NCBI GenBank assembly: GCA_003280885.1 | Contig: QCDN01000002.1 | Span: 9,810-73,809, forward strand | DNA length: 64,000 nucleotides | Source of the DNA: Prochlorococcus sp. AG-355-J04 | GTDB lineage: Bacteria; Cyanobacteriota; Cyanobacteriia; PCC-6307; Cyanobiaceae | Direction: 5' to 3' | In this document: piece by piece, positions 1 to 64,000 of the stretch | How the letters are laid out: each line of letters starts with the position of its first letter | Numbering within the stretch: position 1 is the first letter of the stretch | Program-made: the position numbers and the translations under genes | The notes under the pieces: model-generated | What the model saw: the letters and a program-made list of their open reading frames with translations, nothing else | Told to the model about the DNA's origin: nothing | The model's database searches: none

Positions 1-10
1 AGATTGGTTT

Positions 11-427
11 GTGTTCATAGCAAGTCAAATAGAGAAATCATGCTTAAACCTAATAGAAAAAAACTACTCAAGTAAAAACAAGGAAAACTACAAAAAAGGT
101 ATTAGATTTGAAAATCATTGTATGGAAATTCTCAAACAAAATGGCTGGGAAGTAAAAGAAACTCCTAATACAGGAGATCAAGGGGTTGACTTAATTGCGT
201 CAATAAATAATTTGAGAATATGTATCCAATGCAAAGATCATGAAAAAGCTATTGGAAATAAAGCAGTGCAGGAAATTTCAGCTGGTAAATTATTTTGGAA
301 AGGTACTCATGCAATAATAATCTCAAAATCTGGCTTTACAAAGTCTGCTCATCAATTAGCAAAATCAAATAAAGTAAAACTAATCAATGAATATCAATTA
401 AAAGATTTAGAGAAGTTTATTGTTTAA
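11..427 (+). CDS. Mrr-like (Mrr_cat) restriction endonuclease domain protein; may begin upstream of the window
   Basis: Motifs FExxC, GDQGVDLI, IQCK, AVQEI and SGFTKSA are typical of Mrr_cat PD-(D/E)xK nucleases; the frame is open to the window edge. Confidence 0.75.
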   Translation: MFIASQIEKSCLNLIEKNYSSKNKENYKKGIRFENHCMEILKQNGWEVKETPNTGDQGVDLIASINNLRICIQCKDHEKAIGNKAVQEISAGKLFWKGTHAIIISKSGFTKSAHQLAKSNKVKLINEYQLKDLEKFIV

Positions 428-432
428 ATAGT

Positions 433-837
433 TTATATCAATTGTGTTAAGCCTTCTTTATAAAGCAAAAGTGTTGTGAAAATTCCTGAAGCCCACATTA
501 AACCTCTAGCTGTTGGGATATTAAATACATAGGCACCAATATATAAAAAACGGAAAAGAGGATGAATCAATGCTGCAATTATTGCAATATTAGAGTCAGT
601 TAAAGTAATCAAACAAAGGAGACAAGCTGGAGCGTGTAGGGAAATACTTTCCCAACAATTTTGATGACACCAAACTGCTCTTTTACCAAAAGAAGGTAAT
701 TCGTCGAATAAAGCCCTGGGAGCAGACATATTTTCAACAGAATATCCCGCTTTAACTCTCCCTATAGTTAGTGGAATAATTGATAATAAAACAACACCAA
801 CTGATAGACAAAGGCTCCAGGCAAAAGCTACTTGCAT
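433..837 (-). CDS. MAPEG family membrane protein
   Basis: Four hydrophobic segments; RAxxCHQNxWE and RxLYI motifs. Confidence 0.8.
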   Translation of the reverse strand: MQVAFAWSLCLSVGVVLLSIIPLTIGRVKAGYSVENMSAPRALFDELPSFGKRAVWCHQNCWESISLHAPACLLCLITLTDSNIAIIAALIHPLFRFLYIGAYVFNIPTARGLMWASGIFTTLLLYKEGLTQLI

Positions 838-948
838 ATGATTTAAATAATATTATTAGCTTAATAATTGCTTCTCGTTATCGTGAAAAATCACTACCAT
901 AGATAAAACTTTGCAAAAAATGCTGTAATTTATTAAAAAAAATAATTT

Positions 949-1074
949 ATGGATATTTCAAACATAGTTTTAATTTTTGGCATAAGTTTACTAATATATT
1001 TTGCTTTTCTGTTTTTAGGATTTTTTCTTAAGAATAAAAATCTAAAGGCACAGAATCTAAAAAAAGAAGAATAG
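949..1074 (+). CDS. Small single-TM hypothetical protein (41 aa, MDISNIVLIFGISLLIYF...)
   Basis: ORF read by hand; ATG, hydrophobic helix, basic tail. Confidence 0.5.
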   Translation: MDISNIVLIFGISLLIYFAFLFLGFFLKNKNLKAQNLKKEE

Positions 1075-1202
1075 ATTATTAACGCCACGAATTTATTATT
1101 TTCTCAAAATTTTATATCTTTTTGGAAATATTTCATGGAAATAAAATTTGAACCTAATAATAATAAGGAATAATTGAAATCAAATAATACAGTTGCTGGT
1201 AT

Positions 1203-1496
1203 ATGAAAAAATTTTATAAATTTATTAAAAGTTTTCTTTTTATATCACTATGGCTTATTTTATCCTCATTTTTAACACAATATTGGAATACCTTTCATTG
1301 GGAATATGTTTACTTAAACTTCAGAATTATATTTGATAAAGAATTCTGGTTTGTTATAGAAAAAATTCTTTTAGGATTTGATATAGGTTACTGGTTAGAA
1401 GAAGCACTAAAATTCTTAAGTTATGAAATACCTAAAGAATCATTTAAATATTTACCAATTTATTTCGTATTAAAGTCTATTTGGATAAAGAATTAA
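1203..1496 (+). CDS. Hypothetical membrane protein
   Basis: ORF track, 97 aa, hydrophobic and aromatic-rich. Confidence 0.55.
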   Translation: MKKFYKFIKSFLFISLWLILSSFLTQYWNTFHWEYVYLNFRIIFDKEFWFVIEKILLGFDIGYWLEEALKFLSYEIPKESFKYLPIYFVLKSIWIKN

Positions 1497-1505
1497 TTTC
1501 TATTT

Positions 1506-2048
1506 TTAATAGATTTTAATAAATTCCTTGAAATTCTTGAATAAAGTCGGTGAATTTATTTTTCTTAAAACAAATAAAGTTCCTTTATCACCTCTACAGA
1601 TTCTAAGCTTATTGCTTAAATAAGTTATCTCTAACCACCCTAATTGTTCATTATTTATTTCTTTCATAGCCTTTATATTTTTTTTTCCAAATTTAGGACC
1701 AATAACACCAGCATGTGTAAATTTGACCCCAATTTTTTTTTCATTTATGTAATTAAGTCTTATTAAAATCCCAGTACCAATAATTGATTTTATTCCTCTA
1801 GGTTTAAGTAAATTAAGACCATTTAAATTTAAGGGATCAAGAATTTGAAGGTTATCAATAAAAGGCGAATATTTTAAAAAAGGACTATTAGAACTACTCC
1901 ACCTAAGCTCCCAAACACCCTGCAAATCATTTCTATCTTTGCTAAAGGAAAAATTATGATCAATTTCAAGTTGTTCGGCAATATTACGTATACTCTCTGA
2001 ATTTGGAGATTTAAGAAGTAAATTTAATAAATCATTTTCGGTTTCCAT
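1506..2048 (-). CDS. PAP/fibrillin family protein
   Basis: LQGVWELRWSS and GWLEITYLSNKLRICRGDKGTLFVL motifs. Confidence 0.85.
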   Translation of the reverse strand: METENDLLNLLLKSPNSESIRNIAEQLEIDHNFSFSKDRNDLQGVWELRWSSSNSPFLKYSPFIDNLQILDPLNLNGLNLLKPRGIKSIIGTGILIRLNYINEKKIGVKFTHAGVIGPKFGKKNIKAMKEINNEQLGWLEITYLSNKLRICRGDKGTLFVLRKINSPTLFKNFKEFIKIY

Positions 2049-2124
2049 TTAATAAACGCTGGAGTATATAGCTAAGGATAAATACTTACCTCCATGTGCT
2101 ATATTCTACCCAGAATATGTTGAT

Positions 2125-2412
2125 TTGATGACAAAGAGCTATTGGCTTAAGAAAATTTCAATTCCAAATGCTGATTTATTTTTGGAATATATAAGGACAG
2201 TATTGCCTTGGATTAAATCTGTGGGAGGAGTAATAGTAAAAAGAGATTTAATACAAGAATCAACCTCAAATGAATGGGATGGAGGACAGCTTGGATTAGT
2301 AATTGAATTCGAATCAAAATTTGCTGCTAAAAAAGCATTTTATTCTGAAGTATTTCAAAAATATCTGCAGTCCAGAGATTTAATGGAACTAGTTACTATA
2401 AGTACTCTTTAA
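2125..2412 (+). CDS. DUF1330 family protein
   Basis: GG...VIEFES...AKKAFYSEVFQ pattern. Confidence 0.7.
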   Translation: MMTKSYWLKKISIPNADLFLEYIRTVLPWIKSVGGVIVKRDLIQESTSNEWDGGQLGLVIEFESKFAAKKAFYSEVFQKYLQSRDLMELVTISTL

Positions 2413-2548
2413 AAAACCAACAAATATCGACCTCACATAAACAACTTATAAGTATTTATTACTATTAAATTATTTATGTAATATTTATAACTTCACTAGC
2501 AATAGCATATTTTGCAAAATTTAATTGTAAAAGTAATCCGTTAATCAA

Positions 2549-2728
2549 ATGAACTATTCAACAGAAAAAGATGATTATTTGATGACAACTCCATATACAA
2601 AGAAAATTCAGCAAAAATTTGAAAAGGTTAAATCTTTTTTAGAGCAAAATGGATTTAATCCTTCATCAGAGAGCTTAATGCAAGATATAGTTAGCTCAGA
2701 AGAATATATTGCTAAAAATGGCTTATAA
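2549..2728 (+). CDS. Small hypothetical protein (59 aa, MNYSTEKDDYLMTTPY...)
   Basis: ORF read by hand, just under the 60-aa track cutoff. Confidence 0.55.
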   Translation: MNYSTEKDDYLMTTPYTKKIQQKFEKVKSFLEQNGFNPSSESLMQDIVSSEEYIAKNGL

Positions 2729-2732
2729 AATA

Positions 2733-2912
2733 TCAGAATATATTCAGAGTCCTTAAATAATAAAAACCGCCTATTAGAAAAGGTAATAATATTCCAATAA
2801 ATAAAAATATAGATTTCTTTGATTCGCCTTCTGATATGGGGTTAATTTCTGGTTCAATTGCAAAACCATTTTGTCTACCACCGCTTTCGGTTGTATAACC
2901 TTTTTTATTCAT
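2733..2912 (-). CDS. psb34: Psb34/Ssl1498-family photosystem II assembly small protein (59 aa)
   Basis: MNKKGYTTESGGRQNGFAIEPE followed by a C-terminal TM helix, matching the YTTxEGGRxNxFAxEP family signature. Confidence 0.7.
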   Translation of the reverse strand: MNKKGYTTESGGRQNGFAIEPEINPISEGESKKSIFLFIGILLPFLIGGFYYLRTLNIF

Positions 2913-2997
2913 ATGAAAAATAATCTATGCAGATTATCTCATGTAAAAACTTATTTTAAAAAACTGTTTACATTTAGAATTAAACTAATTTTAAGAT

Positions 2998-3132
2998 CTA
3001 ATAATTGATTTCAATCTGAGATTTCAATTTGGCTGCTTTTTTTAAAAGACCTACAACTTCCTTACGGCCAGTAGCAAACTCAGCCTTGTTAAGTAACTCG
3101 CTATATTTTTTTGTGATTTCTCTATGGTTCAT
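2998..3132 (-). CDS. Small basic hypothetical protein (44 aa, MNHREITKKYSELLNKAEFATGRKE...)
   Basis: ORF read by hand; amphipathic helical composition; an alternative ATG lies 15 nt upstream. Confidence 0.6.
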   Translation of the reverse strand: MNHREITKKYSELLNKAEFATGRKEVVGLLKKAAKLKSQIEINY

Positions 3133-3218
3133 TTTGGGTATCATCATATATAAATTATAAAGTTACTAAAAAAATTTTTTGTATAAAAGATATCAAAAAA
3201 GAGTTTAAGTACCTTTAC

Positions 3219-3521
3219 CTATTTAAACCAACCTTTTTTCTTTGGTTTAATCTCTTCTTTAATAACTTCTTTTTTTCTCCCAAATAATCCCTTTTTTGGG
3301 ACTGTTAAATTCTCTTCAACAGGTTTAGATTTTCTGTTAAATAAGCCTTTTTTAGGTTCTTTTTTAATTGATTCTTTTTTGTCGGAAATCTTTGTTTTTT
3401 TAGGATTTGATTTTGAATTTTTGGGTTTGCTATCTGTAAATAAAGTTTGATATACAAAAAAACCAAAAACAGCAAAGAAGCCTAATGCCTGTACTAGAGC
3501 AGTTCCAAGATTATCAAACAT
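3219..3521 (-). CDS. Membrane-anchored Lys-rich hypothetical protein with three PKKG(L/W)F repeats
   Basis: N-terminal TM segment; repeats visible in the translation. Confidence 0.7.
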   Translation of the reverse strand: MFDNLGTALVQALGFFAVFGFFVYQTLFTDSKPKNSKSNPKKTKISDKKESIKKEPKKGLFNRKSKPVEENLTVPKKGLFGRKKEVIKEEIKPKKKGWFK

Positions 3522-3707
3522 TTAGGCCTCAACTTTGTATAGTGATTCTTTTTCTTTCGCTTCTATACATTTTTTATCATCAGACAAGCATTCGATTTCT
3601 GCCTTTTTCTCAATATGAGAACTGCAGCCACCTGCATTTGCATTAGATATCGAAAACAAAGTTAGTACCCCTAAAATTAAGGAGCATGAGGTGTTAATCG
3701 GTTTCAT
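3522..3707 (-). CDS. Small secreted Cys-containing hypothetical protein
   Basis: Signal peptide ending ANA, then GGCSSH...C..C; its stop codon abuts the next ATG. Confidence 0.6.
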   Translation of the reverse strand: MKPINTSCSLILGVLTLFSISNANAGGCSSHIEKKAEIECLSDDKKCIEAKEKESLYKVEA

Positions 3708-3792
3708 GAGTTTTATTTTTATTATGGAAAAATAATTTCGAAATTGCGAAGATAATCTTCTCTTCTGCTAAAAGTATCCCCTTTTTATATAT

Positions 3793-3972
3793 CTATTTGT
3801 AGTAATTAACTAAATCGATAATTAATATTGCTAATAATGAAAAACCTAAAATGAAAGGTAAATAAGGATATTTATTTAAAATTTTGTTTAGTTGATTTTT
3901 CGATGTTTGTTTTTCCTTTTTCTTTTCTCTAGGTGGTAAGCCTAACTCTTCCCTTCTCTTAGCTTCTCCCAT
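3793..3972 (-). CDS. DUF2839-like small membrane protein (59 aa)
   Basis: MGEAKRREELGLPPR N-terminus plus a C-terminal TM helix. Confidence 0.7.
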   Translation of the reverse strand: MGEAKRREELGLPPREKKKEKQTSKNQLNKILNKYPYLPFILGFSLLAILIIDLVNYYK

Positions 3973-4099
3973 AATTTTTAAACTATTTATGATTATTCTA
4001 TATACCTAGTAGTAGTAGTGTATTGTTCTAGATTTAAATTATTAACGGTTAAATTAATTTAAATTTTGGATATATTAAAAATATATAAAAAAAATTTAC

Positions 4100-4207
4100 A
4101 TGATAGAAGTAGTTTGGTCAGTAAATATAATGATTGCAATTCTTATTATTGGTGTTGCCTGGGTTCTTTATTACATATTTACTTATGATCAAAAATTTAC
4201 TTCCTAG
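4100..4207 (+). CDS. Small single-TM protein (35 aa, MIEVVWSVNIMIAILIIGVAWVLYYIFTYDQKFTS)
   Basis: ORF read by hand, 4 nt upstream of the next gene. Confidence 0.55.
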   Translation: MIEVVWSVNIMIAILIIGVAWVLYYIFTYDQKFTS

Positions 4208-4211
4208 ATAA

Positions 4212-4394
4212 ATGTCAGATAAAGATCTAAGTAATTTTCTAAAAAAAATAGAGCAACTTAATCAAATTGCTGAGCTAATAAAAAATAATCCTAGTAAAAA
4301 GTTATCCCTTTCAAAATGCAAGAATCATGATGAAGTAATTAAATTAACCACTGAATGGGGTTTTGATATTGGTAAAAGGTGGGGAGAATATTAA
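4212..4394 (+). CDS. Nif11-like domain protein
   Basis: MSxxDLxxFL...L..C....EVI.L..EWGFDI pattern. Confidence 0.6.
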   Translation: MSDKDLSNFLKKIEQLNQIAELIKNNPSKKLSLSKCKNHDEVIKLTTEWGFDIGKRWGEY

Positions 4395-4479
4395 TTGATT
4401 TTATTACCAGCATTATTAAAATTGCCATCAAACTCAAATTAAATTCCTAAGATTAATTAGTATTTCTTGTATTGGAGTT

Positions 4480-5229
4480 ATGAAAGAAATTGGAGAGATA
4501 AAGTCAAATATATATAAAATAGCTGCTGTTACAGATAGGGGGCAAAGATTAAATAAATTGATTTCTCCTATGTATGAGGAAAAAGCTAATGAAATGGATG
4601 AATTGATTGATGCTCTTAAAGACTTTAGTTTTGAAATATCAGAAAAATTATTGTCTGGAGAGTGGGAATTGATTTTTTCTAATGTTGAATTATTTCGAAG
4701 TTCCCCTTTCTTCCTTGCTATTGAAAAGGCATTAAATGATGAATTTAAAAGTAATCTTTTTTTTAAATTACATCAATTGCAAGTAGGATCCTTTGGCATT
4801 TCAACTATTGGAAGAATTGCTCAAAAGATTGATTTTGACAAAAAAGAATTTATATCTACTTTTGACACCACAATATTTGGGCTCACAACAATTCCTATCT
4901 TAGGTTGGTTCAAACTATTGACTACTTTTGGTGGAAGGGTAATAACCCTAGCAAGTGATTTAGTTTTAAGAAATAATTTACTTGATATGAACTTACAAAA
5001 GACAAAAGTTTCCAAAGTTGATGGACTTAATAAGATTCCATTATTTAGTGAATTACTTATGGATAGATGGTATCCAGTTAAAGAGGTATGGAATAAGTTA
5101 CCTTGGAATAAAGAATCGCCAAATTGCCAGGTTTCAATTTTATATTTAGACGATGAAATGAGAATTATGCAGGATATGTATGGGTCTATTTTTATTTATA
5201 TAAGGCCTTCAATTTCCTTGTTGAATTAA
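4480..5229 (+). CDS. PAP/fibrillin family protein
   Basis: AAVTDRGQ, LSGEWELIFS and YLDDEMRI motifs. Confidence 0.8.
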   Translation: MKEIGEIKSNIYKIAAVTDRGQRLNKLISPMYEEKANEMDELIDALKDFSFEISEKLLSGEWELIFSNVELFRSSPFFLAIEKALNDEFKSNLFFKLHQLQVGSFGISTIGRIAQKIDFDKKEFISTFDTTIFGLTTIPILGWFKLLTTFGGRVITLASDLVLRNNLLDMNLQKTKVSKVDGLNKIPLFSELLMDRWYPVKEVWNKLPWNKESPNCQVSILYLDDEMRIMQDMYGSIFIYIRPSISLLN

Positions 5230-5381
5230 AATTCAATCTCTAATGATTAATTAAAATACTGAATAATATTTTTGTAATTTATAGAATAAATCCATTAAAA
5301 TTTATTTTAAAGATAAATTAATAAAAAATTCTCACATCTTAAATACAAATAGGTTACGTTCATAATGAACATTTTTTTATT

Positions 5382-5696
5382 ATGCTTAGAAATCAAGAAA
5401 AAAATTCAGTCGTTAGAGGAATATTCCTAATAGGAGGTTGGGGCTTAGGTCTAGACAGATTCTACGAAGGAGATAAAAAAGGTGGCTTTTTATCAATCAT
5501 TGGTTGGAGTATCACATTTTTTAGCTTTATCTTTCTTAAATGTTCAGGTTATGAATATGTTGAGGGTGTAAAAGATTATTCAGATTATTCCCCTAATCCT
5601 TTAATAGTATTACCTTTACTGGCAGGAGCATATGGTGGCTTTCTAATAATCAAGAAGGCATTTAGATTAGCAAAGCAATTTGAGAATGCTGAATAA
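5382..5696 (+). CDS. TM2-domain membrane protein
   Basis: GGWGLGLDRFY.G motif. Confidence 0.6.
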   Translation: MLRNQEKNSVVRGIFLIGGWGLGLDRFYEGDKKGGFLSIIGWSITFFSFIFLKCSGYEYVEGVKDYSDYSPNPLIVLPLLAGAYGGFLIIKKAFRLAKQFENAE

Positions 5697-5714
5697 TAAT
5701 AACAGCAGGCATGT

Positions 5715-5876
5715 TCAAGATAATAATCCAGATCCTTTCAAATAAAATTTAAATAAAAGAATTACTAAAAGGTTTACTATTGCTAGGGCTACTAAACCAT
5801 TTCTGTTTTTTACATCTAATTTCTTGACTAAATTAGAAAGATAAACGACTGGATTTTCTGGCTCTTTATTATCCAA
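5715..5876 (-). CDS. Small membrane hypothetical protein (53 aa, TTG start)
   Basis: ORF read by hand: MDNKEPENPVVYLSNLVKKLDVKNRNGLVALAIVNLLVILLFKFYLKGSGLLS. Confidence 0.45.
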   Translation of the reverse strand: MDNKEPENPVVYLSNLVKKLDVKNRNGLVALAIVNLLVILLFKFYLKGSGLLS

Positions 5877-5972
5877 ACTTTATTTAAATATTAATTTGAA
5901 AAGAAAATATCACAGTTTCATTTGAAGAATCAAAATTGTAAAGATGATTATCCAAAAAGAAATAAATAATTT

Positions 5973-6347
5973 CTAACCCATAATTCCTGCATTTCTTAAA
6001 AACGCTTTACCCATATTGCCAATTACAAAAAATAGAGACAAATTAATTAAAAGGATTATTAATAATGCCAACATTTTATAGTTTGGATTAGTTGAAATTC
6101 CATCAAATCCATTATTAAGAAATCTTTTAAAAAGTGATTTGTCAATTTTTGGTTTTTTTTGCTCAGAATCAAGTTTTACTTTTTCTTCTGAAGAATCTTG
6201 ATTACTTGCCTTCTCAAGAAATTCTGTAAATGCCTTAACATTTTCTTCTTTTTTATTTCCCTCATTAAGATCTTTATTGTCTTCATTCAAATTGGGGGCC
6301 GATTCGATTGAATTATTTTCCTCAGGATTAAGTTTTGAATCTTCCAA
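5973..6347 (-). CDS. Hypothetical protein with an acidic N-terminus and a C-terminal TM helix
   Basis: ORF track, 124 aa. Confidence 0.6.
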   Translation of the reverse strand: MEDSKLNPEENNSIESAPNLNEDNKDLNEGNKKEENVKAFTEFLEKASNQDSSEEKVKLDSEQKKPKIDKSLFKRFLNNGFDGISTNPNYKMLALLIILLINLSLFFVIGNMGKAFLRNAGIMG

Positions 6348-6381
6348 ATTAGTATTAAATGCTAGGAGTATATTACACCAT

Positions 6382-6416
6382 AAAAAAAACCCACTCGATC
6401 AATTGAAGAGAGGGTT
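6382..6416 (-). terminator. Intrinsic terminator-like hairpin (possible end of a short sRNA)
   Basis: AACCCTCTC...GAGTGGGTT stem (one mismatch) running into a T tract on the minus strand. Confidence 0.55.
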
Positions 6417-6526
6417 AGCTAAGGTTAAAGTTCTTATATATATAATAATTTATTTTGATTAAGTTTGCGGTTGTAGCATAATGAAGTTTTAATTTAGATT
6501 AAATTCAAGGTGTTTTTTTAGTAAAT

Positions 6527-6733
6527 ATGTTAGATGCGAATACTAAAAAAGCATGTAAAGATGATCCCTCAATAAGAGAAATTAAAATTAGAAATATAGA
6601 ACATGCTATTGAACAAGCAGAATTGATGATAAAAGAATCAAAAATGAGCCAAGAAGAATTAATCTTCTTAAAAAGAAAAATATCGGACTCAAGACAGGAT
6701 TTAGAAATACTTTATTTAATGAAAATTCAATGA
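6527..6733 (+). CDS. Hypothetical helical protein
   Basis: ORF track, 68 aa, coiled-coil-like. Confidence 0.65.
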   Translation: MLDANTKKACKDDPSIREIKIRNIEHAIEQAELMIKESKMSQEELIFLKRKISDSRQDLEILYLMKIQ

Positions 6734-6849
6734 ATATAAATTTTTTTATCTTTTAAAAGAATTGAATTTTTGCAAAGAAAATTAATTTGTATATTTGAAG
6801 ACTTATAAAGCTTTAAGGGAATGTAATTATTTATATAAATGTTCTAATT

Positions 6850-6951
6850 ATGTCTAAAAATAATTTATATATACCTCTAAAGGTTGTTCCATACATCTTC
6901 ATTTCAATTACTGCTATTACAATTACAGCAGCTACATATGTAATTATCTAA
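6850..6951 (+). CDS. Small single-TM protein (33 aa, MSKNNLYIPLKVVPYIF...)
   Basis: ORF read by hand. Confidence 0.5.
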   Translation: MSKNNLYIPLKVVPYIFISITAITITAATYVII

Positions 6952-7013
6952 CTCTATGTATTACTTAAAATTTTTAATATTAAATAAATTAAAATATTCG
7001 TAAAAATAATTAT

Positions 7014-7250
7014 ATGAATAAACTCAAAATAGCAATTTTTACAATATCAACAATTATATTGTCCCTTATTGGAATTAAAAAATTAATTTATATAAATCAA
7101 TTGAAAGATTTAAAAAATAAAGAAGAATCGATCTTAAATGAATCTAATCGTGTTTTAAATGAATGCTTCGATCTAGAAAATAAAGATAAAAGAACTCATA
7201 ATGAATCAATTGAATTAATTGAGTATTGCTTAGAAGAATATGGATATTAA
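7014..7250 (+). CDS. Hypothetical protein with an N-terminal anchor and two Cys
   Basis: ORF track. Confidence 0.6.
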   Translation: MNKLKIAIFTISTIILSLIGIKKLIYINQLKDLKNKEESILNESNRVLNECFDLENKDKRTHNESIELIEYCLEEYGY

Positions 7251-7389
7251 AACTGATTTGAAGACTTTAGTGATGAATTCTTTTATACTCCACTAACATT
7301 CAAATTAATAAAATAATTTTTAACCAATTATCTTAGTTTGTTCCATTATTTTTTTATTAATAATAGTTTCCTAATTTAATGTTTTTGAA

Positions 7390-7797
7390 ATGACTAAAAT
7401 CAAATGTTCTTATTTAGGAGATTTAAACTGCGAAGCTATTCATCTACAATCGGGGAGTCTTATTAAAACAGACGCGCCTTTAGATCACTGTGGCAAAGGT
7501 GAAAGTTTTTCTCCAACTGACTTATTAGCGACATCTTTAGGTACGTGCCTGCTAACAATTATGGCAATTAAAGCTAAATCGAAAGGATTTGACTTGGAAG
7601 GTATATATTTAAATATTGAAAAAATAATGACCCAAAATAGCGATAGAAAGATAAAACAACTAATAATCGATATTTTTATACCAGAGCGTACATCGAATGA
7701 AACTATTGATTTTTTGAAAAATGCTTCCAAAGAATGTCCAGTTACAAGAAATTTATCTAAAGAAATAGATATTAAAATTAGTTGGCATCATGAATAA
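7390..7797 (+). CDS. OsmC/Ohr family protein
   Basis: TDAP...GKGESFSPTDLLATSLGTC and ECPV motifs (two conserved Cys). Confidence 0.9.
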   Translation: MTKIKCSYLGDLNCEAIHLQSGSLIKTDAPLDHCGKGESFSPTDLLATSLGTCLLTIMAIKAKSKGFDLEGIYLNIEKIMTQNSDRKIKQLIIDIFIPERTSNETIDFLKNASKECPVTRNLSKEIDIKISWHHE

Positions 7798-7827
7798 ATC
7801 TCAAACATAGTAATTACATAAAAAATA

Positions 7828-7938
7828 ATGAAATACTTTATTGGAATAGTCATTCTTCTATTTGGAATATATATAATGACAGACTTGGCATTAAAGACAA
7901 GGTATACAAGGAAAAGACTTTCAAAAGGAAAAAAATAA
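7828..7938 (+). CDS. Small TM protein with a basic tail (36 aa)
   Basis: ORF read by hand: MKYFIGIVILLFGIYIMTDLALKTRYTRKRLSKGKK. Confidence 0.5.
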   Translation: MKYFIGIVILLFGIYIMTDLALKTRYTRKRLSKGKK

Positions 7939-8012
7939 ATCCTATAAATTTTAATATTGCAGATTAAGAAATAGATTTATTTTTGTACTGAGAATTAAGG
8001 CATATTTTAGTT

Positions 8013-8297
8013 TTATTTTTTTACTATTTTTTGGTCAATCAAACTAATCAAAGGGATCATGAAATTTACATTTATTCCAACAGTGCACCATATATAAATA
8101 ATAAGAAAAAATATTTTTATAAATAAATTAGGGGGTAAGGTGAAAAATATTTTGAAAAAACCTCCAATGAATAATACCAATATTCCAATTTGCAAAAGAC
8201 CTTTGATTATCCATTTAACTCCATTTTTTTTAATATTTATATAAAACCAGAAAAAAACAAAACTAGATAACAATAAATATATAAAATTTATGATCAT
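8013..8297 (-). CDS. Hypothetical 3-TM membrane protein
   Basis: ORF track, very hydrophobic. Confidence 0.6.
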   Translation of the reverse strand: MIINFIYLLLSSFVFFWFYINIKKNGVKWIIKGLLQIGILVLFIGGFFKIFFTLPPNLFIKIFFLIIYIWCTVGINVNFMIPLISLIDQKIVKK

Positions 8298-8429
8298 CTT
8301 TTCAGAGAAAATCTAATAAATTTGCCATTAAGGCATTATGACAATTATCACTTTTTTTTCTGCTAATTTTTTTTAAAAATGGAAAAGTTATACAAAAAAC
8401 AATAAAAATAAATTGTTTTTTTCTTTATC

Positions 8430-8813
8430 TTAAAACATTTTAGATTTTAGTAAATCAACTCTTTTTTGATTCACTCCTAAATCACTTTCTCCAACTCTTG
8501 ATTCTGATCTTATTGATAAGATGTTTGATTCAGGTAGAAAGGATACTTCTAAGTCGTCTACATACTTCATCCATTTACTGGTTGCCTCAGCATGAAGATA
8601 ATCGCCATCAATTTCTACAATCTCAGTTCTTGGAGTGTTTTCGATAAATGTTTTAATCTCTTCAAAAGGTTTCTCAATATTATTAACCTCCCATTCTTCT
8701 CGAACACAATGAGCAATCTCTACACAAGGTTTTAGTTCTATATGTGAGGCAAATGATGAAGAAGGGAATAAAAAGCTTGAACAAATTAAAATTGTTAAAA
8801 AAAGTATTTGCAT
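8430..8813 (-). CDS. DUF1499 family protein
   Basis: PC....HCV, YLHAE..S....YVDDLE and RSESRVGESDLGVNxxRV motifs. Confidence 0.85.
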   Translation of the reverse strand: MQILFLTILICSSFLFPSSSFASHIELKPCVEIAHCVREEWEVNNIEKPFEEIKTFIENTPRTEIVEIDGDYLHAEATSKWMKYVDDLEVSFLPESNILSIRSESRVGESDLGVNQKRVDLLKSKMF

Positions 8814-8943
8814 TAACAGAAGAATTTAACGACTCATAATCTAACGAATTAAATTACTAATTTGTAATGACGACCTAATTATTTTGGAAGAAAGCATATT
8901 TATTTTTATATTCAGAATTTAATATTTATTTCTAATAATCCCC

Positions 8944-9038
8944 AAAAAAAAGACCCCTCTAAGAGAGATCTTTTAAAATTGATTTATATCGAGTGTTTCC
9001 TTGTTTCCACTGAAATAAATCAATTTCTCCTACACACA
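8944..9038 (-). ncRNA. yfr2: Yfr2-family sRNA
   Basis: 5' GUGUGUAGGAG; long stem AAUUGAUUUAU...AUAAAUCAAUU carrying the tandem GGAAACA-A-GGAAACA motif; 3' terminator hairpin with U tail. The exact paralog (Yfr2-5) is not resolved. Confidence 0.9.
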
Positions 9039-9107
9039 TATTTAATATCACACTTAAATTCAAAATATGTAATGCTTAATGGACCTCTATTTTAACTGTC
9101 ACATCTC

Positions 9108-9192
9108 AAAAAAAATACAAAAAGTACTCAAACTTTGCGGCCGAGTACTTTTAAAGTTATCAGAAAAAAGTGTGTGAGGAGTTTCTGATGTA
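9108..9192 (-). ncRNA. Yfr1-motif sRNA (Yfr10-like)
   Basis: ACUCCUCACAC motif (9172-9182) in the loop of an AUCAGAAA/UUUCUGAU stem, then a 10-bp AAAAGUACUC/GAGUACUUUU terminator; ends approximate. Confidence 0.8.
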
Positions 9193-9305
9193 TTTAATTT
9201 ACTCCGTAGGTAATTTAAAAGGCTACAGTATAAAATACTAATTATTTAAATCTTTCAGAAAAATTGGACGTTGATGAAAAAAATAATCAAAAACATAAAA
9301 AATTC

Positions 9306-9440
9306 ATGAAAATCATTTACAAAAAAATCATTTTTATTATTTCGGCAATTGCTCTTTTTTCAGTAATAGTGGGTGTTGTCAAATATTCGCTTACTTATAT
9401 TGAAAATAATCCCGAAAAATACTTACCTACACAAAAGTAG
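9306..9440 (+). CDS. Small single-TM protein (44 aa)
   Basis: ORF read by hand: MKIIYKKIIFIISAIALFSVIVGVVKYSLTYIENNPEKYLPTQK. Confidence 0.5.
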   Translation: MKIIYKKIIFIISAIALFSVIVGVVKYSLTYIENNPEKYLPTQK

Positions 9441-9517
9441 GACAAAAATTAAGTATAAATTCACTTCAAAAAATCTAAAAAGTGTCTTAGATATGATCCA
9501 CATTGACAGCTTGAGTC

Positions 9518-9661
9518 ATGAAAATCAAAAACACTTCAGTTCTTAATCAGAATAATATTCTTTTAAATCAATTTAAAAATAAGCATAAATATCAAATACT
9601 TGAAAATTATTGGAAAAAAAGAAAGAAAGAATGTGAAAAAAATCTTTCAAAATTTTGCTAA
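9518..9661 (+). CDS. Small basic hypothetical protein (47 aa)
   Basis: ORF read by hand, ending YWKKRKKECEKNLSKFC; 9 nt before the next gene. Confidence 0.4.
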   Translation: MKIKNTSVLNQNNILLNQFKNKHKYQILENYWKKRKKECEKNLSKFC

Positions 9662-9670
9662 CCGATAATT

Positions 9671-9919
9671 ATGAATTTTATTTTTTCTTTTTTATTAGCA
9701 TCTGTAATGTGGGTACAAGTTCCACAATGGGAAGCTGACTGGTCAAAATGTGCTGTAGATGTTCCCGATTCGTCATGTCACTGGTACGTAGCTGCTCCCG
9801 ATAATACTTTTGGGGAGGGATTTAATTGGGAAAACGCTCCTTGGTTTGATGCTAATGGATTACAGGATGTAGCTAAGATTGAGAAAGAATCTGTAGTAGA
9901 AAAACTTCAGAATAACTAA
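9671..9919 (+). CDS. Secreted hypothetical protein rich in Trp and Cys
   Basis: Signal-like N-terminus; WVQVPQW...C..D.PD..CHWY. Confidence 0.75.
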   Translation: MNFIFSFLLASVMWVQVPQWEADWSKCAVDVPDSSCHWYVAAPDNTFGEGFNWENAPWFDANGLQDVAKIEKESVVEKLQNN

Positions 9920-10002
9920 AGTTTCTATTTCATCAATTAACTTTTAAAAGTATTTAAATCTAGTTGCTTAGTGGTTAACTTTTGATTAATTAAATAATTT
10001 TT

Positions 10003-10149
10003 ATGCGTTTCAAAGTAAGTCTCAAAAAAAATGGAAAGGAATTTGATGAAGTTGTTATAGCTAATAATAAAAAAGAAGCTATAGAAGTAGCTTTAAAAAA
10101 CAATCCAGAAGCTCAAGCATTAAATTCTGATTGGACATTTAAGATTTAA
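10003..10149 (+). CDS. Small hypothetical protein (48 aa, MRFKVSLKKNGKEFDEVVIANNKKEAIEVALKNNPEA...)
   Basis: ORF read by hand; its stop abuts the znuB stop. Confidence 0.65.
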   Translation: MRFKVSLKKNGKEFDEVVIANNKKEAIEVALKNNPEAQALNSDWTFKI

Positions 10150-10935
10150 TTATTTGCGAAGCTTAGGAATTAAAAGGGACGCAACACAAATAACGCTAAT
10201 TGCAGGTCCAGGCGAAAGATTAAAGACTATAGACAGAATAAATCCAAGAAGTGAGATACATAATCCAAAAAATGAAGACCTCATCATTGCAATTCTTAAA
10301 CTATGAGCCTTATTTAGCCCTAACAAAGTTGGCGTAGAAAGAAGAGCAATTACAAGAATTACTCCCACTGCTGACATTGAACTAACAATTACTAATGCCG
10401 TTGTAAAACTCAATGCAAGATTTAATAAAGAAACGTTTATACCGCTTGCGGATGCACCTTCTGGATCCAATCCCACATAAACAACCTTTTCATATCCAAA
10501 AGTCATTAAAAGTATAAATACTAAAAAAGCAATTATTGTTCTCAGTAAATCTCCAAAATTTGCTGTCAATAAATCGCCAAATAATACTGCCTCCAAATCA
10601 ATCCTTATTCCGAGTAAAGGGATTATAAGGACCCCAAATCCAAGCATTCCAGCGAGAATAGTATTCATAACTGCTTCATAATTTTCACTTTTTCTATTAG
10701 TTAAACTTTCCGCAATTACTGAGCCCAGAAGACCACTTATAACACCACCAATTGAGGGGTGGATTCCAAGCGCTAATGCGAGAGCAAGTCCAGGCAACAC
10801 ACAATGAGAGATTAAATTAACTTGTAATAATCTCTTATGAGTGATTAATACAGTTCCCATAGCTGGGCATAAAATCCCAGAGAATATAGTTATTATTAAT
10901 GGAACCAGCCACCAGTTGTTATTAATAAAAGACAT
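10150..10935 (-). CDS. znuB: Zn/Mn ABC transporter permease (ZnuB/ABC-3)
   Basis: ISHCVLPG, LFGDLL and VGVILVIALL motifs; gene context. Confidence 0.85.
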   Translation of the reverse strand: MSFINNNWWLVPLIITIFSGILCPAMGTVLITHKRLLQVNLISHCVLPGLALALALGIHPSIGGVISGLLGSVIAESLTNRKSENYEAVMNTILAGMLGFGVLIIPLLGIRIDLEAVLFGDLLTANFGDLLRTIIAFLVFILLMTFGYEKVVYVGLDPEGASASGINVSLLNLALSFTTALVIVSSMSAVGVILVIALLSTPTLLGLNKAHSLRIAMMRSSFFGLCISLLGFILSIVFNLSPGPAISVICVASLLIPKLRK

Positions 10936-10990
10936 TATTCGAATGATTCGGTATGATCAAAAATACGGGACAAAAAAGATTTCGGAAACA

Positions 10991-11386
10991 ATGGTAACTA
11001 AGTCTGACATTACCAAAAGACAAGAACAACTTCTTGAAGAACTTAATAAATGTGAGGATGAATTGACTGGTCAAGAGTTGCATAGACAATTGATAGAAAG
11101 CGGAAAGGCTATGGGACTGACGACTGTTTACAGGAATCTTCAAGTTCTGATAAAGCATGGCTTAATACGTTCTAGACATCTCCCAACTGGAGAGGTTCTG
11201 TACACTCCCGTAGATAGAGATATTCATCATTTGACCTGTGTTCAATGTGGTGAGACATCAAAAATGGAAGGATGCCCGGTAAAAGATATTCATACACCCA
11301 AAACAAATCCAAAGAAATTCCAATTGTTGTTTCATACCCTCGAATATTTCGGGCTTTGCCAAAACTGTTATCAAGCTCAGAATTAA
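10991..11386 (+). CDS. zur: Fur-family regulator, Zur; true start probably ATG 10991
   Basis: GLTTVYRNL, HHLTCVQCG and C-terminal CxxC; lies inside the znu cluster; the longer 10841 start overlaps znuB. Confidence 0.85.
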   Translation: MVTKSDITKRQEQLLEELNKCEDELTGQELHRQLIESGKAMGLTTVYRNLQVLIKHGLIRSRHLPTGEVLYTPVDRDIHHLTCVQCGETSKMEGCPVKDIHTPKTNPKKFQLLFHTLEYFGLCQNCYQAQN

Positions 11387-11399
11387 AAAGGAACATTCT

Positions 11400-12170
11400 C
11401 TAATCACAGAAATTATTTTCGTTTATAGAGCTAATGTTTATTGCCTCTAATTTATCTTGTATTTGGTCAGGACTACCAACTGCCAAAACACTTTTATCAA
11501 GAACGATTACTTGATCATAGTTATTTAAAGAATCGCCCCAATCATGGCTACTTACGAGCAAAGAAAGTCCGGCATCGGCAAGTTGACGAACAATTTTAAG
11601 AAAATCCTCCTTTGCCGGTGGGTCCAAAGCTGCACAAGGTTCATCTAAAAGAAATATTTTTGCCGGGGACATAAGAGTTTTTGCTAATAGAGCTCTTTGC
11701 TGCTGGCCTCCTGAAAGAGAATCGAGTCTTCTATTCGCCAAACTTGCAATTCCTACTCTCTGCATTGTCGCCTCTAATTCACAACATTTATTAATCCAAG
11801 AATTAGGATATGCTAGAAGAGTCTTAATTTGAAAGGGGTTATTACTTCTTGATTTTGAATACTTTATTTGACCAAGAGATACCAATTTTTCAACTGTGAT
11901 GGGGAACTTCCAATTCATAGAACTTCTTTGAGGCATAAGTGCTACAAGAGCTCTAGATCTATATAAATTTTCACCATCAATTTTTATTTCGCCTTTATCT
12001 GGAGTATTTTGTCCTTGCAAAATTCTCAAAAGAGTTGATTTACCTGCGCCATTTGGGCCAACTAACGCTGTTAGAGTTCCAGGTTTAATCTCAACAGATA
12101 CCTTATTCAAAACTGGCTTACTTTTTTTTGCGTATGCAAAGGTTAAATTTTCAGCGACTAAAGTAGCCAT
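11400..12170 (-). CDS. znuC: Zn/Mn ABC transporter ATPase
   Basis: GPNGAGKST, LSGGQQQR, LLDEP and SSHD motifs. Confidence 0.9.
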   Translation of the reverse strand: MATLVAENLTFAYAKKSKPVLNKVSVEIKPGTLTALVGPNGAGKSTLLRILQGQNTPDKGEIKIDGENLYRSRALVALMPQRSSMNWKFPITVEKLVSLGQIKYSKSRSNNPFQIKTLLAYPNSWINKCCELEATMQRVGIASLANRRLDSLSGGQQQRALLAKTLMSPAKIFLLDEPCAALDPPAKEDFLKIVRQLADAGLSLLVSSHDWGDSLNNYDQVIVLDKSVLAVGSPDQIQDKLEAINISSINENNFCD

Positions 12171-12267
12171 TAATTAATCTTTTAAAAAAGTCACTTTACA
12201 AGCTTACCAATAATACAAGTTGCGTATTATTTTCATAACATTTGATACCTTCACTTGTCAGAGATAA

Positions 12268-12288
12268 TGAAAATGATTATCATTTTTA
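12268..12288. promoter_or_regulatory. Zur box
   Basis: TGAAAATGATTATCATTTTTA, an inverted repeat matching the cyanobacterial Zur consensus, 19 nt upstream of znuA in the divergent znuC/znuA spacer. Confidence 0.8.
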
Positions 12289-12306
12289 AGTATTTAATTA
12301 TTTTTC

Positions 12307-13848
12307 ATGTCAATTTTTAAAAGACTTTTAACAAATAAAAAAGGTTCGAGTAAATCAATTATTAAAAATTCTGTAATAGCAGGAACAATTATATTTTCTG
12401 GTTTTGGGCAGGATGTTATGGCTAAAGGAAAGTTATATGTAGCAGTAGAACCACTAGTTTGTGATTTAGTTAAATCAATTGCATTACCATCTGACGAAGT
12501 TACATGCTTAGTAGATAGAAAACAAGATGTTCATGACTTAAAGATCAATCCAAGGCAAGCTCAATTACTAAATAGCGCAGATAAAGTATTTACTCTTGGT
12601 AAAGAAATGACTCCAAGTATGAGAAATTGGGAAAACAAAAAGAATACTGTTGTTGTAGGTGTTAGTGCAATAGACGTAGATGATCATTCTGATCATGGAG
12701 GTCATGATGATCACTCAGACCATGGTGGACATGACGATCATTCTGAACATTCAGCTAAAGTAGATGATCGTTCTGATCATGGAGGTCATGATGATCATTC
12801 AGACCATGGAGGACATGATGATCATGCTGAAGGTGCTTTCGAATGGGCAGGCAAATTTCAACTTTCTAAGGGTTCTTACAAATGGTCATTTGAAAAAGTC
12901 GATGGCGAATATGCAGATCCTGCAATGAAGATGGTGATTCTCAAATCTAATGACATAGAAGGGTCTGAAGATTTAGCTAAAGAATTATTAGGATCTAAAG
13001 ACTCAATAAGCAGAAAAAATGATGGTACTTTGATAGCAAGTAATAAAGCTTTTGTTCTTAACTTTGATCAAAGAAAAGAAAGTAATGTTTTTAACGTGGA
13101 TATCAAAGAAGATGGTGAATATATATTTTTTACTGAACACATGCCTTTTGAGTTTGAAGCAACTCAACACTTTTTTAAAGACGTTTCAAATAGTGATGTA
13201 GAACCAATAGCACAAGTTCCAGACGAAGGTGAGGGGCATCATCATCATGACCATGGAGGTCTAGATCCACATGTATGGCATGATCCGCATAACATCATAA
13301 AAATGGGAGATCTTATAAGCAAAAGTTTAAAGAAAGATATTTCAGTTTTTAATAGAGGTGACAGAAAAATAATTAATGAAAGATTCGAAAAAGCTGATTC
13401 TCTCTTAGAAGGCTTAGATAGTTGGATCGTCGAACAAGTAAGTTCTATTCCTGAGGAGAACAGACTAATTGTCTCTAAACACAAAGCAATGGAATACTAC
13501 GGGGATGCATTTGGTTTTGAAACCATTAGTTTACTTGACTTTCTTGGAGACTCCTCAAGCTTAAGGCCAGACAACATAAGTTCTACTTTAAAAATGTTAG
13601 ATGAAGAGAAAGTTCAGGCAATATTTCCTGAACAAATTCCAGCATCTAAGTTATTAAGGAACTTAAGTAGACAAAGTTCAGTTCCTTTAGCTTCTAATCA
13701 AATATTCGTTGATGGATTGATGATGGATGGTAATACGGTTTCAGTTGCTGTTCACAATACTTGTACAATTGTTGACTCATTAGGTGGAAGCTGTGATAAA
13801 GAATCTGGTTCCAATCTTGAGTCTGAATGGTACAAACTTTCAGATTAA
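12307..13848 (+). CDS. znuA: Zinc ABC transporter substrate-binding protein with His-rich repeats and an extra ~105-aa domain
   Basis: Cluster A-I ligand motifs DVHD, DPHVWHD and SKHKA; His/Asp loop; 513 aa. Confidence 0.85.
   Translation: MSIFKRLLTNKKGSSKSIIKNSVIAGTIIFSGFGQDVMAKGKLYVAVEPLVCDLVKSIALPSDEVTCLVDRKQDVHDLKINPRQAQLLNSADKVFTLGKEMTPSMRNWENKKNTVVVGVSAIDVDDHSDHGGHDDHSDHGGHDDHSEHSAKVDDRSDHGGHDDHSDHGGHDDHAEGAFEWAGKFQLSKGSYKWSFEKVDGEYADPAMKMVILKSNDIEGSEDLAKELLGSKDSISRKNDGTLIASNKAFVLNFDQRKESNVFNVDIKEDGEYIFFTEHMPFEFEATQHFFKDVSNSDVEPIAQVPDEGEGHHHHDHGGLDPHVWHDPHNIIKMGDLISKSLKKDISVFNRGDRKIINERFEKADSLLEGLDSWIVEQVSSIPEENRLIVSKHKAMEYYGDAFGFETISLLDFLGDSSSLRPDNISSTLKMLDEEKVQAIFPEQIPASKLLRNLSRQSSVPLASNQIFVDGLMMDGNTVSVAVHNTCTIVDSLGGSCDKESGSNLESEWYKLSD
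12676..12831 (+). repeat. Coding tandem repeat: 27-bp DDHSDHGGH units nested in an 84-bp duplication
   Basis: gta gat gat c(a/g)t tct gat cat gga ggt cat occurs at 12676 and again at 12760. Confidence 0.9.
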
Positions 13849-13925
13849 ATTTTTCTAATAAAAACGGTTTTCATTTCTTATTATTACTATTATTAAACTA
13901 TTGTTTATTTAGTAAAAATCAGTAA

Positions 13926-15275
13926 ATGAGCATCAAAGATAAAGTTCCCGTAACCATCCTCACTGGATTCTTAGGTTCAGGGAAAACTACTTTGCTTAAT
14001 AGAATTTTAAGTGAAGAGCACGGGAAAAGAATAGCCGTAATTGAGAATGAATACGGTGAAGTAGGAATAGATCAAGGTCTCGTAATTAATGCCGATGAAG
14101 AAGTATTTGAGATGTCAAACGGGTGCATTTGTTGTACTGTTCGCGGTGATTTAATAAGAGTCCTTGGCAACCTTATGAAAAGGAGAGATAAGTTTGACTA
14201 TGTTTTAGTAGAAACAACAGGATTAGCAGATCCAGGCCCAGTTGCTCAGACTTTTTTCATGGATGAAGAGATTAGTTCTGAATTTACTCTTGATGGAATT
14301 GTGACTTTAGTTGATGCTGCACATATTGATCAACAGCTAGGCAGGAGTGACGAAAGTTCAGAACAAGTGGCATTTGCAGATGTTCTTGTCCTTAATAAAA
14401 CTGATTTAGTCTCTGATGATGCATTAGATACCCTTGAATCAAGATTGAGAGATATGAATCGAATGACTCGCATTATTAGAGCCGAGAATGCCAAAGTACC
14501 AATTGAAACAGTCTTAAATCTAAGTGCATTTGATCTCGATCAGATCCTTAAACGCAGACCAACATTTCTTGAGCCAGAATATCCTTTTGAATGGACGGGT
14601 GTTTACGATCTAGATGCAGGTAAATATGAATTAATGCTAGAAGAAGGACCCGATCCAGAAATGTCCCTAGTAGCTCTCGTTAACCAGGGTGAGAGTGAGG
14701 AAGAACTTAAAGATGGTGCTGAATCCTCCGTAAGACTTTATGCAGAAAATGCTAATACTTTGGAGCCTGGAAATACTGTCCCATATGGAGAACATGTAAA
14801 TCTAAAATTGGAGGATAAAGGAAATAAATCCTTCATCCTTAACATAGAAAAGCCAACAAAAATAGGTTTGTTTACACAGCACACTGCTGAAGAATTTAAT
14901 ATGAAAGTCATTAAAAGTGACGAAAATAAAGAGATTCCATTTAATACTGAAAGGTTCTGGCAAGCAGAGCATGAACATGATGATGAAGTAGGCTCAATTG
15001 CTATAGAGCGTTTTGGAGATGTTGACCCAGAAAAACTAAATACTTGGATGGGAAGGCTTCTCTCAGAAAAAGGGGTGGATATATTCAGAACTAAAGGTTT
15101 CATAAGTTACTCAGGTAACCCAAGGCGAATAGTTTTCCAGGGGGTACACATGTTATTTACTGCACAACCTGACAAAGAATGGGGTGACGAACCTCGTAGA
15201 AATCAACTTGTTTTTATCGGTAGAAATCTAAATGAGAAAGAGATGCAAGAAGGCTTTGATAAATGCCTGATATAG
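13926..15275 (+). CDS. COG0523/CobW-family G3E metallochaperone GTPase with an internal extra domain
   Basis: GFLGSGKTT, CICC, ETTG and NKTD motifs; CobW_C domain (FRTKG...QGVH...LVFIGR). Confidence 0.92.
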   Translation: MSIKDKVPVTILTGFLGSGKTTLLNRILSEEHGKRIAVIENEYGEVGIDQGLVINADEEVFEMSNGCICCTVRGDLIRVLGNLMKRRDKFDYVLVETTGLADPGPVAQTFFMDEEISSEFTLDGIVTLVDAAHIDQQLGRSDESSEQVAFADVLVLNKTDLVSDDALDTLESRLRDMNRMTRIIRAENAKVPIETVLNLSAFDLDQILKRRPTFLEPEYPFEWTGVYDLDAGKYELMLEEGPDPEMSLVALVNQGESEEELKDGAESSVRLYAENANTLEPGNTVPYGEHVNLKLEDKGNKSFILNIEKPTKIGLFTQHTAEEFNMKVIKSDENKEIPFNTERFWQAEHEHDDEVGSIAIERFGDVDPEKLNTWMGRLLSEKGVDIFRTKGFISYSGNPRRIVFQGVHMLFTAQPDKEWGDEPRRNQLVFIGRNLNEKEMQEGFDKCLI

Positions 15276-16336
15276 AACCATTTAGCCCAAGAGGCATGTT
15301 CCATGAAGGATGGACAGCAGAAGTTAACGATTACGCCATTGCATGTGGCTGGGCTCTTAAAGGTAAACAATTTATTGTTGGCGACGTGGCAGGAGGTCTT
15401 TTTGCATTCGAAGGAGATACTGGAAAAATTATTTGGGAAAAAGAAAATACACACTCTGGAGGTTTACTAGCAATGGCCATTCATCCAGAGGGTGAAATTT
15501 TTGCAACATCAGGTCAGGATGGAAATGTTCAAATTTGTAATTGTCACGAAGGTAAAGTAATTAAAACTCTTGATCTTGGTAAGGGTTGGGTAGAACACCT
15601 CAAGTGGTCTAATGAAGGTTTATTTCTAGCCATAGCTTCATCAAAAAAGGTATATGTTTTTAATGAAGTTGGTGAAGAGAAATGGATCTCAGAAGACCAC
15701 CCAAGCACTGTGAGTGCAATCAAATGGTCAAATAAAAATGAACTAGCTACTGCTTGCTACGGAAGAGTGACATTCTTTGACATAGTTAATAATAAAACGA
15801 ATCAAAAACTCGAGTGGCAAGGATCATTGGTATCTATGGAATTAAGTCCTGATGGAGATATAGTTGCCTGTGGTAGTCAAGACAATTCAGTTCATTTTTG
15901 GAGAAGATCAACTGGGATGGATGCTGAAATGACAGGATACCCTGGTAAACCAAGTCATCTTTCTTTTGATGACAGCGGAAAATTATTAGCAACTAGTGGA
16001 AGTGAAAGAATTACAGTTTGGAGCTTTATAGGAAATGGTCCAGAAGGGACTATGCCAGGAGAGCTATGTCACCATACAGAACCCATTTCAAGCCTAGCCT
16101 TTTCAAATAAAGGTATGCTCGTAGCCTCAGGATCTAGGGATGGTTCTGTTGTCGCAAGTTTCCTAAAGAATGATGGCAATGGAGACCCAGTTGGGGCTGC
16201 ATTCGCCGGGGATTTGGTAGGGGCAATATCATGGAGACCTGATGATTGTGCACTTGCAGCAGTTAATGCAAAAGGTGTTGTAAATGTATGGAAATTTAAA
16301 GTTCGTACTAACCTTTTTTCAAAGGGATTTAAGTAA
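15263..16336 (+). CDS. WD40 beta-propeller protein coupled to the COG0523 gene
   Basis: Repeats such as ATSGQDG.V.I, ACGSQDNSVHFW and ASGSRDG; overlaps the upstream stop codon. Confidence 0.85.
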   Translation: MPDIEPFSPRGMFHEGWTAEVNDYAIACGWALKGKQFIVGDVAGGLFAFEGDTGKIIWEKENTHSGGLLAMAIHPEGEIFATSGQDGNVQICNCHEGKVIKTLDLGKGWVEHLKWSNEGLFLAIASSKKVYVFNEVGEEKWISEDHPSTVSAIKWSNKNELATACYGRVTFFDIVNNKTNQKLEWQGSLVSMELSPDGDIVACGSQDNSVHFWRRSTGMDAEMTGYPGKPSHLSFDDSGKLLATSGSERITVWSFIGNGPEGTMPGELCHHTEPISSLAFSNKGMLVASGSRDGSVVASFLKNDGNGDPVGAAFAGDLVGAISWRPDDCALAAVNAKGVVNVWKFKVRTNLFSKGFK

Positions 16337-16354
16337 AAAGTAGAAATTTATTAA

Positions 16355-16510
16355 TTACCAATAGTTAGCTTTTAAATGTCTTTCCATACAAATGACCTCA
16401 CAGTCATTATCTATCCCTTTTGGGTGAATATCGCAATATGAGAGACATTGAAAATATTCGTCTATGGGATTTGATTTATCAGTTTTACTAACTTCTTTCG
16501 AATGATTCAT
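16355..16510 (-). CDS. Small twin-CX3C protein (51 aa)
   Basis: ORF read by hand: ...PIDEYFQCLSYCDIHPKGIDNDCEVICMERHL... Confidence 0.7.
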   Translation of the reverse strand: MNHSKEVSKTDKSNPIDEYFQCLSYCDIHPKGIDNDCEVICMERHLKANYW

Positions 16511-16795
16511 AAAAGATTTCCTCAATTATTAAAATTAAGATAGACGAATTAAATATCAAAAGAAATAAGCAAAACTTACTAAAAATATCTCAAAAAAATT
16601 AACACAATTGATTACTACTCTCGGACATTTTTAAATAAAAGGCAATGCGTATAAAAACGGATTGTCTTTAGAGAAATATTTTCCTAATTTTATATTGTTG
16701 AGTTCTAGGAGGTCTTTCAAAATGATCGATAGCCTGCCTGAAATTTCGGAATAAACCGAACTAATTTAATTAACTGCTCCAATTATTTTTTATTA

Positions 16796-16885
16796 ATGTC
16801 TAAGCTTCCTTCTTCTGCATCGTTTAGGTGCCCTTTGAGAAACAAGCTTAATTCTAGAGTTTTTGCCCCAGTTAAAGACAATTAG
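16796..16885 (+). CDS. Putative 29-aa peptide MSKLPSSASFRCPLRNKLNSRVFAPVKDN
   Basis: ORF read by hand in a locally GC-richer intergenic tract upstream of a strong terminator. Confidence 0.35.
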   Translation: MSKLPSSASFRCPLRNKLNSRVFAPVKDN

Positions 16886-16979
16886 TTAATTTTGTGAGCA
16901 TTAGCTTAATAGAAGTTAGCAGCAAGGATCCATGATTTAGGTGCGTTATTAACTTCAGTAAAAAATATAAGTAAGAGAT

Positions 16980-17009
16980 AAAAGAGGGCTTAAATAAGCC
17001 CTCTTTTTT
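16980..17009 (+). terminator. Intrinsic terminator, possibly bidirectional
   Basis: Perfect AAAAGAGGGCTT-aaat-AAGCCCTCTTTT stem plus T tail. Confidence 0.85.
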
Positions 17010-17068
17010 GTTATGAGATGACTTTCTTCTAATTTTATAGATAATGATTAAAGCAATAAAATTTTAAA

Positions 17069-17344
17069 ATGGCTCAATATTATTGCCCATATTGCAATCC
17101 TAAGTATCAATTTCAAAAAGAATCATCAAATGGTAATTTGATTTGTGGCTTGTGTGGAGAGGATCTTGTAAAAAAACCATTTATTAGGTTGAACCAGATA
17201 ATTGCTTTAGTTGCAGCGTCATCATTACTTCTACCGTTAATATATACTTTCATTTTTTTAATTAAAAATCAAATAAATCCTCCCAATAAAAATTATCAAG
17301 CAAATAGTTCTTTAATGATAATTATCAAAGAAACACTTTCATAA
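17069..17344 (+). CDS. Zinc-ribbon-like membrane-anchored hypothetical protein
   Basis: CPYC...CGLC followed by a TM helix. Confidence 0.7.
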   Translation: MAQYYCPYCNPKYQFQKESSNGNLICGLCGEDLVKKPFIRLNQIIALVAASSLLLPLIYTFIFLIKNQINPPNKNYQANSSLMIIIKETLS

Positions 17345-17368
17345 AACAATTTAAAAAATTTCGAGAGG

Positions 17369-17602
17369 TTAACCTCTACATAGTGAATTATTTAAACAAG
17401 AATTTTTACTCTCAGTATTTATTTGATCATTAATATTTATTAATTTATTTTTATTACTTATTACTTTAACTTTTTGGCCGCAATGTTCTTTGCAACCACC
17501 ATTAAATAAATTATGTGCATACAAATTAGAAATATTCGTAAGTAGTAAAAGAAAAATTATTTTATAAATTTGATAAAAATAAGACTTAATTTTTAATATC
17601 AT
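17369..17602 (-). CDS. Secreted Cys/His hypothetical protein
   Basis: Signal peptide, then AHNLFNGGCKEHC...CLNNSLC. Confidence 0.6.
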   Translation of the reverse strand: MILKIKSYFYQIYKIIFLLLLTNISNLYAHNLFNGGCKEHCGQKVKVISNKNKLININDQINTESKNSCLNNSLCRG

Positions 17603-17633
17603 TTTCTCAGAATTAGTAAATAAATAATATCAG

Positions 17634-17870
17634 TTAATTCCAAGGAGTGTTTATAAGTCCCCAGATATCGAAGAAGAAAAACAAAACTGCAATAACAACA
17701 AGATCCCATGCTCTTTCCCTAAAAGCCCAAGGCGCAATAAAAACCTCTCCAAGTCCGTGAAGTGCCGCCCCTACTGGTAGATGATCAAGAACAAGCAAAC
17801 TATGAGAAAGGATAAAAAGAAAGCTTGCGAAATATCTAAAAAAAACAAATTGCCAATTACTAGAACTCAT
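17634..17870 (-). CDS. Hypothetical 3-TM protein with intramembrane His residues
   Basis: ORF track; LSHS, LDHL and LHGLGE within hydrophobic segments. Confidence 0.65.
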   Translation of the reverse strand: MSSSNWQFVFFRYFASFLFILSHSLLVLDHLPVGAALHGLGEVFIAPWAFRERAWDLVVIAVLFFFFDIWGLINTPWN

Positions 17871-17946
17871 GCTTTTTAGATTTTTAAGAAATATACTTCA
17901 ATGAACAAAATAATGATATAGATCGAGTCAAGAGATATTATTTTTG

Positions 17947-17960
17947 GTAGCCATAAATAC
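17947..17960 (+). promoter_or_regulatory. Putative NtcA-binding site
   Basis: GTAGCCATAAATAC is an exact GTA-N8-TAC, 38 nt upstream of the ATP-grasp gene; -10 spacing is not canonical. Confidence 0.55.
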
Positions 17961-17998
17961 GAATAAAGATATAAAGCTAAAGTAAAAGTTACTAAACG

Positions 17999-19441
17999 AT
18001 GAAATATATGTTTTCAAGTTATCAGCCTAAAAATAGTTTTGATGAATACTTTAAGGACAATGTTAACTCTGCTAGAGAAATATTGATTCCACTTCTTTCA
18101 TCCTTAGATAATATGGGACTTGAAGAATTAAACAGGAATCACTCTGCCGCAAAAAAATTATTACTAAGACATGGTGCAACTTTTAGATTAAACGATACTG
18201 GTTTAAAAGGTACTGAGAGAATATTACCTTTTGATCCACTTCCCAGAATAATTAGTAAAGATGATTGGGTAACATTAGAAAAAGGCCTAAAACAAAGGCT
18301 TGAGGCAATAGATTTATTCCTTGATGATATTTATAATGCTCAAAAAATAATAAACGATGGAATAATTCCAAGAGAATTAATAGAGAGTTCAGAAGGTTGG
18401 AGACCTCAGATGATAGGTTTCAAACCTCCACTAAATAAATGGTGTCAAATTTCAGGACTTGATTTAATAAGGGATAGAGAAGGAGATTGGCATGTTTTAG
18501 AAGATAATTTAAGGTGCCCTTCTGGGGTTGCTTATTTTTTAGAAAATAGATTAGTTATGAAAAATATTTTTCCTAATCTTTTCTCAGGAAGAATAGTAAA
18601 ACCAATTGATGAATATCCATCATATCTTTTAAAAACGCTTCAAGAACTTGCTGTTTGGACTGACACTCCCAAGATAGTTCTACTAACTCCAGGAATTTTT
18701 AATAGTGCTTATTTTGAACATAGTTATCTAGCGCAAGAAATGGGCATCCAACTAGTTCAAGGTCATGACTTAGTTTGTAATGATGATTATGTATATTTAA
18801 AAACTACCTCTGGATTAAAAAGAGTAGATGTCATTTACAGGCGAATTGATGATGATTTCTTAGATCCTCTTAATTTCAGAAAAGATTCCTGCCTTGGTGT
18901 TAGCGGATTACTTGATGTTTTTAAGGCAGGTCATGTTGCCTTAGCAAATGCACCTGGTACTGGAATAGCAGATGACAAAATGATTTATTCTTTTGTTCCC
19001 AAAATGATTAAATATTATCTTGATGAAGATATTATTATTAAAAATGTAGAAACGTATATTTGTCATTATCAAAAGGATCGTGAATATGTCCTAAAAAATT
19101 TATCAAAACTTGTTGTTAAGTCTGTCGCAGAAGCTGGTGGTTATGGAATGTTAATTGGCCCTCACTCAACAACGAGTGAGATAGAAGAATTCGCTGATAA
19201 AATTAAAAATAATCCTAGAAATTTCATAGCACAACCAACATTAGAATTATCTACTGTGCCATCGTTATGTGATGGAGAACTATATCCATGTCATGTTGAT
19301 TTAAGACCATATATCTTAAGAGGAAAAGATTCATGGGTTAGCTCAGGCGGGTTAACGAGAGTAGCATTAAAAAAAGGATCATTAGTCGTTAATTCTTCTC
19401 AAGGTGGAGGATGCAAAGATACATGGGTTGTAGGTAAATAA
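17999..19441 (+). CDS. Circularly permuted type 2 ATP-grasp protein (COG2308)
   Basis: VLEDNLRCPSG, YRRIDDDFLDP, GGYG, HVDLRPY, GGLTRVAL and NSSQGGGCKDTWV motifs. Confidence 0.93.
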   Translation: MKYMFSSYQPKNSFDEYFKDNVNSAREILIPLLSSLDNMGLEELNRNHSAAKKLLLRHGATFRLNDTGLKGTERILPFDPLPRIISKDDWVTLEKGLKQRLEAIDLFLDDIYNAQKIINDGIIPRELIESSEGWRPQMIGFKPPLNKWCQISGLDLIRDREGDWHVLEDNLRCPSGVAYFLENRLVMKNIFPNLFSGRIVKPIDEYPSYLLKTLQELAVWTDTPKIVLLTPGIFNSAYFEHSYLAQEMGIQLVQGHDLVCNDDYVYLKTTSGLKRVDVIYRRIDDDFLDPLNFRKDSCLGVSGLLDVFKAGHVALANAPGTGIADDKMIYSFVPKMIKYYLDEDIIIKNVETYICHYQKDREYVLKNLSKLVVKSVAEAGGYGMLIGPHSTTSEIEEFADKIKNNPRNFIAQPTLELSTVPSLCDGELYPCHVDLRPYILRGKDSWVSSGGLTRVALKKGSLVVNSSQGGGCKDTWVVGK

Positions 19442-19442
19442 T

Positions 19443-20384
19443 ATGCTTTTAAGTCGTGTAGCAGAATCTCTTTATTGGATCAATCGGTATTTAGAACGTG
19501 CGGAAAATATATCTCGTTTCGTGGAAGTAAGCGAAGCAATGTCATTAGATTGTCCGCCAGGAAGTGCAGAACCTTGGCTCCCGTTAATTGACGCTTCTAG
19601 TGACAGAGAATCTTTTGATAAAAGATTCCCAGAGAAAAAACCTGATGACGTTATTAATTTTTTAATAAGAGATCGTTTAAATCCAAATAGCATAATTTCT
19701 TGCATTCAAATGGCAAGAGAAAATGCAAGACAAATCAGAGATGTCATGACCACAGAAATGTGGGAACAAATTAATATTTTATATTGGAATATGCAAGAAG
19801 GAGAGGCAATATGGAATAAACCAAGACAAGAACAATTAAGTGAAATAAGGAGGGAATGTCAGCTTTTTTATGGAATTACAGATGCGACTCTAAGCAAAGA
19901 TCTTGCCTGGAGATTCTGCATTCTTGGTAGATTAATCGAAAGAGCTGACAAAACATCAAGAATTTTAGATGTTAAATATTATTTACTCCTACCCAGCTTA
20001 GATGAACTTGGAGGAGTTCTTGATGAGCTGCAATGGATTGCACTTTTACGTTCAGCTGGAGCTTATCAAATGTTTAGGAAAGCAGTGCAAAATTCTATAA
20101 AGCCTAATTCAGTTGCGAGATTTCTTTTACTTGATCCAATTTTCCCTAGATCAGTAAGATACTGTCTTGATGGGATAAGCAATACTCTTAAAACAATAGA
20201 TACCTCTCCAAGTACTGAAAATCCTTCAGAATTAGAATGCATGAGAGGTTTGCTTAAAGCAAAGTGGAGTTATATCAGAATTGAAGATATAATCAATGAT
20301 GGTTTACATGAGGCAATCGATTCATTGCAAATGGATTTAAATAAATTAAATGATCTCATTCAAGAAAAATATTTTATTAATTAA
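19443..20384 (+). CDS. Alpha-E domain protein (COG2307)
   Basis: MLLSRVAESLYW..RYLERAE, GRLIERADKTSR and FPRSV motifs. Confidence 0.93.
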   Translation: MLLSRVAESLYWINRYLERAENISRFVEVSEAMSLDCPPGSAEPWLPLIDASSDRESFDKRFPEKKPDDVINFLIRDRLNPNSIISCIQMARENARQIRDVMTTEMWEQINILYWNMQEGEAIWNKPRQEQLSEIRRECQLFYGITDATLSKDLAWRFCILGRLIERADKTSRILDVKYYLLLPSLDELGGVLDELQWIALLRSAGAYQMFRKAVQNSIKPNSVARFLLLDPIFPRSVRYCLDGISNTLKTIDTSPSTENPSELECMRGLLKAKWSYIRIEDIINDGLHEAIDSLQMDLNKLNDLIQEKYFIN

Positions 20385-20395
20385 TAAGTTTATTA

Positions 20396-21253
20396 ATGAG
20401 AATTAAATACATTCACAAACTTGAATATAAATACGAAGACCCTGTTCAATTAGGCGAGCATAGATTATGTATAAAGCCAAGGTCAAATGGATTCCAAAAG
20501 CTAAAGAATTTTGAATTAAAAATAACCCCAGAACCAGAAATCATTTATCCATTACTTGCTGCCAGCGGAGAAGAGATTAATAGAATCAGATTCAATGGAT
20601 TAACAGATAATTTAATTATTGAATCAATCAGTGAAGTAGAAACTATTAAACATCCAAACATTATTGATGGAGTTAAAAATAGAGATTTAACATTACCTTT
20701 TTGTAGAAGTATTATTAACAGAGATTTGCAGGGAGCATTAGAGGGATGGATGCCTAATGGACAACATGACCCATCTGCTGTAGAACTTGCCCAAGAAGCC
20801 TTAGCAGGAAGCATTAATAACGCATTATCATTTACCTACCAGTTAATAGAGATAATTCAAGATCGGGTTAAATATACCAAAAGACATACAGGTCCTGCAT
20901 GGCCGGCTAGCAGAACACTAAGAGAACGTATAGGTTCATGCAGAGATTTAGCAATGCTGATGGTTGAAGCTTGCAGGTCTATAGGTATCCCAAGCAGGTT
21001 TGTAAGTGGTTATCATTTTGAAGATCCTTTACCCTCTGAGTTGGATTTACACGCTTGGGCTGAATTATATATTCCAGGTGCTGGTTGGAGAGGTTTTGAT
21101 CCAAGCGGGAAAGGATTAATAGATGATAGATATTTAACATTGGTATCATCTTCAAAATCTAATTTAACCTCTGTAATTACAGGAAACTTTATAGGAAAAA
21201 ATAATCTAGAAAATACTTTATCCTGGGAAATCAAACCTCTTGAAATTAAATAA
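20396..21253 (+). CDS. Transglutaminase-like protein (COG1305)
   Basis: Catalytic triad motifs GSCRDLA, LHAWAE and GFDPS; N-terminal Bact_transglu_N-like region. Confidence 0.92.
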   Translation: MRIKYIHKLEYKYEDPVQLGEHRLCIKPRSNGFQKLKNFELKITPEPEIIYPLLAASGEEINRIRFNGLTDNLIIESISEVETIKHPNIIDGVKNRDLTLPFCRSIINRDLQGALEGWMPNGQHDPSAVELAQEALAGSINNALSFTYQLIEIIQDRVKYTKRHTGPAWPASRTLRERIGSCRDLAMLMVEACRSIGIPSRFVSGYHFEDPLPSELDLHAWAELYIPGAGWRGFDPSGKGLIDDRYLTLVSSSKSNLTSVITGNFIGKNNLENTLSWEIKPLEIK

Positions 21254-21377
21254 AGACTAAATTTTTAATTTTTTAAATGATGAAAAATATAAATAATAAT
21301 ATGTTTCTTTTTTAGTGTTAATTGATACGTTCTTAGATGAATATATCTGTTTTCATTTGTTTAATCTTTAAAGAAAA

Positions 21378-21899
21378 TTGAACTCTAGTTTAGAAATTCC
21401 AGTTATCAAATCAAATAAATCAAAAATGTTTGAATTGATAAGTTATGAAAAATTTCGCGATACAAAAGATGTAAGATTTTTTGATATTAGTATTAATGAA
21501 TCAAATTATAGAGATCTAGTTATTCACAGTGGTCCTGCAGTTAGTCCTCCAAATGATGAAGATTTTAATAATTGGCAATTTTACATACATCACAATCAAG
21601 AAGATAATCTATTAGCTATCTCTGGGGGTAGAACATTTTTTCTTGTAAATTTTGGTTGGGATTATCCTTTTTATAAAGTTAGATTAGAATCTTGCGGATA
21701 TATCTTAAGGATACCTAGAGGAACTTTCCATAGATCGGTATCTGACGAAAACGGTTCCATAGTTTTAAATCAAGCCATTAGAGATAAAGGCGGTACAGTT
21801 GAATCTGAATTCAAAGTTACCAATAGCAAAGATAATAAAAAACTTCTAGATTGTATAACTAATTTAGAGCCTAGATTTAAAATTTATAGTGTTAAATAA
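21378..21899 (+). CDS. Cupin/RmlC-like fold protein; start may be ATG 21426
   Basis: QFYIHHNQED and LRIPRGTFHRS metal-binding cupin motifs. Confidence 0.65.
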   Translation: MNSSLEIPVIKSNKSKMFELISYEKFRDTKDVRFFDISINESNYRDLVIHSGPAVSPPNDEDFNNWQFYIHHNQEDNLLAISGGRTFFLVNFGWDYPFYKVRLESCGYILRIPRGTFHRSVSDENGSIVLNQAIRDKGGTVESEFKVTNSKDNKKLLDCITNLEPRFKIYSVK

Positions 21900-21982
21900 T
21901 CTTAAAAAGGGATCCTAAATTTATTCATCGATTTAAAAAATTATCTAATTGTTATAAAATAATAATATTCGAATTCTCTAGT

Positions 21983-22501
21983 ATGAAATTTTTCAGATTT
22001 TTAAAATATCTTTTATGCATAACTTTTTCATTCTTAGTTTTATCCTCTCCAGTTTTTGCTGGGGCAAATGTTGCTGTTAAGGGCGAGGGAGATGAAGTTC
22101 CAAGTTATGTAAGATCTAATATTACAGGATTTAATTTCCATGGAGAGGATCTTCATTTGTCATCTATAGCTGGAGCAGTTGCAAGAGATGCAGATTTTAG
22201 TGACGTTGATTTACATGGCACAACCTTAACCCTATCTGATTTAAAAGGTTCTAATTTAAATGGAATCGACCTAACCGATACTCTTTCTGATCGAGTTAAT
22301 TTCCAGAAAACAGATCTTAGAAATGCTGTTTTAATAAATATGATCGCATCAGGTAGCAGTTTTGCAGGAGCTCAAATAGAAGGCGCAGATTTTTCTTACG
22401 CTATTCTTGACAGCGAAGATCAAAGAAATCTTTGTGAAATTGCTGATGGTGTCAATCCAACAACAGGCGTTTCAACCAGAGAAAGTCTTGAGTGTAGTTA
22501 G
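21983..22501 (+). CDS. Secreted/lumenal pentapeptide-repeat protein
   Basis: Signal peptide, A(D/N)L-type pentapeptides, C-terminal LC..A.G.NPTTGV.TRESL.C. Confidence 0.9.
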   Translation: MKFFRFLKYLLCITFSFLVLSSPVFAGANVAVKGEGDEVPSYVRSNITGFNFHGEDLHLSSIAGAVARDADFSDVDLHGTTLTLSDLKGSNLNGIDLTDTLSDRVNFQKTDLRNAVLINMIASGSSFAGAQIEGADFSYAILDSEDQRNLCEIADGVNPTTGVSTRESLECS

Positions 22502-22524
22502 AACAAAAACTATAAGTAAACTTT

Positions 22525-22878
22525 TTATAAATAAACTTTCTTACCATTATTAAATTTATAAATCCTTTGTTCATCATCTTGAAATATCATTTCACCATTT
22601 AATTTAGATTTCTTAAATTTTGAAAGCCTTGCTCTGTGAATATTAGATTTCCTATTAATATTTTCTTCGTTATCATAACTCCCAATATAGATATTTATGT
22701 TAGGGTTTGAAAAGGTTTTTTCTTCCTCTCTTAAAAAAATTCTTTCAATATTTGTTTGCGTGCTTTGAAGTTTATTTTTAAATTTGTTTAATTTTAAGTT
22801 CTTTGTTTTTTTAGATTTAATTTTTTTGTAGACCAAAAAAATAACTCCTAAAATTAGAAAAAATAAAAATATATTCAT
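22525..22878 (-). CDS. Hypothetical protein with an N-terminal anchor
   Basis: ORF track. Confidence 0.65.
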   Translation of the reverse strand: MNIFLFFLILGVIFLVYKKIKSKKTKNLKLNKFKNKLQSTQTNIERIFLREEEKTFSNPNINIYIGSYDNEENINRKSNIHRARLSKFKKSKLNGEMIFQDDEQRIYKFNNGKKVYL

Positions 22879-22881
22879 TAA

Positions 22882-23073
22882 CTATTTAATTTTTATTTTA
22901 ATATCTACGCCTAAGTTACTTTTAGTAGTTAATATTTCTTTTCTTAAGATTCCATAAGTAAAAATTCTAGATAAAGTTTTCAAAGATTTAAAAACCAAAA
23001 AAACAGTAAATAAAAAGAAAACAATGATATTTTCTACAAGAATATTTTTATTTTTATTATCTAGATTGCTCAT
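22882..23073 (-). CDS. Small hypothetical membrane protein
   Basis: ORF track; operon-like spacing. Confidence 0.55.
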   Translation of the reverse strand: MSNLDNKNKNILVENIIVFFLFTVFLVFKSLKTLSRIFTYGILRKEILTTKSNLGVDIKIKIK

Positions 23074-23089
23074 GTAATTGTTAATTCAA

Positions 23090-23959
23090 TTATTTTTCAT
23101 CATTATTTGCATATGGCCCGAAAAATTCACTAGCGCCCCTTCCCATCACTTTAGCAAGATTTAAACTTTTATCTATATCCCATTTAGATGCCATTCCATA
23201 AAGAATACCCGCAGCAAAAGAATCACCACATCCATAAGAATCAACCTTTAATTTTTTGTTTTTAAGAGCCTTATATCTTCCTCCTGGGAATATTATGCCT
23301 CCCTTCTCTCCCTCGGTTTTAATAGTATATTTTGGTTTTAACGATAATTCAGAAAAAGAAAAAACTTCTCCGGGATCAAGATTACTGCCTATTAATCCAT
23401 CTAAAATAACATTTGAATTATTAATTGTATTTAATCCTACCCTTGGTGTTGTACACAGTATTGAAGCTGATCTAGCCATTTTAAAAATCTCTGAATCAGA
23501 TGCAGTAATAAAAATTCCGTCCATTTTTTTTAAAATGTTCCATTCTAAATTGTCTTTATGAGTTGGAGCTAACCTTTCTCCAATAACTGTTATTGCTCTT
23601 TCACCTTGAGAGTCAATTAAACTAAATCCTTTTCTAGTTGGTTTATCACGCCAAGCTACATGCAACTTAATTCCCATATTTGAAAGAATCTTGAAACACT
23701 TATCTCCATATTCATCATTACCTAATGACGTAAAAAAATGAATTCGGTTTAAAGTTAAATCAGAAAGTATTTTTGCAATAATGGAGCCCCCACCAGCTGG
23801 ATACTCAAGGGACTTTTCAGAATGAGAAATGACTCCGGGTTTTGGTAATTGATCAACCTTTAAGAAATTTATCCACTCAACATGACCAACCACAGCAAAA
23901 TTTAAATTTCCTTTTTTAAATTTATAGTCTTCAACTTTATTATTCTTTTCAACAACCAT
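23090..23959 (-). CDS. PfkB-family carbohydrate kinase
   Basis: AGGG, LGNDEYG and VDSYGCGDSFAAG motifs. Confidence 0.9.
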   Translation of the reverse strand: MVVEKNNKVEDYKFKKGNLNFAVVGHVEWINFLKVDQLPKPGVISHSEKSLEYPAGGGSIIAKILSDLTLNRIHFFTSLGNDEYGDKCFKILSNMGIKLHVAWRDKPTRKGFSLIDSQGERAITVIGERLAPTHKDNLEWNILKKMDGIFITASDSEIFKMARSASILCTTPRVGLNTINNSNVILDGLIGSNLDPGEVFSFSELSLKPKYTIKTEGEKGGIIFPGGRYKALKNKKLKVDSYGCGDSFAAGILYGMASKWDIDKSLNLAKVMGRGASEFFGPYANNDEK

Positions 23960-24000
23960 AAGCTTTTAAATACTATTATTAAAAGAAATATTTTTGACAA

Positions 24001-24372
24001 GTGAATTCATTTAACATTTTAAAAGATAATAAACAGATACTATCTTATCTTTACCTTTTTCTATCAATTTTGGGTGCTGTACTACCAATGATGGCAAATT
24101 TCGAATTTGCTAGGGAATATGGAAACAGTTTTGATATTAATAACTTCATTTCTTTAGCAAATGCAAACCCTGCAGCTCAGTCAATTTCTAGAGACTTATT
24201 AGTAGGTGCAAGCGCTATTTTTATATGGATAGTAAATGAATCAAAAAAACTAAACATGAAGAATATGTGGGTTGTATACATTGGAACTTTTCTTATAGCC
24301 TTCGCATTCTCTGCACCTTTTTTCTTATTTCTAAGAGAGAGAAGAATTATTGAATTAGAAAAGATTAATTAA
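24001..24372 (+). CDS. DUF2834 membrane protein
   Basis: ANPAAQSISRDL and APFFLFLRER motifs. Confidence 0.75.
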   Translation: MNSFNILKDNKQILSYLYLFLSILGAVLPMMANFEFAREYGNSFDINNFISLANANPAAQSISRDLLVGASAIFIWIVNESKKLNMKNMWVVYIGTFLIAFAFSAPFFLFLRERRIIELEKIN

Positions 24373-25598
24373 AATAATCTCTTAAATAGAATTGCATATG
24401 CAATAAAGCAAAAACATGAAATGGAAAGCCATATTATTGAAGCATAACCAAATAGATCTAATATGCGTCCTGAAATAAATGGTCCAAAAAAATAACCCAT
24501 AGCGAAACATTGTGATAGTAGAGCAAGTGCAAAACCTTTTTTATTTGAAGGAGCTATTCTGAAAACTATATCTGTTGATGTTGGAAGAAATGAAGCAGTT
24601 CCTAAACTTACTAAAATCAATGCAAAAGAAATTAAATAAAAAGCTGGTATATTCAAATAACTAGAAATAAATAATAAAAATGAAGCTAAAGAGAAATTTA
24701 CTAAACTAAATTTCAAGCCAAATAACCTTTCTTTCTTAGATATCCAAGAACCGACAGGCCATTGTAAAAACAACAATAAAATTAACTGAATAGAAATGAT
24801 AAGACTAATAATTTCTTTGCTTAATGCATTACGATATAATCCACCTTTAACAAGATCCAGAGGCAAAGTTACTTGAATCAATGCTAAAGAGGTAGTTATC
24901 AATAAAATAGATGAGATTATTATTGTTGAATTCTTATTCCATTTCAATTGTCTCTGATTAGTTGGATTTACTAATTTTTTTTGAAAATTTTCTAAGTTTT
25001 TTTTAATAGAAGAACTATTTCTAGATATTAAATATGTGATAACTAACATGCAAAATATATCATTAATAAAAATCGATTTGGAATACAAAAAATTGGTCAT
25101 ATAACCTCCTAAGAATACCCCTAGAAATATTCCTAAAGCCTCCGAGCTTCTAACAAGAGCATAAGCTTTGCGTGTTTCTATAGGATGGCAAAAATATGGC
25201 ACCCCAAACTCAGCAGCAGGCCAATATATTCCTGCAGCAGCTCCAACAAATGATTGTCCAATTATGTATAAAAAGGTATCTCTCGAAAAAATTAGGCATA
25301 AACTAGCGGCAATACTTAGTATTGAAGAAGTAATTATTGGAAATTGTATTTTCCCTGTTTTATTAAGATAATTACCTGTAAATAGTCTTGTTACGGTTCC
25401 AATTATTGCTGAAACGGTAAACCCCAAGCCAATATCTGTTGCCGATAATCCTATGTTATTAAAAATAAGTGATGTTAAATAAATAACACCACCTGCTCCA
25501 AATGCAGCGTAAAATCTTATCTTGGTTATTAACCTTAAATGATATGGAAATTGAATCCACCAATTTTTTCTAATTTGTAAACTATTTGGACTAATCAC
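24369..25598 (-). CDS. MFS transporter
   Basis: About 12 hydrophobic segments; GPFISGRILD. Confidence 0.85.
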   Translation of the reverse strand: MISPNSLQIRKNWWIQFPYHLRLITKIRFYAAFGAGGVIYLTSLIFNNIGLSATDIGLGFTVSAIIGTVTRLFTGNYLNKTGKIQFPIITSSILSIAASLCLIFSRDTFLYIIGQSFVGAAAGIYWPAAEFGVPYFCHPIETRKAYALVRSSEALGIFLGVFLGGYMTNFLYSKSIFINDIFCMLVITYLISRNSSSIKKNLENFQKKLVNPTNQRQLKWNKNSTIIISSILLITTSLALIQVTLPLDLVKGGLYRNALSKEIISLIISIQLILLLFLQWPVGSWISKKERLFGLKFSLVNFSLASFLLFISSYLNIPAFYLISFALILVSLGTASFLPTSTDIVFRIAPSNKKGFALALLSQCFAMGYFFGPFISGRILDLFGYASIIWLSISCFCFIAYAILFKRLF

Positions 25599-25600
25599 AA

Positions 25601-27151
25601 GTGAAATACATTTTTATAATTTTTTTTAGTTTTTGTGGTTTATTTTTTAATAATGGTTTAAAGGCTGCTGAAAAGATTAATATTAAATTTGAAGAGATGG
25701 AAATCCCTCTTACTATAGAACAATTATCAAAATTAGAAAAATACAAAGATGAATCAACAGAATTAATAGATTGGTTAAAAAAAAATGGATTAATAAGAGT
25801 TTTTGAATTATCAAAATTTTTAGAATTTCCAGTTTTCAAGGAAGAGGGATTAAATAGAGAAATATTAAGAAGTTGGATAGGGCGTAAAATTCTTACAGAA
25901 TTAAGCAAAAGCATTAGAGTCCCAAATGACAATAATGGAACAGAAATTTATAACACTATAGAAAATTTACTAGATCAAAAAAAAGAAGTTTCAACTTTAG
26001 AAATCATAAAGGCATTACCATCAGAAGAAATTTCACTAGATATAGATAATTTAATTTTAATAATTTCATCTTGGAAAAATGAATTATCAATGCAACAAGA
26101 ACTGTTATCCAAATTAAATAAACTTGAAAGAACGACCCAAAATTCCTTCAAAAATACTGATAAAAAATCAACTCAAGATCTAATAAAAATTGATAAAAAA
26201 ATTTATGCTCCTCACCGAGTGAAACCTTTTGAAATTGAAATATGGAAAGGCAATAAAACAAATAATGATAAAGAACTGATAATTTTCATGCCAGGACTTG
26301 GAGGTGAAATTAATAATTTCAAATGGATAGGCAATGAATTTGCTAGAAGAGGTTGGCCAATATTATTCATTGATCATAGAGGGAGTAATTTGGAGTCATT
26401 TATAGAAGTACTCGAAGGTAAGGAAACGATACCAGGAAGTGCAGACTTTTTCTTATATAGAATTAAAGATTTAGATGCTGTATTAAAAGCTCATAAAAAT
26501 GGAGAATTTGGTTTACCTAATGATTCTTATATTTTAATGGGGCATTCACTTGGTGCTTTAATAGCACTTTTATATGAAGGCAATAAACCTAATGATCAAC
26601 TAGAGTACAAATGTGGTTCGGCATTAAAAGACTTTGCAGTAACAAATTTATCTAAATTACTTCAATGTCAGTTAAGTGAGATACCATTTCCTAAGAAAAA
26701 TAACACCTATAAGGCCAGTGCGATTATAGGTTTTAATTCATTTGGCAGTTTAGTATGGCCAAAAGAAAATAGTACAGACATTAAAACACCAACTCTTCTA
26801 ATAGGTGGTACCTATGACCTTATTACACCATTAATGAATGAACAATTTAGAGTTTTTTCTGCTTTAAATAATCCATCAAATAGATTTCTAATTATTGAAG
26901 GAGCAAGTCATTTCTCTCCAATAAGAATTAATAAAAGCAAGGCAGAAAATAATGACGTCTTCAAAATAAGTGAATCTTTTATTGGTTCAGAACCAAAATT
27001 AGTACAAGATTTATCTACGAAATTTATGGTTGAATTTTTAAAAAATATAAAAGACCAAAAGATCCCTTCAGTAGTTAAAAACCAAAGATATTTGGGACTT
27101 GATTTCCATCTTTTAGATCTTGAAACAATAAAAGAAATTTCCGAAAATTAG
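25601..27151 (+). CDS. DUF1400-containing alpha/beta hydrolase
   Basis: PGLGG, DHRGSN, GHSLG, D..TP and ASHFS motifs. Confidence 0.85.
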   Translation: MKYIFIIFFSFCGLFFNNGLKAAEKINIKFEEMEIPLTIEQLSKLEKYKDESTELIDWLKKNGLIRVFELSKFLEFPVFKEEGLNREILRSWIGRKILTELSKSIRVPNDNNGTEIYNTIENLLDQKKEVSTLEIIKALPSEEISLDIDNLILIISSWKNELSMQQELLSKLNKLERTTQNSFKNTDKKSTQDLIKIDKKIYAPHRVKPFEIEIWKGNKTNNDKELIIFMPGLGGEINNFKWIGNEFARRGWPILFIDHRGSNLESFIEVLEGKETIPGSADFFLYRIKDLDAVLKAHKNGEFGLPNDSYILMGHSLGALIALLYEGNKPNDQLEYKCGSALKDFAVTNLSKLLQCQLSEIPFPKKNNTYKASAIIGFNSFGSLVWPKENSTDIKTPTLLIGGTYDLITPLMNEQFRVFSALNNPSNRFLIIEGASHFSPIRINKSKAENNDVFKISESFIGSEPKLVQDLSTKFMVEFLKNIKDQKIPSVVKNQRYLGLDFHLLDLETIKEISEN

Positions 27152-28170
27152 TACTCAATTCGTGGATCTAAATATGCGATCAAAATATCCACAAAGAGAT
27201 TTAAAGAAACTATGAGCATAGAGGTAAAAATTACAATGCCTTGAACCAAGGTATAGTCTCTTTGAGAAATAGCTTCATGTAATCTTAAAGCTATACCTGG
27301 CCATGAAAAAGTTACCTCGAACAATAGAGCACCTCCTGCTAATGACGCCATAGTCAAACCAGAAATAGTGACAATTGGCAATAGAGCATTAGGCAATGCA
27401 TGGTTTAAAAATATTTTTTTCCTTGATATTCCTCTACATATAGCTGCATTTACATAATCACTTTTAAATGTCTTATCCAAATTTACTCTTAATGAGCGGC
27501 TGAATATACCACTTAATAAAAAGCCAAGGGTAATCGAAGGAAGTGCAAGATGATAAAGACTATCTTTCAAAGTAATAATATTATTTGAAAGAATACTATC
27601 TAAAACTAGAAAACCTGTAATTTGAGGTTGTTGCTGAAATATTGGAAATCTACCTCCAATCGGGGAAATATTAAAAAATACAGAAAAAAATAATTGCGCT
27701 AACATTGCGCCCCAAAAAGGAGGGATCGCATATGTAGCAATTCCCAACATTCTCGCAATATAATCAGTTTTTTTCCCTCTATTTCTTAAGCCAATTAATC
27801 CCAATGAAAAACCTATAAGTGTGGCACTTAATAATGAAAAGAATCCAAGCTCAAGACTTGCAGGCAATGACTTAATAATAATATTTAGGACTGGCTCTTG
27901 GGTGCTAAGAGATTGGCCAAAATCTAAGTGCAATATATTTTTTATATATGAAAAATATTGATTTACTAAAGGTTCATTTAGCCCCAATTTATTTCGTAGA
28001 AATTCCCTAGAAACCTCATCTGCACCAGATCCGAGTATGGCATCGACAGGATCCCCGGGAGCAACTCTTAACAAAATAAAAACTAATGAAGAAATTATCC
28101 ATAACATTATCGGTATCAATGAAATTTTTAATAAGGAATAATTTAGTAGTTTATTTAAATTTCTACTCAT
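27148..28170 (-). CDS. dppB: Peptide/nickel ABC transporter permease
   Basis: APGDP, LDFGQS, HALPNA, EVTFSWPG and YLDPRI motifs. Confidence 0.9.
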   Translation of the reverse strand: MSRNLNKLLNYSLLKISLIPIMLWIISSLVFILLRVAPGDPVDAILGSGADEVSREFLRNKLGLNEPLVNQYFSYIKNILHLDFGQSLSTQEPVLNIIIKSLPASLELGFFSLLSATLIGFSLGLIGLRNRGKKTDYIARMLGIATYAIPPFWGAMLAQLFFSVFFNISPIGGRFPIFQQQPQITGFLVLDSILSNNIITLKDSLYHLALPSITLGFLLSGIFSRSLRVNLDKTFKSDYVNAAICRGISRKKIFLNHALPNALLPIVTISGLTMASLAGGALLFEVTFSWPGIALRLHEAISQRDYTLVQGIVIFTSMLIVSLNLFVDILIAYLDPRIEY

Positions 28171-29734
28171 TAATTAACTCAAGATCACTCAATGAAATTA
28201 TTCCTGCACCATTAAAAATAGGTTTTGATATTTTATTTTGAGACCATGCTTTTTGAGAGGATATCCAAATAGGAATATAAGGAATTGATTCTGATGCAAT
28301 ATTTTCAATTTTTATTAAATTATTCAATCTATAATTTCCAAACATGGAGTCGCTTTCTTTAAATAAATTCTCTATTTGTTTTGAGGCCCAAAAACTACCG
28401 CTCAAAACAGATTCACCTTCTTTACAATAATTTTCAATAATTTCACTACAACTTAATAAAGGTTTGAGGTAAGCTTCAGGATCAGAATATAGGCCTGTCC
28501 AGTCATAAATTGCAGCAGCATATACCCCTTTGGAAAGATTTTCATACATTGTTGTTGACTCCACTCCGTCAATATCTATTGAAATACAATCTGATAAATT
28601 ATTTCTGATATCTTGTTGGATTATTAGAGAAATCAATTTATCTGAAGGAACATTAGATCTATATGTCAAAGGGAAATTAAGTTTATTTCCATTACAAAAT
28701 CCTTCTCTCTCAAGAAGAATTCTTGACTCTTTAGGATTATATTCTGGCCATAAGTCTTGATTACTTTCCTTGAATATTGGAGGTACAATATTTCTTAAAG
28801 GTTTTCTCAAGTTGTAACTAACTTTTTTACTAATTAAATTTCTGTTAATACTTTTGGATATTGCTAATCGTATGTTAAAGATATTAAACGGGTATGAATT
28901 TGTTCTAAGACTTATAAATGTTATTTGAGTTTCAGGAGCAACTCCTTCTCTGATTTTTTTTTCTTTACTAGATAAATTTAATTTATTTCGTTGAATATCT
29001 TCAATTGAATTAGACAATAGCACATCAATTTGTTTACTTTTAAGAGCGCCAAAAAGGGAAGATGAATTTTCATAACCGATAAAATTTATACCATCATTTT
29101 TTGGCTGCAAGCCCCAGTATCTAGTATTAGGTTCAATAAGTTGTTTTTCATTAGAGAAATTTTTGAGAAAATATTTACCTGTTCCAATAAAATTATCATT
29201 TAAAAATTTATTCGAATAATCTTTATAAAAAGTTGGAGAAACAGGTGTTAAATTTAAAGAAGTTAATAAAGCATTAATTGAACTTGATGGTTTATTCAAA
29301 TTAAGAACAAGCTGAAACTTAGAGGGGGTTTCAATAAAATTAATTTTATCTCCCAAAATATAATTATTTATGCCAATTCGCCTGAACCTATCAATAGTAA
29401 ATTTCATTGCCTTGGCATCAAATTTAGTCCCATCGTGAAAGTAAATATCCTCTTTTAAATTAATAGTTATTTTCAACTTATCATCAGAAATAATTGGCAT
29501 ACCCAATGCCAGTTCAGGCACTAATTTCCCATCGCTATTTATTACATATAAGGTATCCCCCAAAGATGATAATAATTGAAACGCTTTTAAAGTAGTTACT
29601 CTAGCAGGATCTAAAGATTCAATTTTACCAAAACTTGCAACAATTATTCTTTTGGAATTATTTTTGGGTACACAAGAAACCTGTGCCATCGAGAGCAGAA
29701 AAATAAAAAAAGATATAAATAATTTATTTTGCAT
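28163..29734 (-). CDS. dppA: Peptide/nickel ABC transporter substrate-binding lipoprotein (family 5)
   Basis: Lipobox-like VSC, SLDPA, FHDGT.F, GTG.Y and PYIPIW motifs. Confidence 0.88.
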   Translation of the reverse strand: MQNKLFISFFIFLLSMAQVSCVPKNNSKRIIVASFGKIESLDPARVTTLKAFQLLSSLGDTLYVINSDGKLVPELALGMPIISDDKLKITINLKEDIYFHDGTKFDAKAMKFTIDRFRRIGINNYILGDKINFIETPSKFQLVLNLNKPSSSINALLTSLNLTPVSPTFYKDYSNKFLNDNFIGTGKYFLKNFSNEKQLIEPNTRYWGLQPKNDGINFIGYENSSSLFGALKSKQIDVLLSNSIEDIQRNKLNLSSKEKKIREGVAPETQITFISLRTNSYPFNIFNIRLAISKSINRNLISKKVSYNLRKPLRNIVPPIFKESNQDLWPEYNPKESRILLEREGFCNGNKLNFPLTYRSNVPSDKLISLIIQQDIRNNLSDCISIDIDGVESTTMYENLSKGVYAAAIYDWTGLYSDPEAYLKPLLSCSEIIENYCKEGESVLSGSFWASKQIENLFKESDSMFGNYRLNNLIKIENIASESIPYIPIWISSQKAWSQNKISKPIFNGAGIISLSDLELINE

Positions 29735-29743
29735 TATTAATTT

Positions 29744-30028
29744 TTAAAATATAACTTCATTACTAAAATCATTAGAACATAAAACTTGTATGGTTATTTG
29801 ACTTATATTCAAAGCAAATGTTTTTTTAGAATTACAGTCAAAAGGCCACTCTCTCACCCAACACATTTTTTTTTCTTGATTTAAACCAATTACTTGAAAA
29901 GTATTATTATTATTTTTTATTTTTACACAAGCTCCTTTGTAGAGGTTTTCAGAACAAATTAAATTATTATTGTCAATTTTATTGTCTAATTGTTTTGAAT
30001 GAATCATTAAGGTGTTAGAACCAAACAC
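29744..30028 (-). CDS. Hypothetical protein
   Basis: GACV...FQVIG...CWVREWP pattern; start uncertain. Confidence 0.65.
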   Translation of the reverse strand: MFGSNTLMIHSKQLDNKIDNNNLICSENLYKGACVKIKNNNNTFQVIGLNQEKKMCWVREWPFDCNSKKTFALNISQITIQVLCSNDFSNEVIF

Positions 30029-30078
30029 TTACTACCTTCGGTTTACCAAGCTATAAAGAAATTTGCAAACTATTATTT

Positions 30079-31380
30079 TTAAATGCAACTTAATTGACTT
30101 GCAATAATTTTGACTTCATTGAGCGAATTTATTTCATCTTTTGATCTCTCAAAATCTCCATTCTTTACCTCATGAGTAATAACGACAATTTCAGCTTTAC
30201 CCTCACTTGCATCTAGTTGAACAATTGATTCGATTGATACATTATTCTTTCCAAAAATATCTCCAATCTTTCCTATGACGCCTGGACTATCAAGACAAAT
30301 AATTCTAAGATAGTTTTTTTTATTTATTTGTGAAGATTCAATAATATGACAGTTTCTCCAGAAATAATAAGATAATAATGGATCGATTGAATTATTATTT
30401 TTTACTGAGGCGGCATGCAGATTTAATATATCTGATACTACTGACGCAGCAGTTGGGCCACTCCCTGCACCTGGACCATATAACATTATCTCTCCAAGAG
30501 GATCAGCCTCTATCAATAAGGCATTATTAACTCCCTTGACTGTTGCCAATGGATGAGATTTTGGAATCAAAGAAGGTCCTACCCAAATATTCAAAGCGAG
30601 TGAATCATTACTATTAATTTGTCCCCTTTCGGAGAGCGCTAAAAGTTTTATTTCAAACCCTAATTTATTGGCATATTCGATATCCTTTAGATTAATTTTA
30701 CTTATGCCCTCAGAATGAATCTCCTCTCTTTTGATTTTCCCTCCAAATGCAAGTTCACTAAGAATTGAAATCTTATCTGCAGCATCATGGCCCTCAACAT
30801 CTGCAGTTGGATCAAATTCTGCATATCCAAGGCTTTGGGCCAATTTCAAGGTCTCATTGTAATCAGCTTTTTCATTTGTCATCTTTGAAAGAATAAAATT
30901 TGTTGTGCCATTTATTATCCCAACCATTTTTTTTATGCTGTTACTTTTTAATGATCTTTTTAAGGGTTCAATTATAGGAATCCCCCCGCAAACTGCCGCC
31001 TCTGACAATATATAAACTCCTTCTTTAGATGCAGTTTTATATATTTCTTCTCCATATCTTGCAATGACTGCTTTATTTGCTGTGACAACAGATTTACCTA
31101 ATTTTAATGATTGCAGAATAATATCTTTTGCTAAATCAACCCCACCCATTACTTCAACAATTACATCTATAGAAGGATCATTAATTAATTTAAATGGATC
31201 ATCAGTTAATAAATTATTATCTAGCTCGATATTCCTTTTTTTATTAAGATCTTTAACTGCTATTTTTGCAATTTCTATTTCTTTAAGAATTGGATGTGAA
31301 TCAACTTTAGAACTTAATATTTTATAAATCCCTGAACCTACAGTTCCAAAACCTACGATCCCAATTTTGCATTTTCTCAT
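30079..31380 (-). CDS. hom: Homoserine dehydrogenase with C-terminal ACT domain
   Basis: GFGTVG, VTANK, GGIPII, AEFDPTADVEG and GPGAG motifs. Confidence 0.96.
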   Translation of the reverse strand: MRKCKIGIVGFGTVGSGIYKILSSKVDSHPILKEIEIAKIAVKDLNKKRNIELDNNLLTDDPFKLINDPSIDVIVEVMGGVDLAKDIILQSLKLGKSVVTANKAVIARYGEEIYKTASKEGVYILSEAAVCGGIPIIEPLKRSLKSNSIKKMVGIINGTTNFILSKMTNEKADYNETLKLAQSLGYAEFDPTADVEGHDAADKISILSELAFGGKIKREEIHSEGISKINLKDIEYANKLGFEIKLLALSERGQINSNDSLALNIWVGPSLIPKSHPLATVKGVNNALLIEADPLGEIMLYGPGAGSGPTAASVVSDILNLHAASVKNNNSIDPLLSYYFWRNCHIIESSQINKKNYLRIICLDSPGVIGKIGDIFGKNNVSIESIVQLDASEGKAEIVVITHEVKNGDFERSKDEINSLNEVKIIASQLSCI

Positions 31381-31424
31381 TTTTTATTTCTTTTAACTTT
31401 GAGTTTAATTTTATATTATTAGGC

Positions 31425-31844
31425 CTACAAAAATTCATTTGCTTGAGACTGCATTTTCAACAATATGTTTAAAAAACCATTTGACCGAGAAGGAGTTAAG
31501 CTTGATCTTAAACCAGTATCTTCAATAAATTTCTTATCTATTTTAATAACCTCATTTGGTGTTAATTCATTTAACCCAGTAATTAAAAATGCTAACAAAC
31601 CCTTGGTTATTAGGGCATCAGAATATCCTTCCCAAAATAATTTACCACCTTTAATATTTGCCTTAACAAAAACTTCTGAAACGCATCCCTTAACTTTATT
31701 TTCTTCAACAAGGATTTCATTATCTGGTTCTTTCAATTTTTTCCCTAACCACAAAATGTATTCATATTTTCTTTTTGGATCTTCTGATTTCTTCAACTTT
31801 TCTACTAATCTTGATAAATTATTGTATTTTTCCTGATTTTCCAT
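31425..31844 (-). CDS. sufE: SufE Fe-S sulfur acceptor
   Basis: VKGCVSEV, SDA.ITKG and LTPSRSNG motifs. Confidence 0.93.
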   Translation of the reverse strand: MENQEKYNNLSRLVEKLKKSEDPKRKYEYILWLGKKLKEPDNEILVEENKVKGCVSEVFVKANIKGGKLFWEGYSDALITKGLLAFLITGLNELTPNEVIKIDKKFIEDTGLRSSLTPSRSNGFLNILLKMQSQANEFL

Positions 31845-31883
31845 TTTTTAAAACTATAAATTAATCGCTTAATTAGTTCTCTA

Positions 31884-32441
31884 TTATACAAATATTTCTT
31901 TTTCTGTGATAAACCCTGTCAAAGGAATATCCCAGGCAGCTCTGGCTAATGGAATCGTACTTACACAATTTGAAGTTAATACTCCAATGCATGGAACATT
32001 TCTCCAATTATTATCTTTCCTTAATTTATCAAAATAACCTCCACCATAACCTAACCTAATTAAATTTTTATCAACGGAAAGACATGGAACAAGCATCATG
32101 CTTATCTGCAAATGACTTAATGGGGAAGAGTTATTTGGACTTAGTATACCCTCAGAATCTTTGGTAAGAGGTTTTTCATCCCAAGGATAAAATAACAACT
32201 CTTTTTTATCACTACATCTAGGCAAAGCTAAAGTAAATTTTTTCTTAAGACTTGTTATATCTACTTCATTTTTTAGGGGCCAATATATTGCTATATAACC
32301 AATATTTTTATATCCCCTAACAAATGAATCAACATATAATCTTACATTCTTTTCTACATTTTTCCTTTGATTAAGAGAAATCCTATCTCTGAGTTTTCTA
32401 AACGAAACCCTCTCCAATTTCTTATTTTCAAAGATCGTCAT
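31884..32441 (-). CDS. 5-formyltetrahydrofolate cyclo-ligase
   Basis: RLGYGGGYFD motif. Confidence 0.92.
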   Translation of the reverse strand: MTIFENKKLERVSFRKLRDRISLNQRKNVEKNVRLYVDSFVRGYKNIGYIAIYWPLKNEVDITSLKKKFTLALPRCSDKKELLFYPWDEKPLTKDSEGILSPNNSSPLSHLQISMMLVPCLSVDKNLIRLGYGGGYFDKLRKDNNWRNVPCIGVLTSNCVSTIPLARAAWDIPLTGFITEKEIFV

Positions 32442-32449
32442 ATTAATTT

Positions 32450-32923
32450 TTAGTTAAAGCCATCTTCATTTAGTTTTGTGAGTGCTATCGCCAATGCATC
32501 TGCTGAATCATCTGGTTTTGGAGGTTTGTCAAGATCTAAATCATACATAACAGCCTCAAGAATATCTCTCTTGGATGCCTTTCCAGACCCAGCAATTGTT
32601 AATTTTATCTGAGCAGGTGAATATTCACTAACATGAATTTTTTTAGAGGCCAATACCATCATAATGACACCTCTAGCCTGCACCACACTAATGGTAGTGC
32701 TTGACCTGTAAAAGAAAAATTTTTCTACCGCCGCTGCAGTAGGATTCCAATGATTTATTAATTCATTAAGATCTTGGAATATCTCATAAAGTCTATCTTC
32801 TTCTTTTTTATCTTTACCTGTCTCAATAACGCCGCAATCTAATAATACCTTTCTTTCATTTTCTATTTCTATTATTCCATAACCAACTCTAGCTAATCCA
32901 GGGTCAATCCCAATTATTCTCAC
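32450..32923 (-). CDS. ruvC: Holliday junction resolvase RuvC
   Basis: IIGIDPG, VEKFFF and PDDSADALA motifs. Confidence 0.96.
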
Positions 32924-32928
32924 TGTTA

Positions 32929-34017
32929 TTAAGCTTCAGCAGACAATTGAAATCTTGAAAGATTTTCTTTTGCATCTAAATCGAATACTTTACAAAAAGC
33001 TTGAATGACTCTTTCACCTGAATCAACTTGTTCTAGAGGGTCTTTTCTTAGTCTATGTCTTAAAGAACAAGAAATAACCCTTGCTATGTCATCTTCTTGC
33101 ACTTCAGTTCTGCCCTCAAAGGCTGCAATTGCTCTTGCAGACCTATTTGTAACAATATCTCCACGTAAACCATCAACATCTAGTTCTCCGCAGATTGCAG
33201 AAATATTCAATCTTAGATCATCGTCCATTTGAACAGAATTTAATATTTCTTGAGCATTAATAACCTTTTGTTGAAGTTCATCCTGTTGTTTCTCAACACT
33301 TATTGAAAACTCATCAGGATTATCGTCAAAAGAAGTTCTTTGATCTACAACTTGAACTCTTAATTCAGCATCTCTAACTGTCTTAACCTCAACACTCATT
33401 CCAAACCTATCCAATAGTTGAGGCCTTAATTCACCCTCTTCCGGATTGCCTGAACCAATAAGGACAAATCTCGCAGGATGTCTAACTGAAACTCCCTCCC
33501 TTTCAACTGTATTCCATCCTGAAGCGGCCGAATCTAGAAGTACATCAACTAAATGATCATCAAGCAAATTGACTTCATCAACGTATAGTAGTCCCCTATT
33601 AGCTTTAGCCAACAATCCTGGTTCGAATGCCTTAACACCTTCACTCAAAGCCTTCTCTATATCAATGGTTCCACAAAGCCTGTCTTCAGTGGCACCTAAA
33701 GGCAAGTCAACCATAGGTACTTGTTTTTGAATACTCTCTAGATTTTCTCCTTGAGTGATTTTTTCCAAAACTTCTTTACTTTGCAAATCAGGATCGACTA
33801 GAGAACTGTTATATGGATCGTCTTTAACAACATCAATTGCAGGCAACAAATCAGCTAAGGCTCTTATTGTAGTAGACTTTCCAGTCCCTCTATCACCCAT
33901 TATCATCACGCCTCCAATTCTTGGATCAATAACATTTAACAAAAGAGCCAATTTCATTTCTTCTTGACCAATTACAGCTGTAAAAGGAAAAACTCTTCTT
34001 TTCTTTGTTGTAGGCAC
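32929..34017 (-). CDS. chlI: Magnesium chelatase subunit I
   Basis: [32 protein letters not shown] and [15 protein letters not shown] motifs. Confidence 0.97.
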
Positions 34018-34139
34018 AGTTTTAGTTTTCTTAATTATTCAAATAATCAATAGATGTTACTTCAGAAAATGTTTTTAGTAAATATCACTTTTAAATTAAA
34101 ACTACAAAGAAATAAAATTTAATGTAAATAATTATATAA

Positions 34140-34889
34140 CTAATTTTTTTTGGAATTCTTCAAAAACCAGTTTATTTGATGGACAATTCCCCTTAAAACA
34201 TTTATTTCGTGCATTGATGTATTTGCCCTTAAAATAAAATTCTTAAATTTACTGATTTTAAGCTTAGAAGTATGTTTTAAGAGATATCCAACTCCCAAAA
34301 GCATTTCCTCTATTTCCACAAATGTATCATGTATTTCTTTCGATGATGCTAAGTTAAATACTTTTAATTCATTATTTAAATTCTTTTTAGAAGACTTATT
34401 TAATTCATACAAAACTATTGAAACAGCGTGAGAAAGATTTAATGAAGGATTATTCTGAGAAGTTGGGATATTAAAAGTTTTATTTGCCAGAAGCAATTCA
34501 CTATTAGTTAAACCTCTATCTTCTCTTCCAAATATAATTGCTAAATTATGTATTTTTTTAAAAGATAAAGTCCAATCAAATATATCTTCAGAAGACTCAA
34601 AAAATGAATCTTTATTTACATCAATCCTTCCACAAGATGCTAGAACTAAATCACAATCAAAAATTGCTTTTTGAAGATCATCAAAAATCTTGCAATGTTC
34701 AAGAAATTTTTGACCTTTAAGTGCCATTTTTTTCGCTTCTAGAGAGAAGATATCACATTTTGGAGAAACAATTCTTAATTCATCAACTTCAAAATTACTG
34801 CATAATCTAGCAATGCTCCCTACATTTAAGGGGCCATTTGGTTCAACTAATATTACCTTTAAATTAGAAAAATTTTTCCCCAAAATCAT
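34140..34889 (-). CDS. TrmJ/LasT-family SpoU RNA methyltransferase
   Basis: NVGSIAR, IFGREDRGL and PSLNLSHA motifs. Confidence 0.92.
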   Translation of the reverse strand: MILGKNFSNLKVILVEPNGPLNVGSIARLCSNFEVDELRIVSPKCDIFSLEAKKMALKGQKFLEHCKIFDDLQKAIFDCDLVLASCGRIDVNKDSFFESSEDIFDWTLSFKKIHNLAIIFGREDRGLTNSELLLANKTFNIPTSQNNPSLNLSHAVSIVLYELNKSSKKNLNNELKVFNLASSKEIHDTFVEIEEMLLGVGYLLKHTSKLKISKFKNFILRANTSMHEINVLRGIVHQINWFLKNSKKN

Positions 34890-35272
34890 TCAAGGCTATG
34901 AAGATACTTTAATAGGTTGGACATATTTACGGGATCAATTTCAAAACTTGGCATAGGAGGAGTTAGGCCTCCAGTAACTTGTTTTATTATCTCTTTATCA
35001 TTCAAACGTTGAGTTATTGAGTGTAAGTCTGGGCCCACTAAACCTCTTGCTGTAATTCCATGACATCCAACACAATTTATCTTAAAAAGAGCATCTCCTT
35101 CGTCAGCAGAACCATTAAGATGAAGAGTTTCAATAATATATTGATTATTTTCATTATGATTGACGAAAAATATTGAAAAACAAATTAATAAAATTCCAAA
35201 AACAATAAAAAAAATTTTTAAGAATTCTCTCTTTAAGTCTCTTTCTGCTGCAGATGATGAAGATGTTGACAC
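34886..35272 (-). CDS. cytM: Cytochrome cM
   Basis: N-terminal TM, CVGCH heme motif, GPDL and PPMP. Confidence 0.9.
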
Positions 35273-35327
35273 AAAAAATAGTCTCTATGTAACAATTGTG
35301 AGTAAGAAATTCAAAAAAGGCAAAAAA

Positions 35328-35447
35328 ATGATCGAGCCTCTTCTATGTGGAATTGTTTTAGGTTTAGTTCCAATAACTCTTCTTGGATTATTCGTAAGTG
35401 CATGGAATCAATACAGAAGAGGTTCAGGGATGCTTGACATTGATTAA
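35328..35447 (+). CDS. petG: Cytochrome b6f subunit V
   Basis: [32 protein letters not shown], the C-terminal part of track ORF 35160..35447. Confidence 0.96.
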
Positions 35448-36023
35448 AAATGTTAATCTTGACTGTCCATAGTTCCTTATATCTATAGTTTCCCACAAAG
35501 TACTTTTTTTAATAAATAAGTTTGGAGAATGTTCACAAATAACAATTGAATCTTTTTTTAAAAAATTACAATTGAATAATTGATTTAAAACTAAATCATG
35601 GAAATCAACCTCGTATGGAGGATCTAGATAAACAAAATCAAATTTTAATTTGTTTAAATCGATATTTCTAGATAATAAATTTCTCTTATAATTTGGTTTT
35701 GTCCACTTCAAAACATCTTTACAAATAACTTCGATATCATTTCTCCTATTCTCTATATTCTCCAACGAAAGTAAATTTTCTAGGCAAACTTTTGAGTTGA
35801 TTTTGTTTTTTTCAATTGCAAGTATTTTTCTTGCCCCGTGATTATAGGCTTCACAAGATATAGCCCCTGTTCCACTAAATAAATCTAACCAATTACTATT
35901 TTCAACTCTATTGTTCAATATATTAAATATTGCCTCTCTCACTCTCAAAGTTGTAGGTCTGGTAAAAGAATTATTTGGACTTTGAAGTTTTTTACCACCT
36001 ATTAATCTTAAGTTTGTCTTCAT
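35424..36023 (-). CDS. rsmD: 16S rRNA m2G966 methyltransferase
   Basis: RPT...[14 protein letters not shown] and YLDPPY motifs. Confidence 0.93.
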
Positions 36024-36036
36024 TCCTAATAATCCG

Positions 36037-36654
36037 TTATTGAATATTACTAAGCCATCTTCTCAAAAGTTTTTCTCCAGTTTTACCAGATTTTTCTGGA
36101 TGAAATTGGCAGGCTAATAAATTATCATTCTCAATCATTGCAGTTAATTTTTCGGAACCATAATCAACCTGAGCTGCAATAATATTTGAGTCATCTGGGA
36201 TTGCATGATAGGAATGTACAAAATAGACCCAATTATTTAATTCTTCGAGCTCTAATAAAGTATTTGGTTTTGTAGGTAAAAGTGGGCACCAACCCATATG
36301 TGGGGTTCTTTGGTTAATAATATTTGGTATTTTTTGTATTTTTCCTTTTAAAATTCCCAGCCCTTGAACTTCTCCTTCTTCACTAGATTCAAAAAGGAGT
36401 TGAAGACCTAAACATATCCCGAAAAAAGACTTCCCACTTTTAATCCAATTTTTCAAATCAGTTATCAAGTCCGTATTTATAAGATTATTCATAGCTGGAT
36501 CAAATGCTCCAACTCCTGGAAGTATTATCGCCTTACAAAGCTTAGACTCACTAAAGTTCTTAATTAATATTATCTCTTCTCCAAGACTTTCTAGAGATTT
36601 TGTTACAGAATGGATGTTACCCATCCCATAATCTATAAGTCCAATTTTATGCAA
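36037..36654 (-). CDS. hisH: Imidazole glycerol phosphate synthase glutaminase subunit
   Basis: DYGMGN, PGVG, GICLG, YFVHSY and QFHPEKS motifs. Confidence 0.97.
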   Translation of the reverse strand: MHKIGLIDYGMGNIHSVTKSLESLGEEIILIKNFSESKLCKAIILPGVGAFDPAMNNLINTDLITDLKNWIKSGKSFFGICLGLQLLFESSEEGEVQGLGILKGKIQKIPNIINQRTPHMGWCPLLPTKPNTLLELEELNNWVYFVHSYHAIPDDSNIIAAQVDYGSEKLTAMIENDNLLACQFHPEKSGKTGEKLLRRWLSNIQ

Positions 36655-36665
36655 AGCTATTAAAT

Positions 36666-36989
36666 TTATAAATGCTTACTTAAAGTGCTAGAAAGAGTAG
36701 CTTTTGGAACAGCTCCAACAACGGTATCAACCTTCTGACCCCCTTTAAAGATCATTAATGTAGGAATACTTCTAATTCCGTATTGACTGGCAACATTTGG
36801 ATTCTCATCTGTGTTTAATTTAAAAACTTTAATCTTACCTTCAAAGTCTTTTGAGATTTCTTCTACAACTGGTGCAACCATCCTACATGGACCGCACCAT
36901 GGTGCCCAAAAATCAACCAATACTGGTAGATCACTTTGCAGTACATCCTTGTCAAATGAAGAATCAGTTACGGCTGGAGCTGATGACAT
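36666..36989 (-). CDS. trxA: Thioredoxin (m-type)
   Basis: WCGPC active site. Confidence 0.97.
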
Positions 36990-37080
36990 AATTTAAGTAT
37001 TCCTTTTTGAAAATTTAGCAGGCAATTCTTTTAAGTGATGATTTCATTACAGATAAAATAATATAAGTAACAAAATATCT

Positions 37081-37137
37081 AAAAAAGCCCGATTAATCGG
37101 GCGATTTAGTGTGTGAGGAGTATGGGGTTTCCCCCAT
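37081..37137 (-). ncRNA. yfr1: Yfr1 sRNA
   Basis: 5' hairpin AUGGGGGAAACCCCAU, unpaired ACUCCUCACAC, terminator GCCCGAUUAAUCGGGC-U6; classic position between guaB and trxA. Confidence 0.95.
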
Positions 37138-37220
37138 CATTTCATAATAACTCCTAATTAGAAAATTTTTCAATTTAATGCTTATATTCACTAAGGTTTT
37201 ATAATTTTGGTCTAAATAAA

Positions 37221-38384
37221 TTACTTACCCATCCCAAGCTGCTGAGCTTTTTGATAAACCTTACCCTCTGTAAGAAGCGATGGTGCGATAACTATTTCAA
37301 CTTCTTGCATTTCTTTTATATTTTTTGCTCCAAGAGTACTCATTGATGTTCTAATGGCTCCTAATAAGTTATGCGTCCCATCGTCAAGTAGAGCAGGGCC
37401 TCTAATTATCCTTTCTAGGGATCCTGAAGACCCTACTTCAATTCTTGTTCCCCTTGGCAATACAGGACTTGGAGTGGCCATACCCCAGTGAAATCCTTTA
37501 CCTGGAGCATTTGAGGATTTAGCTATTGGGGATCCAATCATTACAGCATCTGCCCCACATGCTAAACATTTACAAATATCTCCACCAGTCACAATTCCTC
37601 CATCGCCAATAATAGGAATATAACGACCACTTTCTTTAAAGTAATCATTTCTTGCAGTACTACAATCAGCAATTGCAGTCGCTTGAGGGATTCCAATTCC
37701 CAATACTCCTCTTGAGGTACATGCCGCTCCAGGGCCTATACCTACCATTAATCCTGCAACTCCAGCATCCATGAGAAGTTTTGCTACATCGTAAGTGACA
37801 CAATTACCAGCAATAACTGGAACATTCATAGATTGGCATAGTTCTTTAATATTTAAGGTTTCCTTACCTTCCATGCCAAGATGTTCAGTTGAAACAACTG
37901 TTCCTTGAAGGAAAAATAAATCTAGTTTGGAATTATTAAGTGTTTCTTTAAACTTAATAGCAGCTTGAGGAGTTCCACTAAAAGCAGCGATACCTCCTCC
38001 TTCTTTAACCTCATTTATTCTTTGTAAAATCAATCCCTCCTTAACGGGTTCACTGTATATCTTCTGCATTAATGGAACGAAATCATTCTTCCCCACTGAT
38101 GCTATTTGATTCAATATTTCATCAGAATTTTCATATCTTGTTTGTATGCCCTCCATATTAATAACCCCTATGGAACCTAATTTTGTGAGTTCTACAGCCG
38201 TATTGACATCAACAACACTGTCCATCGCACTAGCTACGATCGGAACTTCTCTTTTGATATCACCTATTGACCAAGAAGGATCAGTCAAATCGTAATCAAG
38301 TGTTCTTTTACCGGGGACTAAAGCTATTTCATCAATGCCATAAGCCCTTTTGACTTTTTTATTTAAACCAAGTTCGATATTCAC
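37221..38384 (-). CDS. guaB: IMP dehydrogenase family protein (GuaB3 type, no CBS domains)
   Basis: SAMD, GIGPGAACTSR, DGG and WGMA motifs. Confidence 0.93.
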   Translation of the reverse strand: MNIELGLNKKVKRAYGIDEIALVPGKRTLDYDLTDPSWSIGDIKREVPIVASAMDSVVDVNTAVELTKLGSIGVINMEGIQTRYENSDEILNQIASVGKNDFVPLMQKIYSEPVKEGLILQRINEVKEGGGIAAFSGTPQAAIKFKETLNNSKLDLFFLQGTVVSTEHLGMEGKETLNIKELCQSMNVPVIAGNCVTYDVAKLLMDAGVAGLMVGIGPGAACTSRGVLGIGIPQATAIADCSTARNDYFKESGRYIPIIGDGGIVTGGDICKCLACGADAVMIGSPIAKSSNAPGKGFHWGMATPSPVLPRGTRIEVGSSGSLERIIRGPALLDDGTHNLLGAIRTSMSTLGAKNIKEMQEVEIVIAPSLLTEGKVYQKAQQLGMGK

Positions 38385-38564
38385 GAAATTTTTCTCTTTA
38401 TTTTGAATAAATTAACAACTAACGGGGTAATAAGCCAAGGTTTATTCAAAAACAACAGGTTTTATTTTGATTTGTGTGTAAATGTGAGTATTTGGGAATT
38501 AAATAAATATTTTTTTTTATTCATTATGACAATCAGCGATTATTATTAAAAAAAGGATTTTTAT

Positions 38565-41162
38565 ATGTCTGATATTTTAGATTCTGATAACTCAGGATTA
38601 AGCGAAGATAATGACCGGATTATTCAGACTGACCTAAGAAACGAGATGTCTCGCTCATACCTTGAATATGCAATGAGCGTTATAGTTGGTCGTGCTCTCC
38701 CAGATGCAAGAGATGGATTAAAACCTGTTCATAGGAGAATTCTTTATGCAATGTATGAACTTGGTTTAACTAGCGGTAGACCATACAGAAAATGTGCAAG
38801 AGTTGTTGGAGAAGTACTAGGCAAATACCACCCTCATGGCGATACTGCTGTTTATGATGCTTTGGTTAGGATGGCTCAGGATTTCTCTATGAGGATGCCA
38901 CTAATAGATGGCCATGGAAACTTTGGTTCTGTTGATAACGACCCTCCAGCTGCAATGAGATATACAGAATCTCGTTTACAGTCTCTTACAGATGAAAGTT
39001 TATTAGAGGATATTGAATCTGAAACTGTAGATTTTGCCGATAATTTTGACGGTTCTCAGCAAGAACCAACAGTTTTACCAGCGAGAATCCCTCAATTACT
39101 ACTAAATGGATCATCTGGAATAGCAGTAGGAATGGCAACTAATATTCCACCTCATAACTTAGGGGAATTAATTAATGGTCTCAAATCAATCATCAATAAC
39201 CCTTCGATTGAAGATAGAGAACTTTTTGAAATAATTAAGGGTCCTGATTTTCCCACAGGTGGTCAAATCTTAGGCAGAGATGGTATCAAAGAAACTTTTA
39301 AGACAGGGAGGGGTTCAATAACTATGAGAGGGGTAGCAAATATTGAGCAAATTAAATCCCCTGGTAGGGCAGAAAAAGATGCAGTAATAATAACAGAGCT
39401 ACCATTTCAAACTAACAAAGCGGCATTAATAGAGAGAATTGCTGACTTGGTTAATGAAAAAAAATTAGAAGGTATTTCTGATATTAGAGATGAAAGTGAT
39501 CGAGATGGAATGAGGATTGTAATTGAACTAAAAAGGGATGCCTACCCACAAGTAGTTTTAAATAATTTATTTAAGTTAACACCTCTACAAAATAACTTTA
39601 GTGCAAATATTCTTGCTTTAGTAAAAGGAGAGCCCACAACACTTTCACTCAGGAGAATGTTAGATGTATTTCTAGACTTCAGAGTTGAGACAATAAGGCG
39701 AAGAACAGGATTTTTATTAAAAAAGGCTGAAGAGAGGGATCACATTGTTAAAGGTCTTTTATTAGCACTGGGTGCTATGGATGAGATTATTAATCTAATA
39801 AGATCAGCAAAAGATACAGTTTCAGCCAGAGAAAAATTACAAACTGATCATGAGTTATCTGCCAGACAGGCAGAAGCTATTTTGCAAATGCAATTAAGAA
39901 GATTAACAGCACTAGAAGCAGATAAAATCAAAGGGGAACATGATGAGTTGACCAGAAAAATCAACTTATATCAACAAATATTGAATAGTAAAGAAAGAAT
40001 TTTTGAAATTATTCTTGAAGAACTTAATAAAATCGATGAAAGATTTTCCTCTCCCAGAAAAACAGAAATACTTGATTTAGGCGGTGGTCTAGATGATATT
40101 GATCTTATCGCTAATGACAGATCTGTAGTTTTATTGACTGAAGCAGGTTATTTAAAAAGAATGCCTGTTAATGAATTCGAATCTACAAGCCGTGGGTCTA
40201 GAGGTAAAGCTGGAACAAAGACACAAGAAGATGATGAAGTAAAACTATTTATAAGCTGTAATGATCATGATACTCTTTTGCTTTTTAGTGATAGAGGTGT
40301 ATCTTACGCTCTGCCAGCATATAGAGTTCCCATGAGTAGCAGAACAGCTAAAGGTACTCCATCAGTTCAACTTCTCCCAATACCAAGAGAAGAAAAGATA
40401 ACCTCGCTAGTTGCAGTAGATTCTTTTGATAACGATCATTATCTATTAATGTTAACCAAGGCTGGATTTATAAAAAGAACTTCACTTTCTGCTTTCTCAA
40501 AAATTAGATCAAATGGTTTAATAGCAATAAATCTTGAGGATGGAGATGCTTTAACTTGGGTTAGATTATCAAAAGAAGGTGACAGTGTTTTGATTGGATC
40601 AAGAACAGGAATGGCGATTCATTTCAGATTAGATATTAACGAATTAAGGCCACTAGGCAGGACGGCCAGGGGGGTTAAATCTATGAACATTAGGAAAGGA
40701 GACAATCTTGTATCTATGGATGTTTTGACATCTGATTTAGTTGATCAATTATCTAAAAATGAAGATCTTACTAAAGAATTTGATGAAAATCTTGAAGTTA
40801 ACTCTTCAGAAGGCCCTTGGGTACTAATAGCAAGTGCATTTGGACTAGGTAAAAGAGTACCTGTGACTCAATTTAGATTACAAAAAAGAGCAGGCATGGG
40901 TTTGAGAGCGATAAAATTCAGGATTAAAGATGATGTATTAGTTTGTTTGAAGGTCCTTGGAGAAGGGGAAGAATTACTTTTTGTGACCGAAAAAGGCGTG
41001 ATAGTGAGAACAAACGCAGATAAAATATCCCAACAATCTCGAGCTGCTACTGGAGTAAAATTACAAAGATTAGATGAGGGTGATCATTTATCAGAAGTTG
41101 TATTAGTTCCTCATGAACAAACAGAAGATACAGACCAACTCAACCAAGGCAAAGAACATTAA
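38565..41162 (+). CDS. gyrA: DNA gyrase subunit A
   Basis: [15 protein letters not shown] and AAMRYTE motifs; C-terminal pinwheel repeats. Confidence 0.97.
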
Positions 41163-41185
41163 AAGAAAATGGTTTATTAGATAAT

Positions 41186-42397
41186 ATGGAAATACTTGAT
41201 ATTCTAATTTTAGGTTCCGGGCCTGCAGCACTATGCTTGGCTTCAGAATTAGCCAAGCAAAATCTAAATATTAAAGGCATATCAACTAAATCTCCAAATG
41301 AGAAATGGGAAAATACATATGGTATTTGGGCTTCTGAATTAGAGGAATTAGGATTAGAGTCTTTGTTATCTCATCGGTGGTGCAAAACAGTTAGTTTTTT
41401 TGGAAATGGCGAAAATAAAAAGGGAGATAATCCTACAAAACATAATTATGATTATGGTTTAATAAATCAAGAAGCTTTTCAAAACGAACTTTTAAAAAAG
41501 TGTAACGGGATTGAATGGTTGAATGAAACAGCAAAAGATATTAAAGAGAAAAATAAACTATCTGAAGTGATTTGTTTTTCAGGTCTAAGAATAAAGGCGA
41601 GGTTAGTCATTGACGCAAGTGGTCATAAAAGTAATTTCATAAAAAGACCAGTTCAAAATGAAATCGCTCAACAAGCTGCGTATGGGATTGTCGGTAAATT
41701 TTCATCGCCGCCAGTTAATAAGGATCAGTTTGTTTTAATGGATTTTCGTCCAAATCATTTAAACATTGAAGAAAAGTTATCATCTCCTTCCTTTCTTTAT
41801 GCAATGGATCTTGGAAATGAAACTTTTTTTGTTGAAGAAACATCATTAGCTAGTTATCCTGCCTTATCCCAAGAGAATCTCAAAAAAAGACTGTTTAAAA
41901 GATTGAATAGCAAGGGTATTCAGGTAAGTGAAATTTTTCATGAAGAGAATTGCCTTTTTCCAATGAATTTACCCCTCCCATTTAAAAAACAATTTGTACT
42001 TGGTTTCGGAGGTTCTGCAAGCATGGTACATCCTGCATCAGGATATATGATCGGATCTTTATTAAGAAGAGCTCCACTCCTTGCAAAAAAATTAGCAATC
42101 TTTTTAAAAGAACCTAATCTCAGCTCTCTTGAAATAGCAACAAAAGGTTGGGAGATCCTTTGGCCTTACGAGTTAATACAAAGGCATAAACTTTACCAAT
42201 ATGGTTTAAGAAGACTAATGAGTTTTGACGAAAGTAGATTAAGAAGCTTTTTCTCAAATTTCTTTAGATTATCGACTAATGAGTGGGTAGGTTTTCTTAC
42301 TAATACACTTCCACTTCCAAAACTAATTTACGTGATGAGTAAGATGTTTATAAATTCACCTCTAAAAGTAAAACTAGGTATGCTTAAGTTAAATTAG
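41186..42397 (+). CDS. crtL: Lycopene cyclase (CrtL type, probably beta)
   Basis: GSGPA, TYGIW, LMDFR, FLYAM, EETSL and VHPASGY motifs. Confidence 0.9.
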   Translation: MEILDILILGSGPAALCLASELAKQNLNIKGISTKSPNEKWENTYGIWASELEELGLESLLSHRWCKTVSFFGNGENKKGDNPTKHNYDYGLINQEAFQNELLKKCNGIEWLNETAKDIKEKNKLSEVICFSGLRIKARLVIDASGHKSNFIKRPVQNEIAQQAAYGIVGKFSSPPVNKDQFVLMDFRPNHLNIEEKLSSPSFLYAMDLGNETFFVEETSLASYPALSQENLKKRLFKRLNSKGIQVSEIFHEENCLFPMNLPLPFKKQFVLGFGGSASMVHPASGYMIGSLLRRAPLLAKKLAIFLKEPNLSSLEIATKGWEILWPYELIQRHKLYQYGLRRLMSFDESRLRSFFSNFFRLSTNEWVGFLTNTLPLPKLIYVMSKMFINSPLKVKLGMLKLN

Positions 42398-42403
42398 TAT
42401 TTT

Positions 42404-43987
42404 CTATTTTCGCCAATCATCAATATTAATATCTGGGAAAACTTTATCTTCTTCCTCAATATCTTCTAGAAATTTTAAATTTATATTGGAATGATTTTTT
42501 ATCATTTCAACTATTTTCCAGAACCTGAACAAATGTCTTTCTATTCTCTCTTTTGCAAGTTCAGTTGTAGTTCCAGCTCTTAGTATAAAACTCCAATCAG
42601 AGGACTCAGAGAGAAGTAATTCTCTTGCTGCTTGCTTGAAAAGTCTTAGAGATAGTTCATTATTAAAATTTTTAGAGCATAACTCAACAAAAGTTGAGCC
42701 TGCTTTAGTGATTTCAGGGACAATCCAAGCATTTGCATCATTAATCCAATAGTTATGGTAACCTCCTTGTCCCCAACTTGATTGTGATGGATCGCAAATC
42801 TGAAGATTTGGCTTTTGAATTAAGAATTCTTTTAAATTTGTAAGCTTAATTGAATATTTACTAGAGTTTTTTAAAATATTTTCAATAAAAAAAGGTCCCT
42901 CATACCACCAATGACCAAATAACTCTGCATCAAATGGAGCTACCAATAAGGGCTTAAAGGAAGAGGATAATGTTAATTTTTCTAATTGTTTGGATCTCGC
43001 GAGAAGATAAGAATCAGCATGTTCTGCAACCTTTTTTTTGGCTTCATTTTCTAAGTAAAACGCCTTTTCCCCCAATGGTACCTTATCATCTGTAATCTTA
43101 TGAAACTTTAAGCCCAAAGGTCTTTTAGTTGAGATACCTTTCTTTTGGAGTTTAGAGATTGGTAATTCCCATCCCAAATCTTTATGAAATTCCCTATAAA
43201 CTTTGTCTCCGGGGAACCCGTCCTTTGCAGACCAAACAGGTAAAGTTGACTCACTATCTCTTCCAAAGAAGGCTACTCCTTTTTTCGAGCATATTGGAGC
43301 ATACACACCATACCTAGGCCTTGGTGTAGCGTTTAGAATACCGTGACCATCCAAGATTGCATATCTAATTCCTGAATTAAATAGCATTTCATCTAAATTC
43401 TCATAATATGCACATTCAGGTAACCAAATACCTAAAGGCTTAGTTCCAAGAATATTTTTATGGTTCCTAATGGCTGTATTGATTTGTCCTTTAACAGTTT
43501 CTGGATTCTCCCTTAGAATTGGTAGATAGCCGTGTGTAGCAGCACAAGTAAGAATATCCAAATTTCCAGAGTTATTTAAAACTCTAAACTTCTCAATTAA
43601 ATTTCCATAACATTTTTGCCAATACATGTATTTATCATTAAGATTTTTCATTAAAAATGCAGAGGCATTTTTTTCTTCTTTTGGCAGTTCGTTCAAGAAA
43701 TCATTTCTTGTTTCAATCCATCTTGGAAATGTTTCTTGAATTTTTTTATTATTTAGAAGTGATAATAATGTTGGAGACAAACTAATAGTAAGTTTGGTAT
43801 TTAAAGGATTTTCATTTTTGGAAGATTCTATTGATTGAAGTATTGGTATATAACATTCCAAAATCGCCTGAAATAACCAATCCTCTTCTAATGAGTTTTT
43901 TTCATTTTTTCTGACATAAGGTAGATGAGCATGTAAAACTATCGCTAACTGGCCTAAAACATTATTTTTAGAGTATTGCCCATTCAT
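42404..43987 (-). CDS. GH57 glycoside hydrolase / branching enzyme (DUF1957)
   Basis: LHAHLP, WLPEC, FDAELFGHWWYEG and SSDW motifs. Confidence 0.93.
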   Translation of the reverse strand: MNGQYSKNNVLGQLAIVLHAHLPYVRKNEKNSLEEDWLFQAILECYIPILQSIESSKNENPLNTKLTISLSPTLLSLLNNKKIQETFPRWIETRNDFLNELPKEEKNASAFLMKNLNDKYMYWQKCYGNLIEKFRVLNNSGNLDILTCAATHGYLPILRENPETVKGQINTAIRNHKNILGTKPLGIWLPECAYYENLDEMLFNSGIRYAILDGHGILNATPRPRYGVYAPICSKKGVAFFGRDSESTLPVWSAKDGFPGDKVYREFHKDLGWELPISKLQKKGISTKRPLGLKFHKITDDKVPLGEKAFYLENEAKKKVAEHADSYLLARSKQLEKLTLSSSFKPLLVAPFDAELFGHWWYEGPFFIENILKNSSKYSIKLTNLKEFLIQKPNLQICDPSQSSWGQGGYHNYWINDANAWIVPEITKAGSTFVELCSKNFNNELSLRLFKQAARELLLSESSDWSFILRAGTTTELAKERIERHLFRFWKIVEMIKNHSNINLKFLEDIEEEDKVFPDINIDDWRK

Positions 43988-44210
43988 ACTTTTTAAATTT
44001 ATGCCTATAAATCTATAAAAAATCGAAATTATTTTTATAAAAATAAGACTTCAATACTAAAACAATACTTTAAAAATTATAGTATTTGATTTTTTTTTCA
44101 GAATTTTAACCAATATTATTTAAGTTAATAACTTTCATCAAAGTACTATTGAACTAAATCTAGTCAAATTTTTTTAATTAGCTTAATATAAGTTTAAGTT
44201 ATTCCTTCTG

Positions 44211-45851
44211 ATGTCAAAAGATCCTGGAAGAATTTTGATATTTGATACAACTCTTCGAGATGGAGAGCAATCTCCTGGTGCCAGTTTAAATCTCGAAGAA
44301 AAACTTGCTATCGCGCATCAATTAGCAAGATTAGGAGTTGATGTTATTGAAGCTGGATTCCCTTTCGCAAGTCCTGGAGATTTTAAAGCTGTTAATAAAA
44401 TTGCCAATGCCGTAGGGAAAGAAAATGGCCCTATAATATGCGGTTTAGCTAGAGCGTCTAAAGGAGATATAAAAGCATGCTACGAAGCAGTAAGCCCAGC
44501 CCCCAAGAAAAGAATACATACTTTTATTGCGACAAGTGATATTCATCTTAAACATAAACTTAAAAAATCCAGAAAAGATGTTCTTCAAATAGTTCCAGAA
44601 ATGGTTAATTATGCAAAATCATTAGTAGATGATATTGAGTTTTCTTGTGAAGATGCCTCAAGGAGTGATCCTGATTTTTTATACGAAGTGATTCAACTAG
44701 CAATTTCTGCAGGAGCAACAACAATAAATATTCCTGATACTGTTGGATTTACTACTCCTAGTGAATTTGGCAAACTAATTGCCGATATAAATGAAAATGT
44801 TCCAAATATTGATGAGGCAGTAATCTCGGTTCATGGTCATAACGATTTAGGTTTAGCCGTAGCCAATTTTCTTGAGGCAGTTAAAAATGGAGCAAGACAA
44901 CTAGAATGTACTATTAATGGAATTGGTGAAAGAGCCGGGAATGCCTCTCTAGAAGAATTAGTAATGGCACTTCATGTTAGGAAAAGTTATTTTAATAGTT
45001 TTTTCAAAAGAAATCCAGATTCACCAACTCCACTTACAGCTATAAGAACTGAAGAAATAACAAAAACCTCTAGACTTGTTTCTAACCTAACTGGAATGAC
45101 TGTACAACCTAATAAAGCAATTGTGGGAGCTAATGCTTTCGCACATGAGTCAGGCATTCATCAGGATGGGGTTTTAAAAAATAGACTAACTTACGAAATT
45201 ATTGATGCAAAAACTATCGGTTTGAGTGATAACAAAATATCTTTAGGGAAACTTAGTGGAAGAAGTGCAGTAAGAGCTAGATTAGAAGAGATGGGATATG
45301 ACTTGAGCCGAGAAGATTTAAATGATGCTTTTGCTCGTTTTAAGGATTTGGCTGATAGGAAAAGAGAAATTACTGATAGAGACTTAGAAGCAATTGTTAG
45401 TGAACAAGTTCAGCTCCCAGAAGCCAAATTTCAATTAAGTCTTGTACAAGTAAGTTGTGGTAACGCATCTAAACCTACTGCCACCATTTCCCTTCTAAAC
45501 ACTGATGACAATAGTGAGGATACTGCTGTATCAATAGGGACTGGGCCCGTTGATGCTGTATGTGAGGCTTTAAATAAATTAGCTAAAGTTCCTAATGAAT
45601 TAATTGAATTTTCTGTTAAGTCCGTAACAGAGGGAATTGATGCTTTGGGCGAAGTAACAATAAGAATAAGAAGGGACAATAAAATATATTCTGGTCATTC
45701 TGCTGATACGGATGTTGTAGTTGCTGCAGCGAATGCTTACGTTAATGCTTTAAATAGACTTGTATTTTCTGAGAAAAAAAATTCGATTCATCCACAATTT
45801 GATAATTTAGAAAATTCTGATAATACTTTTTTATCTAACTCTACAAATTAA
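44211..45851 (+). CDS. leuA: 2-isopropylmalate synthase
   Basis: [22 protein letters not shown] and HESGIHQDG motifs. Confidence 0.97.
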
Positions 45852-45933
45852 ATTATTTCTTAGGATTATTAAGTAGCACTAAAAAATAGTCTCTTAATAC
45901 TGTAGATTGAATAAATATTTAAAGCAGTAAATA

Positions 45934-46326
45934 ATGAGAGAAAGGGTATTTGGATATTGGGCACTTTCGTGGGTTGGTTTAATCGGCAACATTATTGCAC
46001 TTCCAATAATCGCGTTAATAATAAGTTATGGTCCTCCACTTAAAGTTGCAAATATAACTCTTGCCATAAGTCTTGGATGGCCTGCTGCAATTGTTGGAAT
46101 AGTTTCTTCAGCAGCTCTTCTAGCAGAGAGAAAATGGGGAGTAACTTTAACTCTAGTATCTTTATCAATGGTAATTTCTGGTATGGGTCCTTATACAGTT
46201 GTAAGGCTCATAACTCTTCAAGACATTTATGGAATTGGTGGGTTTACTCTTTTAACAACATTATTAAGTACGTTAGCTCTTCTTTATTGGTGTAATCCAA
46301 AACATCGAAGAAGTATTAGGTTATAA
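45934..46326 (+). CDS. Hypothetical 4-TM membrane protein
   Basis: ORF track, hydrophobic. Confidence 0.75.
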   Translation: MRERVFGYWALSWVGLIGNIIALPIIALIISYGPPLKVANITLAISLGWPAAIVGIVSSAALLAERKWGVTLTLVSLSMVISGMGPYTVVRLITLQDIYGIGGFTLLTTLLSTLALLYWCNPKHRRSIRL

Positions 46327-46335
46327 AATTGCAAA

Positions 46336-47808
46336 TTAAGAAAAAGTATTATTCTTGCTAGTTGGATACTGAATTCTTCTATGTCTAATTCTTTTCCAGA
46401 CATTCAAGAATGCCCTTTTTATTAGAAAAATTTCTCCTCTCGATAAGTTACTATCATCTAATTGCCCATCTTTTTTACGAGAGTAGATAATTTTAGAAAT
46501 TGTTTCCAAAGCTTCTTTATCAGATGCATTAATATTCATAGCTCTTAGTGCTGCTTCACATCCATCTGCAAGCATTAAGATAGCTGTTTCTTTTGACTGA
46601 GGAGTAGGGCCTTTGTATCTAAAATGATGTTCATTAATGTCGATATTTTTTTCTTTAGCTTTTTGAAAAAAATATCCCATTTTCAAGGTGCCTTGATGTT
46701 CGGGTATAAAATTAGCTATCAGTTTAGGCAGCCTATTTTTTCTTGCAAATTTCAATCCTTCATCAACGTGTGCCTGTAATACTTCTGCACTTTTAATCGG
46801 ATCATCTAATTCGTCATGGGGATTTTTTGAACCATCCTGATTTTCAATAAACCAATTAGGTGCATGCAATTTCCCCACATCATGATATAACGCTCCAGTT
46901 TTAATTAGATCAATATCACCACCAATCATTCTTGTTGCTTCCTCTGCTAAACCACATATAAGTAAGGTATGTTCAAAAGTGCCGGGAGCTTCTAGGGACA
47001 ATCTTCTAATTAGAGGTTTCTCCTTATCAGCTAATTCGAGTAATCTTGCTTTAGTTAATAATCCGAATATCGATTCAAAAATAGGAATAAATAAAATTGT
47101 AAAAAGCATTGCTATTGCCAATAGCAAGGAATCAGAAAATATATCCCCATTAGCTAAAACAAAATCTTGCTTATTAATAAGAGATATTTTATCTTTACCT
47201 ATCAATATCCATTGACTCAAGAACGATCCTATGGGTACAAAAATTGATAGTTGAAGTAACTGAGCTCTGCTTCTTATTTTTCCTCCTAGAAGAGATACTA
47301 CTGAAGCACAAACTAATAAAACAAAAAATAAATTGTTATTGATAATAATTTCTGGGTCAGGCCAAATAAGACTCGCTATTGATACCCATGCTAAAGCTGT
47401 TATGCTCCCCATTCCTTGAGATATTATTAATGCCGGTGGAATTATCAAAGCTAATGGACTTATGATTGAAGCTAAGGTTAATTTGGTAAATTGTACTGCT
47501 AAAAGAAGAGTAATGATCAAGAAGATCTGTCTTGAAGAAATTGTGGGATTTTCTTTTTTTGAAACTAATATCAAAATTCCAGAACTAATAAGAATTTCAG
47601 TAAAGGTCAAAAGCCAAGAAAAAATATCTGTGATATTTAAAGGAGAGATAAGAAGTAGTTTATAAGAAGAAATTATTGAAATTAAAATGCATACTAAAAA
47701 AATTATGAGATTATCTATTCTTGAAATTTTAATTGGTTGTTTTACTGGGACTTGACTTCGCCTCCACAGATAAAACAATTTCTTTAAGTTAGTTGTGAGG
47801 TTTTGCAC
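46336..47808 (-). CDS. 7TM-HD (HDIG) phosphohydrolase, PgpH-like
   Basis: TM block, then APGTFEH, YHDVGK, FIENQ, HV.EG, YKGP.P and MLAD motifs. Confidence 0.88.
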   Translation of the reverse strand: MQNLTTNLKKLFYLWRRSQVPVKQPIKISRIDNLIIFLVCILISIISSYKLLLISPLNITDIFSWLLTFTEILISSGILILVSKKENPTISSRQIFLIITLLLAVQFTKLTLASIISPLALIIPPALIISQGMGSITALAWVSIASLIWPDPEIIINNNLFFVLLVCASVVSLLGGKIRSRAQLLQLSIFVPIGSFLSQWILIGKDKISLINKQDFVLANGDIFSDSLLLAIAMLFTILFIPIFESIFGLLTKARLLELADKEKPLIRRLSLEAPGTFEHTLLICGLAEEATRMIGGDIDLIKTGALYHDVGKLHAPNWFIENQDGSKNPHDELDDPIKSAEVLQAHVDEGLKFARKNRLPKLIANFIPEHQGTLKMGYFFQKAKEKNIDINEHHFRYKGPTPQSKETAILMLADGCEAALRAMNINASDKEALETISKIIYSRKKDGQLDDSNLSRGEIFLIKRAFLNVWKRIRHRRIQYPTSKNNTFS

Positions 47809-47882
47809 AGAATATAGATTAACCTAATTGAATAATTTAAAATTATAGGCATGCTAGGTGTAAAAAGGAGATGTTTTTCTAA

Positions 47883-48779
47883 ATGTCCTTAAAATTAGAC
47901 GGTAAAAAATTATCTCTTGAAATTGAAGAAAGATTAAATGACTATATCTCTACTAATAAAAAAATTGCAAAAAGAGCTCCCGGTTTAGCTGTAATAAGAA
48001 TAGGTGAAGACCCTGCTAGTGGTGTTTACGTTAATAACAAGGAAAAAGCATGTACAAGGATTGGAATAAAGAGCTTTATCTTTCATCTAAAAGATAGTGT
48101 AGAGCAAAAAGAAGTGGAACAATTAATAATCAAACTTAATTCTGATAAGAACATTGATGGAATGTTACTACAACTTCCCATCCCAAAGAAATTTGACGAG
48201 CAAAGACTGATCAGCCATATTAATCCAAGTAAAGATGTAGATGGATTAAATGAGATAAACATCGGCAAATTAGTGAAAAATGAGCCTGCGATGAGATCAT
48301 GTACACCCGCCGGAATTATTAATTTATTAAGATCCCAAAATATTACAATTGAAGGCAAGAAAATTATTGTTATCGGGAGAAGTTTGCTTGTTGGGAAACC
48401 CCTATCGCTTATGTTGTTAAATTTAAATGGCACGGTAACAATGACTCATTCTAAAACATTAAATTTGAATAAAGTCTGTAGAGAAGCTGACATTCTAATT
48501 GCAGCTGCAGGAAAACCCAATCTTATAGATTCGAGTTTTGTTAAAGAAGGAGCAGTAATTATTGATGTGGGAATACATAGATTAAAAAGTTCCGATAAAA
48601 ATCAAACCAGATTATGTGGCGATGTATTATTAGAGGATGTCATTTCTAAAGTATCTGCTTACACACCTGTACCAGGAGGTGTTGGACCAATGACAGTAAC
48701 AATGTTACTTGTAAATACTATTTTTAGCTGGCAAAAACAATTTGGTTTATCATCAACTCTTAATGACCTTTTGCCATAA
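47883..48779 (+). CDS. folD: Methylene-THF dehydrogenase/cyclohydrolase
   Basis: KDVDG, CTP, GRS..VGKP and [11 protein letters not shown] motifs. Confidence 0.97.
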
Positions 48780-48816
48780 TCTCTAAGATGAAAAAAATTT
48801 CTACTGAAGGTATAAA

Positions 48817-49719
48817 ATGACTGAATTTGTAAATAATATTTCTGATTTTGAAAAATATCTTAAAAAAACAAAAAAGGTTGTAGAAGAAGCACTTGATTTT
48901 TCCTTGGGCCCTGAGAATCCAGAAATATTAAGAGAATCAATGAGATATTCCCTTCTAGCTGGAGGGAAAAGAATACGTCCAATTTTATGTTTAGCATCAT
49001 GCTCACTTGCTGGAGGAGAACCCTCTCTTGCTATTCCTACTGCGGTAGCAATAGAAATGATCCATACAATGTCCTTAATTCATGATGATCTGCCCGCAAT
49101 GGATAATGATGACTTGAGGAGAGGTAGGCCGACAAATCATAAGGTATATGGAGACGCCATAGCTATTCTTGCAGGCGATGCTTTATTAACTAGGGCCTTT
49201 GAAATGGTCTCTTTAAGAAGCCCTGGAGTAGATCCAAATAGATTATTAAATGTAGTTGGCGAATTATCTTTAGTTTCTGGTGCACCAGGTCTAGTCGGGG
49301 GACAAGTTGTTGACTTGGAATGCGAAGGCAAAGAAGTCGACCTTGAAACTCTCGAATATATTCATCTTCACAAGACTGGAGCTTTATTAAAGGCCTGCGT
49401 AAGAACAGGCGCAATGATTGCAGGCGCTAACGAAAAACTATTACAAGCTCTGACAACATATGCAGAGGGAATTGGTTTAGCCTTCCAAATAATAGATGAT
49501 ATTCTTGATTTAACTTCAAGCAGTGAAAAGCTTGGTAAAACTGCCGGCAAAGATCTCTTGGCTGACAAAACTACTTACCCTAAATTACTTGGAATGGAGG
49601 AGTCAAAGAAAAGAGCATTCGATTTAGTTGAAAAAGCAAAAAAAGCAATTGAACCTTGGGGTGCAGATGCGAAGTATTTAATATCGTTAGCCGACTTTAT
49701 TACCAATAGAGACAAATAA
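48817..49719 (+). CDS. crtE: Geranylgeranyl diphosphate synthase
   Basis: [15 protein letters not shown]...RRG and FQIIDDILD motifs. Confidence 0.95.
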
Positions 49720-49732
49720 TCAATTTTAATTT

Positions 49733-50212
49733 ATGTCTGAGTTTTCTCCTTTTTTTAATAATTCAGTTCTTTTCTGGAGCTTATTATCCTGTTTGCTAGC
49801 TCAATTTTTTAAAATTTTATTTAATTTCTTTTCAACTGGTGAAATAAGATTTGGAATTATGTTCGAGACGGGTGGTATGCCTTCAAGTCATTCCGCTTTA
49901 ATAACTGGTGCCTCATCTGGTATAGGTTATGAATTGGGATTTGATAGCTCAATATTCGCATTATCAGTTGCTGTAGCATTAATAGTTATGTATGACGCTA
50001 GTGGTGTTCGAAAATCAGCTGGGATTCAAGCTGCAGAAATTAATAAACTATCAAAAAAACTAGACCCTCAATCTGAATTACTTTTAAAAGAAACCCTAGG
50101 GCACACAAAAATTGAAGTCATGGTGGGGAGTTTTTTAGGACCATTAATTACTTTGCCTGGAATGTTTTTTTTAGGTTCTCCTCTCAAAATATTTGATTTG
50201 ATAATAAATTAA
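49733..50212 (+). CDS. Divergent PAP2 family protein (DUF212)
   Basis: GGMPSSHS, MYDA.GVR and LGHT motifs. Confidence 0.92.
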   Translation: MSEFSPFFNNSVLFWSLLSCLLAQFFKILFNFFSTGEIRFGIMFETGGMPSSHSALITGASSGIGYELGFDSSIFALSVAVALIVMYDASGVRKSAGIQAAEINKLSKKLDPQSELLLKETLGHTKIEVMVGSFLGPLITLPGMFFLGSPLKIFDLIIN

Positions 50213-51600
50213 GAATGCTTTGAAAAACCAATTTGGGTGGCATCTATAAAGTTTTTTGCGACTTCCGGAGAACTTGGTAAATGTAAGTGAATCCAACTTG
50301 CATGTAATTTTTCATCAAAAAAGCCTTCATTTTTGTATTCAGTTTTCCAAGATTTAATTTTCCATGGGGAAGAAAGTTTCTTCTGTTGATCAGCTTTTCC
50401 TAAATCAATTTCAGATAAATTATTTTCAATTTCCCAATAATGAAATTCATGTCCTCTAATTAATTGATTTTGTTTAATGATCGGAGTATCTTTTATACCC
50501 TCAATGTATCTATAACCTACTGAAAGTTTACTTTTTCTTGATCTAAAAGGGAGGATGCCACTCATTTTATGATTATTACCATTTTCGTCTTTTATAAAGT
50601 CTCCTAAAATCATCATCCCTCCGCACTCTGCATATATAAATCCATTTTTGCGGAATTTCCTTAACGAATTTAAGCTTTTGATAGAGTTACTTATATGATC
50701 AGCATATTTCTCAGGAAACCCCCCAGGAATAATTAAAGAAGAAGCCTCCTTAGGTATTTCTTCATCATCATAAATACTCCATGAAATCAATGGAATGCCT
50801 ATTTCACTCAAAAACTCCTTAGTTTCAGGATATTGAAAATGAAAGATTTTATCTTCTACAATAGCGATAGGTTTACTTTTTTCTATTTTTAAATCTTTAA
50901 AATTGAAAGAATTAAATATTTTTTCTTGAGGAGATTTCATATATTTAATAAGAGAAAATACATCAAGATTCCTTTCAGCAAAATTTGCAAAATATTCAAC
51001 ATCAATTTCCTTTCCATTATCCATTGGAGATATCAAACCTAAATTAGCTTTGTTTAACGTTATTTTTGAATCAGAAGGTAAAAAACCAAGAATTTCGATG
51101 TCTTCATTTTCAAAAACTTCTTTGATTAATTTTTTATGTCTATCTGAATTAACGTTGTTAAATATGATTCCTGCTATTGACAACTCACTATCAAAATCTC
51201 TAAAACCTCGAATAGTTGCCAAAAGAGACGCTACTTGACCTTTAGCATTAACAATAAAAATTATTGGAGCATTGAGAAGTTTAGAGATATTTGCTGTGCT
51301 GGAATAGGTTGTTGACCCTAATCCATCAAATAAGCCCATTGCTCCTTCAATTAATGAGAAATCACATTTCAAAGAATGTTTAAAAAAACTTTCTTGAACC
51401 CATTCCTCACCACTTAAAAAAATATCTAAATTCCTGCAAATAGGTTGACCAATTGAACTAAGCTGTTGTTGATCAAGATAATCTGGACCAACCTTGAAAG
51501 TTTGTATCTTTATGCCTTTTGAGAACGCCCAACAAGATAGCAAAAGCGATAATGTAGTTTTCCCACTATCAGTTAAAGGAGAAGATATTACACAAGGCAT
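50209..51600 (-). CDS. cobB: Cobyrinate a,c-diamide synthase
   Basis: SGKTT, FKVGPDY, EGAMGLFDG, AECGG and GHEFHY motifs. Confidence 0.93.
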   Translation of the reverse strand: MPCVISSPLTDSGKTTLSLLLSCWAFSKGIKIQTFKVGPDYLDQQQLSSIGQPICRNLDIFLSGEEWVQESFFKHSLKCDFSLIEGAMGLFDGLGSTTYSSTANISKLLNAPIIFIVNAKGQVASLLATIRGFRDFDSELSIAGIIFNNVNSDRHKKLIKEVFENEDIEILGFLPSDSKITLNKANLGLISPMDNGKEIDVEYFANFAERNLDVFSLIKYMKSPQEKIFNSFNFKDLKIEKSKPIAIVEDKIFHFQYPETKEFLSEIGIPLISWSIYDDEEIPKEASSLIIPGGFPEKYADHISNSIKSLNSLRKFRKNGFIYAECGGMMILGDFIKDENGNNHKMSGILPFRSRKSKLSVGYRYIEGIKDTPIIKQNQLIRGHEFHYWEIENNLSEIDLGKADQQKKLSSPWKIKSWKTEYKNEGFFDEKLHASWIHLHLPSSPEVAKNFIDATQIGFSKHS

Positions 51601-51603
51601 TTA

Positions 51604-52905
51604 TTAGTTATTAAAACCATTAAATATTTGAAGAGCTATTTTAATGGAATTTTCAAAAAGAGGACTGGTATTACCTCTACTACTTCCCAATAATTTACTA
51701 ACATCGTACTCTGATGTAGAAAAAGAATTTGGAACAACTTGTTCTATTAATTCCATATTAGCCATTCCCCCTGCTTCAAGTCTCATACATTCCACTGATT
51801 CGCAGCCAAGTATTACACAAGTGTTATTTTTTTGAACCTCACTAATTTTTGAAATCAACCTCAAGCCAATAACTTGTCCTAAATGAATACTTGGATTTCC
51901 CAAAGATAAGGGATTAATTGATGCAGAAATTATTTCGCCATTCATTCTTTCAAACTCTATTTTTGTTGATTCTGTATCCCTCTCAACTCTTAAAAAAGAC
52001 CAACCAAGTTTATCGCTAATCCATGAAATTAAAAACAAAGCTTGAATCATATGATCTCCTGTGATATCAATGTCAATATCAGTAATATGATCTAAGATAG
52101 GTCTCCTCGAAGGCGGATCAAAAATCATTGCCAATGATTCCCGCCAATTTTTCAATCTAATCCAATTCAAATCATTAATAGCTTTGTTTGAATTATTTAA
52201 TTGATCTAAAACTTTTAAACATCTTCTAGGCGATCCAAGAGCAGTATCAATTATTAACCTTAGACCATAATTAGTAAAATATTCGAAGATTTCAGGCGAT
52301 TCATCCAAGCTTCCATTCCACCACAACCATGAAGGTAATTCATCAATAGATAATTCATCAATTATTTTTAATCCTTTATTAGATATTGAGGCTGAGTCCC
52401 CCCTAATAACAACTAAATCCCCACATATAGGTTGCACAGCTGGAGTATCACTTAATGGACAGTAAGCGGATACAAAAGTTTTGATATCTGAATTTTTATT
52501 TAAAGTTGGCGCTAGAGTTATTAATCTTCTAGGATTTAATTCACTTATTGATGATTCAAAAAATTGTCCTCTAAAATCTTCAAATTCTTTATTAGATAAA
52601 TTTTCCTTCAACGAATTCAATAATTCTTCACTACTAAGAGAAGTAGTGATAGGAAGTTCTTGATCTAATATAAATTTTTTAGCAACTTTAATTATCTCGG
52701 CACTTAAATTTCCAGTAATTGGTCCATTAACTAATCCTTTTTGAACCAAACATTGTTCCAGCCAAGCAGGCTGCCAGACCATTAATGTAAAAGTATTAGC
52801 TCCACTATTATCTTTATCTTCTGAAATCCATAATTTATTAAGGTAGTTAGAAATTTCCTGATAAGGCAGTTCTAAAGGTGTTTGGAGTGTTAATTGAGGT
52901 TTCAT
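51604..52905 (-). CDS. opcA: G6PDH assembly/activator protein OpcA
   Basis: AYCP, WWNG and DLNW.RL..W motifs; directly downstream of zwf. Confidence 0.92.
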   Translation of the reverse strand: MKPQLTLQTPLELPYQEISNYLNKLWISEDKDNSGANTFTLMVWQPAWLEQCLVQKGLVNGPITGNLSAEIIKVAKKFILDQELPITTSLSSEELLNSLKENLSNKEFEDFRGQFFESSISELNPRRLITLAPTLNKNSDIKTFVSAYCPLSDTPAVQPICGDLVVIRGDSASISNKGLKIIDELSIDELPSWLWWNGSLDESPEIFEYFTNYGLRLIIDTALGSPRRCLKVLDQLNNSNKAINDLNWIRLKNWRESLAMIFDPPSRRPILDHITDIDIDITGDHMIQALFLISWISDKLGWSFLRVERDTESTKIEFERMNGEIISASINPLSLGNPSIHLGQVIGLRLISKISEVQKNNTCVILGCESVECMRLEAGGMANMELIEQVVPNSFSTSEYDVSKLLGSSRGNTSPLFENSIKIALQIFNGFNN

Positions 52906-52907
52906 TT

Positions 52908-54431
52908 TTAAGGTCTACGCCAGAAAATATTATCTTTTGAGATTAATTGATCAGACTCAGGAGGTCCCCATGTCATAGATTCATAGTTATGAATAGGTAA
53001 CTTCCAAGGAGAATTATCCATCAATTCTATTAATGGCGTATAAAGTTTCCAGGCTGCCTCTACTTCATCGCTTCGAGTAAATAAGGTTGGGTCAGAAAGC
53101 ATTGCATCAGCTAATAATCTTACGTAGCCTTCATCTGAGGGTTCTCCAAATGATTCATCATAAGAAAATTCCATCTCAACAGGTCTTGATTTCATGCCAG
53201 AACCAGGAGATTTTACCTCAAATTTGAAAGTAGCACCTTCATTTGGCTGAATTCTAAGGATAAGTTGATTTGGGGCTGGATTTATTATTGTTGATTCAAA
53301 TAAATGCACAGGAACGTCTTTAAAAGTCAAGACTATTTCCCCAAGTCTTTTAGGTAGTCTTTTACCTGTTCTCAAATAAAAAGGGACCCCTTGCCAACGC
53401 CAGTTATCAACGAAAACTTTTGTCGCAATATAAGTTTCTGTTGTGCTATTACAATTAACACCATCTTCCTGCCTATATCCTTTGAGCCTATTGGAAATAT
53501 TTCCTCCCTCTCCATATTGACCTCTTATGCAACAATTCCACGGTTCATTTTCGTCAGCAAGTTTTGAGGCTTGAAGAACCTTAGCTTTTTCATTTCTTAT
53601 TGCTTCTGGTTCAAACTTTCCAGGAGGTTCCATAGCAGTAACAGCGAGCATTTGAGTCATATGATTTTGAAGCATATCCCTAAGAGCACCTGAGCTTTCG
53701 TAATATCCTGCTCGATCTTCAACACCCACTGTTTCAGATGAAGTAATTTGAACACTTGATATATAATTCCTATTCCAGATTGGTTCAAAAATAGTATTAG
53801 CAAACCTCAAAACAAGAATATTTTGAACTGTTTCTTTACCTAAATAGTGATCAATTCTATAGATCTGACTTTCTTCAGCGCAACTTTGAACAATCTTATT
53901 CAATTTTTTTGCACTTGAATAATCTCTTCCAAAGGGTTTTTCAATCACTAAACGGCTTTTCTTAGGGTCATCTAAAAGACCAGCTGCTTTAAGAGCTTTA
54001 CATCCACTTGCATAGAAATTAGGAGATACTGATAAATAAAATGTTCTATTCCCATGAGTAGCTTGTGTTTTATCAATTTCACTCAACCTTCTAGAAAGCC
54101 TTACGACATTATCACTTTGTTGTAAGTCAACTGGTTCATAGAACAGATAATTGGAAAATTGTTCCCACTCCCTTTCTTTACCAGATATTTGATTTGATAA
54201 CTTTACTTTCATCTTTTCTCTAAACTCATTATCAGTCCAAGGTCTTCTCGCACAACCAACTATTCCAAATTCACTAGGAATTCTTCTTTGCAAATAGAGT
54301 TCAAATAAGGCAGGTATTAATTTTCTGTGAGTAAGGTCTCCACTTGCACCGAATATTACTAAGCATTGTGGAGATATAACTCTTTCCTGTCGTAAACCTA
54401 ATCTTAGAGGATTACTTAAAGTTGAAGGCAT
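52908..54431 (-). CDS. zwf: Glucose-6-phosphate 1-dehydrogenase
   Basis: GASGDL, EKPFG and RIDHYLGKE motifs. Confidence 0.98.
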   Translation of the reverse strand: MPSTLSNPLRLGLRQERVISPQCLVIFGASGDLTHRKLIPALFELYLQRRIPSEFGIVGCARRPWTDNEFREKMKVKLSNQISGKEREWEQFSNYLFYEPVDLQQSDNVVRLSRRLSEIDKTQATHGNRTFYLSVSPNFYASGCKALKAAGLLDDPKKSRLVIEKPFGRDYSSAKKLNKIVQSCAEESQIYRIDHYLGKETVQNILVLRFANTIFEPIWNRNYISSVQITSSETVGVEDRAGYYESSGALRDMLQNHMTQMLAVTAMEPPGKFEPEAIRNEKAKVLQASKLADENEPWNCCIRGQYGEGGNISNRLKGYRQEDGVNCNSTTETYIATKVFVDNWRWQGVPFYLRTGKRLPKRLGEIVLTFKDVPVHLFESTIINPAPNQLILRIQPNEGATFKFEVKSPGSGMKSRPVEMEFSYDESFGEPSDEGYVRLLADAMLSDPTLFTRSDEVEAAWKLYTPLIELMDNSPWKLPIHNYESMTWGPPESDQLISKDNIFWRRP

Positions 54432-54541
54432 ATTTTTAGTATTCTTTTTTTAAAATCCTCTTTTTTTCTAATATTAGCTACATATTGTGTCTAAACCAAA
54501 AAGTATTTAATAGGTCAAACTTAAATCTGAATATCAAAAAT

Positions 54542-55657
<1,116 letters not shown>

Positions 55658-55835
55658 TTAGATTTCTTTTATAAAAGATTATCAATTTGTAGTTTAATTT
55701 GTAGTGATTTTATAAAAATGGTTACGTTTTGAGATCGGAATAATTTAATGTAATTATTTTTATTTTTCAGTATTTATTGTTTTTATCAGTATAGTTACAC
55801 AGAAATAATTTTTTATCTAATTAAAAAATTCGTTT

Positions 55836-56375
55836 ATGAATAATCCGCAAGAATCAGTAGATCATTCTAAAAGCAATGCTTACAGGACAATTGAGCAAAC
55901 GATGGAAAAGCTTTCTGGAGGAACAAGAAGACTTGCAGCTCAACTTACAACCTCTGCGAGTTTTGATTCTTTGTGGAATGTTTTAACAGATTATGATCGG
56001 CTGAATCTTTACATACCAAATTTACTTTCAAGCAAAAAAATATATCAAAATAACAATAATGTACACCTTAAACAAGTTGGGGCTCAGGATTTTCTTGGTA
56101 TGAAATTTTCAGCTGAAGTAACTATCGATTTACTTGAAGATAAGGACCTTGGTTTATTAAAATTCAATTTGATTAAAGGGGATTTCAGAAAATTTGAGGG
56201 TAGTTGGAAAATTAAAAGCATTAAAAATACATCAAAAAATTCACTAATTTATGATCTTACTGTTCAAGGTTGTCAGTGGATGCCAATAGGCATGATAGAG
56301 AAAAGACTAAAAAAAGATCTATCAGAAAATTTAATTGCCGTAGATAGGCAAGCTAAATCATCAGAAATAGTTTAA
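55836..56375 (+). CDS. SRPBCC / polyketide cyclase-like protein
   Basis: WNVLTDY...IPNL and GDFRKFEGSW motifs. Confidence 0.88.
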   Translation: MNNPQESVDHSKSNAYRTIEQTMEKLSGGTRRLAAQLTTSASFDSLWNVLTDYDRLNLYIPNLLSSKKIYQNNNNVHLKQVGAQDFLGMKFSAEVTIDLLEDKDLGLLKFNLIKGDFRKFEGSWKIKSIKNTSKNSLIYDLTVQGCQWMPIGMIEKRLKKDLSENLIAVDRQAKSSEIV

Positions 56376-56387
56376 ATTTTTATTTAA

Positions 56388-56460
56388 TAGCCCCAAGGGG
56401 ATTCGAACCCCTGTCGCCTCCGTGAAAGGGAGGTGTCCTAGGCCTCTAGACGATGGGGCC
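56388..56460 (-). tRNA. trnE: tRNA-Glu (anticodon UUC)
   Basis: GGCCCCATCGTCTAGAGGCCTAGGACACCTCCC-TTTCAC-GGAGGCGACAGGGGTTCGAATCCCCTTGGGGCTA folds into a cloverleaf; CCA not encoded. Confidence 0.97.
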
Positions 56461-56500
56461 AGGAAATTAGCAAACAGCTTATTAAAAATTAAGAGTAAGG

Positions 56501-57616
56501 CTAGCCTTTCGTCAAGTATTGTTGCTCTTTATTTTGTCCTTGCCACACAGGAACGGTAAAATGGAAGCAAGAACCATCTCCAATTTCAGACACAACCCAT
56601 ATTCTTCCTCCATGGACTTGTACTATTCTCCTACATACAGATAACCCTATTCCAAATCCTGAAGTCCCTTCAGAAGTCTGTGGTAGTCTTACCCTATCAA
56701 GAAAAATTCTTTTTTGTTCGCTTAAAGGAATACCTGCACCTTTGTCACAAATTGTTATTTCTACCCATTGATTTGTTTTATGAATCATAGTAATTTTTAT
56801 AGATCCAGAGTCTTTAGAGAATTTAATAGCATTTTCGATTAAATTTAAAAATACTTGTCTCATTCTTCTTTGATCTGCAAATACACTAGGCAAATCAGAT
56901 GGAATATCAGTATCAATTTCAATATTCCTCAATCTCCAGAATTTTTCCAATTCAAGTATCACTTCAGCACTAATATTGCCTAAGTCAATTTTCTGAGGAT
57001 TAAATAACGCTTCCCATTTGGTTGTTCCAACCTCCAAAAGATCCTGAGATAAGAGTTCAATTTCTTCAAGACGTCTTTTAATTACTTCTTGCAATTTTGA
57101 AATATCTATTTGTCCAAGTTTTTGACTTTGAACAGCCAAAGTTGCAGCTGTTAAGGGAGTTCTTAATTCGTGCGCTACCATTCTTAGTAATCTTTCCTGA
57201 GATTCAATTCTTTTTGTTAATGTCTCATTTTCTTGTCTTAAGACAAGAAGTTCGTCTTCCAAAAGAAATTCTTTTTGTGTTCTTATTGAATCTATTGTTG
57301 ATGGTTGCAAATTAATCCCTAGATTTTTCGTTAAGCCTTCCTGTGTCCACCTTGGTAACCATTTCTGTAACTGAGAAAAAATATTACTACCTGCAAAGAT
57401 TTGCTTGGGAGCAGGAGAAAGTTTTATAAGAGCGGGAATAGCAACCAATCTATGTAATTCAAGTAATTCTGGTTGTTCTGTGGGGTCAGAAATCTGGAGG
57501 GATATCTCAAATCCACATTCATCTGATTCTAAATAAGCTATTAGAGACTTTATATCATTACTAGAGAGTTGATTTCTAGCTGCTACAAGTATTAATTTTA
57601 ACTCTTTTTTTATCAT
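56501..57616 (-). CDS. sasA: Adaptive-response sensory histidine kinase SasA
   Basis: KaiB-like N-terminal domain ([19 protein letters not shown]), HELRTPL and HATPase boxes. Confidence 0.92.
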
Positions 57617-57727
57617 TCAAATCATTTCCTCTGAAGTGTTGAAAAGCTGTTAATCCTTATGAACACATTAAGATATTTTTTTTTATTTTACAGATAAGCT
57701 ATGAAATAAATAAGGCTTAATTTATAT

Positions 57728-58267
57728 ATGGTTGCTATTAATCAAAAGAAAAATCTTAATTTTGGCGAAAATCCTCCAGAAATCAATTTAAATAGTAATT
57801 TAAAAAGGTGGTTTTCGAGAAATATTGGATTATGGAAATCCAATAGAACATACTTTTTTGAAGAAGTACAAAAAACATATAATTTATGTATGAATATAAA
57901 TATACAAGCTCTTGAAAATAAATCCGAATGGGAATCGCACTATAAATTCACTTGGCACCCTGAAAAAACATATGATTTCTTTGAGGAAAACCCCCAATAT
58001 AAAGAACGAGGAGAAATGCGTGCATTCATAAAAGGTCACCAACTTATAAGGGAAAATTTTTATTTAAGCAATGATGGAGGTATTTCAAATATTAAGCAAG
58101 TTGACGAACACGAAATGATTTTTGAATCTTCTTACAAAGATTGGTATATAATTGAACATACAAGACTTGTAGATACAGATAATTATAGATTTAGAGTAAT
58201 ATATTCTTGGAACAAAAATAAACTGAAAATAGTAGAGAATCATCACGAAATAAAAATTATTAAGTAA
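57728..58267 (+). CDS. Hypothetical protein, possibly a CpcS/CpeS-like beta-barrel
   Basis: WFSRNIGLWKSNRTY and E..R.V....R.R resemble S-type bilin lyase motifs; the family call is weak. Confidence 0.55.
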   Translation: MVAINQKKNLNFGENPPEINLNSNLKRWFSRNIGLWKSNRTYFFEEVQKTYNLCMNINIQALENKSEWESHYKFTWHPEKTYDFFEENPQYKERGEMRAFIKGHQLIRENFYLSNDGGISNIKQVDEHEMIFESSYKDWYIIEHTRLVDTDNYRFRVIYSWNKNKLKIVENHHEIKIIK

Positions 58268-58329
58268 GTCCTTTTTATCTATAAATGTTAAAATAATACT
58301 GTTATGTTGATAGTAAATAATAATAGTTA

Positions 58330-58770
58330 ATGGATATTAGTTATTACTCAAAAAGAATTTTAAGATTGTTAGGCATTAGCCTCATTGTCCCCTTTGTATT
58401 TTTTGAGATTAATACACTAAATAAACAAATTAAAGCCGAAAAAAAATTTATTGCTGCCTCAGAGAAAGATCTTTTCCTATATCGACAAATGGGAGCATCT
58501 TATCTTTGTATAGCTTCAAAGGCTGAAATTGATTTTAATAAAGGGCTAGGCATTGCAAGTGCTACTTTTGCAAATGTAATTATTGGCAAGCATGGTGGTT
58601 CTATAAAAGAATTAGGGAATGAAAAACTTGATGAAAAAAAATTATATAACGCAGGTACTTTTCAGATTGTTGGTAGTGCTCTTAATATTTGTCCAGAAAG
58701 CATCCCAAAAAAAATTAAAAATGACTATGAGAAAAGGGTAAAGGAACTTCTAAAAGAAAGCAAAAAATAA
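58330..58770 (+). CDS. Secreted or anchored hypothetical protein
   Basis: ORF track; signal-like N-terminus, two Cys. Confidence 0.7.
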   Translation: MDISYYSKRILRLLGISLIVPFVFFEINTLNKQIKAEKKFIAASEKDLFLYRQMGASYLCIASKAEIDFNKGLGIASATFANVIIGKHGGSIKELGNEKLDEKKLYNAGTFQIVGSALNICPESIPKKIKNDYEKRVKELLKESKK

Positions 58771-58779
58771 ATTCAATAA

Positions 58780-59775
58780 TTATCTGAACATTGAACTAAC
58801 AGAACTTTCTTCGTGAATTCTCCAAATTGCTTCGCCCAGCATATTTGCAACAGAAAGTACTTTTAACTGTGGGAAATTATCTTTAACAAGAACTGGAATA
58901 CTATTAGTAACTATAACTTGCTCGAATAAATCCTTTTTACTTAATCTTTCATAAGAAGGAGGGGAAAATACAGCATGTGAGGCACATGCGAATATTCTAT
59001 TAGCTCCCTCTTTTTTTAATAAATTAGCTCCAGAACATATTGTGCCGCCTGTGTCTATCATATCGTCTATGAGGATAGCAGTTTTGCCTTTAACTTCACC
59101 AATAACTGTAAGACTTTCAGCAATATTATGAGCTGCTCTCCTCTTATCAATTATAGCTAAAGGAGCATCGTTCATTAATTTTGCAAATGCTCTTGCTCTT
59201 GCCACTCCTCCTACATCAGGAGAAACTACTACAACTTCTTCTAGATTTAAAGAATCTAAATAATCAATTAATACAGGTGAACCATAAATGTGATCGCATG
59301 GGATATCAAAATAACCTTGGATTTGAGCCGAATGTAAATCCATAGCAAGAACCCTGTCAACTCCTGATTTCTCAAGTAAATTAGCCGTAAGTTTTGCCGT
59401 TATGGACTCTCTTCCCGAAGTCTTTCTATCTGCCCTAGCATATCCAAAATAAGGGATTACGGCAGTAATTTGCCTAGCTGAAGCCCTCTTGCAAGCATCA
59501 ACCATAATCATTAGTTCCATTAAACTATCGTTTACAGGAGCGCATGTGGGTTGTATCAGGAATACATCGCAACCTCTAATAGATTGCTGAATTTGAACAT
59601 AAAGTTCTCCATCCGCAAATCTTTTCGATATTAATGGAACATTTTCAATCCCTAAGTATGATGCAATTTCTTCAGCTAATTTAGGATTTGTCGTTCCACT
59701 AACTAATCTTAATCTACTATTAGTTAGATTAAAATTTGATTCTTTATTCTGCACTGCCGTGATAAAACTTTTCAC
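58780..59775 (-). CDS. prs: Ribose-phosphate pyrophosphokinase
   Basis: FADGE, YARADR, DLHS.QIQG, VSPDVGG and DDMIDTGGT motifs. Confidence 0.97.
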   Translation of the reverse strand: MKSFITAVQNKESNFNLTNSRLRLVSGTTNPKLAEEIASYLGIENVPLISKRFADGELYVQIQQSIRGCDVFLIQPTCAPVNDSLMELMIMVDACKRASARQITAVIPYFGYARADRKTSGRESITAKLTANLLEKSGVDRVLAMDLHSAQIQGYFDIPCDHIYGSPVLIDYLDSLNLEEVVVVSPDVGGVARARAFAKLMNDAPLAIIDKRRAAHNIAESLTVIGEVKGKTAILIDDMIDTGGTICSGANLLKKEGANRIFACASHAVFSPPSYERLSKKDLFEQVIVTNSIPVLVKDNFPQLKVLSVANMLGEAIWRIHEESSVSSMFR

Positions 59776-60030
59776 GAAATTAGTACTCTAAAACTATATC
59801 CTTATCGTAGTCGTTTATGTGATTTTCGCAAAAAATAATGAATAGATCTTTTCAAAATTCAACCCTCTCAAGCAAGATATCAAATAAAATTAATAAAAAT
59901 AATATTTTTATTTATAGAAAAATATTTTGTATAACAATGAATATTTGTCAATTAAAAAAAATTTGATTATGTTTGAATTTAGAGAATAAAACACAATTTA
60001 TCGTAAATAATTAAAATATAATTAATAAGA

Positions 60031-61551
60031 ATGCCTTTAAGATCAGTTCTTACAAAAAAATCATTAGGGATACTTATGCATCCTTCATGTATACCTGGAG
60101 GAAGTGAATGTGGAACTTTTGGTAGAGGGGCTAAAGAATGGATAAAAAAGCTTGAAAAACATGGTATTAAATACTGGCAATTTTTACCTCTCACCCCTAC
60201 TGATTCAACGGGGTCTCCATATAGTTCACCATCTAGTTTTGCATTAAATCCATGGTTTCTAGATTTTGATAATTTAATCGAGCAAGGCTTTATCTTTATT
60301 TCAAATAAAGAAGAATTAAAACCCGCAAATCAGAATGCAAATCATTTTGATTTTGATGTTGCTGATGAATTAACAAAAAAATTAGGAAGACTCCTTTTAC
60401 AAGGTTGGATTTCCCAATCTGAAGAAAGAAAACTTGATTTTGATAAATGGATTAGTAAGAATTCCTGGGTTGATGATTATGCATTATTTGCTGTTATCAG
60501 AGAGGAGTTTAATATGTTGCCTTGGTGGCAATGGCCTAAACAATTTAAAATAAAAAACAACAAATTTTTAGAATCATGGATAGAGGAAAAAAGTGATGAG
60601 ATCCTTATTAAAAAATTAATACAGTGGCATTTAGATGAGCAATGGAGAGCTATTAAAAGCTTTGCAAAATCAAGGAATGTAAAGCTAATAGGAGATTTGC
60701 CCTTTTATGTATCTAGGGACAGTGCCGATGTGTGGAGTAATAAATCATTATTTTCCATTTTTAAAAATGGAGATTTAATCTTTCAAAGTGGTGTTCCACC
60801 TGATTATTTTTCATCAACAGGACAATTATGGGGAACCCCAACTTACTTTTGGTCAAAACATAAGAGGACTAATTTCGATTGGTGGAGAAAAAGATTTAAA
60901 AGGCAATTTGAACTTGTGGACTTGTTGAGATTGGATCATTTCAGAGGCCTAGCAGGATACTGGAGAGTTAATGGCAAATCTAAAACGGCAATTATTGGAA
61001 AATGGATAAATTCTCCAGGTAAAACACTATTAAATAAAGTAAAAAAGGATCTAGGGAGTAACTATCTACCTATTATTGCGGAGGATCTGGGAGTAATAAC
61101 TCCAGATGTAGAGAAATTAAGGGAAAACTTCGAACTACCTGGCATGAAAATATTACAATTTGCTTTTGATGGCAATGAAGATAATCCTTATTTACCAAAG
61201 AATATTGAAGGAGAAAATTGGGTTGTTTATACAGGTACTCACGACAACTCTACTTCTGTTTCATGGTGGGAAAATTTAGATTATGAATCCCAAAAAAGAA
61301 TAAAAGATGAGTATAAATTTTCAGAAAATCCTTCTTGGGATTTAATAGAAATTGGAATGGAGACAAATGCTAAGCTTTTTATCGCTCCATTACAAGATCT
61401 ATTATCTCTAGACGATTCAAGTAGATTAAACAAACCTGGGACCACAAAAAATAACTGGAAATGGAAGTTAAATTGTCCTTTAGAAGAAATAGAAAATAAT
61501 ATAAAAATGTTTAGTGAGCTAGGAAATAATTTTGAGAGAACTCTAATGTAG
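60031..61551 (+). CDS. malQ: 4-alpha-glucanotransferase (GH77)
   Basis: SPYS, GDLPFYV, GVPPDYFS, RLDHFRG, AEDLG and YTGTHDN motifs. Confidence 0.96.
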   Translation: MPLRSVLTKKSLGILMHPSCIPGGSECGTFGRGAKEWIKKLEKHGIKYWQFLPLTPTDSTGSPYSSPSSFALNPWFLDFDNLIEQGFIFISNKEELKPANQNANHFDFDVADELTKKLGRLLLQGWISQSEERKLDFDKWISKNSWVDDYALFAVIREEFNMLPWWQWPKQFKIKNNKFLESWIEEKSDEILIKKLIQWHLDEQWRAIKSFAKSRNVKLIGDLPFYVSRDSADVWSNKSLFSIFKNGDLIFQSGVPPDYFSSTGQLWGTPTYFWSKHKRTNFDWWRKRFKRQFELVDLLRLDHFRGLAGYWRVNGKSKTAIIGKWINSPGKTLLNKVKKDLGSNYLPIIAEDLGVITPDVEKLRENFELPGMKILQFAFDGNEDNPYLPKNIEGENWVVYTGTHDNSTSVSWWENLDYESQKRIKDEYKFSENPSWDLIEIGMETNAKLFIAPLQDLLSLDDSSRLNKPGTTKNNWKWKLNCPLEEIENNIKMFSELGNNFERTLM

Positions 61552-61564
61552 ATATTATTAAAAA

Positions 61565-62059
61565 TTATTTATCAATAATTTGATTTTCAATATTTTGAAT
61601 CTCTATAACATTTACATTTAAAATAAAGTATCTCTTTAATATAAAAATAGTTAAAACTAATATAAAAAAATACAAAAGACTTCCTTGCCATGTATTGATA
61701 ATATCGAATTTCCTGAGCATAAAATCCTTTTCCTTTTTCTTTAAAATTTTTCTTTCATTAACTGCTAAATTTAATAATGTATTTTTTTTTAATACTAAGC
61801 ATTCCTCTAATTTAATTAATATAGATCTTATAAAAGGATACTCTGGCCTAGTACTTTTATTATTATTTTCAATAGAGTTTATTATTTGTTCAGGAATTTT
61901 TGAAATGTATGACAATTCTTTAATTGTAAGGTTTTGTTGAATTCTTGCTTCTTTTACTAACTTTGCAATTTCTAAAGATTGGTCAACCAATCCAGGAACA
62001 AATTCTTTATTTTTTTCAGATTTTTTATTAAATAAAAAGAGATTTTTTAAAATATTCAT
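61565..62059 (-). CDS. HTH-domain membrane-anchored protein (RodZ-like)
   Basis: XRE-type HTH (KEARIQQNLTIKELS...IE...PE) plus a C-terminal TM helix. Confidence 0.75.
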   Translation of the reverse strand: MNILKNLFLFNKKSEKNKEFVPGLVDQSLEIAKLVKEARIQQNLTIKELSYISKIPEQIINSIENNNKSTRPEYPFIRSILIKLEECLVLKKNTLLNLAVNERKILKKKEKDFMLRKFDIINTWQGSLLYFFILVLTIFILKRYFILNVNVIEIQNIENQIIDK

Positions 62060-62168
62060 TTAATTTTCCAAAGCTAAGTAATCCTTTTACTTCTCATTTT
62101 TAAATTATTAAATCCGATTCTAATAGAATTAAATACATAGGTAAGTTAATTAACTACAAATATAAAAA

Positions 62169-63824
62169 CTAAACTGTTGAAATAATATTTTGTACTGCAC
62201 TTTTTGCAATATTTAGAGGGCTAAAAGTATCTCTAATTAAAGCTAAGAGTTTTTTTACATCAGTAAATTCTAATTTTTCATCTTTTATAAGACTTAAAAG
62301 AAGATTCTTCCTAACTTCGGATCCTTTTTTACTGACAAATAATTTCAATCCAGCGTTTGCTACTGGTATGAGATCTGAATTAATATTCTCTGAATCTCTA
62401 AATAAAATGTTTAGTAAACTTTCAACTTTTTCTATTTGGATTTGACCTTTTTTATCAAAAACGACTTCTAAAAGTATGTCTAAAATCTCTTCAGAATTAT
62501 CGGTTAGTAGTTTTTTTGCAATATATGGATAAGCTATTTTTAGAATCTTAAATTCAGGATCTAACCTTAGTGCTAAACCCTCTTGACTAACAACGGCTCT
62601 TATTATTAAGGCAAACCTACTGGGGACTCTGAAAGGATAGGAATACATTAGTTTTGAGAATTTATCAGTTACATTTTTAAGATTAAAATTACCAACCTCA
62701 GCACCAAAAGATCCTCCTAGAACTTCTTTTAATGGTTCAACAAGTTTTTGAAGATCTTGTTCTTTGGTTAAAAAACCTAATTTCTGGAAATCTTCTGCGA
62801 GAAGATAATATTCTTCGTTTATTATGTGAACAATTGCCTTGATAAGAGTAAGTCTATCTGAATTTGTAATAGTATCCATCATTCCAAAATCAACATAAGC
62901 TAAATTCCCACAATCTGCATTTCCTCCTTTGAGAGCAAACATATTTCCTGGATGTGGGTCTGCATGAAAATATCCAAATTCAAATAATTGCTGAAGTCCA
63001 CTGATGACACATGTTTTTATAAACGAAGCAGGTATTAAGTTATTTTCCTCGAGTAAAAATCGATCTCTTAACTTAACTCCATCAATCCAAGAAGTTGTGA
63101 TTACCCTTTTAGATGAAAACTGTTTTTCTAATTTAGGAATAAAAATATTTGGATTTTCTTTGAATAAATTTGCAAACTTCAAAGCATTTCCGGCCTCTTT
63201 TTGATAGTCAATTTCATCAAAAAGTGCCTTACCGAATTCATCTATTATCTCTCCAATTCCAACACCTATATTTAATGGTAAGAGTGGGGATAAAAAAGTT
63301 CCTAAAAACCTTAAAATTACAACATCCCTTCTTATAAGGAAGTATAAATTTGGCCTCTGTACTTTCACAGCTAGATAAGAATTATTTAATTTTGCTTTAT
63401 AAACTTGTCCTAAGCTTGCTGAAGCAATAGGACTATCGGGAAACTCTTCAAATAATTCATTAGCAGGGGAACCAAGTTCCTCTTCAATGATTTTTAAAGC
63501 AATTTTGTGATCAAATGCTGGGAGATTATCTTGTAAGTTTGTAAGTTCAGTAAGCCAATCTTGTCTAACAAGATCTGGTCTAGTTGAGAGTGCTTGGCCT
63601 AATTTGATAAAACAAGGCCCTAAATCCGTTATTACATCAAAAAGATATTTCGAGAGATTTTTTTGTACATTTTTGTTTTTACTGTTACCTTGAAAAAGTA
63701 TTCTTAAAAAAAGAAAAATAAAAGTTAAAAGGATATATAAAACTCTTGGGATAAAAATCCATGGTCTCAAAATCAACCAAAGAAAGTCTTCTTTTGCTGA
63801 ATATTCCGAATAAGATCTTTTCAT
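62169..63824 (-). CDS. ABC1/UbiB atypical protein kinase
   Basis: FIKLGQ, SASLGQVY, AVKVQRP, HADPHPGN and DFGMM motifs. Confidence 0.95.
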   Translation of the reverse strand: MKRSYSEYSAKEDFLWLILRPWIFIPRVLYILLTFIFLFLRILFQGNSKNKNVQKNLSKYLFDVITDLGPCFIKLGQALSTRPDLVRQDWLTELTNLQDNLPAFDHKIALKIIEEELGSPANELFEEFPDSPIASASLGQVYKAKLNNSYLAVKVQRPNLYFLIRRDVVILRFLGTFLSPLLPLNIGVGIGEIIDEFGKALFDEIDYQKEAGNALKFANLFKENPNIFIPKLEKQFSSKRVITTSWIDGVKLRDRFLLEENNLIPASFIKTCVISGLQQLFEFGYFHADPHPGNMFALKGGNADCGNLAYVDFGMMDTITNSDRLTLIKAIVHIINEEYYLLAEDFQKLGFLTKEQDLQKLVEPLKEVLGGSFGAEVGNFNLKNVTDKFSKLMYSYPFRVPSRFALIIRAVVSQEGLALRLDPEFKILKIAYPYIAKKLLTDNSEEILDILLEVVFDKKGQIQIEKVESLLNILFRDSENINSDLIPVANAGLKLFVSKKGSEVRKNLLLSLIKDEKLEFTDVKKLLALIRDTFSPLNIAKSAVQNIISTV

Positions 63825-63888
63825 TAAAGTTAAAAAATATCAAAAAAGATTACCATGTTGTCCATTCTATATATGTCAATAATACTTT

Positions 63889-64000
63889 ATGAGCATTTCA
63901 TCTTTTCTAACTAAAAAGTTTTTAAAGTCTTTATTCTTTCCCGCTCATAACAGAGGGGCAGCTTTACCAAAGAAATTAGTGAAGTTGTTAAAAAATCCAC
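63889..64000 (+). CDS. 5' fragment of an Orn/Lys/Arg decarboxylase-family PLP enzyme, truncated by the window end
   Basis: Read by hand: MSISSFLTKKFLKSLFFPAHNRG..., resembling the F.xP(G/A)H..G N-terminal motif. Confidence 0.6.
   Translation, partial: MSISSFLTKKFLKSLFFPAHNRGAALPKKLVKLLKNP

Follow-up and report, generated by a model that had tools for sequence, protein, structure and literature searches.

A predicted beta-sandwich domain without a family name, shared by ZnuA, a COG0523 GTPase and other metal-handling proteins: a candidate metal-binding module

The solute-binding protein AdcA carries a C-terminal accessory domain that we take to be of the ZinT type. In the pneumococcal protein, according to the part of the report considered here, this domain and the His loop are redundant and are needed only under zinc restriction (PMC7858048). 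Among the COG0523 proteins, a branch named 1a is described in the accessible text of Barnett (2012; PMC3323870) as having an insert of ~150 aa that is not His-rich and is possibly a domain in its own right. The metal of the ZnuA class found in this Prochlorococcus is treated as unsettled in the available part of another source (PMC8786288). How plankton of the open ocean acquire zinc and cobalt at picomolar concentrations is a standing question.

We analyzed a 64,000-nucleotide stretch of Prochlorococcus sp. AG-355-J04 (the window), in which a COG0523 gene adjoins a WD40 gene and the znuABC/zur genes. The original prediction was that one mobile, beta-rich, metal-binding domain of ~105 aa is inserted in both ZnuA and the COG0523 GTPase. 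The features of the locus are as follows.

10150..10935, reverse strand: znuB, permease (ABC-3)
10841..11386, forward strand: zur, Fur-family regulator, probably starting downstream of the listed GTG
11400..12170, reverse strand: znuC, ABC ATPase
12268..12282, no strand assigned: Zur-box-like palindrome between znuC and znuA, one mismatch to a Zur-box consensus
12307..13848, forward strand: gene for a ZnuA-type cluster A-I solute-binding protein of 513 aa, with a split Pfam ZnuA match
12676..12831, forward strand: His/Asp-rich repeat tract of DDHSDHGGH units ahead of the ZnuA insert, with direct repeats in the DNA
12835..13230, forward strand: domain copy 1, covering ZnuA aa 177-308, with E179 (12841), D204 (12916), H278 (13138) and E282 (13150) as candidate ligands
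13237..13254, forward strand: HHHHDH tract behind the ZnuA insert
13926..15275, forward strand: gene for a COG0523 GTPase of 449 aa (cobW aa 8-184, GCICC at 66, CobW_C aa 356-448)
14583..14969, forward strand: domain copy 2, covering COG0523 aa 220-348 within the linker that joins the GTPase domain to the C-terminal domain, with E222 (14589), D243 (14652), H319 (14880) and E323 (14892) as candidate ligands
14970..14984, forward strand: HEHDD motif behind copy 2
15263..16336, forward strand: gene for a WD40 beta-propeller, which overlaps the stop of the COG0523 gene

The ZnuA host matched the Pfam ZnuA family with 143 bits (cut-off 29), which places it with the cluster A-I zinc-binding proteins; it has His, not Glu, at the third ligand motif. 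Its primary-site ligands are presumably H76, H322, H392 and D469, going by motif positions. The Zur-box-like site occurred once in the 64 kb, and 10 of 100 shuffled sequences also yielded one; at two mismatches the pattern was no more frequent than expected by chance. The orthologous gene layout in Synechococcus WH8102 is Zur/zinc-regulated, as far as the part of the source used here goes (PMC9337993). Contigs from RNA libraries spanned both inserts in all four runs, which is not proof of transcription.

The two inserts are homologous. Their positions had been given correctly (ZnuA F178 at 12838, COG0523 F221 at 14586), and the three colinear motif pairs read exactly as first reported. BLASTP aligned the inserts with 33 identities in 110 positions (E = 2e-6). 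In HHalign, a profile of six ZnuA rows and a separately built profile of 14 COG0523 rows matched over 118 columns (probability 98.26, E = 2.3e-14). The length of ~105 aa did not hold: the models show two to three further strands past the EF motif and conserved positions of the G295/P300 type lie beyond it, and the domain therefore comes to about 130 aa. Cys is absent from both inserts. The lack of a family name was borne out, with no Pfam and no NCBIfam family at E ≤ 1 for either insert and none in PHROGs or the PDB; the best PHROG match had E = 0.07 over 42 aa.

For both inserts AlphaFold2 predicted one and the same fold, a beta-sandwich plus a single long helix, in agreement with the beta-rich structure expected. 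The order of strands and helix was identical (pLDDT 89.6 and 93.4), and the COG0523 insert was modelled from an alignment of COG0523 sequences only. A PDB sequence search with the inserts gave no significant match. Fold searches of the PDB and BFVD returned nothing at E ≤ 0.001 (Foldseek) or Z ≥ 8, which does not by itself show a new fold. The nearest neighbours were weak and jelly-roll/CBM-like, with Z 5.1 (rmsd 3.9, 100 aligned) and Z 5.7 (rmsd 3.3, 87 aligned); in the comparison with jelly-roll CBM, GOLD and PA14-like folds, all matches were below significance. The ZinT/AdcA C-terminal domain was not among the matches listed, which leaves room for a shared fold. A homodimer prediction with zinc riding along scored 0.00 and speaks neither way.

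Most columns of the domain are variable, and four polar positions stand out: E179 (95%), D204 (87%), H278 (98%) and E282 (94%). Of the 143 complete copies, 123 have all four. The full Glu-Asp-His-Glu set was found in 27/27 ZnuA, 21/22 ZIP and 10/10 lipoprotein copies. The original list of candidate ligands (E, D, M, H, E) thus kept its Glu, Asp, His and Glu members and lost its Met. Met207 is far less conserved than the others (79% overall, 4/10 lipoproteins, 13/27 COG0523 copies); we downgraded it for this reason, and from the alignment it is probably not a general ligand. In the covariation analysis (540 rows, Neff 184), four of the five eligible ligand pairs ranked 1, 3, 6 and 30, which is weak evidence because a handful of degenerate rows can be enough to couple near-invariant columns. 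The pairs A206-E277, M209-T276, I211-F274 and F178-E277 bring together the ends of the N-terminal strand and of strands 3 and 8. By covariation, the four conserved residues are predicted to cluster at one end of the domain and likely form a metal site. The N1O3 donor set is not specific for zinc.

The conserved W180 and F283 flank the candidate site. Together with a fold class that resembles carbohydrate-binding jelly-rolls, in matches that are all below significance, they could suggest CBM-like recognition, in which the domain takes up a small organic ligand, or a metal in complex with a ligand, and strips the metal from it. We consider this very improbable, since no fold match is significant, and a site common to copies inside and outside the cytoplasm is easier to reconcile with a bare ion than with a ligand of seawater.

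Binding of a metal ion agrees with the range of host proteins. A profile built from the ZnuA and COG0523 copies found 760 clusters at E ≤ 0.001. A Pfam host family was assigned (E ≤ 1e-5) in 84 of the top 150 clusters, and all 84 were metal transporters or chaperones: COG0523 (36), ZnuA (26), ZIP (15), CusB/CzcB-type adaptors (4), and CDF, CbiM and CbtA (one each). The other 66 had no Pfam host and were, by eye, mostly host fragments, secreted proteins and lipoproteins, with one TPR fusion. An earlier count of 3167 was set aside because its profile took in the CobW_C flank. With at least seven host families, and a copy number that ranges from zero to two in the ZnuA of relatives, the description as a mobile module was well founded. 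Four plasmid copies lay outside ZnuA and COG0523; two were within metal gene clusters, and the other two, stand-alone copies, had no metal genes nearby.

Searches of other collections gave less. In the ESM Atlas, the best scores of 0.84-0.86 are no more than a lead; of three clusters, two were eukaryotic, with Haptophyta the commonest. The viral contigs searched held no relative of the domain, and the best 80 of 317 hits in a genome-contig scan were only near-identical Prochlorococcus loci. A metagenome scan with one lipoprotein query found a single locus, where the match was confined to residues 6-95 of the query, for the most part its His-rich N-terminus. Longer fusions, sought with the alignment of lipoproteins, did not turn up, which is weak evidence.

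A metal-binding domain might also act as a buffer or sensor, damping uptake or the activity of a chaperone when metal levels are high, and would then not feed the main site. It does occur on exporters or efflux parts, namely at the C-terminus of the CDF protein and on the four CusB/CzcB-type adaptors, and a regulatory role has reportedly been claimed for the ZnuA His loop, in the title of a 2007 paper by Wei. Most hosts, however, are importers, or chaperones that publications connect with zinc starvation; ZnuA and ZIP N-termini can carry as many as two copies (26 of 152 proteins), and the second ZnuA copy takes the place of a His tract. We therefore hold a damping role to be rather unlikely.

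Tandem copies are common, and a WD40 gene follows COG0523 genes that bear the insert also beyond the family of the host, in distant genomes and on a Pantoea plasmid. Both observations would suit a module for docking to the permease, the WD40 partner or client proteins. We judge docking quite improbable, because surface positions vary freely between hosts while the four-residue polar cluster is kept, and the hosts work in different compartments with unrelated partners.

Both copies had been described as flanked by His tracts. On both sides this applied to the ZnuA copy; the COG0523 copy has just the short HEHDD behind it. At the DNA level the HHHHDH tract resembles the last unit of the upstream repeats (72%), so that repeats bracket copy 1. 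A His tract lay within 20 residues of the domain in 29/29 ZnuA, 32/37 COG0523, 10/10 lipoprotein and 13/24 ZIP copies. The ZnuA copy was missing in about 17 of 139 relatives and is thus dispensable in them. Alleles with two copies had lost the upstream tract: median His counts were 0 ahead of the first copy and 9 overall, compared with 15 and 20 in one-copy alleles and 18.5 in no-copy alleles. An 873-aa ZnuA frame with two copies in one genome (G371) was discarded as an assembly artefact over an N gap.

These tracts also bear on whether the acidic residues and the His have a structural role (as a Ca2+/Mg2+ site or a hydrogen-bond network) in a rigid spacer that displays His tracts. Many jelly-roll/CBM-like domains use structural calcium, the weak fold neighbours (Z 5.1-5.7) are of this kind, and the tracts usually adjoin the domain. 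Nevertheless, its most conserved residue is a His, ZIP copies retain the site though just over half have a tract nearby, and the two-copy ZnuA allele lacks the upstream tract. A structural role is in our view improbable.

The two copies are no recent duplicate pair. In a tree of 80 domain rows they fell on either side of a branch with SH-aLRT 97-98, which led us to reject a local duplication between the neighbouring genes. Forcing copies 1 and 2 together with their nearest relatives (four rows) was rejected (AU p = 0.0002), a group that was picked after the first tree had been viewed. These were quick trees of 130 columns and 80 of 155 domain rows, for which fragment classes were left out and large ones subsampled. 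The subfamilies also differ in a loop that reads KVDGxYADP in the ZnuA type and GPDP in the COG0523 type. On these trees the copies stem from different subfamilies, and therefore not from a local duplication.

Taking host families, conservation and covariation together, we infer metal binding and hand-off. We think it reasonably probable that this unnamed, mobile, predicted beta-sandwich of ~130 residues uses its Glu-Asp-His-Glu site to bind a single divalent transition-metal ion, in this case probably zinc, and would pass the ion to the main metal site of the host. The ZnuA copy would collect Zn2+ (or Co2+) in the periplasm beside the His tracts and feed the primary ZnuA site, and the COG0523 copy would hold incoming metal in the cytoplasm next to the CxCC site. 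The domain would be an accessory able to replace a His loop and not essential for uptake. A wider view is tentative: a metal-capture fold of bacteria, archaea and marine algae might be a general folded replacement of His loops on importers, exporters and chaperones at both sides of the membrane; an exchange of ZnuA alleles that have 0, 1 or 2 copies might let Prochlorococcus tune how it scavenges zinc and cobalt, and tandem copies in algal ZIP proteins might form a surface antenna for picomolar zinc.

If it binds metal, the family would join a short list of accessory metal-capture domains and annotate at least 760 sequence clusters, including unassigned N-termini of eukaryotic-looking ZIP transporters. 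Being small, Cys-free, predicted to fold alone and equipped with four candidate ligands, it should be easy to express and assay, and the natural 0-, 1- and 2-copy alleles lend themselves to a field test against maps of metals in the ocean.

A search of titles and abstract openings found no paper that names the domain or links both inserts; Blindauer 2008 (Chem Biodivers), Scanlan 2009 and the rest of Barnett 2012 may mention the ZnuA insert. The branch 1a insert of Barnett (2012; PMC3323870) probably corresponds to the COG0523 copy: in the text considered, it belongs to Prochlorococcus and WH8102 proteins beside a WD40 gene, is predicted to have four to six strands and one or two helices, and has no InterPro match. 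The protein described here fits, with its long non-His insert (aa 220-348) between cobW and CobW_C. That text makes no tie to ZnuA or other hosts and proposes neither ligands nor a function.

Other accessory zinc-capture proteins are small or surface-exposed: ZrgA (PMC9820375), ZepA (PMC10957091) and the diatom ZCRP-B (PMC9010474), as far as their partly available descriptions go. ZrgA and ZepA include beta-sandwich parts, as predicted for the insert; ZepA was set beside it by description. ZrgA is ferredoxin-like with a disulfide, whereas the insert is Cys-free, and the ZrgA model NF047873 matched only the His tract region of ZnuA (aa 86-179; 26 bits, cut-off 185). ZCRP-B is NikA-like, unlike the insert. 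The His-rich loop of ZnuA/AztC-type proteins and the His stretch of COG0523 proteins hold the same position in both hosts, and the same raising of local zinc is proposed for them in the parts consulted (PMC8786288; PMC2770081). Those loops are low-complexity tracts, whereas the insert is a predicted folded domain with a fixed four-residue site.

The working analogy is AdcA of S. pneumoniae, where an accessory region is likewise fused to a cluster A-I protein and, in the portion of the report used, is redundant with the His loop (PMC7858048). The loss of the His tract in two-copy ZnuA alleles matches that redundancy. The AdcA accessory domain is C-terminal, whereas the insert lies inside a loop and occurs also in cytoplasmic proteins. 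The NCBIfam AdcA model NF033605 matched ZnuA aa 307-408 only and no Pfam family fell on the insert, so these profiles show no sequence match to the ZinT/AdcA domain. By analogy, the best reading is that the domain may be an accessory module for capture and hand-off of Zn, Co or Ni, redundant with His loops as ZinT is on AdcA.

The two neighboring genes znuA and COG0523 encode proteins that share an inserted domain. The features of the region are as follows.

12268–12282, Zur-box-like palindrome between znuC and znuA, one mismatch to an assumed consensus
12307–13848, + strand, znuA, 513-aa ZnuA-type binding protein
12835–13230, domain copy in ZnuA (aa 177–308)
13926–15275, + strand, 449-aa COG0523 GTPase
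14583–14969, domain copy in COG0523 (aa 220–348)
15263–16336, WD40 gene overlapping the COG0523 stop

The original prediction of the same domain in both proteins was borne out: the two segments aligned with 30% identity over 110 aa (E = 2e-6), and profiles made separately from ZnuA copies and COG0523 copies matched with a probability of 98.3 (E = 2.3e-14). The motifs and coordinates on which it relied were correct on re-reading. Its length of about 105 aa did not stand, since the AlphaFold2 models extend the domain to about 130 aa. These models are confident (mean pLDDT 89.6 for the ZnuA insert, from a mixed alignment, and 93.4 for the COG0523 insert, from a COG0523-only alignment). Both run through the same succession of elements: first three strands and one long helix, next five strands (one too short for listing in COG0523), a brief helical turn following the His, and finally two to three strands.

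The Pfam ZnuA and cobW/CobW_C matches on the host proteins skip the inserts, and the inserts, searched on their own, had no hit in Pfam or NCBIfam at E ≤ 1. A PDB sequence search with the inserts gave no match, nor did Foldseek with the models at E ≤ 0.001; fold searches found weak jelly-roll-like neighbors only (best Z 5.1 and 5.7). The COG0523 insert was set out in 2012 as a possible domain without known relatives, in the part consulted of that paper (Barnett 2012, PMC3323870). In the literature passages and searches covered, the insert is not tied to ZnuA or any other host, and neither a name nor a set of ligands is put forward for it. We regard the domain as real and readily testable, a new family whose putative function is of a known kind.

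By its sequence, the host of the window is a high-light Prochlorococcus; among the matches listed in a genome-contig scan, named Prochlorococcus records were 96–99% identical to the ZnuA insert. The region also encodes znuB, zur and znuC. ZnuA is presumably periplasmic, judging by its family and N-terminus. The palindrome is the sole one-mismatch match within 64 kb to the consensus that we assumed for Zur. Such a match arises in 10 of 100 shuffles, and the case for the putative box therefore depends on its position as much as on its rarity. A box at the same place in Prochlorococcus is described in the sections seen of Barnett 2012 (PMC3323870), and in Synechococcus WH8102 Zur represses genes arranged in this divergent layout, according to an excerpt of PMC9337993. 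In distant genomes, and on a plasmid of Pantoea, a WD40 gene likewise lies downstream of COG0523 genes that carry the insert. Window positions 17999–21253 hold a three-gene cluster that we take to resemble circularly permuted ATP-grasp, alpha-E and transglutaminase-like genes. The WD40 link was recorded, in the portion consulted of Haas 2009, for COG0523 subfamily 5, which takes in most eukaryotic COG0523.

Other hosts, envisaged in the original prediction of a mobile module, were found with a 15-row profile: a search of 1.84 billion cluster representatives gave 760 matches at E ≤ 0.001. Among the best 150 matches, 84 had a Pfam host at E ≤ 1e-5: COG0523 (36) and ZnuA (26), both over-represented through the profile's origin, ZIP (15), CusB/CzcB-type adaptors (4), and CDF, CbiM and CbtA (1 each). 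The remaining 66, sorted by eye, were COG0523 fragments (25), ZnuA fragments (7), small stand-alone lipoproteins (11), eukaryote-looking secreted or ZIP-like proteins (17), membrane proteins (4), and a TPR fusion plus its single relative (2). Among the hosts with an assigned name are a Paenibacillus CDF, haloarchaeal metal-binding proteins (alongside haloarchaeal stand-alone copies), the Pantoea plasmid COG0523, and COG0523 proteins labelled Planctomycetota, Chloroflexota, Oligoflexales, Labilithrix and Leucothrix. The ZIP hosts are probably algal, given their make-up and a sub-threshold Atlas lead. Three His-rich membrane-anchored proteins (P0253, P0257, P0264; 517–589 aa) carry the domain near the C-terminus, and the eukaryote-like secreted proteins P0130, P0190 and P0272 have tandem copies, P0130 with a Cys-rich region and HHD motif besides; neither the membrane-anchored family nor P0130 matched Pfam.

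Four plasmid copies lay outside ZnuA and COG0523. A urease operon, a nickel context, directly precedes the stand-alone haloarchaeal copy of Natrinema (L134, 6893–7444). The Alicyclobacillus copy is inside a membrane protein without a Pfam match, which resembles nickel/cobalt permeases in one motif, and its neighbors are cation transporters and a metal-sensitive regulator. The other two had no metal genes among their neighbors.

The domain was present in 56 of 251 genomes of the family. In two larger family genomes that were checked, its carrier was COG0523, and no ZnuA with the insert lay close by. The COG0523 copy was matched in 15 of 301 of a phylum sample, 7 of them outside the family. Local duplication of the window's two copies was rejected (forced grouping, AU p = 0.0002): the ZnuA copy belongs to a group of 39 rows (support 97–98) that also holds other copies from ZnuA, from ZIP and from eukaryote-like proteins, and the COG0523 copy is placed outside it, beside copies of COG0523 and CzcB-type proteins.

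This znuA was present in 139 of 158 genomes of the genus, each at least 80% complete. Classed by frame length and matched range, with two genomes counted twice and 4 unclear, about 110 were one-copy, 10 two-copy and 17 no-copy alleles; sequence confirmed six of the no-copy and two of the two-copy alleles. All six no-copy loci read kept the COG0523 copy. Five of these alleles belong to a diverged type with about 68% identity in the C-terminal lobe; the genes around them mostly share 92–98% identity with those of the window (znuC 82%), a pattern that suggests allele exchange. The sixth, in G587 (L138, 3332–4450, − strand), is 94–95% identical on both sides of an in-frame loss of 140 codons spanning the whole domain, and its join sits within the His-codon repeats flanking the domain; this deletion occurs in a single genome and may be a chimera formed during amplification. 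In one ocean RNA library (X3), loose ends matched all three allele types.

Two genomes had a second znuA away from the core locus: a lone one-domain gene amid island-like genes in G542 (L141, L142), and a two-domain gene adjoining zur-like and metallophosphoesterase-like genes in G644 (L139, L140). Zinc-homeostasis cargo is listed in the part seen of the tycheposon preprint. In G361, the COG0523 gene after znuA is shortened to 128 aa (L049, 3573–3956, − strand), and a full insert-bearing COG0523 is found far from it.

In 166 full copies (ZnuA numbering), the conserved residues were E179 (95%), W180 (94%), G182 (90%), D204 (87%), M207 (79%), H278 (98%), P280 (86%), E282 (94%) and F283 (95%), and position 277 was E or Q in 94%. 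Of the 143 copies that could be scored, 123 had the complete set E179/D204/H278/E282 (COG0523 E222, D243, H319, E323); COG0523 proteins or their fragments made up 14 of the other 20. When covariation was computed by a mean-field method on 540 rows (Neff 184), D204–E282 ranked 1, E179–E282 3, D204–H278 6 and E179–H278 30. The register from neighboring variable positions (A206–E277, M209–T276, I211–F274, F178–E277, F178–P205) supports the gathering of the four polar residues at one end. Covariation favors one putative site, short of proof because depth is low and coupling between invariant columns may be artefactual. An N1O3 donor set suits exchangeable binding of several divalent ions, and the candidate set agrees with the range of hosts, which handle Zn, Co and Ni.

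We propose that the domain serves as an accessory module for catching metal. On the outer side it would enrich zinc or cobalt around the entry site of ZnuA or ZIP; within the cell it would keep metal beside the CxCC site of COG0523, or at a CDF. Rivals to the catcher are a role as buffer or sensor, a structural site or spacer, a docking module, and the binding of ligand complexes. Two-copy alleles have swapped the upstream His tract for an extra domain copy: before the first copy they had a median of 0 His (79 distinct loops) versus 15 in one-copy alleles (70 loops), and no-copy loops (6) had 18.5 His. All these loops are from close kin rather than independent events. In pneumococcal AdcA, the loop or the accessory domain is each dispensable, but not both together, according to the part consulted of PMC7858048. 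The domain's dispensability in ZnuA and its interchange with the His tract agree with this tested behavior of AdcA.
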